Shown: piece after piece, positions 1 through 64,000 of the stretch
Layout of the letters: every line of letters begins with the position of its first letter
How positions within the stretch are numbered: position 1 is the stretch's first letter
Assembly (NCBI GenBank): GCA_049644265.1
Contig: JBARRO010000048.1
Coordinates: 2,886-66,885 of the forward strand
Length of the DNA: 64,000 nucleotides
Reading direction: 5' to 3'
Source of the DNA: Bacteroidota bacterium
GTDB lineage: Bacteria; Bacteroidota; Ignavibacteria; UBA10030
The notes under the pieces: generated by a model
What the model was told of the DNA's origin: nothing
What the model saw: only the letters and a program-made list of their open reading frames with translations
Databases searched by the model: none
Translations under genes and position numbers: made by a program

Positions 1-1012
1 CTGGAGCTTCAAATCCCGGTACGAGTCTCTTGTAGGAGTTTGTCGTCGGGTTCGTGATGGCGCAAAGCGCCGGCGCATGCTTCAGCAGACCGCCAATGTA
101 GTACATGGCCATTTCACTGAGTCCGGCGTATCCGTTCCCTGCGAAGAGCGGCTTTCCGCCTTTCCAGAGGCTTTGATGGACATGCATGCCGGATCCGTTG
201 TCGCCAAAGATCGGTTTCGGCATGAAGGTCACGGTCTTTCCGTGCTTCTTGGCAACGTTCTTCGTGATATACTTATACACAAGGTAGTTATCCGCCATGC
301 GGGTCAGCGTGTCACGGCGCATGTCGATCTCCGTCTGTCCTGCAGTGGCCACTTCATGGTGGTGGACTTCCACGTGGATCCCGACGTCCTCAAGGGTCAG
401 CACCATGTCGGAGCGAATGTCCTGCATGCTGTCGATCGGAGCGGCCGGAAAGTAACCTTCTTTGAACCGGGGCTTGTGACCGAGGTTCTGTTTGCCGTTC
501 GAACCGCTGTTCCAGAAGCCTTCTTCAGAATCCAGATAGTAGTAGCCAAATTCGTGGGATTGGTCAAACCGCACGTTGTCAAGGATGAAGAACTCCGGTT
601 CCGGGCCGAAATAGGAAGTGTCCGCGATTCCGCTGTTCTTCAGATAGGCCTCCGCTTTCTTTGCCACATAGCGTGGATCGCGGGAATAGCTTTCGTGCGT
701 CATCGGATCGACGATGTCACAGGTGAGACTCAGCGTAGGCACCGCAGTGAATGGATCGATAAAAAGAGTAGTGGGGTCCGGGAACAACAACATGTCGCTT
801 TCGTGGATCTTTTGAAAACCGCGGATACTCGAGCCGTCAAAGCCGATTCCTTCATCGAAAGTCGACTGGCTGAATTCATTGGCGGTCACCGAAAAATGCT
901 GCCACTGACCGATCATATCCGTAAACTTCAGGTCAATGACTCTGATACCCCGGTCTTTGATGGTCTTGAAAACCTTCTCAACACCGGACGCTGCTGCGGT
1001 CTTTGTCGCCAT
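1..1012 (-). CDS. glnA: Glutamine synthetase type I (N-terminal ~337 aa; gene runs off the window's 5' edge)
   Basis: Reverse-complement translation from ATG at 1012 gives [40 protein letters not shown]... with the [18 protein letters not shown] motif typical of GS-I. The + ORF 77..1039 is its antisense shadow. Confidence 0.85.
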
Positions 1013-1043
1013 ACGGCTTCTCCTTCGTGCAAGAGGTGAATGG

Positions 1044-1508
1044 TTATTTATGATTTGAAATTCGGATGCGAGTTGTCTCTTTCTGCGTGGAGAGCACCAC
1101 ACAAGTTGTCGTTTTTGCCACGCCGACCCAGGATTGAATCTTGGCGAGGAGTTTCTCAAGGCTCGCTGTGTTCTCCGTCCGCACCTTCAGCATGTGCGTC
1201 CCGTCCCCTGTAATCGCGTGACATTCGAGCACTTCATCGGCATTGCTGGCATGTTCGACAAACGTGTTGAAATGCTTGGAAGAATCAATGGTAACGATGA
1301 CAAAGGCCGTAACGTCCTTGCCCACAAGTTTATGGTCCACTTTTGCATAGTACCCCGTGATGTAACCGTTCTCTTCAAGCTTTCGCAATCGCTCGCTCGC
1401 CGCCGGAAGAGACAAGCCGACTTTCTCAGCCAACTCATTCCTGCGCTTTCGCCCCTCTTTTTGCAGGATCTCAAGGATCACAATATCGGTTTCGTCGAGT
1501 TGGGACAT
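1044..1508 (-). CDS. Lrp/AsnC family transcriptional regulator
   Basis: 154 aa with an N-terminal HTH ([43 protein letters not shown]) and a C-terminal RAM/AsnC_trans-like region. Lies upstream of and co-directional with glnA. Confidence 0.8.
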
Positions 1509-1585
1509 GGGAATAGAAAGGATGGTGAAACGATACTTAATTTATTAAGGCCATAGAGCCATCTGTCTTTACTAATGTAAGGTGC

Positions 1586-1650
1586 AAACCTTGCTTTGTC
1601 AAGGTTTTTTTTCACAAAAAAAAGCCGGCCGCCCAAACGGACGGCCGGCT
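1586..1650. terminator. Back-to-back intrinsic terminator hairpins (bidirectional)
   Basis: AACCTTG-ctttgt-CAAGGTT followed by T8 (plus sense, 1587-1612). Then A8 followed by GCCGGCCG-N10-CGGCCGGC (1624-1649), which on the minus strand reads hairpin + T8 directly downstream of nagA. Confidence 0.6.
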
Positions 1651-1672
1651 CAAACCCGATTCCTATGCAGCA

Positions 1673-2848
1673 TTATCCCGCCGCTTCCATCATCGAAAAC
1701 TTCACCGACCCTTCGGAGACGGTCATCTGAACTTCGAATTCCTTGTCAAGCACCACGAGATCCGCATCCTTCCCCACCGCGATGATGCCCTTGTGATGGG
1801 ATAAACCCAGGACCTTCGCACCGTTGAGTGACGCCATGCGAACTGCGTCGGTCAACGGGACGCCAACGAGCTGAACCATGTTCTTCACCGCCTTCTCCAT
1901 CGTCAACGTGCTACCCGCAAGTGTCTTGTTCCCCAGATATGCCTTCTTTCCCTTCACGTAGATCTTCTGGTCCATGAACGTGTATTCGCCATCCGGCATT
2001 CCTGAAGCACGGATGGCGTCCGTGATCAGCAAAATTCCCCCCTCACCCTTAATCTTGTAGATCAACTTCATGACGGCGGGGTGGACATGAATACCGTCTG
2101 CGATAAGCTCCACCTTCAGTTCGTTGTGCAGAAGCGCCGCAAGGACGACTCCCGGTTCCCTGTGATGGAACGGCCGCATCGCGTTGAACATGTGCGTCAC
2201 ATGAGCAGCGCCGTTATCGATCGCGGAAAGGACTTCCTGATAATTCGCAGAGGAGTGCCCGATGGACAGAACCACGTCGTTCTTTGCAGCCGCACGCATG
2301 ACTTCTTCCACTCCGGGAAGTTCGGGTGCAATGGTCATTAAACGAATATATCCCTGACTAGCTTCGAACAGCTTCTGCCATCCTTTTGTCGAGGGCTGCC
2401 AGAGATAGTCGACCTTCATGGCACCGTGAAGGTCGCGATTGATGAATGGACCTTCAAGGTGGATGCCCCAAACATTCTTCGAGCCCTTTGAAATACGGCA
2501 AAATTCGGCAATCCGCGAGACATCCGCGATCATGTCCTTTTCCGGCTTACTGTAGAGAGCTGCAAGAAGGCCCGTTGTTCCATGAGAGAAAAAGAATTGC
2601 GAAATCTTCTCGACCGCTTCGACACTCATATCCGCAAAGCCGTAACCACCGCCCCCGTGAACAAGCAGATCGATAAATCCCGGGGTGAGCATCATCCCTT
2701 CGCCATCGTACACCTTCATGGTCTTGGGAATTTCTATTTCTTTTGGTCCGCCGATAGAGGAAATCTTTTTCCCGTCGATCACGACGGTTCCCTTCTCCAA
2801 GATCCGGAACGGAGTAATGATGTCGATATTCTTGATGGCAAAGCTCAT
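1673..2848 (-). CDS. nagA: N-acetylglucosamine-6-phosphate deacetylase
   Basis: 391 aa. Metal-dependent amidohydrolase fold with HGGGG and GIHLEGPF motifs characteristic of NagA. Confidence 0.8.
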   Translation of the reverse strand: MSFAIKNIDIITPFRILEKGTVVIDGKKISSIGGPKEIEIPKTMKVYDGEGMMLTPGFIDLLVHGGGGYGFADMSVEAVEKISQFFFSHGTTGLLAALYSKPEKDMIADVSRIAEFCRISKGSKNVWGIHLEGPFINRDLHGAMKVDYLWQPSTKGWQKLFEASQGYIRLMTIAPELPGVEEVMRAAAKNDVVLSIGHSSANYQEVLSAIDNGAAHVTHMFNAMRPFHHREPGVVLAALLHNELKVELIADGIHVHPAVMKLIYKIKGEGGILLITDAIRASGMPDGEYTFMDQKIYVKGKKAYLGNKTLAGSTLTMEKAVKNMVQLVGVPLTDAVRMASLNGAKVLGLSHHKGIIAVGKDADLVVLDKEFEVQMTVSEGSVKFSMMEAAG

Positions 2849-2875
2849 AGAAGGGACTCTGGGATGTGCTGCTAG

Positions 2876-3535
2876 TTATGAGGAGCTTTTCCGGAGTGCG
2901 CCAACAGCGCCGCTTACGTCCGACTGATGAAAAATTGATGTGCCAGCCACCAGGACGCTTGCGCCGGCAGCGACGACCTCCCGGGCCGTAGTCAGATCAA
3001 TCCCACCGTCCACCTCAATTTCAATTTGTTTTCCGGACCGTTCAACCATCGCCCGTGTATCCCGAAGTTTCTTGAGAGATCCACGAATGAATTTCTGCCC
3101 TCCGAATCCCGGATTGACGGACATGATCAGGATCAGGTCCACATCCGGAAGCACTTCTTCAAGGGTAGCCACCGGTGTCGAAGGGTTCAACGCAACGCCG
3201 GCTTTCGCGCCAAGCTCCTTGATGCGGGCGACGGTTCTGTTCAGGTGCACGCAAGCCTCCTGGTGTACCGTGATAATATCGGCTCCCGCCGACCGGAATT
3301 CCTCGAGATATCGGTCGGGGTTTTCGATCATCAAGTGAGTGTCGAGCGGTTTGGCTGTAATCTTGCGGATGGACTTGATGACCGGCGGGCCGAAGGTGAT
3401 GTTGGGGACAAAATGGCCATCCATGATATCCAGATGGAGCCAGTCCGCGCCACCGTTTTCGGCGAGCTTGATCTGTTGCTGGAGATTCGAAAAATCAGAA
3501 GCGAGGAGCGATGGGGCAATCTTGAGGTTGGGCAT
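2876..3535 (-). CDS. rpe: Ribulose-phosphate 3-epimerase
   Basis: 219 aa. Shows PSLLASDF...LHLDIMDGHFVPNITFGP...VNPGFGGQKF...EVDGGI motifs. Confidence 0.9.
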   Translation of the reverse strand: MPNLKIAPSLLASDFSNLQQQIKLAENGGADWLHLDIMDGHFVPNITFGPPVIKSIRKITAKPLDTHLMIENPDRYLEEFRSAGADIITVHQEACVHLNRTVARIKELGAKAGVALNPSTPVATLEEVLPDVDLILIMSVNPGFGGQKFIRGSLKKLRDTRAMVERSGKQIEIEVDGGIDLTTAREVVAAGASVLVAGTSIFHQSDVSGAVGALRKSSS

Positions 3536-4359
3536 CAGTTTTCCAGTGTCGGTCGCCTGTCCCCCTTTTGTGCAACGAACAAATCAACAGGCTGCCCGAC
3601 GCTTGCAAGCTCGCCCCCTTTGGGATACTGATCGAGCACGGTGTTGGGAAGCAGGTCGAGACTTACCTGGTAGGTCACGGAGCCGATTTTGAATCCTGCC
3701 TGCGTGAGGACTTTCTCCGCCTCGGCGAGCGTCTTCATAACAACCTTGGGAACGGCTTGTTTGTTCGCGGTCCGGCCCTGACTGACCGTCACGCTCACGA
3801 ACGACCCATTCCTCACCTTCGTGCCCGCCTGGATCGCCTGGCTGATGACCGTGTTCTCAAAAAACTCGTCGGAAGGTTCGTATTGTATGCCCCCCAGCTT
3901 CAGGCCGTATTTCTCCAGGTTGAATGTCGCATCACGAATTGACCTGCCGCGAAGACTCGGGACAACAACCAGGACTTCTCCCCCACTGATCGTGAGATAA
4001 ACACCGCGACCGTATTTGACATCGGCCTCCGCAGAAGGAACCTGTTGAACGACCGTACCAACAGGATACTGCTTGTCCGGCTTGAATTCTGATTCCTTCG
4101 CTTCCAGTCCGCTTTCCTCAAGCACGCGCTTCGCCTCTTCAAGCGGAAGACCAACCACCGACGGAACTCTCGTGGTTTTCCCTTGTTGAACATAACGCGG
4201 CATGACGACGTCATCCACAAAAAAGAACAGGACGACGACTGCTCCGGTGATAACGGCAACGATTTTTGCGTACGATCGAAGCTGGGATTTGAGGATGGGC
4301 ATGGCTGACGGAAGAATATAGAAACAATTCCGTTGAGTATCAAATAAGTCCGCCGACAC
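3535..4359 (-). CDS. Membrane-anchored PASTA-domain protein (three PASTA repeats, no kinase/PBP domain)
   Basis: One TM helix (IVAVITGAVVVLFFF) followed by three ~65-aa repeats of the PASTA type (VPSVVGLPLEEAKRVLEESGL...; VVPSLRGRSIRDATFNLEKYGLK...; VPKVVMKTLAEAEKVLTQAGFK...). The true start is probably the internal Met (MPILKSQ...). Confidence 0.6.
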   Translation of the reverse strand: MSADLFDTQRNCFYILPSAMPILKSQLRSYAKIVAVITGAVVVLFFFVDDVVMPRYVQQGKTTRVPSVVGLPLEEAKRVLEESGLEAKESEFKPDKQYPVGTVVQQVPSAEADVKYGRGVYLTISGGEVLVVVPSLRGRSIRDATFNLEKYGLKLGGIQYEPSDEFFENTVISQAIQAGTKVRNGSFVSVTVSQGRTANKQAVPKVVMKTLAEAEKVLTQAGFKIGSVTYQVSLDLLPNTVLDQYPKGGELASVGQPVDLFVAQKGDRRPTLEN

Positions 4360-4393
4360 GTTCTTCTGTCCCCGATGTACTACGAGTCACACA

Positions 4394-5440
4394 GTGATTT
4401 CTGACCGGCCGGCTTCGTTGCATGGCAGTTCAAAGTTTTGTATCATTTTTCAACATTTCGTCCATCCTATGCTTGATGTCGAATCTTCACCAATCAGTGT
4501 TGCCGCCGAAAGAAGTTCTTCGCTCCAGAAGGATATTCTTCGGACACTGCTGTATTTTGACATCTTCAACCACCCGCTGACCGCCAAAGAGATCTACTCG
4601 TTCCTTCCCTCCAATTCCACAACCGCCTCTGCCGTGGAACAGGCGTGTTCATCCGAGCCGCTCCACGAGGTTATTACCCACGAGGGTCCTTACTTCCGCC
4701 TCCGCAGCGCGGGGGAAGACATTGTGGCGGACCGGCGCACGAAGGAATCCCGCGCCGCACGCTTATGGCGCATCGCCGTGTTCATGAGTCATATCATCCG
4801 CAGGTTCCCGTTCGTTCGGGCGGTGTTTGTTTCTGGTGAGCTATCCAAGGGAGTCGCGAGTCAAGACTCCGATATCGATTTTGTGATCGTCACCGCCGAG
4901 GGTCGACTCTGGATATGCAGGACCCTCCTCATTCTGTTTAAGAAAATGTTCCTGTTGAACAGCAAGAAATTCTTTTGCCTGAATCACTTTGTGTCCGCCG
5001 ACCACCTTGAAGCCGAGGACAGAAACGTATACACGGCAACCGAAATCGCCACACTCCAACCGCTCTACAACCTCGAACTCTTCAGGCAGTACCAACGCGT
5101 CAATGAATGGATTCAGACGTATCTACCGAACGCATCTACTATTTCTCATTCCCCCATCCGGAACGATCACCGCAGGTTGCTCATGCAACGTTTTCTGGAA
5201 TCACTTATCCTGTCGTCCGTTGCAGACAAAGTTGATCCATGGCTCCTGCAACGCTGGAAAATGGTCTGGCGCAAACGCTATCCGGAACTACCGACGGAAC
5301 GGCGCTCTCGTCTCTTTAAGTCTTCGCTCTATCTCTCCACGGCGTATGGACAGGATTTTCTCACACAAATTCTGACGAGATACCGGGACAGGCTCGAGCA
5401 GTCCAATCTCCTTTCGTACGACCACGGCCTTTCGAACTGA
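4394..5440 (+). CDS. Nucleotidyltransferase-fold (Pol-beta superfamily) protein, hypothetical; first gene of the tailoring operon
   Basis: Carries a GS-x10-DxD-like motif (SGELSKGVASQDSDIDFVIVT). Probable true start at MLDVESS (~4469). Abuts the next gene with a 9-bp spacing. Confidence 0.45.
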   Translation: MISDRPASLHGSSKFCIIFQHFVHPMLDVESSPISVAAERSSSLQKDILRTLLYFDIFNHPLTAKEIYSFLPSNSTTASAVEQACSSEPLHEVITHEGPYFRLRSAGEDIVADRRTKESRAARLWRIAVFMSHIIRRFPFVRAVFVSGELSKGVASQDSDIDFVIVTAEGRLWICRTLLILFKKMFLLNSKKFFCLNHFVSADHLEAEDRNVYTATEIATLQPLYNLELFRQYQRVNEWIQTYLPNASTISHSPIRNDHRRLLMQRFLESLILSSVADKVDPWLLQRWKMVWRKRYPELPTERRSRLFKSSLYLSTAYGQDFLTQILTRYRDRLEQSNLLSYDHGLSN

Positions 5441-5448
5441 TCAAGACC

Positions 5449-6942
5449 TTGCCGAATGTTCTTCTGACACACTCGTATTTCCTGAGGTTTGATCCAAAGG
5501 AGTACCGGGCCATGATGCCCTATCCTCCGCTGGGCACCCTCTATGCCGCCTCCTACCTCAGACAGCATGGAATTTCGGTTGCCCTCCACGATGTCATGCT
5601 TGCGGCAACTGAGGAAGAGATTGTGCCCGCAATCGCGGCTGCACAACCGTCCGTCGTGGCAATCTATGACGATGGATTCAACTACCTTTCGAAAATGTGC
5701 CTGACCCGGATGCGGCAGGCCGCATTCTCCATGACACAAATGGCTAAGGAGCGCGGGTGCACCGTGGTCGTCTTCAGCTCTGACGCCACAGACCATCTTG
5801 AGGAGTACTTCCGGCACGGTGCGGATTACGTGATCTGCGGAGAGGCTGAGGTCACCCTCGCCGAGCTGGTTCAATTTCTGACGGGGTCGTCTTCCCAAAC
5901 CCCGGAGATGATCAACGGACTCGCCTTTGTCAGGAAGGGCAACATCATAAAGACTGGACAGCGGAAAGTGCTCCAGGACCTCGATCAGTTGCCTTTCCCG
6001 GCATGGGACCTCGTCGATCTTCATCGTTATCGGTCAGCCTGGAAGAAACATCACGGATATTTTTCACTGAACATGGTGACAACCCGTGGGTGTCCCTTCC
6101 ACTGTAATTGGTGTGCGAAACCTCTGTATGGCCAGGTGTACCACGCGCGAAGCCCTGAGAATGTCGTTGCCGAAATGAAATACCTCAAGGAGTTTGCTCA
6201 GCCCGACCATATCTGGTTTGCGGATGACATTTTTGGACTTAAACCCGGTTGGGTGGAAAAATTCGCTTACCACGTGCAGAATGAGGACGCGAAAATCCCG
6301 TTCAAATGTCTGGCTCGAGTCGACTTGCTCCTTGAGAGGAACACGCTCCAGCAGCTCAGGGAAGCAGGTTGCGAAACAGTTTGGGTTGGTGCAGAATCGG
6401 GGTCCCAGAAAGTCCTCGACGCCATGGAAAAGGGAACCACGGTGGAACAGATTTACAGAGCCACATCCCTCCTTCGCCGAAACGGCATAAGGACCGGTTT
6501 TTTTCTCCAGTTTGGTTATCCAGGAGAAGATCGGGACGACATTCTGAAGACCATTGGAATGGTCAAGGATTGCATGCCGGACGAGATAGGAATTTCTGTT
6601 TCCTATCCCCTCCCGGGAACAAAGTTCTACGAACGCGTAAAGAATCAGCTGGCAGGAAAACAAAATTGGGCCGTGAGCCAGGATCTTGATCTCATGTTCG
6701 CCGGAGAGTTCTCACCCGATTTCTATCGAATGCTGCACCGGGTAGTTCACAAACAGTTCAAAATATGGCGCGGCCTCAGAGCCCTTAAAGCATTGTTTGT
6801 GCACCCCGGAGATCGTGTGAGGAACAAGATCCGATCCATCGCTTCCATGGTCTATTACGGTCTAACATTGCCCATCGATCGTATTCGCCTTCTTGCATTG
6901 GAAAAGGCGCCTCATGCCAGGATCAACGGCTATGCAGACTGA
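5449..6942 (+). CDS. Cobalamin-binding-domain radical SAM protein (class B)
   Basis: 497 aa. N-terminal Rossmann-like B12-binding region followed by a CPFHCNWC radical-SAM cysteine triad (CxxxCxxC). Confidence 0.75.
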   Translation: MPNVLLTHSYFLRFDPKEYRAMMPYPPLGTLYAASYLRQHGISVALHDVMLAATEEEIVPAIAAAQPSVVAIYDDGFNYLSKMCLTRMRQAAFSMTQMAKERGCTVVVFSSDATDHLEEYFRHGADYVICGEAEVTLAELVQFLTGSSSQTPEMINGLAFVRKGNIIKTGQRKVLQDLDQLPFPAWDLVDLHRYRSAWKKHHGYFSLNMVTTRGCPFHCNWCAKPLYGQVYHARSPENVVAEMKYLKEFAQPDHIWFADDIFGLKPGWVEKFAYHVQNEDAKIPFKCLARVDLLLERNTLQQLREAGCETVWVGAESGSQKVLDAMEKGTTVEQIYRATSLLRRNGIRTGFFLQFGYPGEDRDDILKTIGMVKDCMPDEIGISVSYPLPGTKFYERVKNQLAGKQNWAVSQDLDLMFAGEFSPDFYRMLHRVVHKQFKIWRGLRALKALFVHPGDRVRNKIRSIASMVYYGLTLPIDRIRLLALEKAPHARINGYAD

Positions 6943-7753
6943 GATCGTGTCAACAAGCTCTCATCAAGCCTCCGACGTTGCCCGGGCATTCGACGGTGTC
7001 GCCGGTGTCTTCGACCGGGATCTGGAGAACTCCATCACCGCCGAGCTCCGCCGACGGGTCTACAGCATACTGACTTCGTTGGTGCCCAGTGGATCCACCA
7101 TACTCGACATTAACTGTGGCACCGGCATCGACGCTTTGTTCCTTGCGGAAAGCGGTTATCGAGTGACCTGTATGGATGTCTCTTCAGCAATGATCGCAGA
7201 AGCGAAGAAGAAATTCAGCTTGAGAAGCGATCTGCAAACAGAATTCACGACAGGGTCCTTTGACGATCTTGCAGATAAGCATGTCCCACCAGTGGATATG
7301 ATCCTGTCAAATTTCGGTGGAATCAATTGTTCCGGCGACCTTGAAAGGACTGCGCAGGCGATCGCCTCTGCGATCAAACCCGGAGGATTCTTTGTCGGAG
7401 TCATCATGCCTCGGTTTTCGCTTTGGGAGTCTTCGTCCTATCTGCTTCACTTTCAATGGCGAAAGGCGAAACGCCGATTCGGCGGGATTGCCGCTGCGAC
7501 AGGATTCGGTAATCAGTTGTTCCCGGTCTATTACTATTCACCGGACGATGTCCTTGAAGCGTTCGGTGATGGATTCATCAAGAAACGCATCGCGGGTCTC
7601 AGCATAGTCGCCCCAACACCGCAATCGACCGGATTTGCCCAACGTCACCCTGGATTCGTCAGGCTTCTCTTCCGTCTCGACCGTTTCCTCCAATCCGTTC
7701 CAGTGCTTCGCTCCATTGGCGACCACTTTATCATTGTTCTGCAGAAGCAATGA
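6893..7753 (+). CDS. Class I SAM-dependent methyltransferase
   Basis: Motif I ILDINCGTGIDALFLAESG. Start probably at ATG 6914 or 6932, overlapping the 3' end of the preceding radical SAM gene. Confidence 0.7.
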   Translation: MHWKRRLMPGSTAMQTEIVSTSSHQASDVARAFDGVAGVFDRDLENSITAELRRRVYSILTSLVPSGSTILDINCGTGIDALFLAESGYRVTCMDVSSAMIAEAKKKFSLRSDLQTEFTTGSFDDLADKHVPPVDMILSNFGGINCSGDLERTAQAIASAIKPGGFFVGVIMPRFSLWESSSYLLHFQWRKAKRRFGGIAAATGFGNQLFPVYYYSPDDVLEAFGDGFIKKRIAGLSIVAPTPQSTGFAQRHPGFVRLLFRLDRFLQSVPVLRSIGDHFIIVLQKQ

Positions 7754-8907
7754 ACATCGGAACCATGAGATTCGTCGACCGGTTCGTCGGCGTTCCCCTT
7801 TGCTGGATCCTGGGAACGGCCTACAAGCTGGGCTCACCTTCGAAAGCAGCCTTAAGTCCCCGGGTGCGTCGCATTCTCGTCATGAAGTTCTTCGGACTGG
7901 GCAGCATCCTCTTGTCAACTCCTGCACTTCTGCTCATGGAGTCCGCATTCCCCGACGCAACCATCACATTTCTGAGTTTCGACAGGAACCGCGATCTGCT
8001 TCGTCGCTTTCCATCCATCGACTCCGTTCTTACTGTCCGTCGCACTTCCATCACAAATTTCCTTTCGGATTCCTTCAGGCTGATCCTTCACCTCGTGACT
8101 GTTCGATACGACGTGGTGTTTGACCTTGAGTTTTTTTCCAAGTTCTCGACGTTTCTTGCGGGACTCAGCAGGGCACGCATCCGGGCCGCATTTTCCCTGC
8201 CCACGTACTGGCGGTCCTCGCTTGTCACCCATTCCATTCCGCTTGCCAGGGATCGACATGTCACGGAATCATTCAGCTCCCTCGTCTTCGCCGTAACAGG
8301 AAGTCCGATGTCGATTCCTGCGGTCCAACCGCCTGCGGTCTACGAGGCAGACAGCCAGTCTCTCCTGAAAAAAATTCCGCTCGACGATGGCCCGGTCATC
8401 GGAGTCAACGTCAACGCGGGCGATACGTTCCTTGAACGCCGATGGCCTCCGGAACGGTTCGCAGCCCTTGTCTCCGCGCTTTCCCGCGAACATGGTTCGG
8501 TGTTCGTGTTCACAGGGATCTCGGAGGAACGCTCCTATGTGCAACATGTCATCGACATGTCGGGTTGCAGGAACCGGTGCATTAATTCCGCGGGCGATCT
8601 GAGCATGCCGGAGCTGGGAGCTCTCCTGAGGCACTGTTCTCTGGTAATCTCAAATGACAGCGGTACGCTCCATCTGGCCTCCGCGCTCGGAACTCCGACC
8701 ATCGGACTCTACGGCCCCGAGTCTCCGGAATTCTACGGAACAACAGGAAACGGAAGTTCGATCCTTTACAGCGGAATCTCCTGCAGCCCCTGCATGAATA
8801 TCTACTCGGCAAAATCCTTTCGCTGCCCGTACGATTCGCGTTGCATGAAACAAATCCCGTTGGCGGACGTTCTCGAGCTTGCTCAACACGAGGCTTTGGT
8901 GCACTAA
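7750..8907 (+). CDS. Glycosyltransferase family 9 (heptosyltransferase-like)
   Basis: N-terminus RILVMKFFGLGSILLSTPAL matches the GT9 consensus. C-terminal SNDSGTLHLASALGTPTIGLYGP nucleotide-sugar motif. ATGA start/stop overlap with the upstream gene. Confidence 0.7.
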   Translation: MNIGTMRFVDRFVGVPLCWILGTAYKLGSPSKAALSPRVRRILVMKFFGLGSILLSTPALLLMESAFPDATITFLSFDRNRDLLRRFPSIDSVLTVRRTSITNFLSDSFRLILHLVTVRYDVVFDLEFFSKFSTFLAGLSRARIRAAFSLPTYWRSSLVTHSIPLARDRHVTESFSSLVFAVTGSPMSIPAVQPPAVYEADSQSLLKKIPLDDGPVIGVNVNAGDTFLERRWPPERFAALVSALSREHGSVFVFTGISEERSYVQHVIDMSGCRNRCINSAGDLSMPELGALLRHCSLVISNDSGTLHLASALGTPTIGLYGPESPEFYGTTGNGSSILYSGISCSPCMNIYSAKSFRCPYDSRCMKQIPLADVLELAQHEALVH

Positions 8908-10130
8908 TGCGCTTCCTCCAAAACACAGCCCTTCTCGCATTGACTGCATTCCTCTTATATCGCGGGATTATTCCTGCGTTGACAACTGTTGACACAGACT
9001 TCCCGAATTACTACACGGCATCGCGGTTGTTCATCGAGGGGAGGAACATGCAGAAGATCTACGATGACCGGTGGTTTCAGCAAGAAATCGTGCGATACGG
9101 AATGAACCAGGAGGGAAAATTCTCTCCCTTCCCTCCGGCGACAACGTTCATCATGATTCCGTTCGCATTCCTCACGCCCCTGAACGCCTTGCGTGTCTGG
9201 ACGGTGCTCAATTGCGGAATTCTGGCAGCCCTGATTGCCCTCCTTGCGCACGTCACCGGCAAGTCGTGGAAGTGGAGCGCGTTGCTGACGCTTGCAAGCG
9301 GCCACGCACTCGCCAACAATTTTCGATTCGGCCAGGTGTATCTGTTTCTCGCGTTCTTTATCCTTGCCGCTTATGCTCATTGGGTCAAGGAACGGGCAGT
9401 TCAGAGCGGTGCCCTGTTGGGCATCTCTGCCGCGTTCAAGTATTTTCCACTTGTTTTCATTCCGTATTTTCTGTTCCGAAGAGAGTGGAAGCTTGTAGCC
9501 GCTGAAATTGGGTCACTCATCGCTGTGATCATTCTGGGGTTGTGGACATTCGGTCTGGAGGTCCACAAGGAGTTCATCTCCACAATTCCTGCAAATCATC
9601 TGTACGGAAACATCCAGAATCCGTTCAGTGCTACATTCCAGTCCTGGAATAGTCTTTTCCGCAGGCTGTTTGTGCACGATCCGGCCCTCAATCCGAATCC
9701 TGTATTGGACCTCCCCTCGGCATTCCCGATTGCTCTGGCGCTCGTATATGGGGCTGTCTTAATTCTGCTTGTTCGGGGATTCAGGAAATCCCTTCGTTTG
9801 TCGGACGACCAATCTTCGCGTGTTCAGTTTTCCCTGATCATGCTTGCGGGCTTGTTGCTTCTTCCGGTCTCGGCAACGTACCACTTTCTCCTCCTCGTGG
9901 TTCCTGTCGGAATTCTTCTCAGCCAGGCCGGCCAACATTGGACCCGAACAGAGCAGGCATTTGCTGTCGTCTTTGTACTCATCGGATTCATTCCGTACAA
10001 CCTGCTGACCAGATTCGATTCCCACGGGCTGCTTTCAGTGTTTGCGTATCCGCGCCTCCTCCTGATGACCGGCCTATTTGCTCTTGCGGTGAACGAACCG
10101 AGAGAACGAATAGGGGACAACGCACGATGA
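8841..10130 (+). CDS. Polytopic membrane glycosyltransferase of the DUF2029/GT87-like type
   Basis: About 11 predicted TM helices with conserved aromatic/basic loops (FKYFPLVFIPYFLFRREWK). Likely start at MRFLQNT (~8907), overlapping the upstream stop. Confidence 0.5.
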   Translation: MHETNPVGGRSRACSTRGFGALMRFLQNTALLALTAFLLYRGIIPALTTVDTDFPNYYTASRLFIEGRNMQKIYDDRWFQQEIVRYGMNQEGKFSPFPPATTFIMIPFAFLTPLNALRVWTVLNCGILAALIALLAHVTGKSWKWSALLTLASGHALANNFRFGQVYLFLAFFILAAYAHWVKERAVQSGALLGISAAFKYFPLVFIPYFLFRREWKLVAAEIGSLIAVIILGLWTFGLEVHKEFISTIPANHLYGNIQNPFSATFQSWNSLFRRLFVHDPALNPNPVLDLPSAFPIALALVYGAVLILLVRGFRKSLRLSDDQSSRVQFSLIMLAGLLLLPVSATYHFLLLVVPVGILLSQAGQHWTRTEQAFAVVFVLIGFIPYNLLTRFDSHGLLSVFAYPRLLLMTGLFALAVNEPRERIGDNAR

Positions 10131-11623
10131 TCATCCTCCTCAACCCTAAAAGCGCACGGCACAATCGCAGGATTCCGCTCTCCATCCTTACGGTTGGAGC
10201 AGGTCTTGAAGGGCAGCACAAGTACGAGATCGTTGACGAAAACTTTGAAGACCATGTCGAAGAACTGTTGGAACAGACGATTCGCGCAAAGGACGTCAAA
10301 TACCTTGGGCTGACTGTTATGCCGGGACCGCAGCTGTCGCGCGCGATCACGATTTCAAAACGTATGAAGCGCCAATTCCCCCACCTCTGCATCCTCTGGG
10401 GCGGCACATTCCCGAGCATCCATACCGACACGGTCCTTTCATCGGGCTATGTCGATGTCGTTGTCCTCGGTCAGGGCGAGGTCGTGTTGCCCAACTTCCT
10501 TCACACGGTTGAAAACGGAGGATCCCTGGATTCTGTCAAGGGTCTCGCCTATCGCCAGGATGGAACGACCCGATACACTCCTCGACAGGAATGGCAGCAT
10601 CCCGACCTTGAGCCTCCTCTTCCCTACCACAACATCGACGTCTTCCGTTACCTCCAGCGGACATATCTTGGGCGGCGGACCACAGCGTATCATTCAAGCC
10701 TTGGTTGTCCGTTTCAATGCGGATTCTGCAGCGTCGTTTCCATATTCGGCGGAAGATGGTTTGCCCAAAGCGCCGAACGAGTCGCCAGAGAGTTGGTCTC
10801 TCTGAAAAATCGTTTCGGCGTTGACTCGGTCGAATTTTTCGACGACAATTTTTTTACTTCGGAACGACGCGTGGAAGAATTTAGTGACCGGATGATGACT
10901 CACGGAATGAAATGGTGGGGAGAAGGGCGGAGCGATACCATTTTTCAGTACTCCGACACAACGTTGGGAAAAATGCGGGATGCGGGATGTAGGATGATTT
11001 TTACAGGCGCGGAAACGAGTTCATCGGACACCCTGCGCCTCATGAACAAGGGAGGGACGCAGGACGCCGGACTTCTGCTTGAATTTGCAGCACGGATTCG
11101 GGAGTTCAACATCATTCCGGAGTTCTCGTTTGTGTTCGGGAGTCCGTCGGAAGATGTCGACGGAGACATTGAGAGGGATATTCAGTTTATCAAGAAAATC
11201 AAGGACGTGAATCCCCGGAGTGAGATCATTTTCTATGTGTACGCCCCCGTCCTGCTCCCGGGCGCTGCGATCTTTGAGGAAGCGAAGAAATATGGATTTG
11301 ACTATCCAAAAACCCTTGACGAATGGCTCGAGCCAAAGTGGCAAAATCTTGACCTGCGAAAGAAGCCCATGACGCCATGGATCCGGCCCCGCCACGTCCG
11401 CCGCATCATGAATTTCGAGCGCGTCATCAGCGCCCAGTACCCGTCCATCTCCGATTTGCGGCTTACCGAACCGAGAAGACAATTTCTCAAAGCGTTAAGC
11501 TCCTGGCGTTATAATTACGACATCTACAATGCCCCGTATGAAATCCGTTTCTTTCTGAGCAAGGTTTTTAAGTATCGTCAACCGGAGCTCGAAGGGGCTG
11601 CACAGTATCCGACGAATGCCTGA
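9938..11623 (+). CDS. Cobalamin-binding-domain radical SAM protein (second copy, class B)
   Basis: Likely start at MIILLNP (ATG 10127, overlapping the upstream stop). N-terminal B12-binding-like region and a CPFQCGFC triad. Confidence 0.75.
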   Translation: MDPNRAGICCRLCTHRIHSVQPADQIRFPRAAFSVCVSAPPPDDRPICSCGERTERTNRGQRTMIILLNPKSARHNRRIPLSILTVGAGLEGQHKYEIVDENFEDHVEELLEQTIRAKDVKYLGLTVMPGPQLSRAITISKRMKRQFPHLCILWGGTFPSIHTDTVLSSGYVDVVVLGQGEVVLPNFLHTVENGGSLDSVKGLAYRQDGTTRYTPRQEWQHPDLEPPLPYHNIDVFRYLQRTYLGRRTTAYHSSLGCPFQCGFCSVVSIFGGRWFAQSAERVARELVSLKNRFGVDSVEFFDDNFFTSERRVEEFSDRMMTHGMKWWGEGRSDTIFQYSDTTLGKMRDAGCRMIFTGAETSSSDTLRLMNKGGTQDAGLLLEFAARIREFNIIPEFSFVFGSPSEDVDGDIERDIQFIKKIKDVNPRSEIIFYVYAPVLLPGAAIFEEAKKYGFDYPKTLDEWLEPKWQNLDLRKKPMTPWIRPRHVRRIMNFERVISAQYPSISDLRLTEPRRQFLKALSSWRYNYDIYNAPYEIRFFLSKVFKYRQPELEGAAQYPTNA

Positions 11624-11634
11624 GGTCGCAGCCC

Positions 11635-12657
11635 ATGAACGTGAACGCATTCCTCAATACTGTCACGAACGCTCATCGCACGCTGCCTCTCGTCATCCTG
11701 TATGTTACGGAAGGATGTAACATGCAGTGCACGATGTGCTCCTATCGGGATCCCCTGCCAAATGAACTTGCTCTGGCCGAAATTGAAACACTCGCAACGG
11801 ATCTGGTCTCTCACGGGCTGAGGCATATCGTCTACTCCGGCGGTGAACCACTTCTGCGAAGGGATTTTGACCGAATCTGCGCTGCGTTCCACGCACTTGG
11901 CGTTCGGCAGTCGTTGTTGACCAATGGTCTGCTGCTTGAAAAGCGTGCAGACCTTGCAGGATGTTTTGAGGAAATCATTGTTTCTCTCGACGGCCCTACC
12001 GCCAAGGTTCACGATACAATCCGAAGGACAAACGCCTTTGGACAAATACTCCGGGGAATCTCCAGGGTTCGACAAACTGCACATCCGCCAACGATGTCGA
12101 TCCGAACAGTGGTCCAAAAGGCCAACTACCGGCACCTCCCGGAGATGGTGCACTTTGCCCGGAGTCTCGGCGTCGGGAGAATTTCCTTCCTCGCAGCCGA
12201 CGTTCTTTCGTCGGCGTTCGGACGCGGAACGGTCAGCTCACCAGATCCTGCACTCATGCTCAGCGAAGAGGAGGCCACGGATTTCAGAGCTATCGTTGAG
12301 CGCATGACAAACATGTTCAGGGAGGATTTTGACAGCCATTTTATCGCTGAATCACCATCAAAAATGTTCCATTTGGTCCAATATTTTGAGGCATTGCTTG
12401 GGAAATCCTCATTCCCGCTGAATCGCTGCAATGCTCCGATGGTATCGGCTGTAATCACTTCGACCGGCGACGTGCACCCGTGCTTCTTCCTGCCTTCCCT
12501 TGGAAATCTGCGTCATGAAAATGCGTCCGGGATCCTCGAATCTCCCCAAGCCGGCATGGTTCGGAAGGATGTTCGTCAGTATCGCCTCGACCGCTGCAAG
12601 ACCTGCGTGTGCACACTGCATGTCAGCCCTGGTCGTGCATTGTTTGATAGATTCTGA
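11635..12657 (+). CDS. Radical SAM protein with C-terminal SPASM/twitch-like Cys-rich domain
   Basis: CNMQCTMC (CxxxCxxC) near the N-terminus. C-terminal cysteines CNAPMV...CFFLPS...RCKTCVC. Confidence 0.7.
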   Translation: MNVNAFLNTVTNAHRTLPLVILYVTEGCNMQCTMCSYRDPLPNELALAEIETLATDLVSHGLRHIVYSGGEPLLRRDFDRICAAFHALGVRQSLLTNGLLLEKRADLAGCFEEIIVSLDGPTAKVHDTIRRTNAFGQILRGISRVRQTAHPPTMSIRTVVQKANYRHLPEMVHFARSLGVGRISFLAADVLSSAFGRGTVSSPDPALMLSEEEATDFRAIVERMTNMFREDFDSHFIAESPSKMFHLVQYFEALLGKSSFPLNRCNAPMVSAVITSTGDVHPCFFLPSLGNLRHENASGILESPQAGMVRKDVRQYRLDRCKTCVCTLHVSPGRALFDRF

Positions 12658-12848
12658 CCATTTGATAAGATGACACCGAGGTCACAGAGGAAGAGGAGAA
12701 CACAGAGGTTTATGACTTTGAAATTGGAGGGATAATCTTAAATCCCGTTTCTTTTTTCCGAAGACTTCTGAATCCATTACACACCCTTCCTCCTCGGGAG
12801 GCGTACGATCGTTGGGCTGCGACCTATGATGACCATGCCGGCAATGCC

Positions 12849-13472
12849 GTGCTCTTTGCTGAAGAAAACGCACTCCTCCCGCTTCTTGATGCTCTTCCAC
12901 TGAATTCCTCCACCGTTGCAGATTTTGGATGCGGCACCGGTCGTCATTTCCGTGATCTTCTTGATAGGGGAGCCCGCAACGTCGTCGGCGTCGACTATTC
13001 CCTCCCCATGCTTCTGCATGCGCGGGATAAGTCTCTGAACACCAACGTCACTCTTTTCCAATCCGGCCTCGAGCACCTCCCCTTCTGCAATGAATCCTTT
13101 CACTTTGGACTTTCCGCTCTCGTGCTTGGCCACCTGGGCGATATCGACGCCTCCATCAAAGAATTTCACCGGGTCCTGAAGCCCGGTGGGAGGTTGATTC
13201 TAACGGACCTTCATGAGAGTTTTGAAGAACGGGGATGGAAGCGAACATTCACTGAAGGCGGAAAGAAATTTGCTGTCCGAAATTATCCTCATTCGATGGG
13301 TGAGTATCAGAATGCTTTTCGTTCCCACAATTTTGTGGTGGAGAAAGCATCCCAGCCAACCATTGACGACACGCTCCGTCCGTTGTTTGAAAGGACCGGG
13401 CACATCGAAACGTTCGAACGGTTCCGGGATCGACCTCTCCTCATTGTCTTCCAGGTGAGAAAGAAAGGATGA
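12849..13472 (+). CDS. Class I SAM-dependent methyltransferase (N-terminus probably extends upstream of the listed start)
   Basis: Motif I VADFGCGTGRHF. The in-frame upstream sequence encodes a conserved-looking MTase N-terminus (...REAYDRWAATYDDHAGNAVLF...) with no canonical start codon back to the stop at 12666. A GGAGGG Shine-Dalgarno sits at 12726-12731. Confidence 0.65.
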   Translation: MLFAEENALLPLLDALPLNSSTVADFGCGTGRHFRDLLDRGARNVVGVDYSLPMLLHARDKSLNTNVTLFQSGLEHLPFCNESFHFGLSALVLGHLGDIDASIKEFHRVLKPGGRLILTDLHESFEERGWKRTFTEGGKKFAVRNYPHSMGEYQNAFRSHNFVVEKASQPTIDDTLRPLFERTGHIETFERFRDRPLLIVFQVRKKG

Positions 13473-14659
13473 AACGAGGGACGGTACTCCTCGATGGGAA
13501 TGTCTTCACCGGGGAACGGTTTGAGCTCTTATCGCTAAGGGTCGTTCAAGGCGTCGTTTCGGACATCGAAGCGCGACTGGAGCCGGACACTGCAGACATC
13601 GTGGTGCCGCTTAACGGCCTAGCCGTTGTCCCCGGGCTTATCAACAGTCATGACCACCTTGAGTTCAACCTTTTTTCGCATCTGGGACATCCGCCGTACC
13701 AAAACTATGTGCAATGGGCCGATGATATCCAGAACTCATTTCGCACCCCGATAAATCAGGTCTTGGCCGTCCCCCTTCGTGACCGATTCTTATGGGGTGC
13801 GTATAAGAACATTTTCAGCGGGGTTACGACCGTCATTCATCACAACGATTTCAACTGGAGGTTTCGATTCGGGTTCCCCCTTGAAGTGCATAAGAACTAC
13901 CGCTGGATTCATTCTCTTCGGCTTGAAAAACGGCCACTTCATGAACTTGTTCGGCAAAGTGGTCGTCCGGTCTTTATCCATCTTGCGGAAGGAATTGACG
14001 AAATGGCCCGATCCGAGATCAGGGAATTGGACGGCTTGGGAGGACTCAATAAGGAAACAATCATTGTCCACGGCGTCGGCATAGGCGACGCAGATATTCC
14101 GCTGATGGATAAATCCTGTGGACTTGTCTGGTGTCCGGGATCGAACAGGTATCTGTTTGGAGCGACGGCGCCCGTCGAACAACTGGTTGGAAGAATTCCT
14201 GTCGCTCTGGGAACGGACTCGACACTGACCGGACCGAATGGCCTGTTCGAAGAAATCCGTATTGCCCTGCAGATGAAGAATCTCTCTCCCGACATTCTCT
14301 TTCACATGGTTACATCGATGCCCGCCCGCATGATCGGCTCAGACAAGGGGTCAATTGCACGGGGATCGCCCGCCGACCTTCTGATTTTCGATGCCCGGGG
14401 CAAGGATCCCATGGATGCATTCGTGCATCTCAACCCGACGGACGTGAAATTCCTGCTCAAGAACGGTTCGCCGATATTCGGCGATAGAGAGTTCCTTCCA
14501 CAGTCCGGGAAGAGATGGAAAAAGCGCTCTTTGGTGAGAGTCTGCGGTAAACCCAAATTCGTTCTCGGCGATTTCAATAGCTTGCTTGCGAGGACGAAAA
14601 AGCAACTCCCAGCATCTGTTTTGCCGGAATATGTGACGGCGATTGAGGCGGATGGATGA
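13469..14659 (+). CDS. Amidohydrolase-family (metal-dependent hydrolase) protein
   Basis: 396 aa. INSHDHLEF metal-binding motif plus downstream HG/D residues typical of the amidohydrolase superfamily. ATGA overlap with the upstream MTase. Confidence 0.65.
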   Translation: MKRGTVLLDGNVFTGERFELLSLRVVQGVVSDIEARLEPDTADIVVPLNGLAVVPGLINSHDHLEFNLFSHLGHPPYQNYVQWADDIQNSFRTPINQVLAVPLRDRFLWGAYKNIFSGVTTVIHHNDFNWRFRFGFPLEVHKNYRWIHSLRLEKRPLHELVRQSGRPVFIHLAEGIDEMARSEIRELDGLGGLNKETIIVHGVGIGDADIPLMDKSCGLVWCPGSNRYLFGATAPVEQLVGRIPVALGTDSTLTGPNGLFEEIRIALQMKNLSPDILFHMVTSMPARMIGSDKGSIARGSPADLLIFDARGKDPMDAFVHLNPTDVKFLLKNGSPIFGDREFLPQSGKRWKKRSLVRVCGKPKFVLGDFNSLLARTKKQLPASVLPEYVTAIEADG

Positions 14660-15168
14660 CGAAACATTGCATCTCTCTGCAATGTTCTCTATCTTTTTCG
14701 CGTGAAATCAAACCCCGACTCCTGCCACTACAGCGTGAAGCCCTGATGTCAACCCTCTACAGAGAGCTCGCGACAATTGCTCAAAGAGCAAAAGTCCGCG
14801 CCCATGCTCCCTATTCCAAGTTTCGGGTGGGAGCAGCAATCCTCACGAAGAACGGTGAAGTCTTCACCGGCTGCAACATTGAAAACAGTTCCTACAGCCT
14901 GACCATCTGCGCAGAACGGACTGCAATCTTCAAAGCGATCTCCGAGGGTAAAGGCAAAGAAGGATTCAAAGCCATCGCCATCGCTTCTGACGATCCGGGA
15001 CACACTCCTCCCTGCGGCGCCTGTCGCCAGGTGCTCATAGACCTCGCTGGAAACATCGATGTCATCCTTGTAAACCCCAAGATGAAACTTAAGACAATGA
15101 AGCTTAAGTTCCTTGTCCCAATGGCATTTACAGACAAGAATCTCAAGCGCACACGAAGGAAAAAATAA
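14656..15168 (+). CDS. cdd: Cytidine deaminase
   Basis: CAERTAI ... PCGACRQ zinc-binding motifs. Likely true start at MSTLYRE (~14746). Confidence 0.8.
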   Translation: MTKHCISLQCSLSFSREIKPRLLPLQREALMSTLYRELATIAQRAKVRAHAPYSKFRVGAAILTKNGEVFTGCNIENSSYSLTICAERTAIFKAISEGKGKEGFKAIAIASDDPGHTPPCGACRQVLIDLAGNIDVILVNPKMKLKTMKLKFLVPMAFTDKNLKRTRRKK

Positions 15169-15171
15169 TAC

Positions 15172-15747
15172 ATGGATACTTCTGAGTTGCACAACATACC
15201 AAGAAATACCGGTTGGATCGAAGTCGTTTGCGGATGCATGTTCAGCGGAAAGACCGAGGAGCTCATTCGAAGATTGCGAAGAGCACAGATCGCCAGGCAG
15301 AAGGTGGCAGTCTTCAAACCTCGAATCGACAAACGTTACAGTGCGGAGCACATTGTTTCCCATAGCGAACAATCGCTCGTCTCAACGGTCGTAGATGACG
15401 CCTCGGATATTCTTAAGCAGGCGGGAGATGCCCAGGTTATTGGGGTTGACGAGGGTCAGTTCTTTAAGGCTAATCTTGTCGAAGTGTGTGAAGCGTTAGC
15501 CAACAACGGAAAACGGGTTATTGTGGCCGGTCTGGATCAGGATTATCGTGGAAAACCATTTGAACCGATGCCCCAACTCCTTTCAATAGCGGAGTATATC
15601 ACCAAAACCCTCGCGATCTGTGTCGTCTGCGGAAATCCCGCAGACCGCACCCAAAGGACCTCGGCATCGAGTGAGAGAGTTGTGGTTGGGGCCAAAGAGA
15701 TGTACGAGGCTCGATGCAGGCGGTGTCACCAACCTCCAAAGGAATAG
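15172..15747 (+). CDS. tdk: Thymidine kinase
   Basis: P-loop [11 protein letters not shown] and C-terminal zinc ribbon CxxC...CRRC, typical of type II TK. Confidence 0.9.
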
Positions 15748-16039
15748 TAGAACTTTATTAGTGCATTACCTTGAAATATAAAGAGTTATCAATTGTTAAG
15801 AAACCAACAGTTGAATATAAAATCAACTTTTGGGCACTTGCGTGGAACTGAGTTTGGGATTCAATCATTTTCGGTTTTCCTACTTCCAAGGGTTCGCCAA
15901 GTGACTCTACCGCAAACAGCTGCAACCCAGAGAACATCCAGAGATATCGTTGATTGTCCACGCGTGCTCCCGTTATTGAGCCCTTTTCAAAAAAATAGCA
16001 TTTCGATTTTGTTCCAAGGTCATCTCCGATTGAACTTCC

Positions 16040-16930
16040 TTGCAACCAGCATGGTTCTGGCTTGTGGAGTCGAATTTGCCATCTAAGCAGCTCACAGAGC
16101 TTGAAAAGACGCATCTTGATGAGGCATTTCGGTTCGTGAGGTCCAAAACAAGACTCCGCCCCAAGATTGCGCTGATTCTTGGCTCTGGACTGGGAAATTT
16201 TGCGAAAGTCCTAAAAGTCGAGTCTTCCCTTTCATCCGGCCAAATTCCCTACTACCCTCAATCCTCCGTCCAAGGTCACGCGGGAAAGCTCATTTTTGGG
16301 TTTGTTAAAGCAGGGAACGAGTCCTCTCCCCCGGTTCTCGTGCTCAAAGGCAGAGTTCACTTCTACGAATCCGGATCTCTTGACCGCGTCGTTTTCCCCA
16401 TTCTCCTCTTGCATCGGCTGGGAATTAACTCTCTCATTGTCACAAATGCTGCGGGGGGAGCCAACAGACAGTTCAGTCCCGGAGATCTGATGTTGATTAA
16501 GGACTTCATCCAGATTTCCATGCCCCCTGCTTCAATTCCCGGGAGGAAATCCCCCGGTCGCTTTCTTCGTGCAGAACGCCGTCCGTCGTTTGACGATGGA
16601 CTGCAGGAAATCATCAGAGGAGCAGCTGCAGAGTGTGAGATTCCCCTTCAAGAAGGCACGTACTGCTGGTTCAAGGGCCCGTCCTACGAGACCCGTTCAG
16701 AGGTGCAAATGGCAAAGAGGCTGGGGGCGGATGCGGTGGGAATGTCGACAGTTCCGGAAGTCGTAGCTGCCTGTCAGCTCGGTATGCGCGTCGCGGGGAT
16801 TTCGTTGATTTCAAACCTTGCTACCGGCATCTCCCTGGAGAAGCTTTCTCATCAGGAGGTTACGGACACAGCCAATCGTGTGCAGGCGCGGTTCACAAAC
16901 CTCCTGCGTACCACACTTCTTAACCTGTAA
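16040..16930 (+). CDS. punA: Purine nucleoside phosphorylase (PNP-I/PunA family)
   Basis: IALILGSGLG...GHAGKLIFG...MSTVPEV motifs. The true start is probably an internal alternative start. Confidence 0.8.
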   Translation: MQPAWFWLVESNLPSKQLTELEKTHLDEAFRFVRSKTRLRPKIALILGSGLGNFAKVLKVESSLSSGQIPYYPQSSVQGHAGKLIFGFVKAGNESSPPVLVLKGRVHFYESGSLDRVVFPILLLHRLGINSLIVTNAAGGANRQFSPGDLMLIKDFIQISMPPASIPGRKSPGRFLRAERRPSFDDGLQEIIRGAAAECEIPLQEGTYCWFKGPSYETRSEVQMAKRLGADAVGMSTVPEVVAACQLGMRVAGISLISNLATGISLEKLSHQEVTDTANRVQARFTNLLRTTLLNL

Positions 16931-16938
16931 TCCTTCCC

Positions 16939-17370
16939 TTACGGTCTGAATACCTGATAGAGCATCAGGTAAATAACCACGCCTGTCACAGAAACGTAAA
17001 GCCACACGGGATACGTCCACCGGGCGATCGTCCGATGGCGCGCATCCTGCCGTTTCAATCCCCTCCACAACGTCACCAGGGCCATCGGCACAATCGCGGC
17101 CGCGAGGATCGTATGGGAAATCAGGATCGTGAAATAGACAGGCCGGCTCCATCCTTCTCCGTGAAACAGTTGTGACCCATGGAAAGCGTGGTAAACAAGA
17201 TAGGAACACAGGAAGAGCGACGAGGTAACAAACACACCAATCATTGTTGACCGATGGGCCCTGATGTTTCCTTGCTTCATGAAACGATGGCCCATCAACA
17301 GAAGAATGGCGCTCGTTGAATTCAGGATGGCGTTGAGGGCCGGAAGATCTGAAATTGAGAGAATTGACAC
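16939..17370 (-). CDS. DUF420-family membrane protein (cytochrome-oxidase-associated)
   Basis: 143 aa, four TM helices. N-terminus LPALNAILNSTSAILLLMG is typical of DUF420. Confidence 0.65.
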   Translation of the reverse strand: MSILSISDLPALNAILNSTSAILLLMGHRFMKQGNIRAHRSTMIGVFVTSSLFLCSYLVYHAFHGSQLFHGEGWSRPVYFTILISHTILAAAIVPMALVTLWRGLKRQDARHRTIARWTYPVWLYVSVTGVVIYLMLYQVFRP

Positions 17371-17393
17371 GAGGATTGATTCAGGGGCGGGGA

Positions 17394-18317
17394 CTAGATC
17401 CGATCCGCCAGCATCAGGATCATCAGTGCCGGAAGATAAGCTAGTGACGCGAAAAACACCAGACGGGAAGTGGCATTCACGACGACAGGGTTGTCCTGCC
17501 TTGACGCTCTTGAAAGCAAAAAGGAGTACCAGGCAAAGCCGCCACTCACCAGGATCGCCCCGACGAAGTAGGTCATACCAGTGAGACCGGCCACTGTAAA
17601 GCCAACACTCAGTGGAATCAGAATTGCGCAGGAAACCAAAATGTGAAGACTCGTTCTTGAGGCCCGATCGGTATCAATCACCGTGAGCATTTTGTATCCT
17701 GCACGAGCGTAATCCTTCCGATACATCCATGCAAGCGATAAGAAATGCGGAATCTGCCAGGCGAACAGAAGTCCGAAGAAAATCCAACCTCCCAAGGTGA
17801 TCCTGTTGCTCGCTGCGGCGCACCCGATCAGCGTTGGCAACGCACCGGGGACAGCTCCCACGATTGTATTGAGCCAGGTGAGTCGCTTGAGCGGTGTGTA
17901 CACAAACAAGTAGAGGAGCAGGGTTGATTCTGCGATAATTGCCGCGAGCGGATTTGCAAACACCCAAAGTATTACAAACCCCGCTGTTGAAACAAGCCAG
18001 CCAAACACGAACACCTCCGGGGCACGAAGTCGCCCTGCAGGAAGCGGTCTTCGCTCTGTCCGTTTCATTTTCGCATCGTGGAAACGCTCGATATGCTGGT
18101 TCAGCGCTCCAGCCCCTCCCCCGACGAAGAGGGTTCCCAGAGCAGTCCAAAGCATGACAATTCCATCAACCGTCGGCCCGGAAGCCAGATAGAACGAGAA
18201 CACCGTGGTGAGAACCGAAAGTCCCGTAAGCTCCGGTTTCATCAGTTCTATGTAGTCCATGAGCCGTACGCCTTGCCGACGGACCGACATTTCGACCATC
18301 TCGAACTGAGGGATCAA
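17394..18317 (-). CDS. ctaB: Protohaem IX farnesyltransferase (haem O synthase)
   Basis: UbiA-superfamily polytopic protein with KRTERRPLPAGR and NxxxDxxxD-like motifs. Confidence 0.85.
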   Translation of the reverse strand: MIPQFEMVEMSVRRQGVRLMDYIELMKPELTGLSVLTTVFSFYLASGPTVDGIVMLWTALGTLFVGGGAGALNQHIERFHDAKMKRTERRPLPAGRLRAPEVFVFGWLVSTAGFVILWVFANPLAAIIAESTLLLYLFVYTPLKRLTWLNTIVGAVPGALPTLIGCAAASNRITLGGWIFFGLLFAWQIPHFLSLAWMYRKDYARAGYKMLTVIDTDRASRTSLHILVSCAILIPLSVGFTVAGLTGMTYFVGAILVSGGFAWYSFLLSRASRQDNPVVVNATSRLVFFASLAYLPALMILMLADRI

Positions 18318-19339
18318 GCAACGGCCTCCTTTCCATTCACCACAAGCTTCTCCGAAATCAATCGAACGGGCGCAATGCGATACAGATGCAGAGCAGACAG
18401 CACAACGGTAACCAGGAGTAACGCTCCCACGGTCTGGTGCGCCGTTGCAATTTCAACGGATGTATGAGTCAGTACCGTCAAAGCCCCGAGAGAGAACTGA
18501 AGAACAACCACCCCGATGAGCGCAAGACTGAGCGACCCGAACCTCCGTGAAATCCCCGATAATTTCCGAAGCTTGAAGGCACTGGCGATAACAAAGATCG
18601 ACGTCACAACTGCCCAGAAACGATGGAGCATATGAATGACGATTTGGCCCCTTTCAATTGCGCCATCCGCGGCGAGACGAAGATCTGAACGGATGAGCTG
18701 TTCGTTGTACTTCGCAAGAGACTCGGAGGATAAGGATGGAACCAGCTGTCCGTACGCGAGTGGAAAGTCCGGAACGGCAAGGCCGGAATCCGTGTGCCGC
18801 ATGACTGAACCGAGAATCAACTGGATATAGACAGCAACAACAGACATCGCCACAATCACCATCGTATTCCGGGGAATGGAGATCGATGCCGGAGAACGAG
18901 TTAGCCACCAACGGGAAGAGAACAGTGCAAGCGAAGCAACGAGGCAGAAGAAGGTTTGGGCAAGCGTTGCGTGACTTGCGGAGACTGCGGGTGGAAGAAG
19001 GAGGTAGACTGTTAATCCGCCCAGGAGGCCCTGCAGGATCACCGCGGCAAGCGATGCCACGGAAATCCATCGAACCCAGCGTCGCTTCTCAACCTTCATG
19101 ATCCAGAATGTCAGGATGACCGTAAGAAATCCAACAAACGATGCGATCATGCGGTGTCCGTGTTCGAAGAAGATACCTCCGACCATCGGGGGCATCACTT
19201 GTCCATACGACAACGGCCAATCCGGCACAGCGAGCCCGGATCCCGTGCTTGTGACCAATCCTCCGGCAACAAGCAAAAGGACGGTACAGAACGAGACAAA
19301 AACTGTATACCAGTGGAGCGCGCGCTTATATTCGTTCAT
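18314..19339 (-). CDS. ctaA: Haem A synthase (CtaA/COX15 family)
   Basis: Eight TM helices with paired His-containing motifs (FFEHGHRMIA ... HTDSGLAVPDFPL). Four-base overlap with ctaB. Confidence 0.7.
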   Translation of the reverse strand: MNEYKRALHWYTVFVSFCTVLLLVAGGLVTSTGSGLAVPDWPLSYGQVMPPMVGGIFFEHGHRMIASFVGFLTVILTFWIMKVEKRRWVRWISVASLAAVILQGLLGGLTVYLLLPPAVSASHATLAQTFFCLVASLALFSSRWWLTRSPASISIPRNTMVIVAMSVVAVYIQLILGSVMRHTDSGLAVPDFPLAYGQLVPSLSSESLAKYNEQLIRSDLRLAADGAIERGQIVIHMLHRFWAVVTSIFVIASAFKLRKLSGISRRFGSLSLALIGVVVLQFSLGALTVLTHTSVEIATAHQTVGALLLVTVVLSALHLYRIAPVRLISEKLVVNGKEAVA

Positions 19340-19343
19340 GAAG

Positions 19344-20309
19344 TCAATTCGATGGTGCAGGTTCGGGTGCCAGCATAGTTGCCTGTTGCTGCAGCCAGGC
19401 TTGATATTCTTCAGGAGTCTGGATCGTTACGAATCCCCGCATCCTGAAATGTCCCAGTCCGCAGAGCTGCGCGCAGGCGATTTCCGTCGGCGTGTCCGGC
19501 GCAACTACTACGGACGTGATGCCCGCCTGAAGAAGTTGTGGGACGATCTCCTCAGATATGCTTCCTCCCTTTGAAACGATGGGTGTTCCATCTTTTGCAT
19601 TGTAGTCCTCAACCGCACTTGTCGATGCAAGCACCGCTGGATAATTCCCCTGTTTAAGGGCCACGTGTTGAATCGACTGTATGCGGATCTGATCCGTCGT
19701 CATAGTGGGGATAAACCAGACTCGGATGACTTCACCCGGAATAGCATCCTGCTTCACGCGGAATAACGGAAGGTTGAAACTGTGGATAACATCCTTGCTC
19801 GACAGATGTATAACGACCGGTTTCTCCACAGGGAGGTTGAGCTGATTAATCGTTGTGATATCGTCCTTGGCATACGGGTCCGAGCGATCCAGGCCCAGAG
19901 GGTTGTCCGAGCTAACCAGGTTGATATCGGTCCGGCCGAACACGCCGTCTGCGCCGGGGTAATGGACATTCCATGCGAACTGTTCCGCCACAACGCGCAC
20001 GACGGTTGCGGTCTTCTCGTCGGGTATCTGATTCACACGCTTGGCCCAGAGAGGAAAGGCAAATCCGATGAGCAGGATGGCCTCGAAGATCGCCACTCCG
20101 ACTTCAAGATACGAAGAAAAATGACTTTGAAGGCCGTCATGATTTGCCGTCTGGTTCTTCGACCGTCGGAAACGGATGAGCACAAAGGCAAAGAAACTCC
20201 CCCATCCCACAAACAGAACGAGCATCAGCCAGTGAATGACAACAATCATGTTGTCAATTTCGGGCCCGTGGGCAGAAGCATCAATCGGTAAGCGCAAGAG
20301 ATCGTGCAT
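19344..20309 (-). CDS. coxB: Cytochrome c oxidase subunit II (no fused cytochrome c domain)
   Basis: Two N-terminal TM helices and a CuA site HSFNLPLFRVKQDAIPG...CAQLCGLGHFRM. No CxxCH motif. Confidence 0.85.
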   Translation of the reverse strand: MHDLLRLPIDASAHGPEIDNMIVVIHWLMLVLFVGWGSFFAFVLIRFRRSKNQTANHDGLQSHFSSYLEVGVAIFEAILLIGFAFPLWAKRVNQIPDEKTATVVRVVAEQFAWNVHYPGADGVFGRTDINLVSSDNPLGLDRSDPYAKDDITTINQLNLPVEKPVVIHLSSKDVIHSFNLPLFRVKQDAIPGEVIRVWFIPTMTTDQIRIQSIQHVALKQGNYPAVLASTSAVEDYNAKDGTPIVSKGGSISEEIVPQLLQAGITSVVVAPDTPTEIACAQLCGLGHFRMRGFVTIQTPEEYQAWLQQQATMLAPEPAPSN

Positions 20310-20328
20310 TGTGAAACTTTCTCCTTCG

Positions 20329-20580
20329 TTAATTCATGCTTGGATAATCGACAGAACCGTTCATGGTCAGCTTCATCCGCTTCCGGATCCTCAGAAACAC
20401 TGCGCTCAGAAGGCCCAGAACGCTTCCCGTGATCCCCAGAAGAACCAGAATTGCCGCGTTTACTCCCTCCGCCATCGCTGAATTCGTGTCGCCGTAACAA
20501 ACCGGGCACGCAGCAGTTCTCGACGGTAGCATGCTGAGTGCAACCAAGAATACTATTCCGATGATCATCGATCGCTTCAT
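20329..20580 (-). CDS. Small membrane protein with CPVC motif (hypothetical, oxidase-operon-embedded)
   Basis: Likely start MKRSMIIG. Signal/TM helix, CPVCYGD motif and a second TM helix. The ORF-track N-terminal extension is probably not translated. Confidence 0.35.
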   Translation of the reverse strand: MKRSMIIGIVFLVALSMLPSRTAACPVCYGDTNSAMAEGVNAAILVLLGITGSVLGLLSAVFLRIRKRMKLTMNGSVDYPSMN

Positions 20581-20596
20581 GGAGTTTTCCTCCTTC

Positions 20597-20797
20597 TCAC
20601 ATGGAACTGATATGCCGGAACTTCCTGAGAAATCGCCGGCCGTAGAGGACGAGCAGCAGACTGCACAAGAACGCGCCAACGGCGCCAGAGATCTCCACGG
20701 GACCACGGCCATCGTAGGTCAGGAGCCAGATGCCGAACCCGAATGTGCAGAGTGTCGCAATTCCGATAAAAAAGATGTGAAATCCTTTAAGAGACAT
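20597..20797 (-). CDS. Small two-TM membrane protein (hypothetical)
   Basis: 66 aa, two hydrophobic helices. Lies between the subunit IV and subunit II genes. Confidence 0.3.
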   Translation of the reverse strand: MSLKGFHIFFIGIATLCTFGFGIWLLTYDGRGPVEISGAVGAFLCSLLLVLYGRRFLRKFRHISSM

Positions 20798-21104
20798 GGC
20801 GGCCTATATTAATGTTGTCGTGCATGTGTCCCACGGGAAGCAGCATCAGCGCAAAGAAGAACACCACGGTCAGGATCAGGACGAAATAGATGAGCTTCTT
20901 TTCTGAAATGAGATGCATAAAATAACCGGCGACCAGCGATCCTTTGATGAGCGCGATCGTCAGGGCAACCAGCACAGCAGGAAGCGTTGAAAGGTGCAGG
21001 TATGACACGGAAACCGTCACCATCGTCAGTGCCATGAGCGACACAAAGACGATGATGTAGGTCCGGACGTGCTTTTTGATATCGACGGAATGTGCGTCAG
21101 ACAT
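20787..21104 (-). CDS. coxD: Cytochrome c oxidase subunit IV (prokaryotic CoxD type)
   Basis: 105 aa, three TM helices. N-terminus HVRTYIIVFVSLMALTMVTV matches the bacterial subunit IV family. Confidence 0.6.
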   Translation of the reverse strand: MSDAHSVDIKKHVRTYIIVFVSLMALTMVTVSVSYLHLSTLPAVLVALTIALIKGSLVAGYFMHLISEKKLIYFVLILTVVFFFALMLLPVGHMHDNINIGRHVS

Positions 21105-21113
21105 GATCGCTCC

Positions 21114-21704
21114 TTAGAGAAGATACAGGACGGGAAAAAGGAATATCCATACGAGGTCGACGAAATGCCAATAGAGACCGGCGATTTCCACTCGATTCGT
21201 AAATCGCTGGGGGTCCGTCTGCCACATCTTGCTTCCCACACCCCACAGATACGTGTTGACCACGATTCCCCCGATCACATGCAGACCATGGAGCCCGGTC
21301 AACGTAAAATAGATTGCATAGAAGTTGTCCGTGCTGGGAAAATGACCGAGTTCAAACTTGTGTCCGTACTCGAATCCCTTGATGACAAGAAACACGAACG
21401 CAAGAAGAATCGTAGCTCCCATGTACATCTTGAACTTCTTGAACTCCTTCATCATGAGCGAGGCCCAGGACATCACCATCGTTACGCTGGAGGTAATCAA
21501 CACCGCCGTGTTGATGGTTGCAAGGGGCACGTTCAGGAGTTCCCAGCCATGCGGCCAGGTTTCGGCGCCCGTTCGTAGCAACACAAGCGACGAGAAGAGC
21601 GCACCGAACAGCATGACTTCGGACGCGAGGAACAGCCAGATGCCCAGCTTTCCGTTAAAGAGCCCGGTATCCGACCGGGCGTCGACCGTATAGGGGATTT
21701 GCAT
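21114..21704 (-). CDS. coxC: Cytochrome c oxidase subunit III
   Basis: 196 aa. Conserved WFLASEVMLFG ... GLHGLHVIGG motifs. Confidence 0.85.
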   Translation of the reverse strand: MQIPYTVDARSDTGLFNGKLGIWLFLASEVMLFGALFSSLVLLRTGAETWPHGWELLNVPLATINTAVLITSSVTMVMSWASLMMKEFKKFKMYMGATILLAFVFLVIKGFEYGHKFELGHFPSTDNFYAIYFTLTGLHGLHVIGGIVVNTYLWGVGSKMWQTDPQRFTNRVEIAGLYWHFVDLVWIFLFPVLYLL

Positions 21705-21709
21705 GGCGC

Positions 21710-23473
21710 TTAAACCTTTGCGGATTCGTTTTGGGGAAGGTAATCTTTATGGTTCCCAGGCACACTGTATTCGTACGGGCCCCTGTATACTTCCGGAGGC
21801 GTAAGAAAATTCCCGTGCGGAGGAGGTGTCGGAGTAGCCCAGTCGAGCGTTGTTGCTTCCCACGGATTCTCAGAAACTTTTTTGCCTTTCTTGATGCTCC
21901 AGAAGAAATTGAAGATGAAAAACAGCTGGAACAATCCGAGCGTCCAGGCCGCGACCGACATGACCTCGTTCAGATACAGAACGCCCTGAGCGTGTGCATA
22001 CTGCTGACCGCCGTCGTAGAGCCGTCGCGAAACTCCCGCCAGACCCTGGATGAACATCGGCATGAAGATAAAGTTGATCGCCACAAGCGATCCCCAGAAG
22101 TGGATCTTCCCGAGCGTTTCGCTCATCCGCCGACCGGTGACCTTTGGATACCAGAAATACACGCCGGCGAACAGGGCGAAAATTGTACCCGGGGCGACCA
22201 CATAGTGGAAATGGCCGATGACGTAGTATGTGTCATGAAGATGAATATCGGTAGGAGCCAGGCCCAGGGGCAGGCCCGTCAGTCCTCCGATGCCGAACAT
22301 GGGAAGAAAAGCCAGGGCGAAGAGCATCGGCGTGTTGTAGCGGATCGACCCGCCCCACAAGGAAAGAATCAGAGCTGTCAGAATAATAACGGACGGGATG
22401 GAAATGATCATCGTTGTCGTCTGGAAGAACGTGCTGATCGTCGTTCCCATGCCCGTCAGGAACATGTGATGTGCCCAGACGATAAACGACATGAATCCGA
22501 GGAAGATCGTTGCATACACCAGGGATTTGTATCCCCACAACGGCTTTCGCGTGTTGTTGGCGATGATTTCCCCGACAATACCCATGGCGGGAAGGATAAG
22601 CACATAGACTTCCGGATGCGCCAGGAACCAGAAGAGATGCTGCCAGAGGATTGGGCTCCCTCCTCCACTCACCTGCAACGGCTGCCCGGAAACAACGAGG
22701 CCGCTCGGCAGGAAGAAGCTTGTTCCCGCAAGTCGATCCATAAGCTGCAGAATGCCCGCTGCTTCGAGCGGCGGAAATGCAAGAAGAAGAAGGAACGATG
22801 TGACGAGCTGTGCCCACACGAAGAACGGCAAACGCATGAACGACAGGCCCCGGGCGCGGAGCTGAACAATCGTCGTAATGAAATTCACCGACCCGAGAAG
22901 CGATGATGTGATCAGAAAGATCATACCAATGAGCCAGAACGTCTGGCCTTCGGTCGCGATCGTCGCAAGCGGTGCATACGAAGTCCACCCCGAGTTCGCT
23001 GCTCCACCTGGAACAAAAAAGCTCGCAAGCATGATCACGCCGCCCCAGAAGTAGCAGTGATAGCTGGCCATGTTCAGTTTGGGGAACGCCATGTCCGGCG
23101 CCCCAATCTGCAGGGGAACAACGTAGTTCCCGAATGCTCCCACTGCCAGCGGCACGACACCGAGGAACACCATAATTGTCCCGTGCATCGCACCAAGCTG
23201 GTTGTAGAACTCGGGCAGCATGATTCCACCCGGCGCATTCGCCTCGCCCAACCATTGCCCGATGAACGGAATAGGCTGGCCCGGATATGCGAGCTGCCAG
23301 CGCATGATCATCATCAGCGTGAATCCAAAGAGCAGGAACAGGAGCGCGGTGATGCCGTACTGCACTCCGATGACTTTGTGGTCCTGGGAGAACCAATAGG
23401 TACGCCAGAAGCCCTGATGGGCTTCGTGGACATGTCCGTGAACGCTATGCTCAGCGGTCGTTACGTGTTCCAA
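21710..23473 (-). CDS. coxA: Cytochrome c oxidase subunit I (haem-copper oxidase catalytic subunit)
   Basis: 587 aa with canonical GHPEVY, WAHHMF and HFHYV motifs. The + ORF 21731..22906 is an antisense shadow. Confidence 0.95.
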   Translation of the reverse strand: MEHVTTAEHSVHGHVHEAHQGFWRTYWFSQDHKVIGVQYGITALLFLLFGFTLMMIMRWQLAYPGQPIPFIGQWLGEANAPGGIMLPEFYNQLGAMHGTIMVFLGVVPLAVGAFGNYVVPLQIGAPDMAFPKLNMASYHCYFWGGVIMLASFFVPGGAANSGWTSYAPLATIATEGQTFWLIGMIFLITSSLLGSVNFITTIVQLRARGLSFMRLPFFVWAQLVTSFLLLLAFPPLEAAGILQLMDRLAGTSFFLPSGLVVSGQPLQVSGGGSPILWQHLFWFLAHPEVYVLILPAMGIVGEIIANNTRKPLWGYKSLVYATIFLGFMSFIVWAHHMFLTGMGTTISTFFQTTTMIISIPSVIILTALILSLWGGSIRYNTPMLFALAFLPMFGIGGLTGLPLGLAPTDIHLHDTYYVIGHFHYVVAPGTIFALFAGVYFWYPKVTGRRMSETLGKIHFWGSLVAINFIFMPMFIQGLAGVSRRLYDGGQQYAHAQGVLYLNEVMSVAAWTLGLFQLFFIFNFFWSIKKGKKVSENPWEATTLDWATPTPPPHGNFLTPPEVYRGPYEYSVPGNHKDYLPQNESAKV

Positions 23474-23535
23474 TGTGGGTTCCTTTCCCCGATGAAGACG
23501 CCGCCCCGTTCAGGCCGGCGCCTGGATGGAGGTGA

Positions 23536-24228
23536 TTAGCCTTTGAACTTAAAGTCAAGCGTTGCCTTTCCGCTTGCGTCGACCTTCACTTTACCGGTCT
23601 GCACACCGTATTTTTCGTGCCAGGCCTCGACCGTGTACTCACCGGCAGGGAGTCCTTTCAGTGTGAAGGATCCATCATCGCCGGTTACGCCGTAGAACGG
23701 ATGACTGAAGACGCCGATGTACGCGCCCATCCAGCTGTGGACTTCACACTTGACCTTGAAGGTCTCGGGTTTGTCGAATTTCTTGGTCATCTTCATGTTC
23801 TTTATGGGCTGAGCCTGGTTGAACTGCGTGTTGAGCTTGGACAGGCTATGAACGTTGTGGAGCGTTGGGTCGCTGTTCTTGATTTCCAGCTCCTGGTTGA
23901 CCATAATGCCGAGAACATGGGGCTTGTAGACGCAACCCATCTGATCGAACAGAAGTTTGTCAGAAGGTGTCGCGAACGTTTTTCCACCGAGTCCATCCTT
24001 CACATACACCAGAACGTTCTTCAACGTTCCGTTCTTGTTGACAACAACCTCTTCACCGTACACGTCTGTTGCATGAGCTTTCTTGCAGACGGGGTCTGCA
24101 TTCATGAGAATGCGCGAAGCAGCAGGCGCCTTCCCTTCGAATGTTACTTTACCTGACACATCCCCCGCCACAAGTGAAGCGGTCAGGGCAAGTACCAGGA
24201 CCGCGACAGCCAACATGATCTTACGCAT
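23536..24228 (-). CDS. Secreted cupredoxin-like (type-1 copper) protein, putative electron carrier
   Basis: Signal peptide. Candidate copper ligands His (HNVHS) ... C-x2-H-x2-M (KCEVHSWM) spaced as in amicyanin/plastocyanin. Positioned between the cytochrome c gene and the oxidase genes. Confidence 0.4.
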   Translation of the reverse strand: MRKIMLAVAVLVLALTASLVAGDVSGKVTFEGKAPAASRILMNADPVCKKAHATDVYGEEVVVNKNGTLKNVLVYVKDGLGGKTFATPSDKLLFDQMGCVYKPHVLGIMVNQELEIKNSDPTLHNVHSLSKLNTQFNQAQPIKNMKMTKKFDKPETFKVKCEVHSWMGAYIGVFSHPFYGVTGDDGSFTLKGLPAGEYTVEAWHEKYGVQTGKVKVDASGKATLDFKFKG

Positions 24229-24281
24229 GAAATTACTCCTTCCTTAGATTTGAATCCTTTGAGTTACTGATGGTGAACGTA

Positions 24282-26936
24282 CTACTTTATGTCTGCGACC
24301 GCCGCGCTTCGACGGCCGAGACTCCAAACATAGTTCTGAAGAGCTTTGATCTGCTCATCCGAGCTTCCTCCATACACCGTCTCGTCAGGTCCTTTCCCTT
24401 CAAAGAAGAATGCGGGCATCCGCGTGCCGGGCTGCAGCTTTTGCGGATCGTTCAGCCATTGAATAATCCACTCGGGCTTCAACCGGGAGCTCGCCATGGC
24501 CAGATTCGGTGCGAGATCTGACGCCGTCTGCTCTCCTCCCAGCTTCACCGGGCCGGAGGGATGACATTTTCCGCACTGGTACGTATCAAAAAGCTTCTTG
24601 CCTGTTCCAACGTATTTGGGATCGGCGACCGTCGCTGCGTAATCCCTGATTTCAAGATCCTGTTTTGACATCCCGAGGAAGTATTTCTGGACTTTTGAGA
24701 CTTCTTCATCGGTCAGACTGAACGTCGGCATGCGTATTTGCAGCCACGGGCGAATCGTTGTCGGGTTCTTCAGGAAATTATGGAGCCAAGGCTCCTGCAC
24801 CTTTGCTCCCTGGCTTTCCGGAAGCAACGGCGGACCTATCGCAGGCTCCTCGTACTTTGCAAGAACGTACCCTCCGCGGTCTTCGAGCTGGTGACATTGC
24901 ATGCAATTGTACCGCATCGTTACGCGGCGTCCGGCTTCAATGTCCTGCTTTCGCTTGTCGTAGACTTGCTGATACTTCGGCAACGGAACATCCTTCGTCA
25001 TACTGATGAGGAAAAGCCTCAGTTCCCGGATTTCTTCGTCGTTGAACGTGAAGATCGGCATCTTCTGGGCAATACGTTCCGTCAGATATTGTCGCGGATT
25101 CCTTAATTTACCGTACACCCATCCTCTCCACGTATGTTGAACCCAGACCGCTCCGGTCGAATCTACCCGAAACTCTTCTGTCCCCACATGGCTGAGCTCC
25201 TTGGTGTCCCCAAAATCCATCTGCTCGGCCTTCTTTCGACCGAACTCCGAAAGCTCGACAGAAACTTTTCCCTCCTTCTCCGTCCCTTTGATGTCGTGAC
25301 AGCCGAAACAACCATATTCACGTATCAGCTTGTCCCCGCGCGCGATCAGGTCGGGATTGCCAAGGTCGAGCGTCTTCTTCTCAAACGTCCGGTCATCCTT
25401 CATGGTAAGAAGGTACGCGACGACGTCTCTTGCCTCCGAGTCGGAAAGCCTCAGACTCGGCATTCGAGTTTCCGGATTGTAATGACGCGGATTCTTGAGC
25501 CAATCAAAGAGCCAATCTCCGGTAACTTTGCTTCCCACGCGAGTCAGTTCCGGTGCGATGTCGTACGTTGTTCCACGGGAGTCGCGAACCGTCATGAAAT
25601 TCCCGGCGACATGGCATGCCTGGCATCCGACCGATTCAAAGATTCTTTTCCCCTGGGCCGCACTCCCGCCGACAAATGATCCGCGGGGTCTCGCAAATTC
25701 AAAGTTGGATGACTTGGAGAGATTCACGAGAAATGCCGTGACGGCCTCGGCCTGGTCGTCCGTGAATTTGAAATTCGGCATTCGCGTATGCGGATTGTAC
25801 TCTTTCGGATTCCGAACCCACCGGAAGATCCACTCCGGTTTCGCCTTGGCAGTCACGGAATTCAGCGGCGGGCCGATTTTCGCGAGGTCGGAATATCCTT
25901 TGATTTCATGACAGCCGTAGCAGCCTGAATCGATGATGAGTTGCTTGGCACGCGTGAACGGTTGAGCATACTTGAGGACAGATTCGTTATAATGACACGA
26001 ATTGCAGGTAGCGTAGACGTCGTTTCCTCTGAGAATCGGCGTCTCCCAGTAATGGTCCTCGTCGCCGTGAGCAAACCCAGTCGTGAGCGCAGGACCCTGA
26101 CCACGATGGCAGGGAGTGCAGCCGAATGTTTCCGGATTGTGCTTTGCCAGAAGTTCCGGCATCGGATGTTTGCGATAGGGCTCCGGTGCATCCGCCATAA
26201 CATCGTCCGCCCATCCGGCATGACAGGTCTGGCAGCGATCCACCCGGGCCTTGATTTCCTGAAACGGAGTCAACTCAAAATCATTCAGCACAAGCTGTCG
26301 TACAGCGATCGGCGCCGCTTTTGCCTTCTCGATCTTTGAGGCAAACCCGTTGGCCTTTGCGTACATAGCTTTCAGGTCCGCCTGGGCTTTCATAACTGCA
26401 TCTTTATACTTGTTGACGACGATGTCGAGCGTCGCAACCTTGCTTTCGAGGTCGGTCTTCTCGCCGAAATGCCTGGCGATGGCGGCATCGTGCTTGTCCA
26501 ATTCGACTTTCTCGCTCAACCCAGACTTCCCTTCCGAGAGGGCTTTCTTATACTGGAAATACGCCGCGTCAGATCGGCTTCGCGCAAACCTCCATTCGCG
26601 CGTCGCAATATCGAGGTCTTCCTGCAGTTTCTCCTTCGCCTTTACCGTCTTCATGTACTCGTCAGACTCCAGCCCCTTGTTTGCCTCCGCCAGCGCCTGA
26701 TTCAATTGCGCTGCCTGGGATGAATCGATTTCCTGCAACGCCGCCTGGCGCAGGGAGTCTGTTTTCTGAGCATACAGCTCGTAGTAGCGGGCCTGATATT
26801 CCTTCCACGGCCGTCGCACCTTCACTTCATCCCACACCGCCCATACCGTCCCGAGGAACAGCAATCCACTGAACGCAACGTAGAACAGCTCGTAGTTGCG
26901 GGATTCGACAGGTGTTTGTGATCGCTTATCGAACAT
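24282..26936 (-). CDS. Membrane-anchored octahaem c-type cytochrome with long N-terminal coiled coil
   Basis: 884 aa. One N-terminal TM helix, ~200 aa of heptad-rich Ala/Lys/Glu coiled coil, then eight CxxCH motifs (CQTCH, CTPCH, CNSCH, CYGCH, CQACH, CFGCH, CMQCH, CGKCH). Confidence 0.85.
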   Translation of the reverse strand: MFDKRSQTPVESRNYELFYVAFSGLLFLGTVWAVWDEVKVRRPWKEYQARYYELYAQKTDSLRQAALQEIDSSQAAQLNQALAEANKGLESDEYMKTVKAKEKLQEDLDIATREWRFARSRSDAAYFQYKKALSEGKSGLSEKVELDKHDAAIARHFGEKTDLESKVATLDIVVNKYKDAVMKAQADLKAMYAKANGFASKIEKAKAAPIAVRQLVLNDFELTPFQEIKARVDRCQTCHAGWADDVMADAPEPYRKHPMPELLAKHNPETFGCTPCHRGQGPALTTGFAHGDEDHYWETPILRGNDVYATCNSCHYNESVLKYAQPFTRAKQLIIDSGCYGCHEIKGYSDLAKIGPPLNSVTAKAKPEWIFRWVRNPKEYNPHTRMPNFKFTDDQAEAVTAFLVNLSKSSNFEFARPRGSFVGGSAAQGKRIFESVGCQACHVAGNFMTVRDSRGTTYDIAPELTRVGSKVTGDWLFDWLKNPRHYNPETRMPSLRLSDSEARDVVAYLLTMKDDRTFEKKTLDLGNPDLIARGDKLIREYGCFGCHDIKGTEKEGKVSVELSEFGRKKAEQMDFGDTKELSHVGTEEFRVDSTGAVWVQHTWRGWVYGKLRNPRQYLTERIAQKMPIFTFNDEEIRELRLFLISMTKDVPLPKYQQVYDKRKQDIEAGRRVTMRYNCMQCHQLEDRGGYVLAKYEEPAIGPPLLPESQGAKVQEPWLHNFLKNPTTIRPWLQIRMPTFSLTDEEVSKVQKYFLGMSKQDLEIRDYAATVADPKYVGTGKKLFDTYQCGKCHPSGPVKLGGEQTASDLAPNLAMASSRLKPEWIIQWLNDPQKLQPGTRMPAFFFEGKGPDETVYGGSSDEQIKALQNYVWSLGRRSAAVADIK

Positions 26937-26960
26937 TTATCTGTCCACAAGATTTGAAAG

Positions 26961-27386
26961 ATACCACGAAGGACACCAAGAACACTAAGGGTAAATACGC
27001 AGCCTTCAATGAACGATGTCTCATTCGTGTTATTCGTTGCATTCGAGAAATTCGTGTCTCAGTAAGTGACCTGATCTTCGTGCTCCCCGTGTCCTTCGTG
27101 GTTATACGTTAAACCAGGGGGTAACCCAGATATACTTAACCGGATTCGCACCGAACGTTTTTCAAACATCGAACTGTCCGCTGAGAATTGAAAGTCGTTT
27201 TACCACGAAGGGCACAAAGGACACTAAGTAATATGTGCTCTTGAAATATCTCTTTAGCTCTACTCGTTGCATTCGAGAATTCGTGTTTCAGTAAGTGACC
27301 TGATCTTCGTGCTCTTCGTGTCCTTCGTGGTTATATGTTAAACCAGGGGGTAACCCAGATATACTTAACCGGACTCGCACCGAACG
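26961..27386. repeat. Tandem duplication (~190-bp units, ~90% identical) containing elements bounded by 14-bp inverted repeats
   Basis: Unit 1 26961-27157 and unit 2 27200-27386. Each holds ACCACGAAGGACAC ... GTGTCCTTCGTGGT termini (26963-27102; 27202-27331) and internal ATTCG(T/A)N motifs at exact 9-bp spacing (27023, 27032, 27041, 27050). Unit 1 also duplicates the last ~55 coding bp of the subunit-IV-like cyt b gene. Confidence 0.8.
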
Positions 27387-28233
27387 CAAGCGGAGCCAGC
27401 CGCAAGATAATCTTGATGATCAACCCCACCATGGTGACGAACAAAAACGATACAATTGAATATCTCAGAAACCCGAGTTTTTTCATGAGCTCTGTATTCT
27501 GCTTCTTCAACCAATACAGCGGAATCGTGGAATAATAACCCAGCACCACGACGGCGCCGAAGATGAAAGCTACAGGATTGATTGAGGCATCCGGCATGCG
27601 GGTTGGGATCCCGAACATCTCCGAAAAATCGACGTTCGTCAGGACGGCAACGTAGTGCGGATCCCATCTTTCGCCGGGCAAAAAGAAGTTCCACCCAGGC
27701 CCCCGGAGAAACGTTCCGATGAAGATCAGGAATACCCAGAGGATGAGAAAACCGAACGCAAATGTGGTCACCGCAAACTTGCGTTCCTTAAACGTGTAGT
27801 AGCCGTTCCCTTTCTCGTTGATGTCGATGTACGGGATGGCCATGAGCCCGACAATAATGAGAGAAGGAAGCACTACGCCTGCAATCCACGGATCAAAATA
27901 CACGAGCATTTCCTGAAGTCCGAGAAAATACCAGGGCGCCTTCGACGGATTGGGCGTGAGCGCGCGGTTCGCAGGCTCTTCAAGCGGAGCGTCGAGCGTG
28001 ATGGACCAGATAACCATCACCGCCATCACGGCAATTGTCGCCAGAAACTCCACGCGCACGAGATACGGCCAGACCTGTACCTTGTCATCCTGCTTCGCCT
28101 CATCCGGCAGATCCTGACTGTCATTCTTGCGCGCCTTCTTCCAGGCATGGATGGTGAAGTAGACGACTGAAACCAACAGAAGAACAATCGGGATATTGTC
28201 CGGCTTCGTGATGATTTCGAGGAACTGGCTCAT
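27331..28233 (-). CDS. Cytochrome b C-terminal-domain subunit (subunit-IV/PetD-like, extended)
   Basis: 300 aa with multiple TM helices. PWYFLGLQEML motif corresponding to the conserved PEWY region of cyt b / b6f subunit IV. Confidence 0.7.
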   Translation of the reverse strand: MSQFLEIITKPDNIPIVLLLVSVVYFTIHAWKKARKNDSQDLPDEAKQDDKVQVWPYLVRVEFLATIAVMAVMVIWSITLDAPLEEPANRALTPNPSKAPWYFLGLQEMLVYFDPWIAGVVLPSLIIVGLMAIPYIDINEKGNGYYTFKERKFAVTTFAFGFLILWVFLIFIGTFLRGPGWNFFLPGERWDPHYVAVLTNVDFSEMFGIPTRMPDASINPVAFIFGAVVVLGYYSTIPLYWLKKQNTELMKKLGFLRYSIVSFLFVTMVGLIIKIILRLAPLAFGASPVKYIWVTPWFNI

Positions 28234-28294
28234 AGGGTGCTCTCAAACATGTTTTTGGCAGTGCCGATGACGGGTGTAGAACTGGTGAATTTAG

Positions 28295-28403
28295 CCGCAA
28301 AAGTCGCCAAGGAGTCGCAAAGGGCGCAAAGCAAAAATTAATTCATGACTTTTGTCTTCTCTTTGCGATCTTTGCGTCTACTCTGCGTCCTTTGCGGTTT
28401 GCT
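28295..28403. promoter_or_regulatory. Dyad-symmetric array: 3x CGCAAAG then 3x CTTTGCG (long imperfect hairpin) between the two cyt b genes
   Basis: CGCAAAG at 28297, 28316 and 28325. CTTTGCG at 28361, 28370 and 28390, with mirrored 9/19-20-bp spacings around a centre near 28346. Either a stem-loop in the intercistronic mRNA or a binding array for a dimeric regulator. Confidence 0.4.
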
Positions 28404-28404
28404 T

Positions 28405-29175
28405 CTAAAACGTCTTCTTCCCCGTGTCCGGACCCGAAATACCTCCGTCCTTCCTTACACGCCAAAAATGGACCGCCATAAAGATTGTCGCAATGACCGG
28501 AAGAAAAATACAATGACCGACATAGAATCGAAGCAGCGTCGGAGGGCCGACTTCCGTTCCGCCGAGCAGCACGAACCGCACGTCGTTATCCGGGCGCATA
28601 CCGAGCTGTGCACCAAACGGACCTTCGTGTCCAAGCAGCGGAGTTGCACGCGCCATGTTCGTTCCAACCGTCACCGCCCATATCGACAACTGGTCCCACG
28701 GAAGGAGATATCCGGAAAAACTCAGAAGGAATGTCAACACGAGCAGGAGCACACCGACCACCCAGTTGAACTGGCGGGGTGGTTTGTACGATCCGGTGAG
28801 GAACACGCGGAACATGTGCAGCATAACCGTCAGGACCATCGCGTGCGCAGCCCATCGATGCATGTTGCGAATAAGTGGACCGAACGGGACGTCGTTCATC
28901 AGGTACTTCATGTCCTCATACGCGTACTGAGCAGTCGGCCTGTAGTAGAACATCAGGATGATGCCGGTGATCGTGAGGATAAGAAAGAGAAGAAACGTAA
29001 TACCACCCATTCCCCATGTGTATCCGATGTTCGTTGCATGGCGCGGAACTCTGACAGGATGCAGATGGAGAAAAACGTTGTCGACAATCTGGAGAGCGCG
29101 GTTCCGCTGCGTGTCCTGATAGGAATGCCGGAAGATCGATTTATAGACTTCAGTTTTCTTGAAGGATTCAAGCAT
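28405..29175 (-). CDS. Cytochrome b (b6-like, N-terminal haem-binding subunit)
   Basis: 256 aa, four TM helices with paired His ligands ([12 protein letters not shown]...; HFWRVRK). Confidence 0.85.
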
Positions 29176-29190
29176 CGAATAAATCTCCTC

Positions 29191-29886
29191 TTAACCTGTG
29201 TACGGCAGGAATGCACCCGGCTTGGTCCATTCCCCCTTTTCATACAAGAACTTGACGCTCCGGTCGATTTCAAGCTCACCGTCGTCCGCCAGGCCGATCG
29301 AAGCGCGTTCGAGGGGCCGCGGCGCAGGGCCTTCGAAATTCATTCCGGTCTTGTAAAATCCGCTTCCATGGCAGGGACACTTGAATTTGATATCAGAGGG
29401 AAGCCAGCGGGGTGTACAGCCAAGGTGTGTGCAAATGGAGATGAGGGCGTAGAAACCCTCTTTCTCGCGGATGATCCAGACCCGTTTTTCATCCTTAAAT
29501 TTTTCGCTGACCTCGCCGACCACAAAATCCTGGGGAAATCCTGCCTTGAACTTCGTGGAGGGTTCAAACAGAACGCGGGGAAACATGAAGCGCAGTGCGC
29601 CGACCGTGGAGGTGACAATGAATCCGAGAAAGCCGAGCCATCCGACAACGGAAAGCAGGTTCCGCCGACTCATGCGCCAGATGCCGGGGTCTTTTTCCGG
29701 AGCGCGATCCTGCTTGGCTTTTCGTACGGGGGAAGTTGTCAGCTGGGGAGCCGGTTTCGGCGGAGGTGCAGCCGCAGGCTGGTTGGCTGACGCGATATCG
29801 GGAACTTGATCTGACATTGACATTCCTTCGTGCTTTAAAGAGTGTCGAATTCGATGAGCGGCGCCATTCACGAACGGCGTCCGCAA
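29191..29886 (-). CDS. Rieske [2Fe-2S] iron-sulfur protein
   Basis: CTHLGC ... CPCHGS cluster-binding boxes and one TM anchor. Likely true start at an internal Met (MSMSDQV). Confidence 0.9.
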   Translation of the reverse strand: MRTPFVNGAAHRIRHSLKHEGMSMSDQVPDIASANQPAAAPPPKPAPQLTTSPVRKAKQDRAPEKDPGIWRMSRRNLLSVVGWLGFLGFIVTSTVGALRFMFPRVLFEPSTKFKAGFPQDFVVGEVSEKFKDEKRVWIIREKEGFYALISICTHLGCTPRWLPSDIKFKCPCHGSGFYKTGMNFEGPAPRPLERASIGLADDGELEIDRSVKFLYEKGEWTKPGAFLPYTG

Positions 29887-29893
29887 TCAACCG

Positions 29894-30220
29894 TCAGGCT
29901 GCGGCAGCAACCTCATCTTCCCTCTTCACCATGTCGATGGTTTCCCACGGACAGTACTTCGCGCACAGCTTGCAGCCAATGCAGATCTCTTCGTCAACAA
30001 CAACGATTCCGTTCACACTGACGTAACCATGCTCCTCAGGATTCTCAGGCCCGGGAATCTTGTACAAACAATCCACGGGACAGAATTCAATGCACACTTC
30101 GCAACCGGTGCATCCTTCGGGATGGACAATGGCCACGAGAGGAGATTTTTTTTTCTTTTTTGGCGCGGGAGGAGACGCGGGCTTGATGCTTGGTAAAGAT
30201 GCTATCGGGGTATCACTCAT
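29894..30220 (-). CDS. 2[4Fe-4S] dicluster ferredoxin heading the bc-type operon
   Basis: Two CxxCxxCxxxCP motifs (CTGCEVCIEFCP, CIGCKLCAKYCP). N-terminal Pro/Lys-rich tail encoded across an A6GA9 tract. Confidence 0.8.
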   Translation of the reverse strand: MSDTPIASLPSIKPASPPAPKKKKKSPLVAIVHPEGCTGCEVCIEFCPVDCLYKIPGPENPEEHGYVSVNGIVVVDEEICIGCKLCAKYCPWETIDMVKREDEVAAAA

Positions 30221-30396
30221 TTACCGTTCTTGAGAATTCCGCGAGAGTGGGTGCGATTTTTTCCTCTGATAATGCTCCAATATAGCTATGGGTGTTCCTA
30301 TTGTCAAGAAAAATTCCAGGAATCATTCCTGCGAACGTCGTTCCGACGACTTTCATGTCAATCGTTTACGGTGTCAATTTCATTTCCCCCTTTTGA

Positions 30397-32154
30397 TTGA
30401 ACCTACAGGTCATTGTTGCTACTGTCATTAATGGGTGCCTTGCACACGGCTCGTCAAAATGCTATATTGACACGGTTCGAGGAGCCACGTATCACTTTTC
30501 GGAAACCTTCCCCATGACCTGGATCGACTACAAGGACCTCAACATCACCGATGGAGCATTTAGTCGGTTATTCCTCGACTATATCGGCGATTACCAAAAG
30601 GTTCAGAAATTCTACGGCGGCAACTTCCGGGATGAGAGCGCCTGGCGCTCCGTGCTGGAAAAAGTCTCAAATCGTGCGATGGATCGCGGGCCGATCGTCC
30701 AGATCCTCTCCAACCAGAACCGCAATTTCCAGTGCGGCATCAAGACTTTGGCGAATATCGACCTCCTGTTGAACGACAACACCGTTGCCGTCGTCACGGG
30801 ACAACAGGTCGGCCTCTTTACGGGTCCCCTCTATACCATCTACAAAACCCTGACGGCGATCAAACTCGCGGAGCAGATCAATGCAAAGTACCAGGACTAT
30901 CACGCTGTGCCGGTGTTCTGGCTGGAGGGCGAGGATCACGACTACGAAGAAGTGACCAGGATTAATTTGATTAATGGATCGAACGATCTGGTTCATATCG
31001 AATATCCTCTTGAAGCGAAGAGAGAAAAGAAGAACGTCGGGGCGGTCGGGAAAATTGAATTTACGGACTCGATCAACGACCTTTTCGGAGCGATCGATCA
31101 GACGCTCATCCAGACGGAGTTCAAGCCGAAGGTTTTGGACCTCTTCAAAACAGCGTATCAGAAGGGAATGACCTTCAACAAAGCCTTTGTGCATTTGATG
31201 AATGTTCTGGTTGAAGACTCGGGATTAATCTTTTTCGACCCGAACGATCCCGATGCCAAGAAACTCGTAGCTCCCATTTTCCAACGGGAGATCACGGATA
31301 CGCCGAAGATCGGACAGCTCGTGATCGACCAAAGTGTAGAGCTCGAAAACATTTACCATGCACAGGTGAAGCCCCGCTCGATCAACCTTTTCCTTTTTCA
31401 TGGAGGCGGACGGTATCCCATCGAGCCCCACCCAGACGGCTACTCACTAAAAGGAACCCGCCAGCATATCACGAAGGAAGAGATGAGCGGATTTCTTAAG
31501 AATTCGCCCGAGCTGTTCAGTCCGAATGTTGTGCTCAGACCGATATGTCAGGACTGGCTCCTCCCCACCGCCGCCTACGTAGCAGGACCCTCGGAAGTCG
31601 CTTATTTTGCGCAATTCCGGCCGTTGTACGAAGAATTCAACATACCCGAGCCAATCATTTATCCGCGGGCAAGTGTGACAATACTTGAAGAAAAGGTGGA
31701 GAAAGTGTTGACCCGGTTTGCATTGCAGGTCACACAGTTTTTTGAGGATGTGGAGTTTCTGAAGCAGAAGATCGCGGTGCAGATTTCGGATTTCAAAGTC
31801 GATGAACTCTTCGCCAGCACCAACGGCGCCATCGAAGAATCTTTGAACAGTTTGCGAAGCGGGATGCAGACCATCGATCCAACCCTTATGGGAGCGCTCG
31901 ACAACACACTCGGAAAGATCAAATCCCAGATCGATGTGTTGAAAGAGAAGACCCTTGCTGCGCAGAAGCGTCAGCACGAAGTCTACCTGCGTCAAATCGA
32001 CAAGGCAGCAATTTTCCTGTTTCCGAACTCAAACTTCCAGGAGCGCGAGCTGAACGTGCTGTATTTCTTGAATAAGTATGGATTGGAATTTGTGCGATGG
32101 CTGAATAATGAGATAGAGATTGATAAGTTTAAGCATCAGGTGGTGAAATTGTAG
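30397..32154 (+). CDS. bshC: Bacillithiol biosynthesis cysteine-adding enzyme BshC
   Basis: VVTGQQVGLFTGPLYTIYKTLTAIKLAEQ...VPVFWLEGEDHDYEEV closely matches the B. subtilis BshC/YllA signature as recalled. True start probably MTWIDYKDL (~30514), preceded by a TTGACA-N17-TATCAC promoter-like element. Confidence 0.85.
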   Translation: MNLQVIVATVINGCLAHGSSKCYIDTVRGATYHFSETFPMTWIDYKDLNITDGAFSRLFLDYIGDYQKVQKFYGGNFRDESAWRSVLEKVSNRAMDRGPIVQILSNQNRNFQCGIKTLANIDLLLNDNTVAVVTGQQVGLFTGPLYTIYKTLTAIKLAEQINAKYQDYHAVPVFWLEGEDHDYEEVTRINLINGSNDLVHIEYPLEAKREKKNVGAVGKIEFTDSINDLFGAIDQTLIQTEFKPKVLDLFKTAYQKGMTFNKAFVHLMNVLVEDSGLIFFDPNDPDAKKLVAPIFQREITDTPKIGQLVIDQSVELENIYHAQVKPRSINLFLFHGGGRYPIEPHPDGYSLKGTRQHITKEEMSGFLKNSPELFSPNVVLRPICQDWLLPTAAYVAGPSEVAYFAQFRPLYEEFNIPEPIIYPRASVTILEEKVEKVLTRFALQVTQFFEDVEFLKQKIAVQISDFKVDELFASTNGAIEESLNSLRSGMQTIDPTLMGALDNTLGKIKSQIDVLKEKTLAAQKRQHEVYLRQIDKAAIFLFPNSNFQERELNVLYFLNKYGLEFVRWLNNEIEIDKFKHQVVKL

Positions 32155-32367
32155 GTTGTCGATTGTAGATTGTCGATTGTAGATTGTAGATCGAGATGGA
32201 ACAGTTGAAAGTTGTAAGTTGAAAGTTAAGAGTTCCGAGTTGTGAGTTTAGAGTTTCCAGTTTTGCATGTTTCACTATTCACGATTTACGATTCACTATC
32301 TACGGTTTACTTTTCACCTTTCACTTTTCGCTTCTCTAGCTCCTTCACCTGCCCTAAGATCTCGCAT
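32155..32367 (+). repeat. Array of 30 in-phase degenerate heptanucleotide repeats (intercistronic bshC to ICMT)
   Basis: From 32155, unbroken 7-nt phasing: gttgtcg attgtag x4 ... gttgaaa gttgtaa gttgaaa gttaaga gttccga gttgtga gtttaga gtttcca gttttgc ... actattc acgattt acgattc actatct acggttt acttttc acctttc acttttc ... ending 1 nt before the ATG at 32366. First half lacks C, second half is G-poor. Confidence 0.85.
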
Positions 32368-32803
32368 GGACTCCATCGTTGCATCAAGAATCGGTCTGGT
32401 CGTTGCCGTTGCAAGCATGGTGACTCTTGTTTTCCGGCAATCGATCTTCGGTGTCGGGGCGGTAGCGATAGGCGTACAAATTGCAGCGGCGATTCTCATG
32501 CTTTGGGCCCGTCTTACGTTTGGCGGACGGAGTTTTCATGCATCGGCAGATCCCACAGAAGGTGGTTTGGTTACGTCGGGACCGTATCGATACCTACGCC
32601 ATCCGATTTATGCGTCCATAATGTATTTCCTGTGGGCCGCTGCATTGTCTCACTTCTCCGTTTTGAACACTCTCCTTGCAGTCGCCGCAACATCCGGCCT
32701 CCTTTTGCGCATGTATGCTGAAGAGCGGTTGGTCGTGGAACGATATCCCGAGTACAGTTCTTACGCTGCCCGCACCAAACGCATTGTTCCGTTTGTTTTC
32801 TGA
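32267..32803 (+). CDS. Isoprenylcysteine carboxyl methyltransferase (ICMT/PEMT) family membrane methyltransferase
   Basis: Likely start MDSIVAS (ATG 32366). C-terminal GPYRYLRHPIY...RMYAEERLV motif diagnostic of the ICMT family. The upstream part of the listed ORF is the repeat array, not coding. Confidence 0.7.
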   Translation: MFHYSRFTIHYLRFTFHLSLFASLAPSPALRSRMDSIVASRIGLVVAVASMVTLVFRQSIFGVGAVAIGVQIAAAILMLWARLTFGGRSFHASADPTEGGLVTSGPYRYLRHPIYASIMYFLWAAALSHFSVLNTLLAVAATSGLLLRMYAEERLVVERYPEYSSYAARTKRIVPFVF

Positions 32804-32818
32804 CTCCATGACTCTCCC

Positions 32819-34099
32819 TTAGTGCGTCAAACCCTGCAGGATCCTCCAGAATCCGGGGAAAGAAATATCCACGCATTCGGCGCCCTTGATCGTGATTCCC
32901 GGAATGCTCAATCCCGCAACGCCAAACGCCATCGCAATACGGTGATCGAGAAAGCTGTCGATCACCCCCCCCCTTAACTCATTCCCCGCTTCAAAAGCAA
33001 ACCCATCCGGATATTCTTCAACATCGCAACCAAGAATCTGCAAATTTCTTACGATGGACGCGATCCGGTCCGACTCCTTATGACGAAGCTCCGTTGCATC
33101 ACGAACTTCAAAATATCCTTCTCCAAACAAAGCGGTTGTGGCGAGGATAGGGATTTCGTCGACCAAGGCGGCTACCTTTGAACCCCGAATTGAGATGTCG
33201 GATGTGAGATTTGAGCTTCGGGCAACGATGTCTCCAAACGGCTCCCCTCCCGCTAACCTCTCGTTCTCGATTTCGATCTTTCCCCCCATTTCTTTGAAAA
33301 TATTCAGGACAGCCGTGCGTGTCGGATTGAGACCGGCGTTCGACACCCGCACCTCGGAATTCTTGAGAATCATCGCAGCGGCAATGAGAAATGCGGCGGA
33401 CGAAAGGTCTCCGGGAACCACAAACTTTTTTCCTGGAATCCGTTTCCCTCCTTCTACCTCGACGATGCGAACTCCGACCTTCTCCGTGACTCTAAGATCC
33501 AGCATGCGCTCCGTGTGATCACGGGTTTTCGACGGCTCACGTACTACTGTCGTCCCGTCAGCGTACAATCCCGCAAATAGAATTGCCGATTTCACCTGAG
33601 CGCTCGGAACCAGCAGGGCATAATCAATTGCATGGAGCTTTTCCGTGCCGCGAATCGAAATCGGCGCGGTTCCCAGGGCTGTCCCCGTAATCCGCGCCCC
33701 CATTTGACGCAACGGATCGACGACACGCTTCATCGGTCTACGACTGAGGGATTCGTCGCCAATCAAAACCGAGTCAAATGTCTGTCCGGCGAGAATTCCT
33801 GCCATCAGACGCATCGTCGTGCCCGAATTGCCGGCGTCGAGGTCTCCCACGGGCTTGTTGAGACCACGCAATCCCTTTCCGTGAATGAGCAGCAGGTCGC
33901 TTTTCCGTTCAAACTCGACGCCGAGAGATTTCAGGCAGGCCTGCGTGCTTTTCGGGTCTGCAGCACCGGAAAAGCCGCTGACCTCAGAGAGCCCGTCTGC
34001 CAGCGAACCGATCATCAACGCCCGGTGCGAGATGGATTTGTCGCCCGGGACGGTAACCGTGCCGCGGAGAGAGGATGCGGGGGTGATTTCGAGGTTCAT
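32819..34099 (-). CDS. aroA: 3-phosphoshikimate 1-carboxyvinyltransferase (EPSP synthase)
   Basis: 426 aa. GDKSISHR, LDAGNSGTTMRL and later conserved EPSPS motifs. Confidence 0.9.
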   Translation of the reverse strand: MNLEITPASSLRGTVTVPGDKSISHRALMIGSLADGLSEVSGFSGAADPKSTQACLKSLGVEFERKSDLLLIHGKGLRGLNKPVGDLDAGNSGTTMRLMAGILAGQTFDSVLIGDESLSRRPMKRVVDPLRQMGARITGTALGTAPISIRGTEKLHAIDYALLVPSAQVKSAILFAGLYADGTTVVREPSKTRDHTERMLDLRVTEKVGVRIVEVEGGKRIPGKKFVVPGDLSSAAFLIAAAMILKNSEVRVSNAGLNPTRTAVLNIFKEMGGKIEIENERLAGGEPFGDIVARSSNLTSDISIRGSKVAALVDEIPILATTALFGEGYFEVRDATELRHKESDRIASIVRNLQILGCDVEEYPDGFAFEAGNELRGGVIDSFLDHRIAMAFGVAGLSIPGITIKGAECVDISFPGFWRILQGLTH

Positions 34100-34251
34100 C
34101 CTGGGATTCGGGGGTTTAAAGCCATTTCACAGAGGACACAGAAGTTCAAAACCGAAAATGAAAATGATATGAGATGGATTCCAAACCATTCAATCACAAT
34201 CTCTTCTCTGTGACCTCTGCTTCTCTTTGTGATCTCTGTGAAATGTTTCTA

Positions 34252-34299
34252 TTAAAGAAAAATCCTCACACCGATGGAAAGTCTTTCAGCGTGAGGATT
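34252..34299 (-). terminator. Intrinsic terminator downstream of pnp
   Basis: Minus strand: AATCCTCAC-(21-nt loop with internal GAAAG/CTTTC)-GTGAGGATT followed by TTTTTCTTT. Confidence 0.6.
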
Positions 34300-34317
34300 A
34301 ACGAACAAGAAAAAGGA

Positions 34318-36501
34318 CTAGCGGTGAGGCCTGCGGTCTCTGTCCCCACGGGGCTTTCCGCGGTCGCCTGAGCTACGACGCTCGGCTGCTTTTGCCATTT
34401 CCTCCGCTGCGTTCTCGCCACCCGGCAGAAGCGCTTTGCGACTCAGACTAAGCCGTCCTTCTCTGTCGATCGCCATCAGCTTGACTTCGATAACATCGCC
34501 AAGTTTGACGAAATCGTCGACCTTCTCCACACGCTTCACATCGAGCTGCGAGACATGAACGAGACCCTCTTTCCCCGGAAGAATCTCCACGAACGCGCCG
34601 AAGTCCATGATCTTCTTGACGGTGGCCTTGTAGGCCTTTCCAACCTCTGGCATTTCGATAATGCTGCGAATGTACTTAAGGGCAATTTCGGCGGATTCCT
34701 TCTCCACTGCAGCGACCGTGACCGTCCCGTCATCGTCAATGTTGATCTCCGCGCCGCTGTCCTTCACCAGTTGGCGGATATTCTTGCCGCCCGGACCAAT
34801 CAGCGTGCCGATCATATCGACCGGAATCATGACTGTCTGCAACCTCGGAGCAAACCGCGAAAGTTCGGCTCTCGGTGCGGAGATGGTCTGGGACATGACC
34901 TGCAGAATATGCATCCGACCTTCCCGGGCCTGAGCAAGCGCCTGCTCAAGAACGTCGAATGAAATCCCCTTAATCTTGATGTCCATCTGGAACGCGGTAA
35001 TTCCTTCCGTCGTGCCAGCAACCTTGAAGTCCATGTCGCCAAGGTGGTCTTCATTCCCGAGAATATCGCTCAGGATAGCGACCTTGGAACCTTCCTTCAC
35101 AAGTCCCATGGCAATGCCGGCGACCGGACGTCGCATCGGGACGCCCGCGTCAAACAACGCGAGGCTGCCTGCGCAAACCGTTGCCATCGACGAGGAACCG
35201 TTCGACTCCAGGATGTCCGAAACGATCCGAAGGGTGTAGGGGAAATCCTTCTCTCCCGGCATGAGTTTCTTCAACGAACGCTCCGCCAGGTTTCCATGAC
35301 CGATTTCACGCCGTCCCACTGCTCCTACGCGACCGACTTCACCGACGCTGAACGGCGGGAAGTTGTAATGCAGCATGAAGCGTTTCGTGGTTTCCGGCAA
35401 GAGTCCGTCGATCATCTGCTCGTCCATCTTGGTACCGAGGGTCGCCGACGTCAAGCTCTGAGTCTCGCCTCTGGTAAACAATGCCGACCCGTGCGTTCTG
35501 GGCAGCAACCCAACCTCGCAGGTGATCGGGCGGATGTCTTTTAGACTGCGCCCATCGAGGCGCTTTTTTTCATTGAGAATCGTGGACCGCATCGCATCTT
35601 TTTCAATATCATGAATCAACTCGTCAATCAGGCCTTCCTTCTCGGGGAATTGTTCCGCGAGCGCGGTCTGGATATCCGTATAGACCTTGTTCGTCTGCTC
35701 CGAGCGATCTTCCTTCGTCAGGACCGTTTTGCTGAGTTCCTGGAGACGTTTCGCCGCAAGCGTTTTGACCTCTTCCAGCAATCCTGCGGGGATTTCCGGT
35801 TCGGCGATTGCACGCACGGGTTTCTTGATTTCCCGGGCGAGTTCTTTCTGAAGAGCACACAGTGTCTTGATCGCATCATGACCGACCCGCAATGCTTCCA
35901 GCATGTCGGCTTCGGAAATCTCGGAGGATTCGCCCTCCACCATCACGATGGAATCGTCCGTCCCTGCGACTGTGACATCCAGGTCGCTTCGTTCCAGCTC
36001 TCCAAACGTCGGGTTGATAATGAATTTCCCGTCCACACGCCCGACACGTACTTCGGCAATCGGTCCGTCAAACGGAACGTCGGAAATGAGCAGGGCAGCG
36101 GACGCTGCACATGCGCCAAGAATGTCGCCGTCATGTTGCATATCCGAGGAATACACTGTCACCAACAGCTGAGTTTCGTTCCGGTAATTCTTTGGAAACA
36201 TGGGCCGGATCGGCCGGTCAATCAGCCGTGAGGAAAGGATTTCCTTCTCGGTCGGTCGTCCTTCCCGCTTGAAGAATCCACCAGGAATCTTGCCGGCTGC
36301 CGCCGTCTTCTCACGGTATTCCACCTGCAGAGGGAAGAAATCCTTACCCTCTTTCGGTTCACGTGCACTCACCACCGTGGCGAGCACCATCGTGTCGGCA
36401 TATCGAACCATCACAGCACCGTCCGCCTGTTTGGCGAATCTGCCTGTTTCGAGTGAAAAAGTCTTTCCGCTCAGCTGTACTTCTTTTTGAACCATCGTCA
36501 T
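34318..36501 (-). CDS. pnp: Polyribonucleotide nucleotidyltransferase (PNPase)
   Basis: 727 aa. Two RNase PH domains, KH and C-terminal S1 domain. Canonical position after rpsO. Confidence 0.95.
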   Translation of the reverse strand: MTMVQKEVQLSGKTFSLETGRFAKQADGAVMVRYADTMVLATVVSAREPKEGKDFFPLQVEYREKTAAAGKIPGGFFKREGRPTEKEILSSRLIDRPIRPMFPKNYRNETQLLVTVYSSDMQHDGDILGACAASAALLISDVPFDGPIAEVRVGRVDGKFIINPTFGELERSDLDVTVAGTDDSIVMVEGESSEISEADMLEALRVGHDAIKTLCALQKELAREIKKPVRAIAEPEIPAGLLEEVKTLAAKRLQELSKTVLTKEDRSEQTNKVYTDIQTALAEQFPEKEGLIDELIHDIEKDAMRSTILNEKKRLDGRSLKDIRPITCEVGLLPRTHGSALFTRGETQSLTSATLGTKMDEQMIDGLLPETTKRFMLHYNFPPFSVGEVGRVGAVGRREIGHGNLAERSLKKLMPGEKDFPYTLRIVSDILESNGSSSMATVCAGSLALFDAGVPMRRPVAGIAMGLVKEGSKVAILSDILGNEDHLGDMDFKVAGTTEGITAFQMDIKIKGISFDVLEQALAQAREGRMHILQVMSQTISAPRAELSRFAPRLQTVMIPVDMIGTLIGPGGKNIRQLVKDSGAEINIDDDGTVTVAAVEKESAEIALKYIRSIIEMPEVGKAYKATVKKIMDFGAFVEILPGKEGLVHVSQLDVKRVEKVDDFVKLGDVIEVKLMAIDREGRLSLSRKALLPGGENAAEEMAKAAERRSSGDRGKPRGDRDRRPHR

Positions 36502-36554
36502 TGTAATTTTTCTTTCAATCGGGCAGGGCGAATTCCCTGCGCGTCATTATGCGT

Positions 36555-36824
36555 TTACTTGCGGATATCCAACTCTTGAGTAATTTTGCGATACCGATTG
36601 ATATCCTTCTTCATCAGGTACGCAAGAAGTCTCCGGCGCTTGCCGACAAGCTTGAGAAGACCCAACCGTGAGTGGTGGTCCTTGACATTCTTGTCAAAAT
36701 GCGGAGAGAGACCGTTGATATGGGCCGTAATAATGGCAATCTGCACCTCGGGGGTGCCGGAGTCGTTGGCTCCCTTGCCGTATTTCTTCACAAATTCCTG
36801 CTTCTGTTCCTTGGATACTGGCAT
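36555..36824 (-). CDS. rpsO: 30S ribosomal protein S15
   Basis: 89 aa, characteristic GS-x-EVQ...HLKxHxKDxHSRRGL pattern. Followed on the minus strand by a GCAGGG-cgaatt-CCCTGC hairpin (36524-36541) before pnp. Confidence 0.95.
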
Positions 36825-36948
36825 TGCTGCTCCTTATGATAAATGAAATATTTTTCTAGCGTCGTATTCTAAATTGCCACGAGAAGTCACAAAAAACACA
36901 GACTCAAACCTTTGTGCATTGGGTGTGTTTTTGTGGCTCACAACATGG

Positions 36949-37905
36949 TCAATGGTTGTGCGAGCCGGACTCGTAGCCAGCCTTCAGTTTCAGGCTCAGC
37001 TCCCTGTCTTTGTCCATCTGACGCACCAACTCTTCCGCAGAACCAAATTTGAGTTCGTCCCTGAGTCTTTTCAGCATCTGAATCTCCACTTCCTGGCCGT
37101 AGATGCTCGCGTCAAAGTCGAGGATGTTCACTTCCACCGTGCGATCCCCATCATCGTGGAATGTCGGTCGCACGCCTATGCTCGCCATTCCGTATTTCTT
37201 CCTTCCGCCAACAGAGACCGCCACAAAATAGATCCCGTCTTTCGGAAGAAGCTTCTTCGTCGACACCGGCCGGATGTTCGCTGTGGGATACCCCAGCTCC
37301 CGACCCCGCTTGTCCCCTTCGACCACTGTCCCCCGTAGAGCGTAGGGACGACCCAGAAAAAGGGCCGCCTTCTCAACATCTCCGCTCTCAAGCAGATTCC
37401 GAATTTCAGAGCTGCTGACGGTTGTTCCTTCCACCACCACCGGTTTCAGTGCAACAATAGAAAAATTAAATTCCTTCCCCATGTGCAGCATCTCTTCCAC
37501 ACTTCCCTCTCTGTCGCGGCCGAAGTGATGGTCGTACCCTTCGATCACTTCGCTGACGCCGATGCCGTTGACGAGATACTTCATGTAAAAGTCCCTCGAG
37601 CTTTGGCGGGAAAACGCAAAATCGAATGCGATGACAAAGAACAGGTCAACTCCCAACTCTTCACAAATCGCCCGCCGTTCTTCCAGGGTGGTCAGGAGTT
37701 TGAACGGGCCGCGTTTGCTGCCGAGAACTTCGCGCGGATGAGGGTCGAAGGTCAGCACAACACTCCGTCCCTTCAACGTCCTGGCGCGCTCAACGACTTC
37801 AGCGATAATTTCCCGGTGCGCCCGATGAACGCCGTCGAAGGAACCGACCGTGACGACAGAGTTCTTCTCGTACAAAATTTCGCTAAGTTGTCTTACTACT
37901 CTCAT
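36949..37905 (-). CDS. ribF: Bifunctional riboflavin kinase / FMN adenylyltransferase
   Basis: N-terminal FAD synthetase (VVTVGSFDGVHRAH) and C-terminal riboflavin kinase (GRPYALRGTVVEGDKRGRELGYPTANI). Confidence 0.9.
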   Translation of the reverse strand: MRVVRQLSEILYEKNSVVTVGSFDGVHRAHREIIAEVVERARTLKGRSVVLTFDPHPREVLGSKRGPFKLLTTLEERRAICEELGVDLFFVIAFDFAFSRQSSRDFYMKYLVNGIGVSEVIEGYDHHFGRDREGSVEEMLHMGKEFNFSIVALKPVVVEGTTVSSSEIRNLLESGDVEKAALFLGRPYALRGTVVEGDKRGRELGYPTANIRPVSTKKLLPKDGIYFVAVSVGGRKKYGMASIGVRPTFHDDGDRTVEVNILDFDASIYGQEVEIQMLKRLRDELKFGSAEELVRQMDKDRELSLKLKAGYESGSHNH

Positions 37906-38617
37906 ACACGGAATCTGAACTGATCTGCAGGCGATCTCTCAACGCGATCAGCTGTTCAACCGTCAATGCCTGGTCGACGTGATATTCCCCGATTCGCAAA
38001 CGCCGCAACGACTTCATCACGGCACCGCACCCAAGCTGCTGGCCGAGCTCATCGATGAGACTCCGCACATACGTTCCTTTGGAGCAGACGACGTTGAACT
38101 CCGCAAGGGGCGGCGCGAACCGGGTTATGTGAAAACTTTTCACCTCGATTTCGCGTTCAGAGCGCTCCACCGTTCTCCCCTGCCGCGCGTACCGATAGAG
38201 TGCTCGTCCGCCATATTTCGCTGCAGAATACATCGGCGGAGCCTGCTTACGCACACCGACAAAGCTGCTGACAGCGTCTGCAAGACCATCCGGCGTGACT
38301 GCCGAGGAATCTTTCCGTTCCGTCACTTCGGTCTCCGCATCAAAACTCGGAGTGCGCAAACCCAGCTCCATCGTCCCCTCATATTCCTTCTCCGCACCGA
38401 CGAACCGGTCGATCGATTTCGTTTGCTTCCCTGTGCAGACAATCAGCAAACCGGTTGCGTTGGGATCCAAAGTACCGGCATGACCAACCTTTCTCACCTT
38501 GAAGAGAGATCGGATCTTCTTGACAATATCAAACGACGTCCAATCCGACGGCTTGTCGACCAGCAAAACTTCTCCCTCGCCCCTAAAATCCCAATGCTGT
38601 TTGAGGGTTTCCGTCAT
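37883..38617 (-). CDS. truB: tRNA pseudouridine(55) synthase
   Basis: LLVDKPSDWTSFDIVKKIR...GHAGTLDPNATGLLIV catalytic Asp motif. Confidence 0.9.
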   Translation of the reverse strand: MTETLKQHWDFRGEGEVLLVDKPSDWTSFDIVKKIRSLFKVRKVGHAGTLDPNATGLLIVCTGKQTKSIDRFVGAEKEYEGTMELGLRTPSFDAETEVTERKDSSAVTPDGLADAVSSFVGVRKQAPPMYSAAKYGGRALYRYARQGRTVERSEREIEVKSFHITRFAPPLAEFNVVCSKGTYVRSLIDELGQQLGCGAVMKSLRRLRIGEYHVDQALTVEQLIALRDRLQISSDSVYESSKTT

Positions 38618-38985
38618 TCACCACCCTGCGGCTCCTTGTGTGAAGCGTCGTCGCGAATCTTCTTGAAAATTCCTTCGAGCTTCATCGCATGGTCTATCGT
38701 CTCGTCCAGGTAGAACGAAATCTCGGGGGTAAATTTCAAGCGAATATTGTGTCCCAATGTGGAGCGAACAAACGACTTCTGCGCTTCAATCATCGCAAGA
38801 CTCTTCCTTTTTCTCTCCGCGTCGCCGAAAATGCTGACATAGATCTTGGCGATTTTGAGGTCAGGAGTAACGCGGACCTCCGTCACAGTGATCAGCCCGT
38901 ATTCCGCCATGGTGAAATTGCGTTGAAAAATAACTCCCACTTCCTCTTTGATGATCGAGGCGACTTTCTCCACCCGAACCGACAC
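38614..38985 (-). CDS. rbfA: Ribosome-binding factor A
   Basis: 123 aa with KH-like RbfA signature (RVEKVASIIKEEVGVIF...VTEVRVTPDLKIAKIYVS). Confidence 0.9.
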   Translation of the reverse strand: MSVRVEKVASIIKEEVGVIFQRNFTMAEYGLITVTEVRVTPDLKIAKIYVSIFGDAERKRKSLAMIEAQKSFVRSTLGHNIRLKFTPEISFYLDETIDHAMKLEGIFKKIRDDASHKEPQGGE

Positions 38986-38996
38986 GTTCCTGCTCC

Positions 38997-41594
38997 TTAT
39001 TCAAGCTTGCGTTTTGTCTCAACCGTATGATAGGCCTCGATAACGTCGCCCACCTTCAAGTCGTTGTAGTTTTCGAGCCCAAGGCCGCATTCGAAGCCCT
39101 GCTCCACTTCGCGGACATCGTCCTTGAACCGTTTGAGCGAAGCCAGCGTACCGTCGAACACGACAACGCCGTCTCGAACCAGTCGGACGCGATTGTTCCT
39201 CGTGATTTTGCCATCCCTGACGTAACAACCCGCGATGGTACCAACCTTTGAAATTTTGAATATGTCCCGCACGTCCACCGTCGCCAGCACCTCCTCGGAC
39301 ACGGTCGGCGCAAGCATACCTTCCAGGGCGTTCTTCACTTCGTTGATTGCGTCGTAGATGATGCTGTACAACCGGATGTCGATGTCCTCGAGCTGAGCAA
39401 GTTGCCGCGCCTTGAGGTTCGGTCGCACATGGAATCCAATGATGACTGCCTGCGACGCGACAGCAAGGAGAACGTCGGACTCTGAAATTCCTCCGACGCC
39501 CTTGTGAATAACCTGCACCTTCACTTCATTCGTCGACAGCTTCATGAGTGAATCGGAAAGTGCTTCGGCGGACCCGTCGACGTCTGCTTTGACGATGACC
39601 GGGAGGTCGCGTACCTGGCCTTCTTTGATCTGCTTTGAGATGTCGTCGAGCGTGACACGCCGGCTCTGGCGGAAATCCTGCTCACGTTTGAGTTGCTGCC
39701 GTCGGAAGGATATATCCCGCGCCTCGCGCTCGTCTTTGAGGACGACGAATGCATCGCCGGCCTGAGGGATTCCGTCAAACCCAATCACCTGCACCGGCTG
39801 GGACGGGTGGGCGACTTCAATACGCTGGCCCCGTTCGTCGAACATGGCTCGTACTCTTCCGCTCCAGACTCCCGTGACAAACGAATCGCCGATTCTCAGG
39901 GTTCCTTTCTGCACAAGAACTGTTGCCGTAATACCCTTGCCTTTATCCAGTTCTGCTTCGACCACCACGCCACGAGCTTCCCTGTTCGGATTGGCTTTCA
40001 GGTCCAACACTTCCGCTTCAAGGAGGATCTTCTCAAGCAACTGGTCCACATTCTTTCCGGTTTTTGCCGAGAGCGACACGACCTGAGATTTGCCGCCGTA
40101 CTCTTCGACGAGAAGTCCTTTTTCGGCCAGCTGCTGCTTAATGCGGTCCGGGTTTGCTTCGGGCTTGTCAATCTTGTTGATTGCCACGACAATTGGAACG
40201 CCGGCGGCCTGTGCGTGACTGATCGCCTCGACCGTTTGCGGCATGACACTGTCATCTGCAGCAACAACCAGGACGACGATGTCCGTCACCTGTGCGCCGC
40301 GGGCACGCATGGCAGTAAACGCCTCGTGGCCGGGAGTATCGAGAAACGTGATGTGCTTGCTGCCGTCCAGCGTGACCTCGTACGCGCCGATGTGCTGCGT
40401 GATGCCGCCGGATTCGCCGGCAACCACGTTGGCACTGCGAATATAGTCGAGGAGAGAGGTTTTCCCGTGGTCGACATGTCCCATGATGGTGACAACCGGG
40501 GGACGCGTGACCAGCGAGGTTTCGTCGTCGGGAATGTCCTGGAGGACATCAGCCGTGAACTCGTGTTCAAAATCGACCTGGAATCCGAATTCGTCGGCGA
40601 CGAGCGTAATCGTGTCTTTGTCAAGGCGCTGGTTGATGGAAACCATGACGCCGAGGCCCATGATCTTCTGGATGACTTCCGCCACAGAAACACGCATGAG
40701 GTTGGCGAGCTCGCCGACCGTGACAAACTCCGTGACTTTGACTCTCGTCCGATCGCGCTCGATCTGATCGAGGATCTTCTGCTGCTCCTCTTCGCGTTTC
40801 TCTTTCTTCCGCTTGCGAATTGCCGCGCGAGAGGTGACTGCTTCGTCACTGGATTCCGCCAGCGTTTCGCGGATCGCCTTTGCGACCTCCACCTCATTCA
40901 CCTCAGCCCGACGGACCTTTTTCCGCTTGCGCCCCTTCGCCTCTTCCTCATCCTCTGTCTTCGCGGGAGCAACTTTGACCTTTTTGGTGTCTTCCCGAAG
41001 CTTCTTTTTCTTCTTTTTCTTCTTCTTCTCTTCTTCCGATTCCGTTGCTGCGGCCGTCGGGGAGGTCAGCTCCATCTTCCCCTTGATCGTCAATCCCCTC
41101 TGCGCGCGCGCGACTGCGGCCTCCAACGGCGATTGCGGCCCACGACGTGCCGCCGGTTTTTCTTCCTTTTTGATTTCGACCGGTTTCGGCTCGGAAGCCG
41201 GAACCGCGGGCGCTTCCGTCGGCGGAGCCACAGGTAGCTGTGCCGCCTCAACGGGAGCAGCCTCTACCGTAGGCGCGGCAACCGGAATTTCTTCGACCGG
41301 TTCGGCCTCTTCGACCTTTACGGGTTCCTCTTCTTTGACCGCTTTCTTTTCGACCTTTTCGGGAGTTTCCTTCTTGCGGGTCGAACGGAATTCCTGAAGC
41401 TTCTTGTGGTGACGTTCCGCGACGTCCTTTTCCTTTTTGAAGTGACTGTTGATGGCGTGGACCATATCATCGGTCACCGCGCTCATGTGGTTCTTCACTT
41501 CAAACCCCTTTTTCTTCAGGAACTCGAGAATCGTTTCGCTCGAGAGGTTGAGTTCCTTCGCAAGGTTATAGATTTTGACTTTCTTTTCGGTCAT
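38997..41594 (-). CDS. infB: Translation initiation factor IF-2
   Basis: 865 aa. Charged low-complexity N-terminus with a poly-Lys tract, GTPase domain ([12 protein letters not shown] ... DTPGHEAF ... NKID) and C-terminal beta-barrels. The + ORF 39693..41237 is an antisense shadow. Confidence 0.95.
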
Positions 41595-41635
41595 TCAAAC
41601 CTTCTATCAATCACTGGTGAACGAACAACGTGCGA

Positions 41636-43030
41636 TTATTCAGCCTTTGGTTCCGTCTGTTCTTTTTCTTCCGGGGTGCTCTCCTTTTCAGGTTTGGCCG
41701 CTTCCGTGACGGGAGGGACTTCCGCTGCCGGGGAGGCAGCAGCTTCCTCCGCAGCTTCCTCTTCTTCGTTCTCCACTTCTGCTTCTTCAAGCCCCTTTTT
41801 GAGCATCGCAACAATTTCATCCACTTTTGCCGGTTCGAGACCGAGCGTGCTCACGAGATCCTCTTTCGACTCTTCGATCACGTCCCGTACTGTTTCATAA
41901 TTCTCATCGAAGAACTTGTGGAACAGGACATCGCCAAGCTCTTCGCGGAATTCCGAAAGGTCCATGTCGTACTCTTCCTCGTCGCCGCCCTCCTTCAGCA
42001 CCTGGATGTCGAATCCGGTTAACTTGGACGCAAGCCGGACGTTCTGTCCGCCCTTGCCGATGGCGAGAGAAACCTGGTCGTTTGCAACCAGCACCGACGC
42101 CTTCTTGTTCTCCTTGTCGATTTGAATTTCCTTCAGCTTTGCCGGAGCGAGAGAACGCTGGATGAAAACGAGCGGGTCTTCGGAGTAGTTGATGACATCG
42201 ATATTCTCGTTGTTGAGCTCGCGGACGATGGCATGAATGCGGACACCTTTCATTCCCACGCATGCACCGACGGCATCGATGCGGTCGTCGTGGGAAAGGA
42301 CCGCGACCTTGGCGCGGTCGCCCGGTTCACGTGCGATACGCTTGATCTCGATGATTCCGTCGTAAATCTCGGGGATTTCGATTTCAAATAGGCGGATGAG
42401 GAACTGCGGATCGGTGCGCGAAATGATCACCAAAGGGTTCCCGGCTCCCTTTCGCACTTCCTTCACCACGGCGCGGATCGTATCCCCCTTCTTGTACCGC
42501 TCCTTATAAATCTGCTCGCTCCGAGGGATGATCAACTCGCTCTTGTTGTGGATGACGAGGATCTCACCCTTTCCCTTCCGGATCTGGTAAATCTCGCCGA
42601 CGATAATCTCGCCGATGGAGTTCGAATACTCGTTGTAGATCGCTTCCCGCTCAATTTCCTTGATCCGCTGGTTCAGGTTCTGCTTCGCACTGATCACGAG
42701 GCGGCGGCCGAATTCGGCAAGCGGAATAATCTCCACAAACTCTTCACCGACATCCATCGCCTCTCCGGTCTTCCTCTTCGTTTCTGCAGGCGTAATCTGG
42801 CTCGAGGGATCGATCACTTCCTCCACCACTTCTTTTTCCAGGTAGATTTCAATATCCCCCTTGTCCATATTCACCACAACGTCGTACTTCGCGTTGAGTC
42901 CATATTTCTTCTTGACCATCATCCCGAAAATGTCCTCGATAATACCGATCAGGATGTCTTTATCCATCCCTTTCTCCCGGACCATTTGCGCAAACGACTC
43001 GACGATCTCGTGATTCATTTCATCCTCCAA
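41636..43030 (-). CDS. nusA: Transcription termination/antitermination factor NusA (with acidic C-terminal tail)
   Basis: N-terminal domain, S1 and two KH domains. About 50-aa Glu/Ala-rich C-terminal extension. Confidence 0.95.
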   Translation of the reverse strand: MEDEMNHEIVESFAQMVREKGMDKDILIGIIEDIFGMMVKKKYGLNAKYDVVVNMDKGDIEIYLEKEVVEEVIDPSSQITPAETKRKTGEAMDVGEEFVEIIPLAEFGRRLVISAKQNLNQRIKEIEREAIYNEYSNSIGEIIVGEIYQIRKGKGEILVIHNKSELIIPRSEQIYKERYKKGDTIRAVVKEVRKGAGNPLVIISRTDPQFLIRLFEIEIPEIYDGIIEIKRIAREPGDRAKVAVLSHDDRIDAVGACVGMKGVRIHAIVRELNNENIDVINYSEDPLVFIQRSLAPAKLKEIQIDKENKKASVLVANDQVSLAIGKGGQNVRLASKLTGFDIQVLKEGGDEEEYDMDLSEFREELGDVLFHKFFDENYETVRDVIEESKEDLVSTLGLEPAKVDEIVAMLKKGLEEAEVENEEEEAAEEAAASPAAEVPPVTEAAKPEKESTPEEKEQTEPKAE

Positions 43031-43051
43031 ACATATCCGAACGGCACCGCA

Positions 43052-43507
43052 TCACCACGGCAGCTGTTCTTCTGATTCAATAATATTTTCAAACACAATT
43101 GTCACCGCATCTCCCGTCTTCGGGGTCACCGTCAGACGGTTGCCGTCAACAGCGCTCAGGGTGCCGACAATTTCGGCGGGTGCATTATTCCTGACGAAGC
43201 GGACCTTCAGGGTCCTCCCGATATTCTTCGGGTATTGACGCAGCAACCGGAGCGGTTTATCGAGGCCGGGCGACGAAACTTCCAGATGGTAAGGACCTTC
43301 AAGGACCCCTTTTATTTCAAGCTCTTTGCCGAGGGCTCGGCTGATTTCGGCACATTCCTGGATCGTGATCCCCTTGTCGGTCTCGACAAGAACCTGCAGA
43401 AGCTTGCCCTGCGGGTCGTTTCGGATGACCATGTCGACCAAGAAGGCCTGCTTGTCATCCAGGAACGGCTGCAAAATCTCCTGAATTTGCCGCTTTATGT
43501 CGCCCAT
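43052..43507 (-). CDS. rimP: Ribosome maturation factor RimP
   Basis: 151 aa. Heads the conserved rimP-nusA-infB operon. Confidence 0.85.
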   Translation of the reverse strand: MGDIKRQIQEILQPFLDDKQAFLVDMVIRNDPQGKLLQVLVETDKGITIQECAEISRALGKELEIKGVLEGPYHLEVSSPGLDKPLRLLRQYPKNIGRTLKVRFVRNNAPAEIVGTLSAVDGNRLTVTPKTGDAVTIVFENIIESEEQLPW

Positions 43508-43519
43508 CAGAATCCATCC

Positions 43520-43546
43520 AAAAAAAATAGCCCGTTACAGCGGGCT
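43520..43546 (-). terminator. Intrinsic terminator downstream of the LOG gene
   Basis: Minus strand: AGCCCGCTGTAACGGGCT hairpin followed by T8. Confidence 0.7.
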
Positions 43547-43667
43547 ATATGAAACGATTATAATATAGGAATCTCCGTTGAAAGAAGCAAGCCCAACGGG
43601 ATCCTTCTCCATGCCGCATCAGGCACAGCAGCAACTATTTATTCGTTATTACGTGGAAAATGCCGGT

Positions 43668-44384
43668 TCAGAAGTTCATCACCACCGTTTGCTTCTTGTA
43701 GAAGTCGGCCACAAATTGGGCCGCTTCGACCGGATCGTCCGTGAGATGGAACAGATTGACGTCTTCCGGGGAAATCATTTTTGTTTTCAGAACCGTGGTC
43801 TTGATCCAGTCCACGAGCCCTTGCCAATATTCCACACCCATCAGGATGACGGGGAACGGTTTGGTTTTGTTTGTTTGGATCAACGTAATGGCTTCGAAGA
43901 ATTCGTCAAGAGTACCGAAACCGCCAGGGAGTACGACAAACCCGTGGGCATATTTCACGAACATCACCTTCCGGACAAAGAAGTGATTGAAGTAGAGGCT
44001 CCGGTCCTTATCGACAAACGCGTTCGAGCCCTGCTCGTGCGGGAGGACGATGTTTGCCCCCACGGACGCTCCTCCCTGCTTCTTCGCGCCCTTATTGCCC
44101 GCCTCCATGATTCCCGGCCCCCCACCCGTGAGAACATTGAATCCATGCTTCACGAGTTCCGTCGCAACCTGAACAGCCATTTCATAGTATTTTGACCCCG
44201 GCCGTACTCGCGCCGATCCAAAAATGGTTACCAGGCTTTTCTGCTTGGACATCATCGTGAACCCATCTACAAACTCCGCCATAATCCGGAAGACTCTCCA
44301 GATATCCTGTTGAGTGCTCAGCAGATCGTTAAGGAGCATGTCCTGTTTTTGATCATGCATCGAACGCTGGATCGGTTTTTTCAT
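43668..44384 (-). CDS. LOG-family cytokinin riboside 5'-monophosphate phosphoribohydrolase / Rossmann-fold nucleotide-binding protein
   Basis: GGGPGIMEA and [12 protein letters not shown] motifs of the TIGR00730/LOG family. Confidence 0.8.
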
Positions 44385-44971
44385 AGTAATCCCCTGGTTG
44401 GTATAATCATGAGAAAGTTTTTTAAGATCTTCTTTCCATGTTCGGTTGCTATGGATTCGGGATGAAACTGCACCCCGAATGTGGGAAACTCCCGATGTCG
44501 CACCGCCATAATCGTGCCGTCCTCAGTCCACGCAGTGACTTCAAGCTCTTTCGGCAACGACTCTTTTTCGACAATCAACGAATGGTACCGCGCGGCGGTA
44601 AAGGGAGAGGGAATGTCCCGAAAGAGGCCGGATTCACCATGGAAGATCGGCGATGTTTTTCCGTGATAGATCTTCGAGGCCCGCACAATTTTACCGCCGA
44701 ACGCCTCTCCGACCGATTGATGGCCAAGACATACTCCGAGAATCGGGACTCCCTTGTGGAGCCTCTTCACAACTTCCACAGAAACTCCTGCCTCGTTCGG
44801 AGTGCACGGCCCCGGCGAAATCACGATTCCATCCGGCTTCATCTCGATGATCTCATCGACTGTCATGGCGTCATTGCGGGCGACGGTCTGCTCCACTCCC
44901 AGCTCACCCAGATACTGGACGAGGTTGTACGTGAAGGAATCATAGTTGTCGATGACGAGGAGCATGGTCAA
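44381..44971 (-). CDS. trpG: Glutamine amidotransferase component of anthranilate / aminodeoxychorismate synthase
   Basis: Class I GATase triad (GVCLGHQ ... HPES). Real start probably the ATG at 44965 ([15 protein letters not shown]), not the listed TTG. Confidence 0.8.
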
Positions 44972-45099
44972 TTGGTCAATTCAACAAATGAACAATGAGC
45001 AATGTGAGAAGAACAGTAAGCAGTTGTCAGTAGACAGTACCAGGAAAAACACGAGGAGCGAGGAATCTGTAACTGACAACTGGAAACTCGAAACTTCTC
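44966..45099 (-). repeat. Array of ~17 in-phase degenerate heptanucleotide repeats (intercistronic trpE to trpG)
   Basis: Plus-strand phasing atgaaca atgagca atgtgag aagaaca gtaagca gttgtca gtagaca gtaccag ... atctgta actgaca actggaa actcgaa acttctc. The transcribed (minus) strand is G-depleted upstream of the trpG start. Confidence 0.8.
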
Positions 45100-46590
45100 T
45101 TAATGTATTAACCGCTCAAGGGCGTTCAGATTCGCTCCCAGTTTTTCCAGCGTTTCCTCGTACTCCCGTTCCGGCCTGGAGTCGAACACGATTCCGGCGC
45201 CTGCCTGGAAGTAGAGGGTATCGCCTTTTGCGACGATGGTGCGGATGGCGATGCAGGAGTCGAGGTTTCCTGAAAAATCGATGTAGCCTACGGCGCCGCC
45301 GTAGATTCCCCGTTTGACGGGCTCGAGTTCTGCGATGATTTGCATTGCCCGGATCTTCGGAGCTCCGCTCAAGGTTCCGGCCGGAAAGCAGGCGTACAGT
45401 GCATCGATCGCGCACATCTCTTTCCGAAGCTTTCCCTGGATATTGGAAACAATGTGCATGACGTGGGAGTAGCGCTCTATGGTCATAAACTGCGTTACCG
45501 AGACGCTGCCGAACTCGCTGATTCTTCCAAGGTCGTTCCGCCCCAGGTCCACGAGCATGAGGTGTTCAGCACGTTCCTTTTCGTCCGCCAGAAGTTCCTG
45601 TTCGAGTTTAAGGTCCTCCGTTGGACTTTCACCACGGCGTCTCGTTCCTGCGATCGGACGCGTCTCCACTGTCCCCTGCTCCACACGCACGAGCATCTCG
45701 GGCGAGGATCCGATGACCGAGAAGTCGTTTAAACCAAGGTAATACATGTAGGGCGATGGGTTGATCAGCCGAAGGGATCGGTACAGATCGAACGGAGTCA
45801 CACGCGCTTTTCGTTTCAGCCGCTGCGAAACGACGATCTGGAATGCATCCCCGGCAGCGATATACTCCTTCGACCGTTCGACACTCCTGCAATACTGCTG
45901 CTTTGACATCACATGCTCGAGCGCTCCGTCGGGTTTTGCGGCATGGAGCTCCAGCGAGACCTGCTTCGCGAGGATATTCTTGAGTCGCGCAATTTCTTTC
46001 GCGGCTTTGTCGTATTCGCGGCGCAGCGTTTCCACAGAAGGATTGGCGTCGGGAAGATATGCATTCGAAACCAGGAAGAGCTCGTGTCTCACGTTGTCAA
46101 AAATGACAACCGTGTCACAGAACATGAGGAGGCCGTCGGGAACATTCAGCTCATCCTTTCCTGTTGTGGGAATGTCTTCGATGAGCTGCACCGTCTCGTA
46201 TCCGAAGTATCCGATTGCTCCACCTGTGAGTCTCGGCAGGCCCTGCTCCTGGACTGTCTTGAAGTGTGCAAAGATCTTCCTGAGCGCATCCAGCGGATGA
46301 TCTTCCTTCTGTACAAGCCGTGGAAGGATTTCGACATCCTCGTGAAAGGATTCAAGAGAGAACTTTTTTCCCTCGATGCGAAAGATCATGAAGGGGTCGA
46401 AACCGAGGAAGGAATACCGTCCGAGCTTCTCTCCCCCTTCGACGCTTTCCAGAAGGAAGGAATAGGGGGATTCCGGCTGGAGCTTCAGGTAAACCGAAAC
46501 GGGAGTCTCGGTATCTGCGAGCAGTGTGTCGTACACAGGAATGACGTTGCCGAGCGCCGAGAGCCTCGTGAATTCTTCAAAGGATGTCAT
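45100..46590 (-). CDS. trpE: Anthranilate synthase component I (or aminodeoxychorismate synthase PabB)
   Basis: 496 aa chorismate-binding enzyme (LLESVEGGEKLGRYSF; C-terminal GAGIVFDS). No trpDCBA downstream, so PabB cannot be excluded. Confidence 0.75.
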   Translation of the reverse strand: MTSFEEFTRLSALGNVIPVYDTLLADTETPVSVYLKLQPESPYSFLLESVEGGEKLGRYSFLGFDPFMIFRIEGKKFSLESFHEDVEILPRLVQKEDHPLDALRKIFAHFKTVQEQGLPRLTGGAIGYFGYETVQLIEDIPTTGKDELNVPDGLLMFCDTVVIFDNVRHELFLVSNAYLPDANPSVETLRREYDKAAKEIARLKNILAKQVSLELHAAKPDGALEHVMSKQQYCRSVERSKEYIAAGDAFQIVVSQRLKRKARVTPFDLYRSLRLINPSPYMYYLGLNDFSVIGSSPEMLVRVEQGTVETRPIAGTRRRGESPTEDLKLEQELLADEKERAEHLMLVDLGRNDLGRISEFGSVSVTQFMTIERYSHVMHIVSNIQGKLRKEMCAIDALYACFPAGTLSGAPKIRAMQIIAELEPVKRGIYGGAVGYIDFSGNLDSCIAIRTIVAKGDTLYFQAGAGIVFDSRPEREYEETLEKLGANLNALERLIH

Positions 46591-47048
46591 GTTTCAACGG
46601 AGGGCCAGAAGATGTCGCAGTGCTCCCCTTCATATGCCTGAATCAGTTTTCTGAAGTCGTCGGGCACCGGCCGGGGACGATGTGTGGCGGGATCGAGCCA
46701 AACGTGGTAGGCAACATTCTCTGCGACACGCTCGCCGGTTTCTTTTTTCTCCAGAATTCCTTCCATCCCAAAACTTGAATTCTTGATAAACGAGATCCGT
46801 GTGTGAACTGTCAGGAGCTCGTCGAACCGGGCCGGGCTGTTGTAGTCAATTTCATTCCTCACCAGCACGACCCTGGAACTGCTGTTGATCGTGCTGAGGT
46901 CCACCTTCGCGCCGAGATGCTTCAAATACTCAATCCTTCCCACCTCACAATAGAGCAGGTAATTACCGTTGTGGACAATCCCCTGCCAGTCGACTTCGTA
47001 GTTCCTGACCCGGATTTCTGTTTTGTGACGAAACAGAGACTTGTCCAT
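46587..47048 (-). CDS. Acyl-CoA thioesterase (hotdog fold, YbgC/4HBT-like)
   Basis: 153 aa. VDWQGIVHNGNYLLYCEVGRIEYL pattern typical of 4HBT thioesterases. Confidence 0.55.
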   Translation of the reverse strand: MDKSLFRHKTEIRVRNYEVDWQGIVHNGNYLLYCEVGRIEYLKHLGAKVDLSTINSSSRVVLVRNEIDYNSPARFDELLTVHTRISFIKNSSFGMEGILEKKETGERVAENVAYHVWLDPATHRPRPVPDDFRKLIQAYEGEHCDIFWPSVET

Positions 47049-48091
47049 TAACCTCCGAGACTGGATTTCATGATTCGCCCGGCTTCGTGAACCTGGTCGG
47101 ATGTTACGTCCAGGTGCGTCACAGCGCGAATTGCCGTGCCGCTCATTTCCGTGAGAAGCACGCCCTGGGCCCTCAGAAAGGTGAGAATCTCACTCGGTTG
47201 TTTGCCGGTTTTGGAAATATCCATAATAACGATGTTGGTTTGGACGGTTTCAAGATCAACCGAGAATCCTGGAATGGAAGCAACTTCAGCCGCAAACGCT
47301 TTTGCTTTTTCGTGATCCTCGCAAAGGCGCCCGACGTTGTGGTCGAGTGCGTAGATCGCTGCAGCTGCAAGAATTCCGACCTGTCTCATGCCTCCACCAA
47401 AAATCTTCCTGAACTTCCGCGCACGCCGAATCAGGTCCCGCGATCCCGCGATTGCCGAGCCGATGGGAGCGCCCAGGCCTTTGGAGAAACAAACCGAGAC
47501 TGAGTCAAAAGGTTCCGCATAGTCTTTCACGCTGATGCCGGTCGCAACCGATGCATTCCACAAGCGGGCCCCGTCGAGATGCATGCGCAATCCGCGGTCG
47601 TGAGCAAACTTGCTGATCTTCTTGATTTCATCCAACGGGTAAATCGTCCCTCCCGCCTTGTTGTGTGTGTTTTCCAGGCAGATCAGCGAAGTTCGCGGAA
47701 GGTGATAATCCTGGGACCGCACGGCAGGCGGCAATTGCTCTACCCGCAGGATACCCCTCACGCCGGTGACCGTGTGGAGCTGGACATTGGAGAGAATTGC
47801 CGGCGCGGCCGTTTCATAGTTGAAGATGTGTGAAGAACTCTCGACGATGACCTCGTCACCGGGCTGAGTTTGCGATTTGATCGCAAGCTGGTTGGCCATG
47901 ACTCCCGTGGGAGTAAACAAGGCAGCCTCTTTGCCGAGAAGCGCCGCGACCTTTTCCTGGAGCCGGTTGACGGTCGGGTCTTCACCGAACACGTCGTCTC
48001 CGACTTCGGCGGAAGCCATGACCGCACGCATGGCCTCACTGGGCCGGGTTATCGTGTCACTCCGAAGATCGATCAACGTCTGATTTCCCAT
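47048..48091 (-). CDS. ltaE: Low-specificity L-threonine aldolase
   Basis: IDLRSDTITRPS, LENTHN and GGGMRQVGILAAA motifs closely parallel E. coli LtaE as recalled. Confidence 0.85.
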   Translation of the reverse strand: MGNQTLIDLRSDTITRPSEAMRAVMASAEVGDDVFGEDPTVNRLQEKVAALLGKEAALFTPTGVMANQLAIKSQTQPGDEVIVESSSHIFNYETAAPAILSNVQLHTVTGVRGILRVEQLPPAVRSQDYHLPRTSLICLENTHNKAGGTIYPLDEIKKISKFAHDRGLRMHLDGARLWNASVATGISVKDYAEPFDSVSVCFSKGLGAPIGSAIAGSRDLIRRARKFRKIFGGGMRQVGILAAAAIYALDHNVGRLCEDHEKAKAFAAEVASIPGFSVDLETVQTNIVIMDISKTGKQPSEILTFLRAQGVLLTEMSGTAIRAVTHLDVTSDQVHEAGRIMKSSLGG

Positions 48092-49934
48092 TGACTCTCA
48101 TCCTGTATAAACCCAAAATAAGGAATACGCCAGAGCAAAACAAACACGCCTGAGCAAAGACATCGCCATGGCGCGTGTAGAATGTCATCGTATCGTTTGT
48201 TTCAATCGTACTGATCCATCGTGCCGTGGAATTCATCTTTGTCGAAACGTGAACGATTCCCATGGGGTCCACATATTCAGAGATTCCGCCGTTTGCGCAC
48301 TGCACGACCCACCGCCTGTTTTCAATCGCCCGGAACGAAGCATACGCGGCGTGCTGGTAGGCGCCCGATGTGTTCCCCCACCAGCTGTCGTTTGTTAGCA
48401 CAACGAGGAATTGCGCCCCCTTGCGAACAAACTCTCTGACGAAATTCGGATACACCGATTCATAGCAAATCATTCCCGAATATTGCACGTCTTTCCCCGA
48501 TTTTGTCCTCATATGGTACACCAGTGTGTCCGTTCCTTTTCCCCAACTGCTGATCCCCACCTGCCACTTGAGCGGCTCTATGAGAAACTTCAGAGCACTC
48601 GCGTACGGAATTCGTTCCGCAAAGGGCACGAGGACGATCTTCTTATACACCGGACTGAGATTCCCCCCCGGCTTCACAAGAAGGGCCGCATTGTAGGTTT
48701 CGACAAACGTGCCCGACTGTCCGATGCGTTGCGCCGTCACGGAAGCATGAGCTGAATCGACGACCGTCAGATGAGTAAAGCCCGAGAACACAGGAACACC
48801 CGTGGAATCGACAATCCTCAGGAGTTCGTCCCGGTAGCCCACGTACCTGGGCAGGAGTATCGGAAACGGAATGGCCGTCTCAGGCCAGAGGACGAGGTCC
48901 GGGTCGGACGTGTCGAGCTTGCGAGTCTCGTCGAGCAACGTATTGAACTGGATCAGATACGAATCCCACTTCATTGCAAACCCCTCTCCCCACTTTTCCC
49001 ATGGGTCGAAATCCGGCTGAACAATGCCAAGGGCAAGCTCGGTGCCCGCCCTGGGAGGCGATGCCATGATTCTTCGGCCGTAGAGCCACGGGCCGATGTA
49101 CAGGAGGAGCAGGAGGAGAACAGAGACGATCGATTGCCACGACCGTTGCGTCCATCGATTTGAGGCAAAATTCTCGAGAAGAAGATAGGCGACGCCGTTA
49201 AATGCGAACAGGAGAAACGAAACGCCATAGGCAGAGGTATATTCTGCAATCTGAATCCTCACGAGATCGTATGCCTGGCTGTTTCCGACCGTCATCCAGG
49301 GAAATGAAAATTCGCCGAGGGAGTGCGCGTACTCGTACGAAATCCAGAAGAACGCAAGCGAAAAGAGTCCCGCAACAGTTCCCGCTTTTCTCCAGACAAA
49401 GAACGCAAGCAGTACGGAAGGAAAATAGAAGAATGGATGAAGCGTCACGAGTGCGACATTCGACGTGATCAGCCAAACATCGTTCGCATGGGTGTATCCC
49501 CCCGTCCAGTATACTGTCACGATATGAAACACAAGGAGAAACAGGTATGCATACCGGGCACACTGCCCGTAGGTGTGCATTCGCTGAAGGAGGAACATAA
49601 ACGGAACAAACGCGATGTAGGCAAGAGAATAGAATGGGGAAGGAGGAAACGCCAGGCCGAGAAAAAGTCCGGAGCTCACAGCGAGGATGATATTGATCCT
49701 TGATTCGCCCGCTGCCTGTGCACCGTTGATCGGACCGCCTGCCATCAGCCGCCCTTCGCAGGTTTCTTCCTGATGCGCATCCAGCTGTATTCCACAACGT
49801 GGAACAGCGCAATCATCAGCGCGCCCAGGAAGGCACCGATGACGGCCCCCCCAAGGACATCGGATGGATAGTGCACACCGACATAGACGCGTGAGAAGGC
49901 GACGAGGGCGGCAAACGAGAAGAACGCCCACCAA
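48057..49934 (-). CDS. lnt: Apolipoprotein N-acyltransferase
   Basis: N-terminal polytopic membrane domain plus C-terminal CN-hydrolase domain (E...K...C triad region ICYESVYP). Likely true start at the internal Met (MAGGPING, ~49745). The listed TTG start overlaps the PAP2 gene. Confidence 0.75.
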   Translation of the reverse strand: MVGVLLVCRPRRLLTRLCRCALSIRCPWGGRHRCLPGRADDCAVPRCGIQLDAHQEETCEGRLMAGGPINGAQAAGESRINIILAVSSGLFLGLAFPPSPFYSLAYIAFVPFMFLLQRMHTYGQCARYAYLFLLVFHIVTVYWTGGYTHANDVWLITSNVALVTLHPFFYFPSVLLAFFVWRKAGTVAGLFSLAFFWISYEYAHSLGEFSFPWMTVGNSQAYDLVRIQIAEYTSAYGVSFLLFAFNGVAYLLLENFASNRWTQRSWQSIVSVLLLLLLYIGPWLYGRRIMASPPRAGTELALGIVQPDFDPWEKWGEGFAMKWDSYLIQFNTLLDETRKLDTSDPDLVLWPETAIPFPILLPRYVGYRDELLRIVDSTGVPVFSGFTHLTVVDSAHASVTAQRIGQSGTFVETYNAALLVKPGGNLSPVYKKIVLVPFAERIPYASALKFLIEPLKWQVGISSWGKGTDTLVYHMRTKSGKDVQYSGMICYESVYPNFVREFVRKGAQFLVVLTNDSWWGNTSGAYQHAAYASFRAIENRRWVVQCANGGISEYVDPMGIVHVSTKMNSTARWISTIETNDTMTFYTRHGDVFAQACLFCSGVFLILGLYRMRVNGKSDVDRSSE

Positions 49935-50410
49935 CCTCGGGGAATGAAATAACTCAGAACGACAGCAGCCGCAAAGTTATTGACTGCGTGGGAAGAGGGA
50001 AACGCGTATCCACTTCCACAGTCGACCAGCAGATGGATTCCGGAAAGCACATGGCACGGCCTGGGCCGCTCGAGGATGAACTTGATCACCGAGCTGTTCA
50101 ACTGGTCGCTCGCGATAATCGTTAAGATCAACATGATCGCTGGGAGGCGGACGTTCTTCCCTCCCCTGACGATCATCCACACCAGAAGCAAACCGATAAG
50201 CACAAGGACGGGGCGATTCTTGTTGAGATCCGTCAAAAACGGCATGATGACGTCAAACACCCTGTTCTGCAGAGTAGTGTTGATGAAGTAGAAGATCGAT
50301 ATGTCGAGGGAATAGAGATTCATGGGGGCTGGATTACTCATCCGACGATGTTGGCGGTGAACCGGCGCCGGGCGCTCTCTTGTAGAGCCGGTATCCGACG
50401 TAGACCGCAA
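49745..50410 (-). CDS. PAP2-family membrane phosphatase (undecaprenyl-diphosphatase-like)
   Basis: KxxxxxxRP ... PSSH ... SRxxxxxHxxxD acid-phosphatase motifs (ILERPRP; PSSHAVNNF; SRVYVGVHYPSD). Likely start MNLYSLD. Confidence 0.7.
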   Translation of the reverse strand: MRSTSDTGSTRERPAPVHRQHRRMSNPAPMNLYSLDISIFYFINTTLQNRVFDVIMPFLTDLNKNRPVLVLIGLLLVWMIVRGGKNVRLPAIMLILTIIASDQLNSSVIKFILERPRPCHVLSGIHLLVDCGSGYAFPSSHAVNNFAAAVVLSYFIPRGWWAFFSFAALVAFSRVYVGVHYPSDVLGGAVIGAFLGALMIALFHVVEYSWMRIRKKPAKGG

Positions 50411-50966
50411 CGACGATGATCAGAAGGATTGTGACGATTTTACCGTAGCCCTCGAGGTACTCCACAATTTGTCTCCAGTTCTCTCCGAGCTTCCTACCCG
50501 CAAACACAAGGATTGTATTCCAGACAAGCGCACTGATCAGGGAAAGAAACGTGGTAAACCAAAACGGAAGCTCCGAGAGACCTGCGAAGAACGATACCAC
50601 AGCCCTGGTTCCGGCCAGGAACCTGTTTGCGACAATGAGCCAGTAGCCATGCAACTTGAACCACGATTCAACTTTATGGACCTGGTCGACTGGAATAAAG
50701 CGGATTTTTCCCTTTTCGAGGATTCGATCGCCGAACCAGTCGCCAATCTTATACATCGTCATGAACCCCCCCGTGCTGCCGACGGTTGCAGCCGCAAGAA
50801 TGATGGCGAACTCGACTTTTCCCAGACCGACGAGAGATCCGGCAGCCACGATGACGACATCGCTGGGGAAGGGGGGAAAAATGTTTTCCAGGTAGGCGAT
50901 ACCCGCAACAACGACATAGACCCAAAAAGGATCGAGGGAGGAGAACGTCTGAACGAATGCTTCCAC
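50334..50966 (-). CDS. DedA/SNARE-associated family membrane protein
   Basis: 210 aa. Characteristic YLENIFPPFPSDVVIVAAG re-entrant region. Confidence 0.75.
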   Translation of the reverse strand: MEAFVQTFSSLDPFWVYVVVAGIAYLENIFPPFPSDVVIVAAGSLVGLGKVEFAIILAAATVGSTGGFMTMYKIGDWFGDRILEKGKIRFIPVDQVHKVESWFKLHGYWLIVANRFLAGTRAVVSFFAGLSELPFWFTTFLSLISALVWNTILVFAGRKLGENWRQIVEYLEGYGKIVTILLIIVVAVYVGYRLYKRAPGAGSPPTSSDE

Positions 50967-50971
50967 GCAGT

Positions 50972-51511
50972 TCAGTGTTTACGAAGTGATCGGACGGCAG
51001 CAATAGCCAGGGCGGCGCAGCCCTCCCGGTTTCCCAACGCGCCCAGGCCTTCATTCGTTGTTGCCTTGACGGAAACCTGGTGTGGCCGAATCTTCAGTGC
51101 TTTCGCAATGCGTCGCTGCATTTGGGTTTTAAAGGCGGCGATTTTCGGACGCTCAAGGATCACGGTGGCGTCGACGTTTATGGTGGTGAGGTTCTTCGAT
51201 TGCAGCATCTTCCCTACCTGGGCCAGGAGCTTCAGGCTCGATATCCCATCGTATCTTTTGTCGGTGTCGGGAAAATGCCTGCCGATGTCGCCCAGAGCGG
51301 CCGCACCCAGCAGGGCATCGCAAATTGCGTGGAGTAACACGTCGGCGTCGGAGTGGCCAAGGAGCCCGTCGTTTCCGGGTATCGTGACACCGCCGAGAAC
51401 GAGCTTGCGACCTGCAGAAAACCGGTGAATGTCATACCCGAGACCGAGTCGCACGAGGGGTTCCCCGGAATTCTGCGTTTTGCTCTTTCCCGGTTTGGAT
51501 TTGCTCAACAA
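50972..51511 (-). CDS. ispF: 2-C-methyl-D-erythritol 2,4-cyclodiphosphate synthase
   Basis: LGYDIHRF ... GHSDADVLLHAICDALLGA signature. True start likely the GTG giving VRLGLGYD. Confidence 0.85.
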   Translation of the reverse strand: MLSKSKPGKSKTQNSGEPLVRLGLGYDIHRFSAGRKLVLGGVTIPGNDGLLGHSDADVLLHAICDALLGAAALGDIGRHFPDTDKRYDGISSLKLLAQVGKMLQSKNLTTINVDATVILERPKIAAFKTQMQRRIAKALKIRPHQVSVKATTNEGLGALGNREGCAALAIAAVRSLRKH

Positions 51512-51539
51512 TTCCTCAATAGTTTACCGGTTTACCAGT

Positions 51540-51863
51540 TTACCGGACGTCAAAATTCTTGAATGAGCCTTCAAATTCTTTCCATTCAATCTTCAGGTCC
51601 GAAACGTGTGCTGCACGCGGTCCGATTTTCACATCCTTCACCAATTCTTCCACCAGCGAACGGGGTCCTTCCACTTCAATCTCCACATCACCGTTGTACA
51701 TGTTACGAACAAATCCGTTCAATCCGAGCGCCTTGGCTTTCATCAGCACAAAATACCGGTAGCCGACCCCCTGGACCATTCCTTTCACCTCGATGTGTGC
51801 TCCAACATCCATAAACGAAGACGAAAATAGCACTTCTGACCTTGAAATGCAATGAACCGTCAA
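51540..51863 (-). CDS. acyP: Acylphosphatase
   Basis: VKGMVQGVGYRYFV ... GFVRN motif. Likely start MDVGAH. Confidence 0.8.
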   Translation of the reverse strand: MTVHCISRSEVLFSSSFMDVGAHIEVKGMVQGVGYRYFVLMKAKALGLNGFVRNMYNGDVEIEVEGPRSLVEELVKDVKIGPRAAHVSDLKIEWKEFEGSFKNFDVR

Positions 51864-52501
51864 GCGACAGTCAAGGAGGATTCTTCTATTTGCGAGAGAA
51901 GGAGCATTCCCCGTTTCGTACTAATTCCGGTCGACGATGACGCAAGTCGAAGCGATTTGCGCAGAGTGTCAGGACTCATTCCTGTTCTTAACGCTCCCCT
52001 CAGGTGAGAATACAGTTGTTTCTCGAATCCCTGAAGTGCAAGCACAACGACATTCACAAGCTCCCGCTCTGCGAGAGAAAGTCCGGTTCTCGTAAAAACC
52101 CTTCCGTAGGTATCACGGAGAATCCAGCGTGGAAGATTCGGGTGAAGCTTCTTCATGTTTGTCAGCACGCGGTCCGCATGCCCTCCGTAGATCTTTTTGA
52201 ACACGCGAACTCCATCCGCTCTGGATTTCGTTCCGCTCTTCGATCGTGGAACCTTCCGATGATTCAGCGCTGCGTACTGTTCCAAGCCATGAAGCATCGC
52301 GGGAAATCCGAGGAGGAGTGAAAGATGAATGAACAGTTCGGGAAGGAAACTCTCCGGGAGTTGGTCGACTTCCTTCCTTAAGAGCTGTTGTACGCGATCG
52401 CGCTCACCTACTGTATAGAGTGACGCCACGAGGATACAGATGCGTTGCCGGATGGGAAGGCCGGAATTTCGGGACGAACGCTTTGGAGGGTTTCGAGGCA
52501 T
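51860..52501 (-). CDS. Carboxymuconolactone decarboxylase (AhpD-like) family protein
   Basis: Weak CMD-family resemblance in the C-terminal half. N-terminal extent uncertain. Confidence 0.4.
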   Translation of the reverse strand: MPRNPPKRSSRNSGLPIRQRICILVASLYTVGERDRVQQLLRKEVDQLPESFLPELFIHLSLLLGFPAMLHGLEQYAALNHRKVPRSKSGTKSRADGVRVFKKIYGGHADRVLTNMKKLHPNLPRWILRDTYGRVFTRTGLSLAERELVNVVVLALQGFEKQLYSHLRGALRTGMSPDTLRKSLRLASSSTGISTKRGMLLLSQIEESSLTVA

Positions 52502-52530
52502 AAAAAAGGGACGGTTGAAACGCCGTCCCT
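52501..52530 (-). terminator. Intrinsic terminator downstream of tRNA-Leu
   Basis: Minus strand: GGGACGG-cgtttcaa-CCGTCCC followed by T6. Confidence 0.6.
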
Positions 52531-52541
52531 CAGAGTCTTGC

Positions 52542-52627
52542 TGGTGCGGAAGGCGGGACTTGAACCCGCATGCCTTGTGGGCGCCACCCCCTCAAGATGG
52601 TGTGTCTGCCAGTTCCACCACTTCCGC
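52542..52627 (-). tRNA. tRNA-Leu (anticodon GAG), type II with long variable arm, CCA encoded
   Basis: Reverse complement folds as acceptor GCGGAAG/CTTCCGC, D-stem GTG/CAC, anticodon stem CCATC/GGTGG with loop TTGAGGG, variable arm with GCC/GGC stem, T-arm GCGGG-TTCAAGT-CCCGC, then ACCA. 86 nt. Confidence 0.9.
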
Positions 52628-52896
52628 TTTTACACGGAAAATGAAGACAAACAATTGCAGCATCATTTTCTTAACGCTCAATATACGAAGATGGCTCCCG
52701 CAAGTCAAGGCAGGAAACAGAAGGCCGCCTCCAGAATCGTTTCAAATGGCGGCCCGGAGTTTCATTTTCGAGACGTCATGCAGTGGGAATGCCGCTCAAG
52801 CGAACCGGCCGTCCAGGTGTGCAGAACTCGGACGGTGCAAGTCTGCCAAAAAAGAAGTAAGATTGTTCATCCGATTGCCCTTCTGACGGAGCTATC

Positions 52897-53955
52897 ATGA
52901 TCAATCTTCGATGCGCAACAAACAACATTCTGCTCGCAGCGCTCACGCTCTTCCTCGGGATGTCGCCGGGCACCTCATGCGTCGCCGGTCCGTCAAAAAG
53001 AACAGTCCTGCTGTTTGTCGTCGACGGACTTCAGACAGACGCCGCCATGGTGGCAATCAACAACGGAGCATCGATGATGAAACTGCTCCATGATAACGGG
53101 GTGTGGGTCCGCGAGGCATACTGTTCAAGCCCTTCGGCACGACTCTATTTGCCCGACAACAGCACTCCGTGGGGAACTGCTGCACCTCCCAACGTCGCAA
53201 TGCACACCGGCACGCACGTGTTCGAATCGCGTGAGATGGACGACATTTTTCTTGCCGCCAGAAGAGCCGGGATCAAATCGGTTTTTTCAGGAAGTGCGGA
53301 TAATTACAAGGTCTTCGATACAGCGGATTTTTGTTTCGCGAGCAGCAACATGGATTCCCTCGTCATAGAGTTTGCCATCGAGCACTTGACCAAAGACCAT
53401 ACCCGACTGCTGTCCCTTCACGTTCAGCAGACAAGACGAAACTGGACGGGTCCGGCCGACATGGTGAATCCCCAATCACGCTATCAGCAGTATCTGCTTC
53501 AGGTCGACCAACTACTCGGAAAGCTGGTTCGCGCTCTTCAGTCTGAAGGAGTCTGGGACAGCACCTACGTCATCCTGTTTTCCGATCATGGGATGGGCCA
53601 GACATCTGCTTCGGAACACCCGGCGACGGAGCTCTCGTCGTGGAAGCCCTACATGAATTTCTACGGGCCGGGTATCAAAAAGGGAAAGAGTATCCCCTAC
53701 GCGGAGACGCCGGATGTTGCGATTCTTGCGGATTATTTGTTGCAGCTTTCACCGCTGGCGGGACACAAGGATCTGAAGGTGGGGATTCAGCCGCGCGGCA
53801 CAACGGGAACGTTGTTGACAAATCTTTTTGAAAACAACCCTGACGACATCAAGCATCCCCAGTTTATCCGACGATACCTGGAAAGCAGAAACTGGAGCCC
53901 TCCCGACGATTTCGCCGACTACCGGGCGGGAATGCTCAAGCTCATGGCAAAGTAA
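52897..53955 (+). CDS. Secreted alkaline-phosphatase-superfamily enzyme of the nucleotide pyrophosphatase/phosphodiesterase (NPP) type
   Basis: Signal peptide. FVVDGLQ metal-site motif and ILFSDHGM motif typical of the NPP/type I phosphodiesterase family. Confidence 0.55.
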   Translation: MINLRCATNNILLAALTLFLGMSPGTSCVAGPSKRTVLLFVVDGLQTDAAMVAINNGASMMKLLHDNGVWVREAYCSSPSARLYLPDNSTPWGTAAPPNVAMHTGTHVFESREMDDIFLAARRAGIKSVFSGSADNYKVFDTADFCFASSNMDSLVIEFAIEHLTKDHTRLLSLHVQQTRRNWTGPADMVNPQSRYQQYLLQVDQLLGKLVRALQSEGVWDSTYVILFSDHGMGQTSASEHPATELSSWKPYMNFYGPGIKKGKSIPYAETPDVAILADYLLQLSPLAGHKDLKVGIQPRGTTGTLLTNLFENNPDDIKHPQFIRRYLESRNWSPPDDFADYRAGMLKLMAK

Positions 53956-53992
53956 ATCCCAGTATCCACAGTCGCATCTCAAATCCGCTGAG

Positions 53993-54679
53993 TCACGGAA
54001 CGAGCAGTTTATAGCCCTTCCCATGCTCATTCTTGATTTCAACAGACGAGTCTGCCGCGAGATATTTTCGCAGTTTTGAAATGAAGACGTCAAGACTGCG
54101 ACCATTCGAGTAGCTGTCGTCTCCCCAGACAGAAAGGAGAAGATCCGTCCGTGGCACGGTGGTGTTCTCATTCAGGCACAAGACCTGCAGCACGAGCGAC
54201 TCCTTCGCGGTGAGCCTTCTGGTTCTCCCCCCTCTTTCAAGGATTTGGTGTTTGGAATCGAACCGCATCTTCCCCAGTGTGAAAGTCTTCGCGGCGCGCT
54301 CGTCGTCTCTGAAGCCGCTTCGCCTCAATACTGCCCGTATCCGCAACAGCAACTCTTCCGTGCTGAACGGCTTGGTAACATAGTCGTCTCCGCCTACTTT
54401 AAACCCCTCGATCCTGTCCTCTTTGAGAGATTTGGCCGTCAAGAAAATGATCGGGGTGGATATGTTGCGCTGACGAATTTCACGTGCGAATGTGAATCCA
54501 TCCTTGCGCGGCATCATCACGTCGACAAGATACAGATCATGCGAAGCCTTTGCAGCCGCACTCATTCCTTCTTCCCCGTTTGCCTTCAGGGTCACGACAA
54601 ATCCATTCGCCTCCAGTTGTTCCTGAAGGACAAACCCAAGGTTCGGGTCATCTTCCAATAGTAGAATCTTCTTTTTCAT
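53993..54679 (-). CDS. Two-component response regulator, OmpR/PhoB family
   Basis: Receiver domain (LLLEDDPNLG ... DLYLVDVMMP ... K) plus winged-helix DNA-binding domain. Confidence 0.85.
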   Translation of the reverse strand: MKKKILLLEDDPNLGFVLQEQLEANGFVVTLKANGEEGMSAAAKASHDLYLVDVMMPRKDGFTFAREIRQRNISTPIIFLTAKSLKEDRIEGFKVGGDDYVTKPFSTEELLLRIRAVLRRSGFRDDERAAKTFTLGKMRFDSKHQILERGGRTRRLTAKESLVLQVLCLNENTTVPRTDLLLSVWGDDSYSNGRSLDVFISKLRKYLAADSSVEIKNEHGKGYKLLVP

Positions 54680-56379
54680 TTGCCAACAGGAAACCGAAGT
54701 TCTACGGTTGTTCCTTTCCCCAAGTGACTCTCAATCCTTGCATCGCCGCCCACCGATTTCATGATGAGTTTTACATAGCTGAGACCAAGCCCAAATCCTT
54801 TCACGTCGTGCACATTGCCCGAAGGCACGCGGTAGTACTTGTCGAAAACCTTTCCGAGATTTTCCTCGGAGATACCCATGCCGTCATCCGTTACACGGAC
54901 GATGAACTCCCCTGATTTGTTGGTGCTTTCAACCCGGATCGAGGGGGCAGAAGGCGAATACTTTGCCGCGTTATCGAGCACGTTGCGGATGACGTTCTCC
55001 AAATGAACACGATCCCCTTCGACGACCGTCTGTCGGGCATTCAACTCTGCCGTCACGTCTCCTTCCCTGGCTGCCACCTGCAAAGTGAAGTTCTCAATAG
55101 CGTTGTTGATTACGGAGTGCATTTCCACGGGCTTCCTGTCGAACTCTACATTCCCTTCTTCCAGCAAGGCCATTTGCAGGATACGATCGACCTGATTCTT
55201 CATCCTCGTGTTTTCGTAACTGATGATGTCTTTGTACTGCGTCATCTTTGCCTTCGATCGAAGGACATCGGGGCGAGTCATCGCTTCTCCCGCCAGGCCG
55301 ATAGTCGATATGGGAGTCTTGAATTCGTGCGTCATGTTGTTGATGAACTCAGACATTCTACCCGCAAATTCCTTTTGGCGCAGGATGACCCGTACGGTGT
55401 ACCAGAAGCAGAAGACGATGAGCGCCAACAGCAGAAAGCTGGATCCCAATTCGGGCAGAAGTGCTCCCAACAGGAACGTACGATAGGTGGGGAACCTTAC
55501 CGCAAGCACACCGGGAGGCGACGTGAAATCATTCGCGAAAACAGGCCGTGCATAGTCTCGGGGAAACTCTGCGAATCGCGTGATCGCAGACCTTCCGACG
55601 ACGATCGAGTCGAGCTTGATGTCTCCGACCGCAAATTCGTACGGAAGTGCGACACCGTTGTTCTCGAGGCCTGTCTTGAGAAGTGAATCGAGGAGCTCGC
55701 AGCTGACACGTCGGGAGATTTGCGTGGGCCGCCCTGGCGCAACGGTCTCAAAAATGCGCCGGAAAATTTTCTCTTTCCTGGGGTCTCTTACATCGTACGA
55801 AAAAGCGCTGGTGTTCTTTCCAAGCCAGCGATACGTCGCATTGCCGCTGTCGGTCTTTATCTGAATGAAGAATGGCCCTTCATCGAACCGTTCCTTGGGC
55901 ACAACCAGGTGATGCTCACCTTCCCCTTTCACGACATCGACGAGCGTTGTATCCAGACGGCCCAGTGCGTTCAGAATGCGAATGGAGACCCGTTGTGGCT
56001 GGTGGAGCGTGTAGGAGAGTTGCTCTCCTGTAAGCTTGGTGGTAAGGCTGGGACTCGACGTCGTCATCACTGTCACGGAAAAGGTCGTATCCTTTTTCTT
56101 GAATGTGCGTTCCTCGTTCCCGGCAACCATCAGGGGCTGACGCGAAAGGGCGGCAGTGCTATCGCCGACCGTAAAGATCGTGTTCCTGGCGTCTATTTCC
56201 TCCAGCTTGTCCGTGGCGGAATTGAGGGCGGCATACACATTCCGCTTGAATGTCTGCTCCTTCAGCTCGGCTGCGCTCTGAAGCAGCCTGTACTGCAAAA
56301 CCACCAATCCCACAAGACCAAACACCATGAGGGTGATGAGGGCCCGAACCGTATTTCTCGACAATCGCATGGGACGCAA
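54676..56379 (-). CDS. Sensor histidine kinase
   Basis: Two TM segments flanking a periplasmic domain, HisKA H-box HEFKTPISTI and HATPase_c G-boxes (GLGLSYVKLIM). Four-base overlap with the regulator gene. Confidence 0.85.
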   Translation of the reverse strand: MRPMRLSRNTVRALITLMVFGLVGLVVLQYRLLQSAAELKEQTFKRNVYAALNSATDKLEEIDARNTIFTVGDSTAALSRQPLMVAGNEERTFKKKDTTFSVTVMTTSSPSLTTKLTGEQLSYTLHQPQRVSIRILNALGRLDTTLVDVVKGEGEHHLVVPKERFDEGPFFIQIKTDSGNATYRWLGKNTSAFSYDVRDPRKEKIFRRIFETVAPGRPTQISRRVSCELLDSLLKTGLENNGVALPYEFAVGDIKLDSIVVGRSAITRFAEFPRDYARPVFANDFTSPPGVLAVRFPTYRTFLLGALLPELGSSFLLLALIVFCFWYTVRVILRQKEFAGRMSEFINNMTHEFKTPISTIGLAGEAMTRPDVLRSKAKMTQYKDIISYENTRMKNQVDRILQMALLEEGNVEFDRKPVEMHSVINNAIENFTLQVAAREGDVTAELNARQTVVEGDRVHLENVIRNVLDNAAKYSPSAPSIRVESTNKSGEFIVRVTDDGMGISEENLGKVFDKYYRVPSGNVHDVKGFGLGLSYVKLIMKSVGGDARIESHLGKGTTVELRFPVGK

Positions 56380-56532
56380 TATACAAGAACTTGAAATTCC
56401 GATCCACCGTCTTCACAATTCTTAACAATTCCTCACACAACTTAACTTTGTTCTGCGAATCCTTTTGATGAAGTTGTTCGTCCGTAAGGGTAGTTCAGAT
56501 ATTCATTTTCATTTCTTTCAAGAAAGGATCCT

Positions 56533-57249
56533 ATGAAGTCAGGTGTATTGTCCATCGTTGCGGCTCTTGGATTCATCGGCTGTTCCTCCCTTGTCGCGCA
56601 GGAAAGCTCCCCTCCTGGCAAACGACAGACCTTCCAGACAGGGGGCGACAATGCCGTCGTCATCGGGGAGCTGGGAGTGATCATTTCCCTTGACGGCGAG
56701 AAGCTTACCGTCAAGGCGCTCTTGCCCAGTCCGAAGGACCCGAAGGAAGTCCCCGTCGATATCGCCATCGGCGATGAGATTGCCATGACAAACGGCAAGC
56801 GCGTCCGATCGATCGGGGAGTTGAAGGAATTGTACGAGTCCACGCCCGTCGGAAACGAATGCAAACTCGGCGTTCGCCGAGAAGGCCAGCCACACATCGT
56901 TACATTCCTGAAGAAGGAAGCCAAGGATTTTCCACAGAAAATGATCGTCCGCAGGCAGGGGAATGATGACCATGGGGATTTCTTCCCTGCACTCGGGATT
57001 GGCATTGCAGAACGGGGATCCGACGTCATCGTTTCCAATGTCTTGCCCAATGCACCGAAGGAGATCAGCAAGGGCGACGTTCTTAAGACATTGAACAACA
57101 AGCGAATCAGCAAGGCATCAGACTTCTCAAAGGAATTCGATGCGACGAACGTTGGCGGCAAACTCGTGCTCGGGCTCGAGAGAGACGGAAAGGCGTTTAC
57201 CATCTCTACCACCCGACCCAAACCAAAAATGCAGGTCATTACGAAATGA
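56533..57249 (+). CDS. Lipoprotein with PDZ-like domains
   Basis: Lipoprotein signal (LGFIGCSS) and two PDZ-like segments (GDEIAMTNGKRVRSIGEL ... GDVLKTLNNKRISKASDF). Confidence 0.5.
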   Translation: MKSGVLSIVAALGFIGCSSLVAQESSPPGKRQTFQTGGDNAVVIGELGVIISLDGEKLTVKALLPSPKDPKEVPVDIAIGDEIAMTNGKRVRSIGELKELYESTPVGNECKLGVRREGQPHIVTFLKKEAKDFPQKMIVRRQGNDDHGDFFPALGIGIAERGSDVIVSNVLPNAPKEISKGDVLKTLNNKRISKASDFSKEFDATNVGGKLVLGLERDGKAFTISTTRPKPKMQVITK

Positions 57250-58748
57250 CACTACGGACATTCACGACGACTGCATTTCTGGCGTTCCTGCTTGTTGTTG
57301 ACACGCCGCCAAGTTCCGCGCAATACAACAGCTTCAACCAGCGCGACGACAAGTATCGCCTGCTCGGGCTCAAGCGCGCAAAGGAATACTATGAGCTGGC
57401 GAAGAAAGAGTTCGACCGTCAAAAAAATCTCTTCGACAAGGGCCTTGTTTCGCAAGTTGAGATTGACCGTTCCAAGAACGCACTCGCCGACGCCGAAGTG
57501 AACTACCAACAATCCCTGCTCGCCGTGCTCTTCGAACAACAGTATGTATCCATTGACAATGCCGTGAAATACCAGGCATCCAACGGTTCCAAGCGTGTCA
57601 GACTTACGCTGAAAAATGCATCGGGAGGCGGCGAGGAATTTCAAAAACTCCTCGGCATCGAGGACAAACTGTTTCGTTCTCTTCAGCCGGACCTGATTCA
57701 GAATGTCTACGTTTCCCTCTACAACAGCGAGGGCGCAATCATCTCCCAGCCGTATGAGGCAAAGATCGAACAACTGAAGTCCGGCGAGCCACGAAAGATC
57801 GACTTTACGCTCCTGCAGGACCTGGACGCCGTGACGGTCAATATTATTTATGGGAATGGAACAAGCCGGACTCTGAAAATCCTCCTGCAGAAAGACAATA
57901 CCGTCAACAGGGTGCTGCTGCAGTCGCAACAGTTCTCCCAGGAGGCCGAGCTGGGCACGTCTGCAACGTTTGACCTCACGCTTGAGCTCTTCAGCGGCGT
58001 GGACAACACTTTTAGTCTCGAAGTGGTCAACCTCCCCCGCCAGATCAATCGATTCTTCAAGGACATTACAACGGGAGCCCGTCTTTCGCAGATCAAATTC
58101 ACGGAGAGTTCCAGTTCGAAGAAAGCGGGGTTGGAAGTTTCGTTGCCGGATCGGCCGACAGATCAGGTGGCCATGGACAAACCCATCGCGTTTTTTGCGC
58201 TGGTGGTCCCCACCGACCGGGGCGACGAGTTCCGTTCAATCCAGGAAAAGAGCTGGACCGAGGATGAGATCAAAAAATTGCATGTGGGATATGTCCGTCT
58301 CGAGCTCATGCCCCGTGGCCAGGGAAGGCTCCTTGTTCGGGCACCCCAACTTTACTACGCTATCAAGCCTGACGGCAGTGTCGAGATGACGGTGGACGCC
58401 GTGAACGAGGGAACGCGGAGGCTGGATAACGTCAGAATGGATGTGGACGTGCCCCTCAATTGGACCAAACGCATCAGTCCCGACGTGATTCCGGCACTCG
58501 ACATCAATCAGGAGAAACGCATCACGGTGACCGCTGTTCCTCCTCCGGGAATCGCCGTGGGCCGGTATGAGCTGCGTCTCCGCACAAGCGGCCTTTCGGA
58601 CAACAAGCCCGTCAACGCGGAAGACAAAACGGTGACTGTCGAGATCCAGGCAGAAGCAAGCGTGATTGGGACGATCCTTCTTGTGTTGACGATCCTTGGG
58701 CTTGTTTCGGGCCTGGTCGTGTTCGGGGTAAAGCTCTCAAAGCGGTAA
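57246..58748 (+). CDS. Secreted beta-rich protein with N-terminal coiled coil and C-terminal TM anchor (ABC-module accessory, hypothetical)
   Basis: Signal peptide. Adaptor-like coiled coil (LVSQVEIDRSKNALADAEVNYQQS). About 380 aa of beta-rich sequence with Ig-like/NEW3-like character. Hydrophobic C-terminal helix. Confidence 0.3.
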   Translation: MTLRTFTTTAFLAFLLVVDTPPSSAQYNSFNQRDDKYRLLGLKRAKEYYELAKKEFDRQKNLFDKGLVSQVEIDRSKNALADAEVNYQQSLLAVLFEQQYVSIDNAVKYQASNGSKRVRLTLKNASGGGEEFQKLLGIEDKLFRSLQPDLIQNVYVSLYNSEGAIISQPYEAKIEQLKSGEPRKIDFTLLQDLDAVTVNIIYGNGTSRTLKILLQKDNTVNRVLLQSQQFSQEAELGTSATFDLTLELFSGVDNTFSLEVVNLPRQINRFFKDITTGARLSQIKFTESSSSKKAGLEVSLPDRPTDQVAMDKPIAFFALVVPTDRGDEFRSIQEKSWTEDEIKKLHVGYVRLELMPRGQGRLLVRAPQLYYAIKPDGSVEMTVDAVNEGTRRLDNVRMDVDVPLNWTKRISPDVIPALDINQEKRITVTAVPPPGIAVGRYELRLRTSGLSDNKPVNAEDKTVTVEIQAEASVIGTILLVLTILGLVSGLVVFGVKLSKR

Positions 58749-58880
58749 TAACACTTGGTTCTTGGATACAGGACGTTGGGTGTTGGAAATTGGAAAGATG
58801 AACCATTCAAAGTCCAATGACCAATATTCAATAGTCAATATCCAATTCCCAATAATCAACGTGACCTAAAGGAGCCATTT
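58749..58880 (+). repeat. Array of 18 in-phase degenerate heptanucleotide repeats (intercistronic, upstream of the ABC ATPase)
   Basis: cacttgg ttcttgg atacagg acgttgg gtgttgg aaattgg aaagatg aaccatt caaagtc caatgac caatatt caatagt caatatc caattcc caataat caacgtg acctaaa ggagcca then ttt ATG. The distal half is NNNNTGG, the proximal half CAATNNN, G-poor. Confidence 0.85.
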
Positions 58881-59615
58881 ATGCAGCCAACTCCCATGTT
58901 TGAAGCCGTGAATCTCACCAAGAGGTATGAGGACGGCGTGCTTGCACTCGATCGTGTTTCGTTCCGTGTCGATCGCGGAGAGATCTACGCGATGCTTGGC
59001 GCGAACGGAGCCGGAAAGACGACCGCCATCAACATCTTCCTGAACCTGATCGAGCCGACCGAAGGAGAAGCACGTATCGATGGTGTCGCGACACATAAAG
59101 AGCCGCTGGTGGCAAAAAAGAATGTCGCATACGTTTCAGAAAACGTCATGCTGTATCCGAGCTTTACCGCGATTCAGAACCTCGATTATTTCGCAAGACT
59201 CGGTGGAAAAACCCAGTATACCCGGGAGGATTACCGAAAGGTCCTGCGGCGCGTCGGTTTGCAGGAGGAGGCGCACACGAAGAGACTCAAGGGATTCTCC
59301 AAGGGAATGAGGCAAAAATGCGGAATTGCCATAGCGATCCTTAAAGATGCTCCGGCCATTCTCCTCGATGAACCCACATCGGGGCTTGACCCTCAGGCGG
59401 CTTACGAATTCCAACGCCTCCTTGAGTCCCTCCGCGACGAAGGCAAATCGATTATCATGTCCACCCATGACATCTTTCGCGCCAAAGAAGTCGCGGATAC
59501 TGTCGGTATCATGAGCAAAGGAAGACTCGTCATGCAGAAATCTTCGGCCGAGCTGCAAGGAAAGGACCTTGAACAGGTATATATGAAACATATGGCGGGA
59601 CATGGAGAGGAGTAG
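58881..59615 (+). CDS. ABC transporter ATP-binding protein
   Basis: Walker A GANGAGKTT, signature FSKGMRQK, Walker B ILLDEPTSGLD, H-loop. Confidence 0.9.
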   Translation: MQPTPMFEAVNLTKRYEDGVLALDRVSFRVDRGEIYAMLGANGAGKTTAINIFLNLIEPTEGEARIDGVATHKEPLVAKKNVAYVSENVMLYPSFTAIQNLDYFARLGGKTQYTREDYRKVLRRVGLQEEAHTKRLKGFSKGMRQKCGIAIAILKDAPAILLDEPTSGLDPQAAYEFQRLLESLRDEGKSIIMSTHDIFRAKEVADTVGIMSKGRLVMQKSSAELQGKDLEQVYMKHMAGHGEE

Positions 59616-59744
59616 AGGAGTAATGGAGTAGATGAGTAGTGGAGTAGGTGCGTTTATGAGTCGATGAGTCTGTGAGTCTATAAGTCAATGAGTAACAGGG
59701 CAAACTGCTAACTGGAAACTGAAAACTGACAACTGGCAACTCCT
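59616..59744 (+). repeat. Array of 18 in-phase degenerate heptanucleotide repeats (intercistronic ATPase to permease)
   Basis: ggagtaa tggagta gatgagt agtggag taggtgc gtttatg agtcgat gagtctg tgagtct ataagtc aatgagt aacaggg caaactg ctaactg gaaactg aaaactg acaactg gcaactc then ct ATG. Shares the aactgacaactgg(a/c)aact motif with the trpE-trpG array. Confidence 0.85.
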
Positions 59745-61157
59745 ATGATCAAACTCATCATTGAAAAAGAGCTCCGGGAGATTATCGGATCGACGAAGTT
59801 TGCGGTGACGTTTGGGGTTTCGTCTATTCTCATTATTCTCTCGTTTTATGTCGGTGGCAGGAATTATCAGATCGGGACGGAACAGTACGAATCGTCGAAA
59901 CGCGAGGATTTCAGGAAGATGGAAGGAATCACTGACTGGAATGAAGTCCGCGACCACCGGGTCTTCCTTCCCCCTCAGCCTGTCGCGTCTCTCGTGATGG
60001 GGGTCTCAAACGACATCGGCCGGACCATGGAAATACACGGACGAGGCGAGCTGACTGCCGAAGACAGCAGGTATGGCGATGACCCGATTTATGCGGTCTT
60101 CCGGTTTCTGGATCTCGATTTCATCTTTCAAATTGTCCTTTCCCTCTTTGCCATTCTGTTTGCGTACGACGCCATAAATGGGGAAAAGGAGCGCGGGACG
60201 CTTCGACTCACATTTGCCAATCCGGTTCCGCGCGGCTCGTACATCCTTGGCAAAATGCTCGGATCGCTCTTCGGCCTTGCCCTTCCCCTTCTCATTCCCA
60301 TTCTGATCGGGTCGACGGTCCTGCTTCTCATGAAGATACCCCTTCAGACGCCGGATTGGGTGCGTCTGGCTCTCGTCGTGGCCTGTGGATTTCTGTACTT
60401 TGGCGCGTTTTTGGCGCTCTCCCTGTTCATTTCTTCCCTAACGGAGAGATCCTCACATTCCTTTCTCCTCCTGCTCATTATCTGGATTCTCTCAGTCATG
60501 GTTGTCCCCAGAATCGCTGTGTTACTCGCAGGAAGGGCCATCGACGTCCCGAGTGTCGATGAGCTCGGTTCGAAGAAATCCCGATACGCCGCTTCGCTCT
60601 GGCAGGAGGATCGGAAGAAAATGGCGGATTTCAAGTCGACTCCCGGCGTCCCTGCCAATGAAGTGCTCAAGGGTTTCCAAAAGTTCATGTCGCAGATGGG
60701 CGATGAAAGGGAAAAGAAGATTCAGGAATTCGGCAGACAACTGAACGAGAACAGGACGAACAAGCAACGTCTTCAGGAGGACCTGGCGTTTGGACTCTCC
60801 ATGGTCTCCCCTTCCGCAGTCTTTTCCCTGGCATCAACCACGATTTCGGGTACCGGCCTGCGGCTCGCGAACAACTTTCAGCACGAGGCCGAAACGTACC
60901 AAACGTCGTACGGAGAGTTCATGAAGGAGAAAACCGGAATGAATCCCGGCGGCGGCATGGTGTTCCGCATTTCCACGGACAACGATACAAAGAAAGACCC
61001 TGTGAACCTGAATGAGCTTCCTGTATTCGAGTTCCGCAGGGAACCCCTTCGGGCTGTCCTGGGGTCCATCGCGTTGGACTTTGGAATCCTGGCTCTCTTC
61101 AATATTCTGTTCTTCGCCGGGGCGTTTATCTCGTTCCTTCGCTACGATGTCCGTTGA
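59745..61157 (+). CDS. ABC-2 family transporter permease (paralog 1)
   Basis: 470 aa. N-terminal TM, large extracytoplasmic/charged insert, ABC-2 core (DDPIYAVFRFLDLDF ... C-terminal FLRYDVR). Confidence 0.65.
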   Translation: MIKLIIEKELREIIGSTKFAVTFGVSSILIILSFYVGGRNYQIGTEQYESSKREDFRKMEGITDWNEVRDHRVFLPPQPVASLVMGVSNDIGRTMEIHGRGELTAEDSRYGDDPIYAVFRFLDLDFIFQIVLSLFAILFAYDAINGEKERGTLRLTFANPVPRGSYILGKMLGSLFGLALPLLIPILIGSTVLLLMKIPLQTPDWVRLALVVACGFLYFGAFLALSLFISSLTERSSHSFLLLLIIWILSVMVVPRIAVLLAGRAIDVPSVDELGSKKSRYAASLWQEDRKKMADFKSTPGVPANEVLKGFQKFMSQMGDEREKKIQEFGRQLNENRTNKQRLQEDLAFGLSMVSPSAVFSLASTTISGTGLRLANNFQHEAETYQTSYGEFMKEKTGMNPGGGMVFRISTDNDTKKDPVNLNELPVFEFRREPLRAVLGSIALDFGILALFNILFFAGAFISFLRYDVR

Positions 61158-62649
61158 CCAATCACCAGAGATCGGGAGAATAACGATGTTTCGAACCATG
61201 GTTGTCAAAGAACTTAAATCCATCCTGCTCAGCCCGAAATTCACCGGAACGTTTGCTGTCTGCTCGCTCCTGATGCTTCTGACGGTGTACGTGGGTATCC
61301 GTGAGTACCAGTCAACCCTCAGAGAATACGCAGCCGCGAACAACCTTGTGCAGCAGGAAATGCGGGAGGCTCGCCAGTGGATGCAGGTCAACAATCGCAT
61401 TTATCGCGAACCGAACCCGATGCAGATTTTCGTCGCGGGCGTCCAGAACGACGTCGGACGGTTCTCCAGCATTAGCGCCTGGCAGCCCGTGAAGCTTGTG
61501 CACAGCTCCTACACCGACGACCCGATCTTTGCGGTCTTCCGGTTTGTCGATTTCTCCTTTATTGTTCAGGTTGTATTGACGTTGTTTGCCGTCCTCTTCA
61601 CGTTCGATGCCATCAACGGCGAGCGCGAGAATGGAACGCTTCAGTTGATCTTCTCCCACGCCGTTCCGCGGGCGCAGTTTGTGCTGGCAAAACTCGTGGG
61701 CTCCTGGCTGGGTCTGGTGATTCCTCTGACCATCCCGGTTTTGTTGAGTCTCCTGATGCTTCCGTTATTTGGCATCCCCATGACGACGGATGTTTGGATG
61801 AGGATGGGCGCGGTGATGGCCGCATCTGTACTGCTCTTCACATTCTTTGTGGCGTTCGGCGTCCTGGTATCCGCCCTGACACGTCATTCAAACGTCTCGT
61901 TCCTCATCTGCCTGGTCAGCTGGGTGGCGCTTGTTCTGATCGTTCCACGGCTTGGCGTCATGGCTGCAGGGCAGATCATCAAAACCCCGACCGTTGCGGA
62001 GATTGAAAGTCAACAGGATGGATTCGCAAAAAACAGGTGGAATGAAGAGATGAAGTTGATGGGGGAACGGTGGAGAACCCGTAACGAGAGCATGAATGGA
62101 TTAAACGAGCAGGAGCGGAAGGCAAAGCGGGATGAAATGGAATGGACCTGGGCGGAGGAGGACGACAACGCAAGGAAGAAAGTCCAACAGGATGTCGATG
62201 AAAATTCCCGGAAGCTGAGAGAGGAATTCCGAAACCGAACGATGGAGCAACAACACCTCGCGTTCCTCCTCTCGCGCTTTTCTCCGGTCTCGGCGTTTCA
62301 GCTCGCGATCATGAACCTCGGCGGTACCGACACGGGATTGAAGTCACGCTACGAGGATGCGCTCAATGCGTACAGAACGGCGTTCAATCAGTACAAGGAC
62401 CAGAAGCGGAAGGAATCCGGGAGCATCGGAGGGTTGCGCATCAGTGTTGACTCACAGAGCGGTGTCAAAATCGATGTGGGGAGAGAAATCGCCCTGGACT
62501 TGAGCGGGATTCCGCAATTTCAACTGAACAGAGGGACATTTGTCGAAGCGTTTGCACCAACGATCGTCGATTTCGGTCTGCTCGGATTCTTTTCCATTGC
62601 AGCGCTTGTTGGCACGTTCCTGGCCTTTCTCCGCTATGACGTCCGATAG
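61012..62649 (+). CDS. ABC-2 family transporter permease (paralog 2)
   Basis: Likely start MFRTMVVKEL (ATG 61196). Same architecture and motifs as paralog 1 (DDPIFAVFRFVDFSF ... FLRYDVR). Tandem duplicate. Confidence 0.65.
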   Translation: MSFLYSSSAGNPFGLSWGPSRWTLESWLSSIFCSSPGRLSRSFATMSVDQSPEIGRITMFRTMVVKELKSILLSPKFTGTFAVCSLLMLLTVYVGIREYQSTLREYAAANNLVQQEMREARQWMQVNNRIYREPNPMQIFVAGVQNDVGRFSSISAWQPVKLVHSSYTDDPIFAVFRFVDFSFIVQVVLTLFAVLFTFDAINGERENGTLQLIFSHAVPRAQFVLAKLVGSWLGLVIPLTIPVLLSLLMLPLFGIPMTTDVWMRMGAVMAASVLLFTFFVAFGVLVSALTRHSNVSFLICLVSWVALVLIVPRLGVMAAGQIIKTPTVAEIESQQDGFAKNRWNEEMKLMGERWRTRNESMNGLNEQERKAKRDEMEWTWAEEDDNARKKVQQDVDENSRKLREEFRNRTMEQQHLAFLLSRFSPVSAFQLAIMNLGGTDTGLKSRYEDALNAYRTAFNQYKDQKRKESGSIGGLRISVDSQSGVKIDVGREIALDLSGIPQFQLNRGTFVEAFAPTIVDFGLLGFFSIAALVGTFLAFLRYDVR

Positions 62650-62661
62650 GAAAGATGAGGC

Positions 62662-63978
62662 TCAGGGCAGACCCTGAACCTTCCACCACAGTCCGTTGCC
62701 GGCTCTGATTCCGAGTGCAACCTTTTTTGCGTCGGGACTTAGCACGTATGTCCTCACGTCATCGTATCGTGTGGACTCCATGCCGTTTACACCAAGACAT
62801 TTGTCCTCGTCTCCGACGAGAATATAGACAAGGTTCCTGCCGTCGGGACTGAACTCCATGCTGATGGGCATATCCGTCGTCTCCTGCACCGTTTTGCCGT
62901 TGAGGACAATAACATACTTTCCGTTGAAGCTTACGTAGGCAAGGCGGCTCCCGTTCGAACTCAGCGCTATCCTCGTTACGGACCTGAAAGGACCGGCTCG
63001 TGTTGTGCCGGCGACGACATACGCCGAATCTTCCTTCTTCACATCCCATACCATCGCGGAACCGTCATCACTGAAGCGAAAATCCAGCACATCGTCGAAA
63101 GCCTCGTGTTCTTCTGTACCCACGACAACGAACGCCTTGTCCTTCCTGTTTGCCACAAATCCGAGAGTCCCGTCGTTTCTGTACCAGAACGACCGGAGCC
63201 GATCGAACGGACCAATGCGACCGGTGTCGACGATTGCATACCACTGATTCCCCGACTGCGCGGGATAGGTTAGCTTCTTCCCGTCCGGACTCCAGTAAGG
63301 ATCTCCTACCTCATCAAATGACGGACCCGCTGCTGTATCCACAACCATGAAAGCGAGCTTTCCGGAACGCGCAGAGTAGGCGATGTGTCCGTCTGAACTG
63401 AACAAAGGCATGGTGACCCATTCATAGGTTGCGCCAGTTTTTTCTCCGTTGACGACAAACCACTGCTTTCCCTTCATAGCGGCGAACGCGACATGACTGC
63501 CGTCCGGAGAATACGAGACAAGCCACGCATAGTCGTAGGGACCAGTCGATTTCCCGTTATTAATCACCCACCATTTTCCGCCGCGTTCAAAATTCGGAAC
63601 GCTCGGATCCAGCCAACGCTTCCAGTCAACGTCGGTCACGGCAACATAGGCGACTTTCTTGCCGTCTGGACTGAATACCGGCTTGTCGGTCCAGTCATAC
63701 TCGGATTGCCGGGCGTTATTCACAACGACGACATGCTTGCGATCTCGTTCAGCGGTGTAGGCAACGCTTCTTCCATCCGGACTGAACACCACATCATCGT
63801 TGCTAACTATATTGAGATCGGCCGGAATGGTCGCAAGGAGCCTTTCGTCAAAGCTGACCGAGCTCTTCTGAGTTTCCCCCCGACATGAGACAAGAGTGAT
63901 TGTGAAGGAAAGACTAACGAGAACTGCAATCAGTGGCTTCATGCGGGGGATCCATGATAGGTGATACGTATCGGACAA
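62662..63978 (-). CDS. Lipoprotein with PD40/WD40-like beta-propeller repeats (TolB-like)
   Basis: Lipoprotein signal (LVSC) and more than six repeats of the (F/Y)SPDG(K/R)xxAY type. Confidence 0.55.
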   Translation of the reverse strand: MSDTYHLSWIPRMKPLIAVLVSLSFTITLVSCRGETQKSSVSFDERLLATIPADLNIVSNDDVVFSPDGRSVAYTAERDRKHVVVVNNARQSEYDWTDKPVFSPDGKKVAYVAVTDVDWKRWLDPSVPNFERGGKWWVINNGKSTGPYDYAWLVSYSPDGSHVAFAAMKGKQWFVVNGEKTGATYEWVTMPLFSSDGHIAYSARSGKLAFMVVDTAAGPSFDEVGDPYWSPDGKKLTYPAQSGNQWYAIVDTGRIGPFDRLRSFWYRNDGTLGFVANRKDKAFVVVGTEEHEAFDDVLDFRFSDDGSAMVWDVKKEDSAYVVAGTTRAGPFRSVTRIALSSNGSRLAYVSFNGKYVIVLNGKTVQETTDMPISMEFSPDGRNLVYILVGDEDKCLGVNGMESTRYDDVRTYVLSPDAKKVALGIRAGNGLWWKVQGLP

Positions 63979-64000
63979 TGGGACGAAAGTATGAAAACCA

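Follow-up and report, generated by a model that had tools for sequence, protein, structure and literature searches.

The window analyzed here (i.e., the whole 64-kb stretch of DNA) comes from an uncultured Ignavibacteria-like lineage of the Bacteroidota and contains a 132-nt intercistronic spacer on the plus strand (58749 to 58880), which extends from the stop codon of one gene to the start codon of the next. The upstream cistron (57246 to 58748, plus strand; TAA stop at 58746 to 58748) encodes a 500-amino-acid protein with an NPCBM_assoc/NEW3 domain (Pfam PF10633; E = 6e-13). The downstream cistron (58881 to 59615, plus strand; ATG at 58881) encodes a 244-amino-acid ABC transporter ATP-binding protein (Pfam PF00005; E = 8e-29) that is 100% identical to the NCBI entry [quoted passage not shown]. 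Two ABC-2 permease genes lie 3' of the ATPase gene, and the nearer one has its ATG at 59745.

Most of the spacer consists of heptads on the plus strand in a single 7-nt register. The first heptad after the stop codon (TAACACT) is not a repeat. It is followed by a left block of six TGGNNNN units with the core TTGG (58756 to 58797; TGGTTCT TGGATAC AGGACGT TGGGTGT TGGAAAT TGGAAAG), by two degenerate central heptads that are in register and occupy the apical part of a predicted hairpin (58798 to 58811; ATGAACC ATTCAAA), and by a right block of seven NNNCAAT units with the core (C/T)CAA, i.e., the complement of TTGG (58812 to 58860; GTCCAAT GACCAAT ATTCAAT AGTCAAT ATCCAAT TCCCAAT AATCAAC). The last heptads (GTGACCT AAAGGAG CCATTT) are again nonrepeat sequence and belong to the native translation-initiation region of the ATPase gene (58861 to 58880, plus strand), which lies outside the repeat. 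A first-pass annotation had described the sequence from the upstream stop to the ATPase start as a heptad-repeat spacer, and this description was borne out. Its count of eighteen in-phase heptads was correct as to the single register but too high, since about 15 are true repeat units, which leaves out one heptad at the 5' end and two or three at the 3' end. The six TGG-type heptads that it listed are present (one reads AGG); of its eight CAAT-type heptads, seven are NNNCAAT units (six exact CAAT and one CAAC), while the eighth is the degenerate ATTCAAA.

The periodicity, which the same annotation had put forward for statistical testing, was confirmed. At a lag of 7 nt, the self-identity of the spacer (58749 to 58880) was 0.512, compared with 0.261 ± 0.039 in 2,000 dinucleotide-preserving shuffles of the same sequence (z = 6.5; 0 of 2,000 shuffles as high). 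Harmonics appeared at lags of 14, 21, and 28 (z = 4.1 to 4.5), and no lag outside the period-7 series was prominent in this spacer. Tandem Repeats Finder (TRF) called periods of 7, 14, and 21 at 58805 to 58854. Such signals are rare in coding DNA: only 1 of 2,777 coding chunks of 130 nt from this window and the related loci reached the array threshold. The longest perfect lag-7 run in the spacer is 7 nt, so that at most two adjacent units are identical, while the runs in the "fresh" arrays of two related loci (L028 and L112) reach 20 nt. The spacer holds a real but decayed 7-base tandem repeat.

The left and right blocks are reverse complements of each other (i.e., TTGG and CCAA), and the RNA of the spacer probably forms an imperfect hairpin of about 80 nt. 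This dyad symmetry was absent from the first-pass account. RNA folding predicted a core helix of about 31 bp that involves both blocks (58763 to 58844, plus strand) and was alike in four larger sequence contexts. The minimum free energy (MFE) of the spacer RNA was -37.4 kcal/mol (z = -3.24; 0 of 200 shuffles as stable). In an alternative pairing register, the spacer contains an inverted repeat with 22-nt arms (58773 to 58794 and 58841 to 58862; 82% complementary). The antisense strand folds about equally well (MFE, -36.3 kcal/mol; z = -2.46), and therefore nothing favors RNA over DNA as the acting form; a strand-specific RNA signal arising from G-U pairs was rejected on the same comparison of the two MFE values. 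In the fold of the isolated spacer, UGGUUCU (58756 to 58762) pairs with GGAGCCA (58871 to 58877) at the foot of the hairpin. We had considered sequestration of the Shine-Dalgarno (SD) sequence by the hairpin base, combined with translational coupling by the terminating ribosome. This candidate was dropped as not robust; the preferred partner of the SD sequence shifted with each context (58757 to 58762, then 58733 to 58737, then 58891 to 58894).

The SD sequence AGGAG (58870 to 58874) is located 6 nt 5' of the ATG, within the 20 nt that separate the last heptad from the start codon. The first-pass annotation had placed AGGAG correctly and had regarded it as supplied by the end of the repeat. 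The latter part did not hold, since the motif is also found where the array is missing: the string CAACG.GAC.TA.AGGAG is kept in a close relative without the array (L150), and an SD core (GGAG, GAGG, or AGGA in positions -20 to -4) precedes 90 of the 138 orthologous ATPase starts (65%, against a background of 13%). On this conservation, AGGAG is the native ribosome-binding site of the ATPase gene and not a product of the repeat.

Neither a sigma-70-type promoter element nor the Bacteroidetes -7 motif (TAnnTTTG) was found in the spacer (58749 to 58880); candidate promoter elements lie 5' of the first gene of the cluster, at 56391 to 56450. No intrinsic terminator (i.e., a GC-rich stem plus a U-tract) was found in 58749 to 58880, where the hairpin is followed by AUUCCCAAUAAUCAAC. 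An Rfam search of 58500 to 60000 on both strands gave no match at E ≤ 1. Since the spacer has no promoter or terminator and gene order is conserved, the array is placed between cistrons, and it is probably transcribed inside the operon. OmpR-type regulators bind direct repeats spaced by about 10 to 11 bp. A binding site for the neighboring OmpR-type response regulator was set aside because the spacing here is 7.

To place the spacer in its evolutionary context, we retrieved 149 related loci with the upstream protein and the ATPase as queries. Many of the records are labeled as metagenome-assembled genomes (MAGs) of Ignavibacteria, Ignavibacteriaceae, or "Bacteroidota", others are labeled KSB1, Zixibacteria, or other groups, and the rest are unlabeled metagenome contigs. 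The order NEW3-domain gene, ATPase gene, permease gene is kept in most of these loci. Among 115 nonredundant orthologues, median lengths are 55 nt for the spacer before the ATPase gene (junction C) and 31 nt for the spacer after it (junction D); most of these orthologous spacers are free of repeats.

The closest relative with DNA available for spacer alignment (L150; ATPase 93% identical) has a spacer of 47 nt instead of 132 nt. Pairwise alignment showed that an 85-nt segment (58760 to 58844, plus strand) is missing from it while the flanks on both sides are conserved (on the 5' side, the stop codon and some 12 nt after it; on the 3' side, the final 40 nt or so, including the SD sequence). The missing segment coincides with the core hairpin. 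The contig that carries P0003 (ATPase 95% identical) has 87 nt between the upstream stop and the shared Met, compared with 147 nt here, and its following spacer is 272 nt, compared with 129 nt here (both from coordinates only). A third relative (L151; ATPase 84% identical) has compact spacers of 32 and 22 nt, each with an SD sequence. By these three comparisons, the ancestral state was a tight operon. Exact-protein look-ups retrieved no second contig of the same species (best relatives, 93 to 95% identical), and identities in a scan of JGI metagenomes were at most 81%; the difference in spacer length is, as far as these sequences indicate, variation between lineages. Taken together, the comparisons indicate that the array is a young, lineage-specific, and fast-changing insertion and not a conserved regulatory element.

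The spacer array is not the only one in the window. A sliding scan (70 nt) of the whole 64 kb detected only four period-7/8 regions, all of which are intergenic (array A, 32113 to 32362; array B, 44965 to 45098; array C, i.e., the spacer array, 58746 to 58871; and array D, 59570 to 59776). One of the window arrays lies between trpE-like and trpG-like genes. The units differ from array to array: ATTGTAG, AGTTNNN, and TTTCACN in array A; TGGTCAAT, CAGTNNN, and TAACTGA-like units in array B; and GGAGTANN, GAGTCNNT, and AAACTGA in array D. Array D fills the spacer between the ATPase gene and the ABC-2 permease gene (59600 to 59744, plus strand), with period-8 GGAGTANN units followed by GAGTCNNT units and then by a period-7 stretch (TAACTGG AAACTGA AAACTGA CAACTGG CAACTCC) that reaches the permease ATG. 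It starts inside the 3' end of the ATPase gene, whose TAG stop falls within a GGAGTAG unit, and a homologous TGGAGTNN block is present in L150. Arrays B and D both run into an ATG without an SD sequence. Excess RNA structure is absent from arrays A (z = 0.08) and D (z = +1.08).

Orthologous spacers of other lineages carry still other units (i.e., TGGATNNN/NNNATCCA, TGTTCAC, AGAGCAA, and CCGTTGT/ACAACGG). In the 1.58 Mb comprising the window and the related loci, arrays with periods of 7, 14, or 21 were the largest class called by TRF (86 of 230), and pure period-7/8 arrays were almost all intergenic. A 20-nt arm of the hairpin had no second copy in the 64-kb window with up to 3 mismatches allowed, and no CCAAT-N3 array was found in 152 loci; we thus rejected a dispersed element of the REP/BIME or MITE type. 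By these searches, the spacer array is neither a sequence-specific site nor a mobile element.

REP/BIME palindromes sit between the cistrons of transporter operons, e.g., malE-malF of Escherichia coli, and REPs are one conserved palindrome in hundreds of dispersed copies. The spacer array resembles them in placing a stable hairpin between an upstream gene for an exported or accessory protein and the genes for transporter subunits. It differs in being internally periodic and in having no second copy in the 64 kb or the 152 related loci.

A closer match is the class of short tandemly repeated repetitive (STRR) and "long simple sequence repeat" (LSSR) arrays. Heptamer direct repeats just 5' of start codons, often mixed with other heptamers, have been described for Beggiatoaceae, Cyanobacteria, and five Bacteroidetes (MacGregor 2015, PMC4679880), and these arrays are missing from the same spacer in close relatives (PMC4679880). 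In the survey of Mrazek et al. (2007), as cited in PMC4679880, heptanucleotides were the most abundant long simple sequence repeat (SSR) unit in most genomes. Like the STRR arrays of heterocystous cyanobacteria, the LSSRs, and the TAACTGA arrays, the array described here is intergenic and has a 7-nt unit arranged head to tail. As in STRR and LSSR arrays, several arrays with mixed or different units occur in one genome (four in 64 kb here), and they are sporadic with fast turnover (here, the 85-nt indel relative to L150). Arrays of these families often reach the start codon, as do arrays B and D, which also contain units of the kind reported by MacGregor (i.e., TAACTGA, TAACTGG, and AAACTGA). 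In contrast, the spacer array is built of TTGGNNN and NNNCCAAT units, with TAACTGA-like units confined to arrays B and D; its units are much more degenerate than those of the known families; it ends 20 nt short of the ATG, and a normal SD sequence is retained; and its host is an uncultured Ignavibacteria-like member of the Bacteroidota. Our literature search found no report of heptanucleotide arrays in Ignavibacteria.

Two further systems combine heptamers with a hairpin. The P6b stem of the Nostoc tRNA-Leu(UAA) group I intron is built of TDNGATT or NNTGAGT heptanucleotides, and indels of 7 nt occur in it on one side or on both (PMC4476775). Both arms of the hairpin are composed of degenerate 7-nt units there and here. 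The P6b stem lengthens or shortens in whole units, on one arm or on both, and turns over rapidly between close strains, which we count as a further likeness to the spacer array. Similar unit families also occur in our data (GATGAGT and TGTGAGT in array D; TGGATT in L031 and L083). The spacer array is, however, intercistronic, while P6b belongs to a self-splicing intron in another phylum, and no homology is implied.

The second system is the (ATCTTTC)n repeat of hmw1A in Haemophilus influenzae, which is transcribed, forms a long hairpin in the 5' untranslated region, and is processed by RNase III (PMC12721329). The hmw1A/hmw2A repeats and the spacer array share heptamers 5' of a start codon and a hairpin; transcription has been shown for hmw and is inferred here. 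The hmw repeats form one arm of a long hairpin whose other (right) arm is a nonrepeat G-rich sequence, whereas both arms are heptad arrays in our case. A long tract of identical hmw units varies within populations, while the units of the spacer array are degenerate, and the hmw product is a surface adhesin, made by a host-adapted pathogen, unlike the transporter ATPase here. What the hmw system offers is a tested mechanism by which a hairpin affects expression. When the spacer was examined for a hairpin of the RNase III-processed hmw type, a stem of about 31 bp was predicted (z = -3.2), and the hairpin was missing in close relatives. Heptamer repeats also affect the expression of recF and recO according to a Nostoc preprint, in which the mechanism is not given (10.1101/2022.06.06.494920).

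From these comparisons, the spacer array fits the general heptanucleotide STRR/LSSR class and does not fit the TAACTGA family, contingency loci, REP elements, or terminators. At face value, it is ordinary (i.e., one more intergenic heptanucleotide array). It nonetheless extends a repeat class described for cyanobacteria, Beggiatoa, and Bacteroidetes to an uncultured Ignavibacteria-like lineage, and it provides a clean case of a hairpin with a heptad array for each arm, both of them on one 7-nt lattice. The 85-nt indel relative to a locus with a 93% identical ATPase gives a dated before/after comparison. The two array-bearing spacers around the ATPase gene of one operon form a possible hotspot and a place to ask whether such arrays act.

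We consider the following the probable explanation: a degenerate STRR/LSSR array that was generated by slippage, is young, lies inside an operon, and is neutral to mildly modulatory. Most likely, the array would have arisen at its present site, through slippage during replication on a 7-nt lattice. The single register through both blocks and the 14-nt center suggests growth of the entire region on a common heptad lattice. The start of array D in the 3' end of the ATPase gene, together with the variation of the C-terminal residues of the ATPase among close relatives (GHGEE, GHGGE, and GHGE), likewise suggests local slippage on existing sequence and not a foreign insertion. The cores (TTGG N3)n and (N3 CCAA)n, which are complementary, may go back to an ancestral unit that was partly palindromic (CAATTGG type), and CAATTGG-like strings are found in array B and in the arrays of two related loci (L021 and L061). 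Alternatively, template switching may have copied one arm into the other; either process could be the source of the dyad. In the operon transcript, the array would follow the stop codon of the NEW3-domain gene and precede the intact ribosome-binding site native to the ATPase gene. Double-stranded RNA located between the two cistrons could slow mRNA decay or be cut by RNase III, and any effect on the mRNA would at most modulate its processing or stability.

The positions of the arrays leave room for a stronger role. In the same set of loci, period-7/8 arrays occupied 16 of the 230 C and D junctions and 14 of the 844 other junctions (odds ratio, 4.4; P = 1e-4; crude open reading frame [ORF] maps). 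With the window and one related pair removed, the counts were 13 of 227 and 13 of 787, respectively (odds ratio, 3.6; P = 0.0016; crude ORF maps). Within the window, two of the four arrays fall on the two ATPase-flanking junctions among 59 junctions (P of about 0.0035). All of these junction statistics depend on crude ORF maps and correct only partly for shared ancestry. An enrichment of this kind is not predicted by a purely neutral model and thus hints at selection or at a local hotspot. Dyad-symmetric arrays were also found at C or D junctions of other lineages (L031 [z = -5.75], L083, L022, L110, L112, and L150), and such recurrent symmetry could reflect function.

On this evidence, a functional RNA hairpin between the cistrons is the second most likely reading, though we regard it as rather unlikely. 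It would be a selected double-stranded RNA, cleaved by RNase III or blocking 3' exonucleases, after the model of the hmw hairpin or of REP hairpins in transporter operons. The ATPase and permease cistrons could then have an mRNA level independent of that of the exported protein encoded upstream. The stability of the predicted stem of about 31 bp across contexts, the match between this hairpin and the segment missing from L150, the enrichment of arrays at both ATPase-flanking junctions, the recurrence of dyad-symmetric heptad or octad arrays at the same junctions elsewhere, and the precedent of the RNase III-processed hmw1A (ATCTTTC)n hairpin (PMC12721329) all agree with such an element. The structure of the spacers in general speaks against it. 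The median z scores of the spacers at C and D junctions were -0.16 and -0.69, respectively, compared with -0.86 for other co-directional spacers, and array-bearing spacers were not more structured than array-free ones (P = 0.29). A hairpin conserved at the orthologous junction was rejected for both reasons. The same results count against a functional hairpin in the spacer itself, as do the lack of excess structure in window arrays A and D, the close relatives that manage without the hairpin, and the nearly equal folding of both strands.

A broader version of this idea holds that heptad- or octad-lattice hairpins are recurrent, selected intercistronic RNA elements at the ATPase-flanking junctions of a conserved ABC-2 operon in Ignavibacteria-like and KSB1- or Zixibacteria-labeled lineages, where they would set subunit stoichiometry through the processing or stability of double-stranded RNA. 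The 3.6- to 4.4-fold junction enrichment and the frequent dyad symmetry leave room for this reading, which we judge improbable. Under it, the growth of the arrays could depend on transcription and a hairpin, by analogy with hmw of H. influenzae.

Alternatively, the cores might serve as a periodic binding platform that recruits several single-strand nucleic-acid-binding proteins (e.g., ribosomal protein S1 or Csp-like or CsrA-like proteins) and thereby tunes downstream translation. A protein-binding and translation-tuning model has been proposed for the TAACTGA repeats of Beggiatoaceae (PMC4679880). It would suit arrays that end at or adjoin start codons, particularly arrays B and D, which reach the ATG without an SD sequence and contain TAACTGA-like units, i.e., the motif behind the original proposal (PMC4679880). 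No motif, however, is common to the units, which vary from array to array within one genome and also from lineage to lineage; array C is predicted to be largely base paired and has a normal SD sequence 3' of its last unit; and the model is only a proposal even in the source organism. We regard a platform of this type as quite improbable.

The first-pass annotation had also raised the possibility of phase-variable expression of the transporter, i.e., a contingency locus at which the gain or loss of heptads would switch or grade expression. Spacer lengths are indeed very unlike among relatives with 93 to 95% identical ATPases, and heptamer SSRs located 5' of a gene can have a graded effect on its expression in H. 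influenzae (PMC12721329). Nevertheless, the claim fared poorly and is now very improbable. The spacer lacks any succession of identical units (perfect lag-7 matches extend over 7 nt at most, compared with 20 nt in L028 and L112) and is too degenerate for frequent slippage. Moreover, it has no promoter element, the reading frame and the distance from the SD sequence to the ATG are independent of the unit number, and sister arrays flank housekeeping genes such as the trpE-like/trpG-like pair. A chance pattern or an assembly artefact, for which the sole ground is the general risk of misassembly at repeats in MAGs, is hardly credible given the lag-7 signal (z = 6.5), the degenerate units (which are not collapsible identical repeats), the clean alignment of both spacer flanks with an independent assembly, and the similar arrays in many independent assemblies.

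In two lineages, inserted cassettes of small, oppositely oriented genes occur at the same operon junction, one of them with a weak PIN-domain match and DUF2281. These cassettes suggest that the junction may simply be permissive.

Among the related loci L001 to L149, period-7/8 arrays occupied 16 of the 230 junctions flanking the ABC transporter ATPase gene (i.e., the spacers that hold arrays C and D in the window), versus 14 of the 844 gene junctions elsewhere in these loci (p = 1e-4; a 3.6- to 4.4-fold enrichment at the two ATPase-flanking junctions). The array units at these junctions showed no relation from lineage to lineage. The enrichment could result from a hotspot, from selection, or from sampling.

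Architectural counterparts of array C, the degenerate heptad array between the NEW3-domain gene and the ATPase gene, were found in the orthologous spacers of L031 (a metagenome-assembled genome labelled KSB1; positions 11483 to 11605) and L083 (a metagenome contig; positions 4751 to 4970). Both are organized as four to five TGGATNNN units, a loop, and 8 to 20 NNNATCCA units. They have the two-block mirror architecture in common with array C, although their period is 8; the units of L083 are nearly perfect, and the predicted RNA structure of the L031 spacer has a z score of -5.75. In three further loci (L012, 8425 to 8597; L013, 2471 to 2675; L018, 11441 to 11580), the same spacer carries differing structured repeats. 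Some are inverted repeats of CACAAAG/CTTTGTG, and another is the palindrome GTCATCCTGAGC...GCTCAGGGTGAC, which may be a REP-like dispersed element.

In two other lineages, the same junction is occupied by an inserted two-gene cassette in the opposite orientation (L097, 4038 to 5000; L077, 4097 to 4982). The L097 cassette carries DUF2281 and a weak PIN-domain match (below the Pfam cutoff), and may be toxin-antitoxin-like. The L077 cassette consists of two small open reading frames (ORFs) for which a Pfam search returned no match, and it adjoins a dyad-symmetric GAAGATC/GATCTTC heptad array.

Array D (window positions 59600 to 59744) extends from the 3' end of the ATPase gene to the permease ATG (59745). 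Its period-8 GGAGTANN units begin within the ATPase coding sequence and include the TAG stop codon; they are followed by GAGTCNNT units and then by a period-7 block (TAACTGG AAACTGA AAACTGA CAACTGG CAACTCC) that abuts the permease ATG, with no Shine-Dalgarno sequence. The period-7 block is a match to the TAACTGA family known from Beggiatoaceae, Cyanobacteria, and Bacteroidetes. In L150 (942 to 1015), L022 (8094 to 8222), and L007 (9120 to 9267), arrays related to array D, with TGGAGTNN or GGAGTNN units, lie 3' of the ATPase gene; that of L150 comprises five TGGAGTNN units, a loop, and ACTCCAAC ACTCCCTT, forming a dyad-symmetric octad hairpin. Among the relatives, the C-terminal residues of the ATPase (GHGEE, GHGGE, or GHGE) covary with the arrays that follow the gene.

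Two further arrays lie elsewhere in the window. Array B (44966 to 45099) fills the spacer between two minus-strand genes that, judging from their translations, are probably trpE-like (45100 to 46590) and trpG-like (44381 to 44965). Read on the plus strand, it consists of two TGGTCAAT units, four CAGTNNN units, and TAACTGA CAACTGG AAACTCG; it extends into the start codon, with no Shine-Dalgarno sequence, and its sense RNA is predicted to form a hairpin (z = -3.17). Array A (32148 to 32340), the longest in the window, fills the gap between the end of a 585-amino-acid gene (32154) and the probable start of a membrane protein (ATG 32366). Its units are, in order, six ATTGTAG/ATTGTCG, nine AGTTNNN, and nine TTTCACN, and its RNA fold showed no excess structure (z = 0.08). 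An ORF that starts at ATG 32267 and crosses these repeats is probably spurious.

Candidate promoter elements of the PDZ/NEW3/ATPase/permease cluster lie at 56391 to 56450, in the divergent region adjoining a histidine kinase gene; they comprise a sigma-70-like site (56391 to 56419) and a Bacteroidetes-type TAACTTTG (56443 to 56450). Separately, a (CTT)12 trinucleotide run (41001 to 41036) lies within a minus-strand ORF of 865 amino acids (38997 to 41594), in the product of which it would encode a lysine run.

Follow-up and report, generated by a model that had tools for sequence, protein, structure and literature searches.

The spacer of 129 nt that separates an ABC transporter ATPase gene from an ABC-2 family permease gene (positions 59616-59744, plus strand) is an instance of a known, mechanistically unexplained class of repeats and not a new kind of element. 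The gap, with the ATPase upstream and the permease downstream, is strongly periodic and non-random. The arrays described here are real: a heptamer family with the core AACT is specific to this genome and recurs at three junctions, and in relatives the corresponding operon junctions hold arrays that differ in core and in copy number. Our preferred reading, which is drawn from the sequence and which we hold tentatively, is that the spacer is a composite of two arrays of this class, 11 GAGT octamers and 6 AACTG heptamers, that slippage may have built into a non-folding mRNA linker with an unstructured AACUG leader. Throughout the text, the window is the whole stretch of DNA that was analysed, 64,000 nt long. 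The features of the junction are the following.

58881-59615, plus strand: ABC transporter ATPase gene, from the list of open reading frames (Pfam ABC_tran, E = 8e-29), with the stop codon TAG at 59613-59615
59606-59701, plus strand: octamer array, 11 good units of NNNTGAGT and one decayed unit (autocorrelation, TRF)
59616-59621, plus strand: AGGAGT directly past the stop codon, complementary to ACTCCT at 59739-59744 (fold)
59702-59743, plus strand: heptamer array, 6 units of NAACTGN, a degenerate TAACTGA type (lag-7 autocorrelation 0.76)
59739-59744, plus strand: ACTCCT abutting the ATG at 59745, partner of 59616-59621 (fold)
59745-61157, plus strand: ABC-2 family permease gene (Pfam ABC2_membrane_2, E = 2e-28)

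Two arrays of different period fill the spacer

The initial annotation had described the spacer as eighteen in-phase heptads. This does not hold for its left two thirds, where the period is 8: between 59606 and 59701 the autocorrelation is 0.70 at lag 8 vs 0.15 at lag 7, TRF returns periods of 8 and 16, and only 59702-59743 is heptameric. The octamer array begins 10 nt inside the ATPase reading frame, in its last codons, and is built on the core GAGT, with 36 % G and 8 % C; in RNA form its 11 units read (NNNUGAGU)11. On the other side, the six NAACTG-type units that had been placed next to the permease ATG are indeed there, in the order AAACTGC, TAACTGG, AAACTGA, AAACTGA, CAACTGG and CAACTCC, followed by a T and the ATG. 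The heptamer array thus ends at 59743, 1 nt before the ATG at 59745. The N-terminus that starts from this codon (MIKLII...) is conserved in relatives and identical in one of them, L123. The composition changes along the spacer, its 5' half having 39 % G and 6 % C and its last 43 nt having 26 % C and 16 % G, and the G-rich first part contains stop codons in all three frames (4, 3 and 7).

No Shine-Dalgarno motif of the GGAG type was found between the end of the heptamer array and the permease ATG. This absence carries little weight because the use of such motifs is low genome-wide: a Shine-Dalgarno-like motif precedes only 14 of 58 starts, vs a background of 16 %. For the same reason, the idea that arrays replace a missing Shine-Dalgarno sequence is not discriminating and was dropped.

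Folding predictions yielded no stable structure for this spacer. Alone it folds worse than shuffled sequence (z = +0.86 to +0.95), and adding 45 nt from the beginning of the permease gene raises z to +1.62, a fold that 192 of 200 shuffles equal or surpass; a hairpin or REP-like reading of 59616-59744 was rejected on these grounds. The only helix common to the minimum-free-energy and centroid folds is the one between AGGAGT and ACTCCT, a complementarity that may be due to chance. Translational coupling through a helix that joins stop to start was considered and set aside: it would consist of this single 6-bp AGGAGU:ACUCCU pairing, and it is not general, because the hairpins of two related loci (L012 and L063) end 45-50 nt before the start. 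We also considered pairing between GATGAGT octamer units (59663-59672) and ACTCATC in codons 4-6 of the permease (59750-59759). The inverted repeat exists, and several units could pair with the beginning of the coding region, but the pairing appears in the centroid fold only and has no energetic support. When the region from -45 to +15 was folded for the four starts preceded by arrays, we obtained -4.8, -2.9, -4.9 and -7.7 kcal/mol vs -9.3 +/- 4.2 for 31 other starts. Neither an internal promoter nor an intrinsic terminator was found in the spacer, and no promoter-like site was seen on the gene strand of 58600-59900. A search of the whole window against Rfam families gave 0 matches at gathering score.

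Arrays of the AACT family and of other families in the window

A window-wide scan for periods of 4 to 12 returned 10 segments vs 0.05 in shuffles. The pattern AACT-N3-AACT-N3-AACT has 13 overlapping matches in the window, vs 0.00 expected from 100 shuffles, all of them confined to 32203-32262 (minus strand), 45071-45095 and 59703-59741. The pattern GAGT-N4-GAGT-N4-GAGT has 4 matches vs 0.02 expected, all inside the ATPase-permease spacer. On a simple gene map of the window, a signal of period 7 or 8 is present in four gaps only, each between co-directional genes: after bshC, between trpE and trpG (44972-45099, minus strand), upstream of the ATPase (58749-58880) and at 59616-59744. The longer gaps of the window contain no arrays. 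An enrichment of arrays between co-directional genes was rejected, as 18 of 25 array gaps vs 385 of 649 gaps overall, on crude calls of open reading frames, are not clearly different. The arrays of the three other gaps are the following.

32148-32189, plus strand: ATTGTAG/ATTGTCG x6 after bshC, beginning inside the bshC stop region (TRF period 7/14, 93 % matches)
32203-32265, plus strand: AGTTNNN x9 after bshC, the reverse complement of the AACT family (unit list, pattern search)
32271-32333, plus strand: TTCACNN x9 after bshC (unit list)
45010-45044, minus strand: NNNCAGT x4-5 as read on the plus strand, trpE-trpG spacer, inverse partner of 45068-45095
45068-45095, minus strand: NNNAACT x4 as read on the plus strand, trpE-trpG spacer (unit list, pattern search)
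58760-58866, plus strand: TTGGNNN x6 (58760-58801), then the inverse CCAANNN x6-7 (58818-58866), upstream of the ATPase (unit list, inverted repeat search)

These results bear on the proposal that the arrays are members of one repeat family dispersed over intercistronic junctions. The proposal stands for the AACT(G) heptamers, which recur at three junctions, and fails for the octamers, which are unrelated to them and have a GAGT core. Nor can one family account for all arrays, since the window also holds ATTGTAG, TTCACNN, TTGGNNN/CCAANNN, NNNCAGT and TGGTCAAT. Within the AACT family, we confirmed both the quoted match between our spacer and 45071-45095 and the reverse-complement relation of the heptamers to the AGTT run at 32203-32262, and a pattern search bears out that the AACT heptamers lie in either orientation at their three intercistronic junctions. 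Aligned over three units, the three AACT arrays agree at 17-18 of 21 positions, and their similarity beyond the core is a weak excess only (P ~0.03). Furthermore, the AACT family is genome-specific, as had been suspected, because it is nearly absent from the relatives (one non-redundant match in 1.69 Mb of related DNA) and yet present at three junctions of the window.

Two of the other gaps contain arrays that pair with each other. In the trpE-trpG spacer the AACT array is read in the mRNA as AGUUNNN x4 just past the trpE stop codon, and it pairs with the second array (AGUU, then ACUG) into a hairpin with z = -3.5 to -3.7. The TTGG/CCAA spacer upstream of the ATPase is likewise an inverted array pair that forms a hairpin (RNA fold z = -2.5 to -2.7). 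At 44965-44980, two copies of TGGTCAAT adjoin the trpG start; on the coding strand they read ATTGACCAATTGACCATG and overlap the likely ATG. The heptamer TTGGTCA within TGGTCAAT is what we take to be the cyanobacterial STRR2 unit.

The arrays had also been said to lie always flush with start and stop codons. This is the case at 59616-59744 and most likely not after bshC, where the likely start codon at 32366 stands about 30 nt past the last array. The gap after bshC runs from 32155 to 32266 if the first ATG is used; with 32366 as the start of the PEMT/ICMT-like gene, it is about 211 nt long. The later start is suggested by the Pfam PEMT/ICMT match, which begins only at residue 60, and the TTCACNN array is probably the untranslated leader of the gene starting at this ATG. 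The longest reading frame after bshC would turn the TTCACNN array (32267-32365) into a repeat of seven residues (FHYSRFT IHYLRFT FHLSLFA). Elsewhere in the window, a CTT run of about 12 copies at 41001-41036 lies inside an 865-aa reading frame (38997-41594, minus strand), in which it would encode a Lys/Glu-rich stretch.

Array cores are constrained and linkers vary

Comparison of the units within each array shows that mismatches are concentrated outside a short core. In the AGTTNNN array after bshC we counted 0 mismatches in 36 core cells vs 14 in 27 linker cells (P = 5e-7). In the NAACTGN array the AACT core has 0 mismatches in 24 cells vs 7 in 12 for the linkers (P = 9e-5), and in the octamers the mismatches per position are 5, 5, 4, 4, 1, 1, 0 and 0 (core vs linker, P = 7e-5). 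The arrays thus consist of a core of 4-5 nt and freely varying, nearly random linkers of 2-4 nt. Over 56 pooled arrays of the window and its relatives, some of which are not independent of each other, the concentration of mismatches by position is 1456 observed vs 1146 +/- 27. Our results show that the array cores are under constraint. Purely neutral slippage is therefore disfavoured, since neutral decay predicts no such pattern of invariant cores and free linkers.

Relatives keep arrays at the same junctions with other units

The closest relatives of the ATPase come from metagenome-assembled genomes labelled Bacteroidota, Ignavibacteria or Ignavibacteriales, the best at 81 % amino-acid identity. 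Over 146 related loci in which both genes could be placed, the spacer between ATPase and permease has a median length of 32 nt (interquartile range 11-80) and measures 10 nt or less in 35. A short spacer is hence the common state across relatives, and the 129-nt array spacer represents an expansion with respect to this median. Arrays with a period of 7 or 8 nt were found at about one sixth of the related loci, often at the same three places, namely upstream of the ATPase, in the ATPase-permease spacer and downstream of the first permease. On a tree of the ATPase, the array-bearing loci form one main block with scattered additional cases, and the nearest neighbours of the window are mostly without arrays.

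The units differ from one relative to the next. We found the cores TGGATTNN in L012, L014, L034 and L094, GTGGATN in L063 and L088, AGAGCAN in L058 and GGTGAAT in L003, together with GGGCGAR x29 in L108 and a palindromic ACGTTAC in L012 and L063. This last array occupies the junction that matches 61158-61185 of the window, where two paralogous ABC-2 permease genes lie only 28 nt apart, no array is present and GGGAGA, a Shine-Dalgarno motif, precedes the ATG at 61186. Within a genome, the same core tends to be used at different junctions, as is GTGTT in four arrays of L050. The 29 GGGCGAR units of L108 (6718-6921) lie directly past the ATPase stop codon and are very G-rich; by analogy with the Xanthomonas and Nostoc heptamers, this array may form a G-quadruplex. 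In L152 about 10 copies of a 14-nt unit, CGCTAATCACGAAT, which consists of a pair of related heptamers, lie at 3008-3154, and a short form of this repeat lies just upstream of the ATPase at 5929-5987. A 'perfect repeat' in L033 (10690-10789) was discarded: it is a scaffold gap, a run of N directly past the ATPase gene that gave a false score of perfect periodicity, and it may mark a point at which the assembly broke in a repeat array.

Copy number differs between relatives too. Comparison of L094:5759-5990 with L034:9847-9960 shows flanking DNA that is about 91 % identical, and the AATCCANN arm has about 21 units in the former vs 8 in the latter, which shows unit-wise expansion. The opposite arm of this array pair keeps 4 units in both. 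Higher-order periods of 14, 16, 21 and 24 nt were also found by TRF. L094 carries about 1 kb of extra DNA between its ATPase and permease genes.

Several relatives have a strong hairpin at the ATPase-permease junction (z = -7.7 in L012, -5.7 in L063 and -3.6 in L058). Among relatives that carry arrays here, L003 is the closest, and like the window it has a purine-rich direct array that does not fold (z = +2.0). Long near-perfect hairpins lie at operon junctions in L012:10724-10861, L063:10724-10834, L058:4356-4498 and L050:14053-14151. In these four loci the hairpin arms are a 7- or 8-nt tandem array followed by its reverse complement, an architecture of which we found no description for the Ignavibacteria/Bacteroidota-like lineage.

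Array-bearing spacers are G-rich after the stop and C-rich before the start

The change in composition along the spacer is found in its counterparts as well. Among 19 array-bearing spacers that flank the ATPase gene, the mean GC skew is +0.39 in the 5' 40 % of the spacer vs -0.16 in the 3' 40 %. Sixteen of the 19, which include orthologous arrays and are not independent, are G-rich and C-poor after the stop codon and C-rich and G-poor before the start codon (Wilcoxon P = 1.6e-4), and a strand-symmetric measure of this polarity gives 17 vs 3. By comparison, where these junctions hold spacers without arrays (53 cases, each 80 nt or longer), the GC skew is 0.00 (5') and 0.01 (3'). The spacer at 59616-59744 follows the same G-then-C order. 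This polarity is not trivial, because an inverted pair could put either arm first.

Comparison with known repeat systems

The closest likeness is to the TAACTGA intergenic direct repeats described in marine Beggiatoaceae, some Cyanobacteria and five Bacteroidetes (MacGregor 2015, PMC4679880). These occur in sets of at least two adjacent exact units, with 'split' sets allowing one or two related 7-mers in between; they mostly point toward the start codon, the largest class ending 1 nt upstream of it, and are found without a ribosome binding site (PMC4679880). No fold is predicted for them, and a role in translational control has been proposed (PMC4679880). The array at 59702-59743 resembles them in its head-to-tail heptamer period, its AACTG core and its copy number (2-6 per set there, six here). 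It is also intergenic, forward, free of predicted folding, has stop codons in the forward frames and ends 1 nt before a start codon that lacks a ribosome binding site. It differs in that its units are degenerate (NAACTGN) and fused to an unrelated octamer array, that the family is also found reversed after stop codons, and that the host belongs to an uncultured Ignavibacteria/Bacteroidota-like lineage. Indeed, exact TAACTGA occurs in the window only at 45070 and 55217 and never in tandem, which leaves the heptamers outside the strict definition. Genomes with TAACTGA repeats have many sets of them (PMC4679880); the 64-kb window holds three AACT arrays.

Heptameric intergenic simple sequence repeats are also known from Xanthomonas (GGGAATC) and Nostoc (GGGGAYT) (Rehm 2015, PMC4692102), and have been placed in the LSSR class of Mrazek 2007, as far as later work cites it (PMC4679880, PMC4692102). 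About 90 % of the heptameric repeats are intergenic, mostly between co-directional open reading frames and near the upstream one, and in related Xanthomonas they lie between the same genes with varying length and sequence (PMC4692102). Our arrays share with them the over-representation of 7-nt tandem units, the intergenic location and, in some cases, the pairing as inverted repeats. In contrast, the Xanthomonas and Nostoc units are near-perfect, G-rich and G-quadruplex-forming, whereas here a core of 4-5 nt is fixed and the linkers are free, and a single spacer combines periods of 7 and 8. As for LSSRs, tandem arrays of a 5-11 nt unit are longer here than expected by chance, according to the three counts from the window given above, and they are intergenic with variation of length and sequence at the same junction in relatives; perfect or near-perfect units were not found, only the 4-5 nt core being constant.

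Deletion of Nostoc heptamer repeats near start codons changes reporter output in both Nostoc and E. coli (10.1101/2022.06.06.494920), and the reported effects arise partly at promoters (10.1101/2022.06.06.494920). Calothrix heptanucleotides are mentioned as well (PMC4692102). Our arrays are like the STRR and Nostoc heptamers in being tandem, intergenic heptamers with several families per genome, some of which abut or overlap start codons, and unlike them in phylum and in unit. Mazel et al. are said to have described the cyanobacterial STRR heptanucleotide repeats in 1990.

Like REP and BIME elements, the arrays are intercistronic in operons, including ABC transporter operons, and the neighbouring and orthologous spacers form hairpins. 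The spacer at 59616-59744 differs from them in having no palindrome (z > 0), and the hairpin-forming copies differ in having arms made of 7-8 nt tandem arrays. REP-type elements are further marked by a cognate RAYT transposase and a conserved GTAG/CGTC tag at their ends. A stem-loop is thus found at 58749-58880 (z = -2.5) and at 44972-45099 (z = -3.7) and not at 59616-59744.

For Cyanobacteria, reports of heptamer-type intergenic repeats go back to 1990; Beggiatoaceae, Xanthomonas and a few Bacteroidetes were added later. In the literature we found no report of this class for the Ignavibacteria/Bacteroidota-like lineage. Our results show that this uncultured lineage, too, can have an AACTG-type repeat 1 nt ahead of a start codon, and they add three regularities: an invariant core of 4-5 nt with free linkers, persistence at junctions despite turnover of units, and G-then-C polarity. 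If these hold genome-wide, the search for a function would narrow to the RNA level, that is, to translation initiation, avoidance of Rho or mRNA processing.

Origin and possible role of the arrays

In the reading that we tentatively prefer, slipped-strand replication would build and resize arrays in steps of 7-8 nt, and such an expansion would have stretched to 129 nt an ATPase-permease junction that was once short and translationally coupled. Arrays that are retained could serve, within the polycistronic mRNA, as an untranslated linker that does not fold. The G-rich, C-poor octamer tract would bring stop codons in all frames and avoid self-pairing, and should offer Rho no C-rich loading site. 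The A/C-rich NAACUGN tract, in turn, may keep the region of the AUG, which lacks a Shine-Dalgarno sequence, single-stranded for initiation independent of such a sequence, as has been proposed for TAACTGA in Beggiatoaceae. In sister spacers, inverted array pairs that form hairpins might be another solution to the same problem. In favour of this reading are the non-random periodicity, the constraint on cores, the expansion and turnover of arrays among relatives, the lack of structure in the spacer and the weak folding at array-preceded starts, the polarity, and the parallels with the TAACTGA and Xanthomonas repeats. Against it, a start that lacks a Shine-Dalgarno sequence is nothing special in this genome. 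The AACT family is present in both orientations with respect to transcription, so a reader of AACUG in single-stranded RNA cannot explain all copies; and the arrays are dispensable, because most relatives manage with a spacer of 2-60 nt.

Slippage could also act alone. It is doubtful, although a serious candidate, that the arrays are a neutral by-product, that is, functionless slippage junk biased to units of about 7 nt and tolerated where it does no harm. This would suit the short median spacer (32 nt) and the lack of arrays in most relatives, the different units found between genomes at the same junction, the copy number that differs between 91 %-identical relatives and the higher-order repeat periods, and it agrees with Mrazek's slippage hypothesis in the form in which PMC4679880 and PMC4692102 relate it. 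Decay, however, should strike all positions of a unit equally, yet the cores are invariant and the linkers near-random. Moreover, one core of 4-5 nt is reused at three junctions of a single genome, and the G-then-C polarity is missing from array-free spacers.

The same architecture of core and variable linker would suit a binding platform for a nucleic-acid-binding protein whose oligomers would contact one core of 4-5 nt with each subunit, at intervals of 7-8 nt. This possibility, in essence the one raised by the initial annotation, we find unlikely. The candidates would be RNA binders (S1, Csp, CsrA-like, or a TRAP/HutP-like ring) or DNA binders of the ribbon-helix-helix type (omega, MetJ). 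Omega binds 7-bp heptads and MetJ binds 8-bp metboxes, and operators of ribbon-helix-helix proteins are direct or inverted runs of 7- or 8-bp units that overlap a promoter. The periods of our arrays equal those of the omega and MetJ operators, but the arrays lie inside an operon, with no promoter-like site nearby on the gene strand. Genome-specific cores common to several junctions (AACT in the window, GTGTT in L050, TGGATT in L012, L014, L034 and L094) would be expected of such a binder, the occurrence of AACT in both orientations would suit a reader of double-stranded DNA, and a binder has been postulated both by MacGregor 2015 (PMC4679880) and in the Nostoc preprint (10.1101/2022.06.06.494920). 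On the other hand, the 64 kb contain six or more different cores, so several binder specificities would be needed, and a strand-specific polarity in composition is unexpected for a reader of double-stranded DNA. A TRAP site consists of 9-11 (G/U)AG triplets 2-3 nt apart. Spacing of the TRAP/HutP-like kind was rejected here, as GAG every 8 nt gives 5-nt spacers, or adjacent GAG-TAG pairs, and AACT is found in both orientations.

Decidedly improbable in our view is a wider reading in which the spacers make up a lineage-wide, modular system of polarised repeats at operon junctions. A trans-acting factor would recognise the cores, unless they pair mutually in any register; the G-then-C polarity would shield the RNA from Rho and set downstream translation; and copy number would be an evolvable rheostat. 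If this were true, the same logic would explain the TAACTGA, STRR and Xanthomonas heptamers.

We consider it very unlikely that the arrays go back to insertions of a mobile or recombining element (REP/BIME- or MITE-like) that has dispersed to permissive intergenic sites, our spacer being a decayed copy that has lost one arm: genome-specific families at several loci, the many copies that are inverted array pairs with long hairpins (in L012, L063 and two spacers of the window), the slight similarity between the linkers of the three AACT arrays (P = 0.03) and the terminal complementarity of AGGAGT and ACTCCT would agree with it, but conserved termini, target duplications and a transposase were not seen, copies share a stretch of only 18-20 nt, and the spacer at 59616-59744 does not fold. 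In addition, different genomes hold different units at the same junctions, which fits turnover in situ better than repeated insertion.
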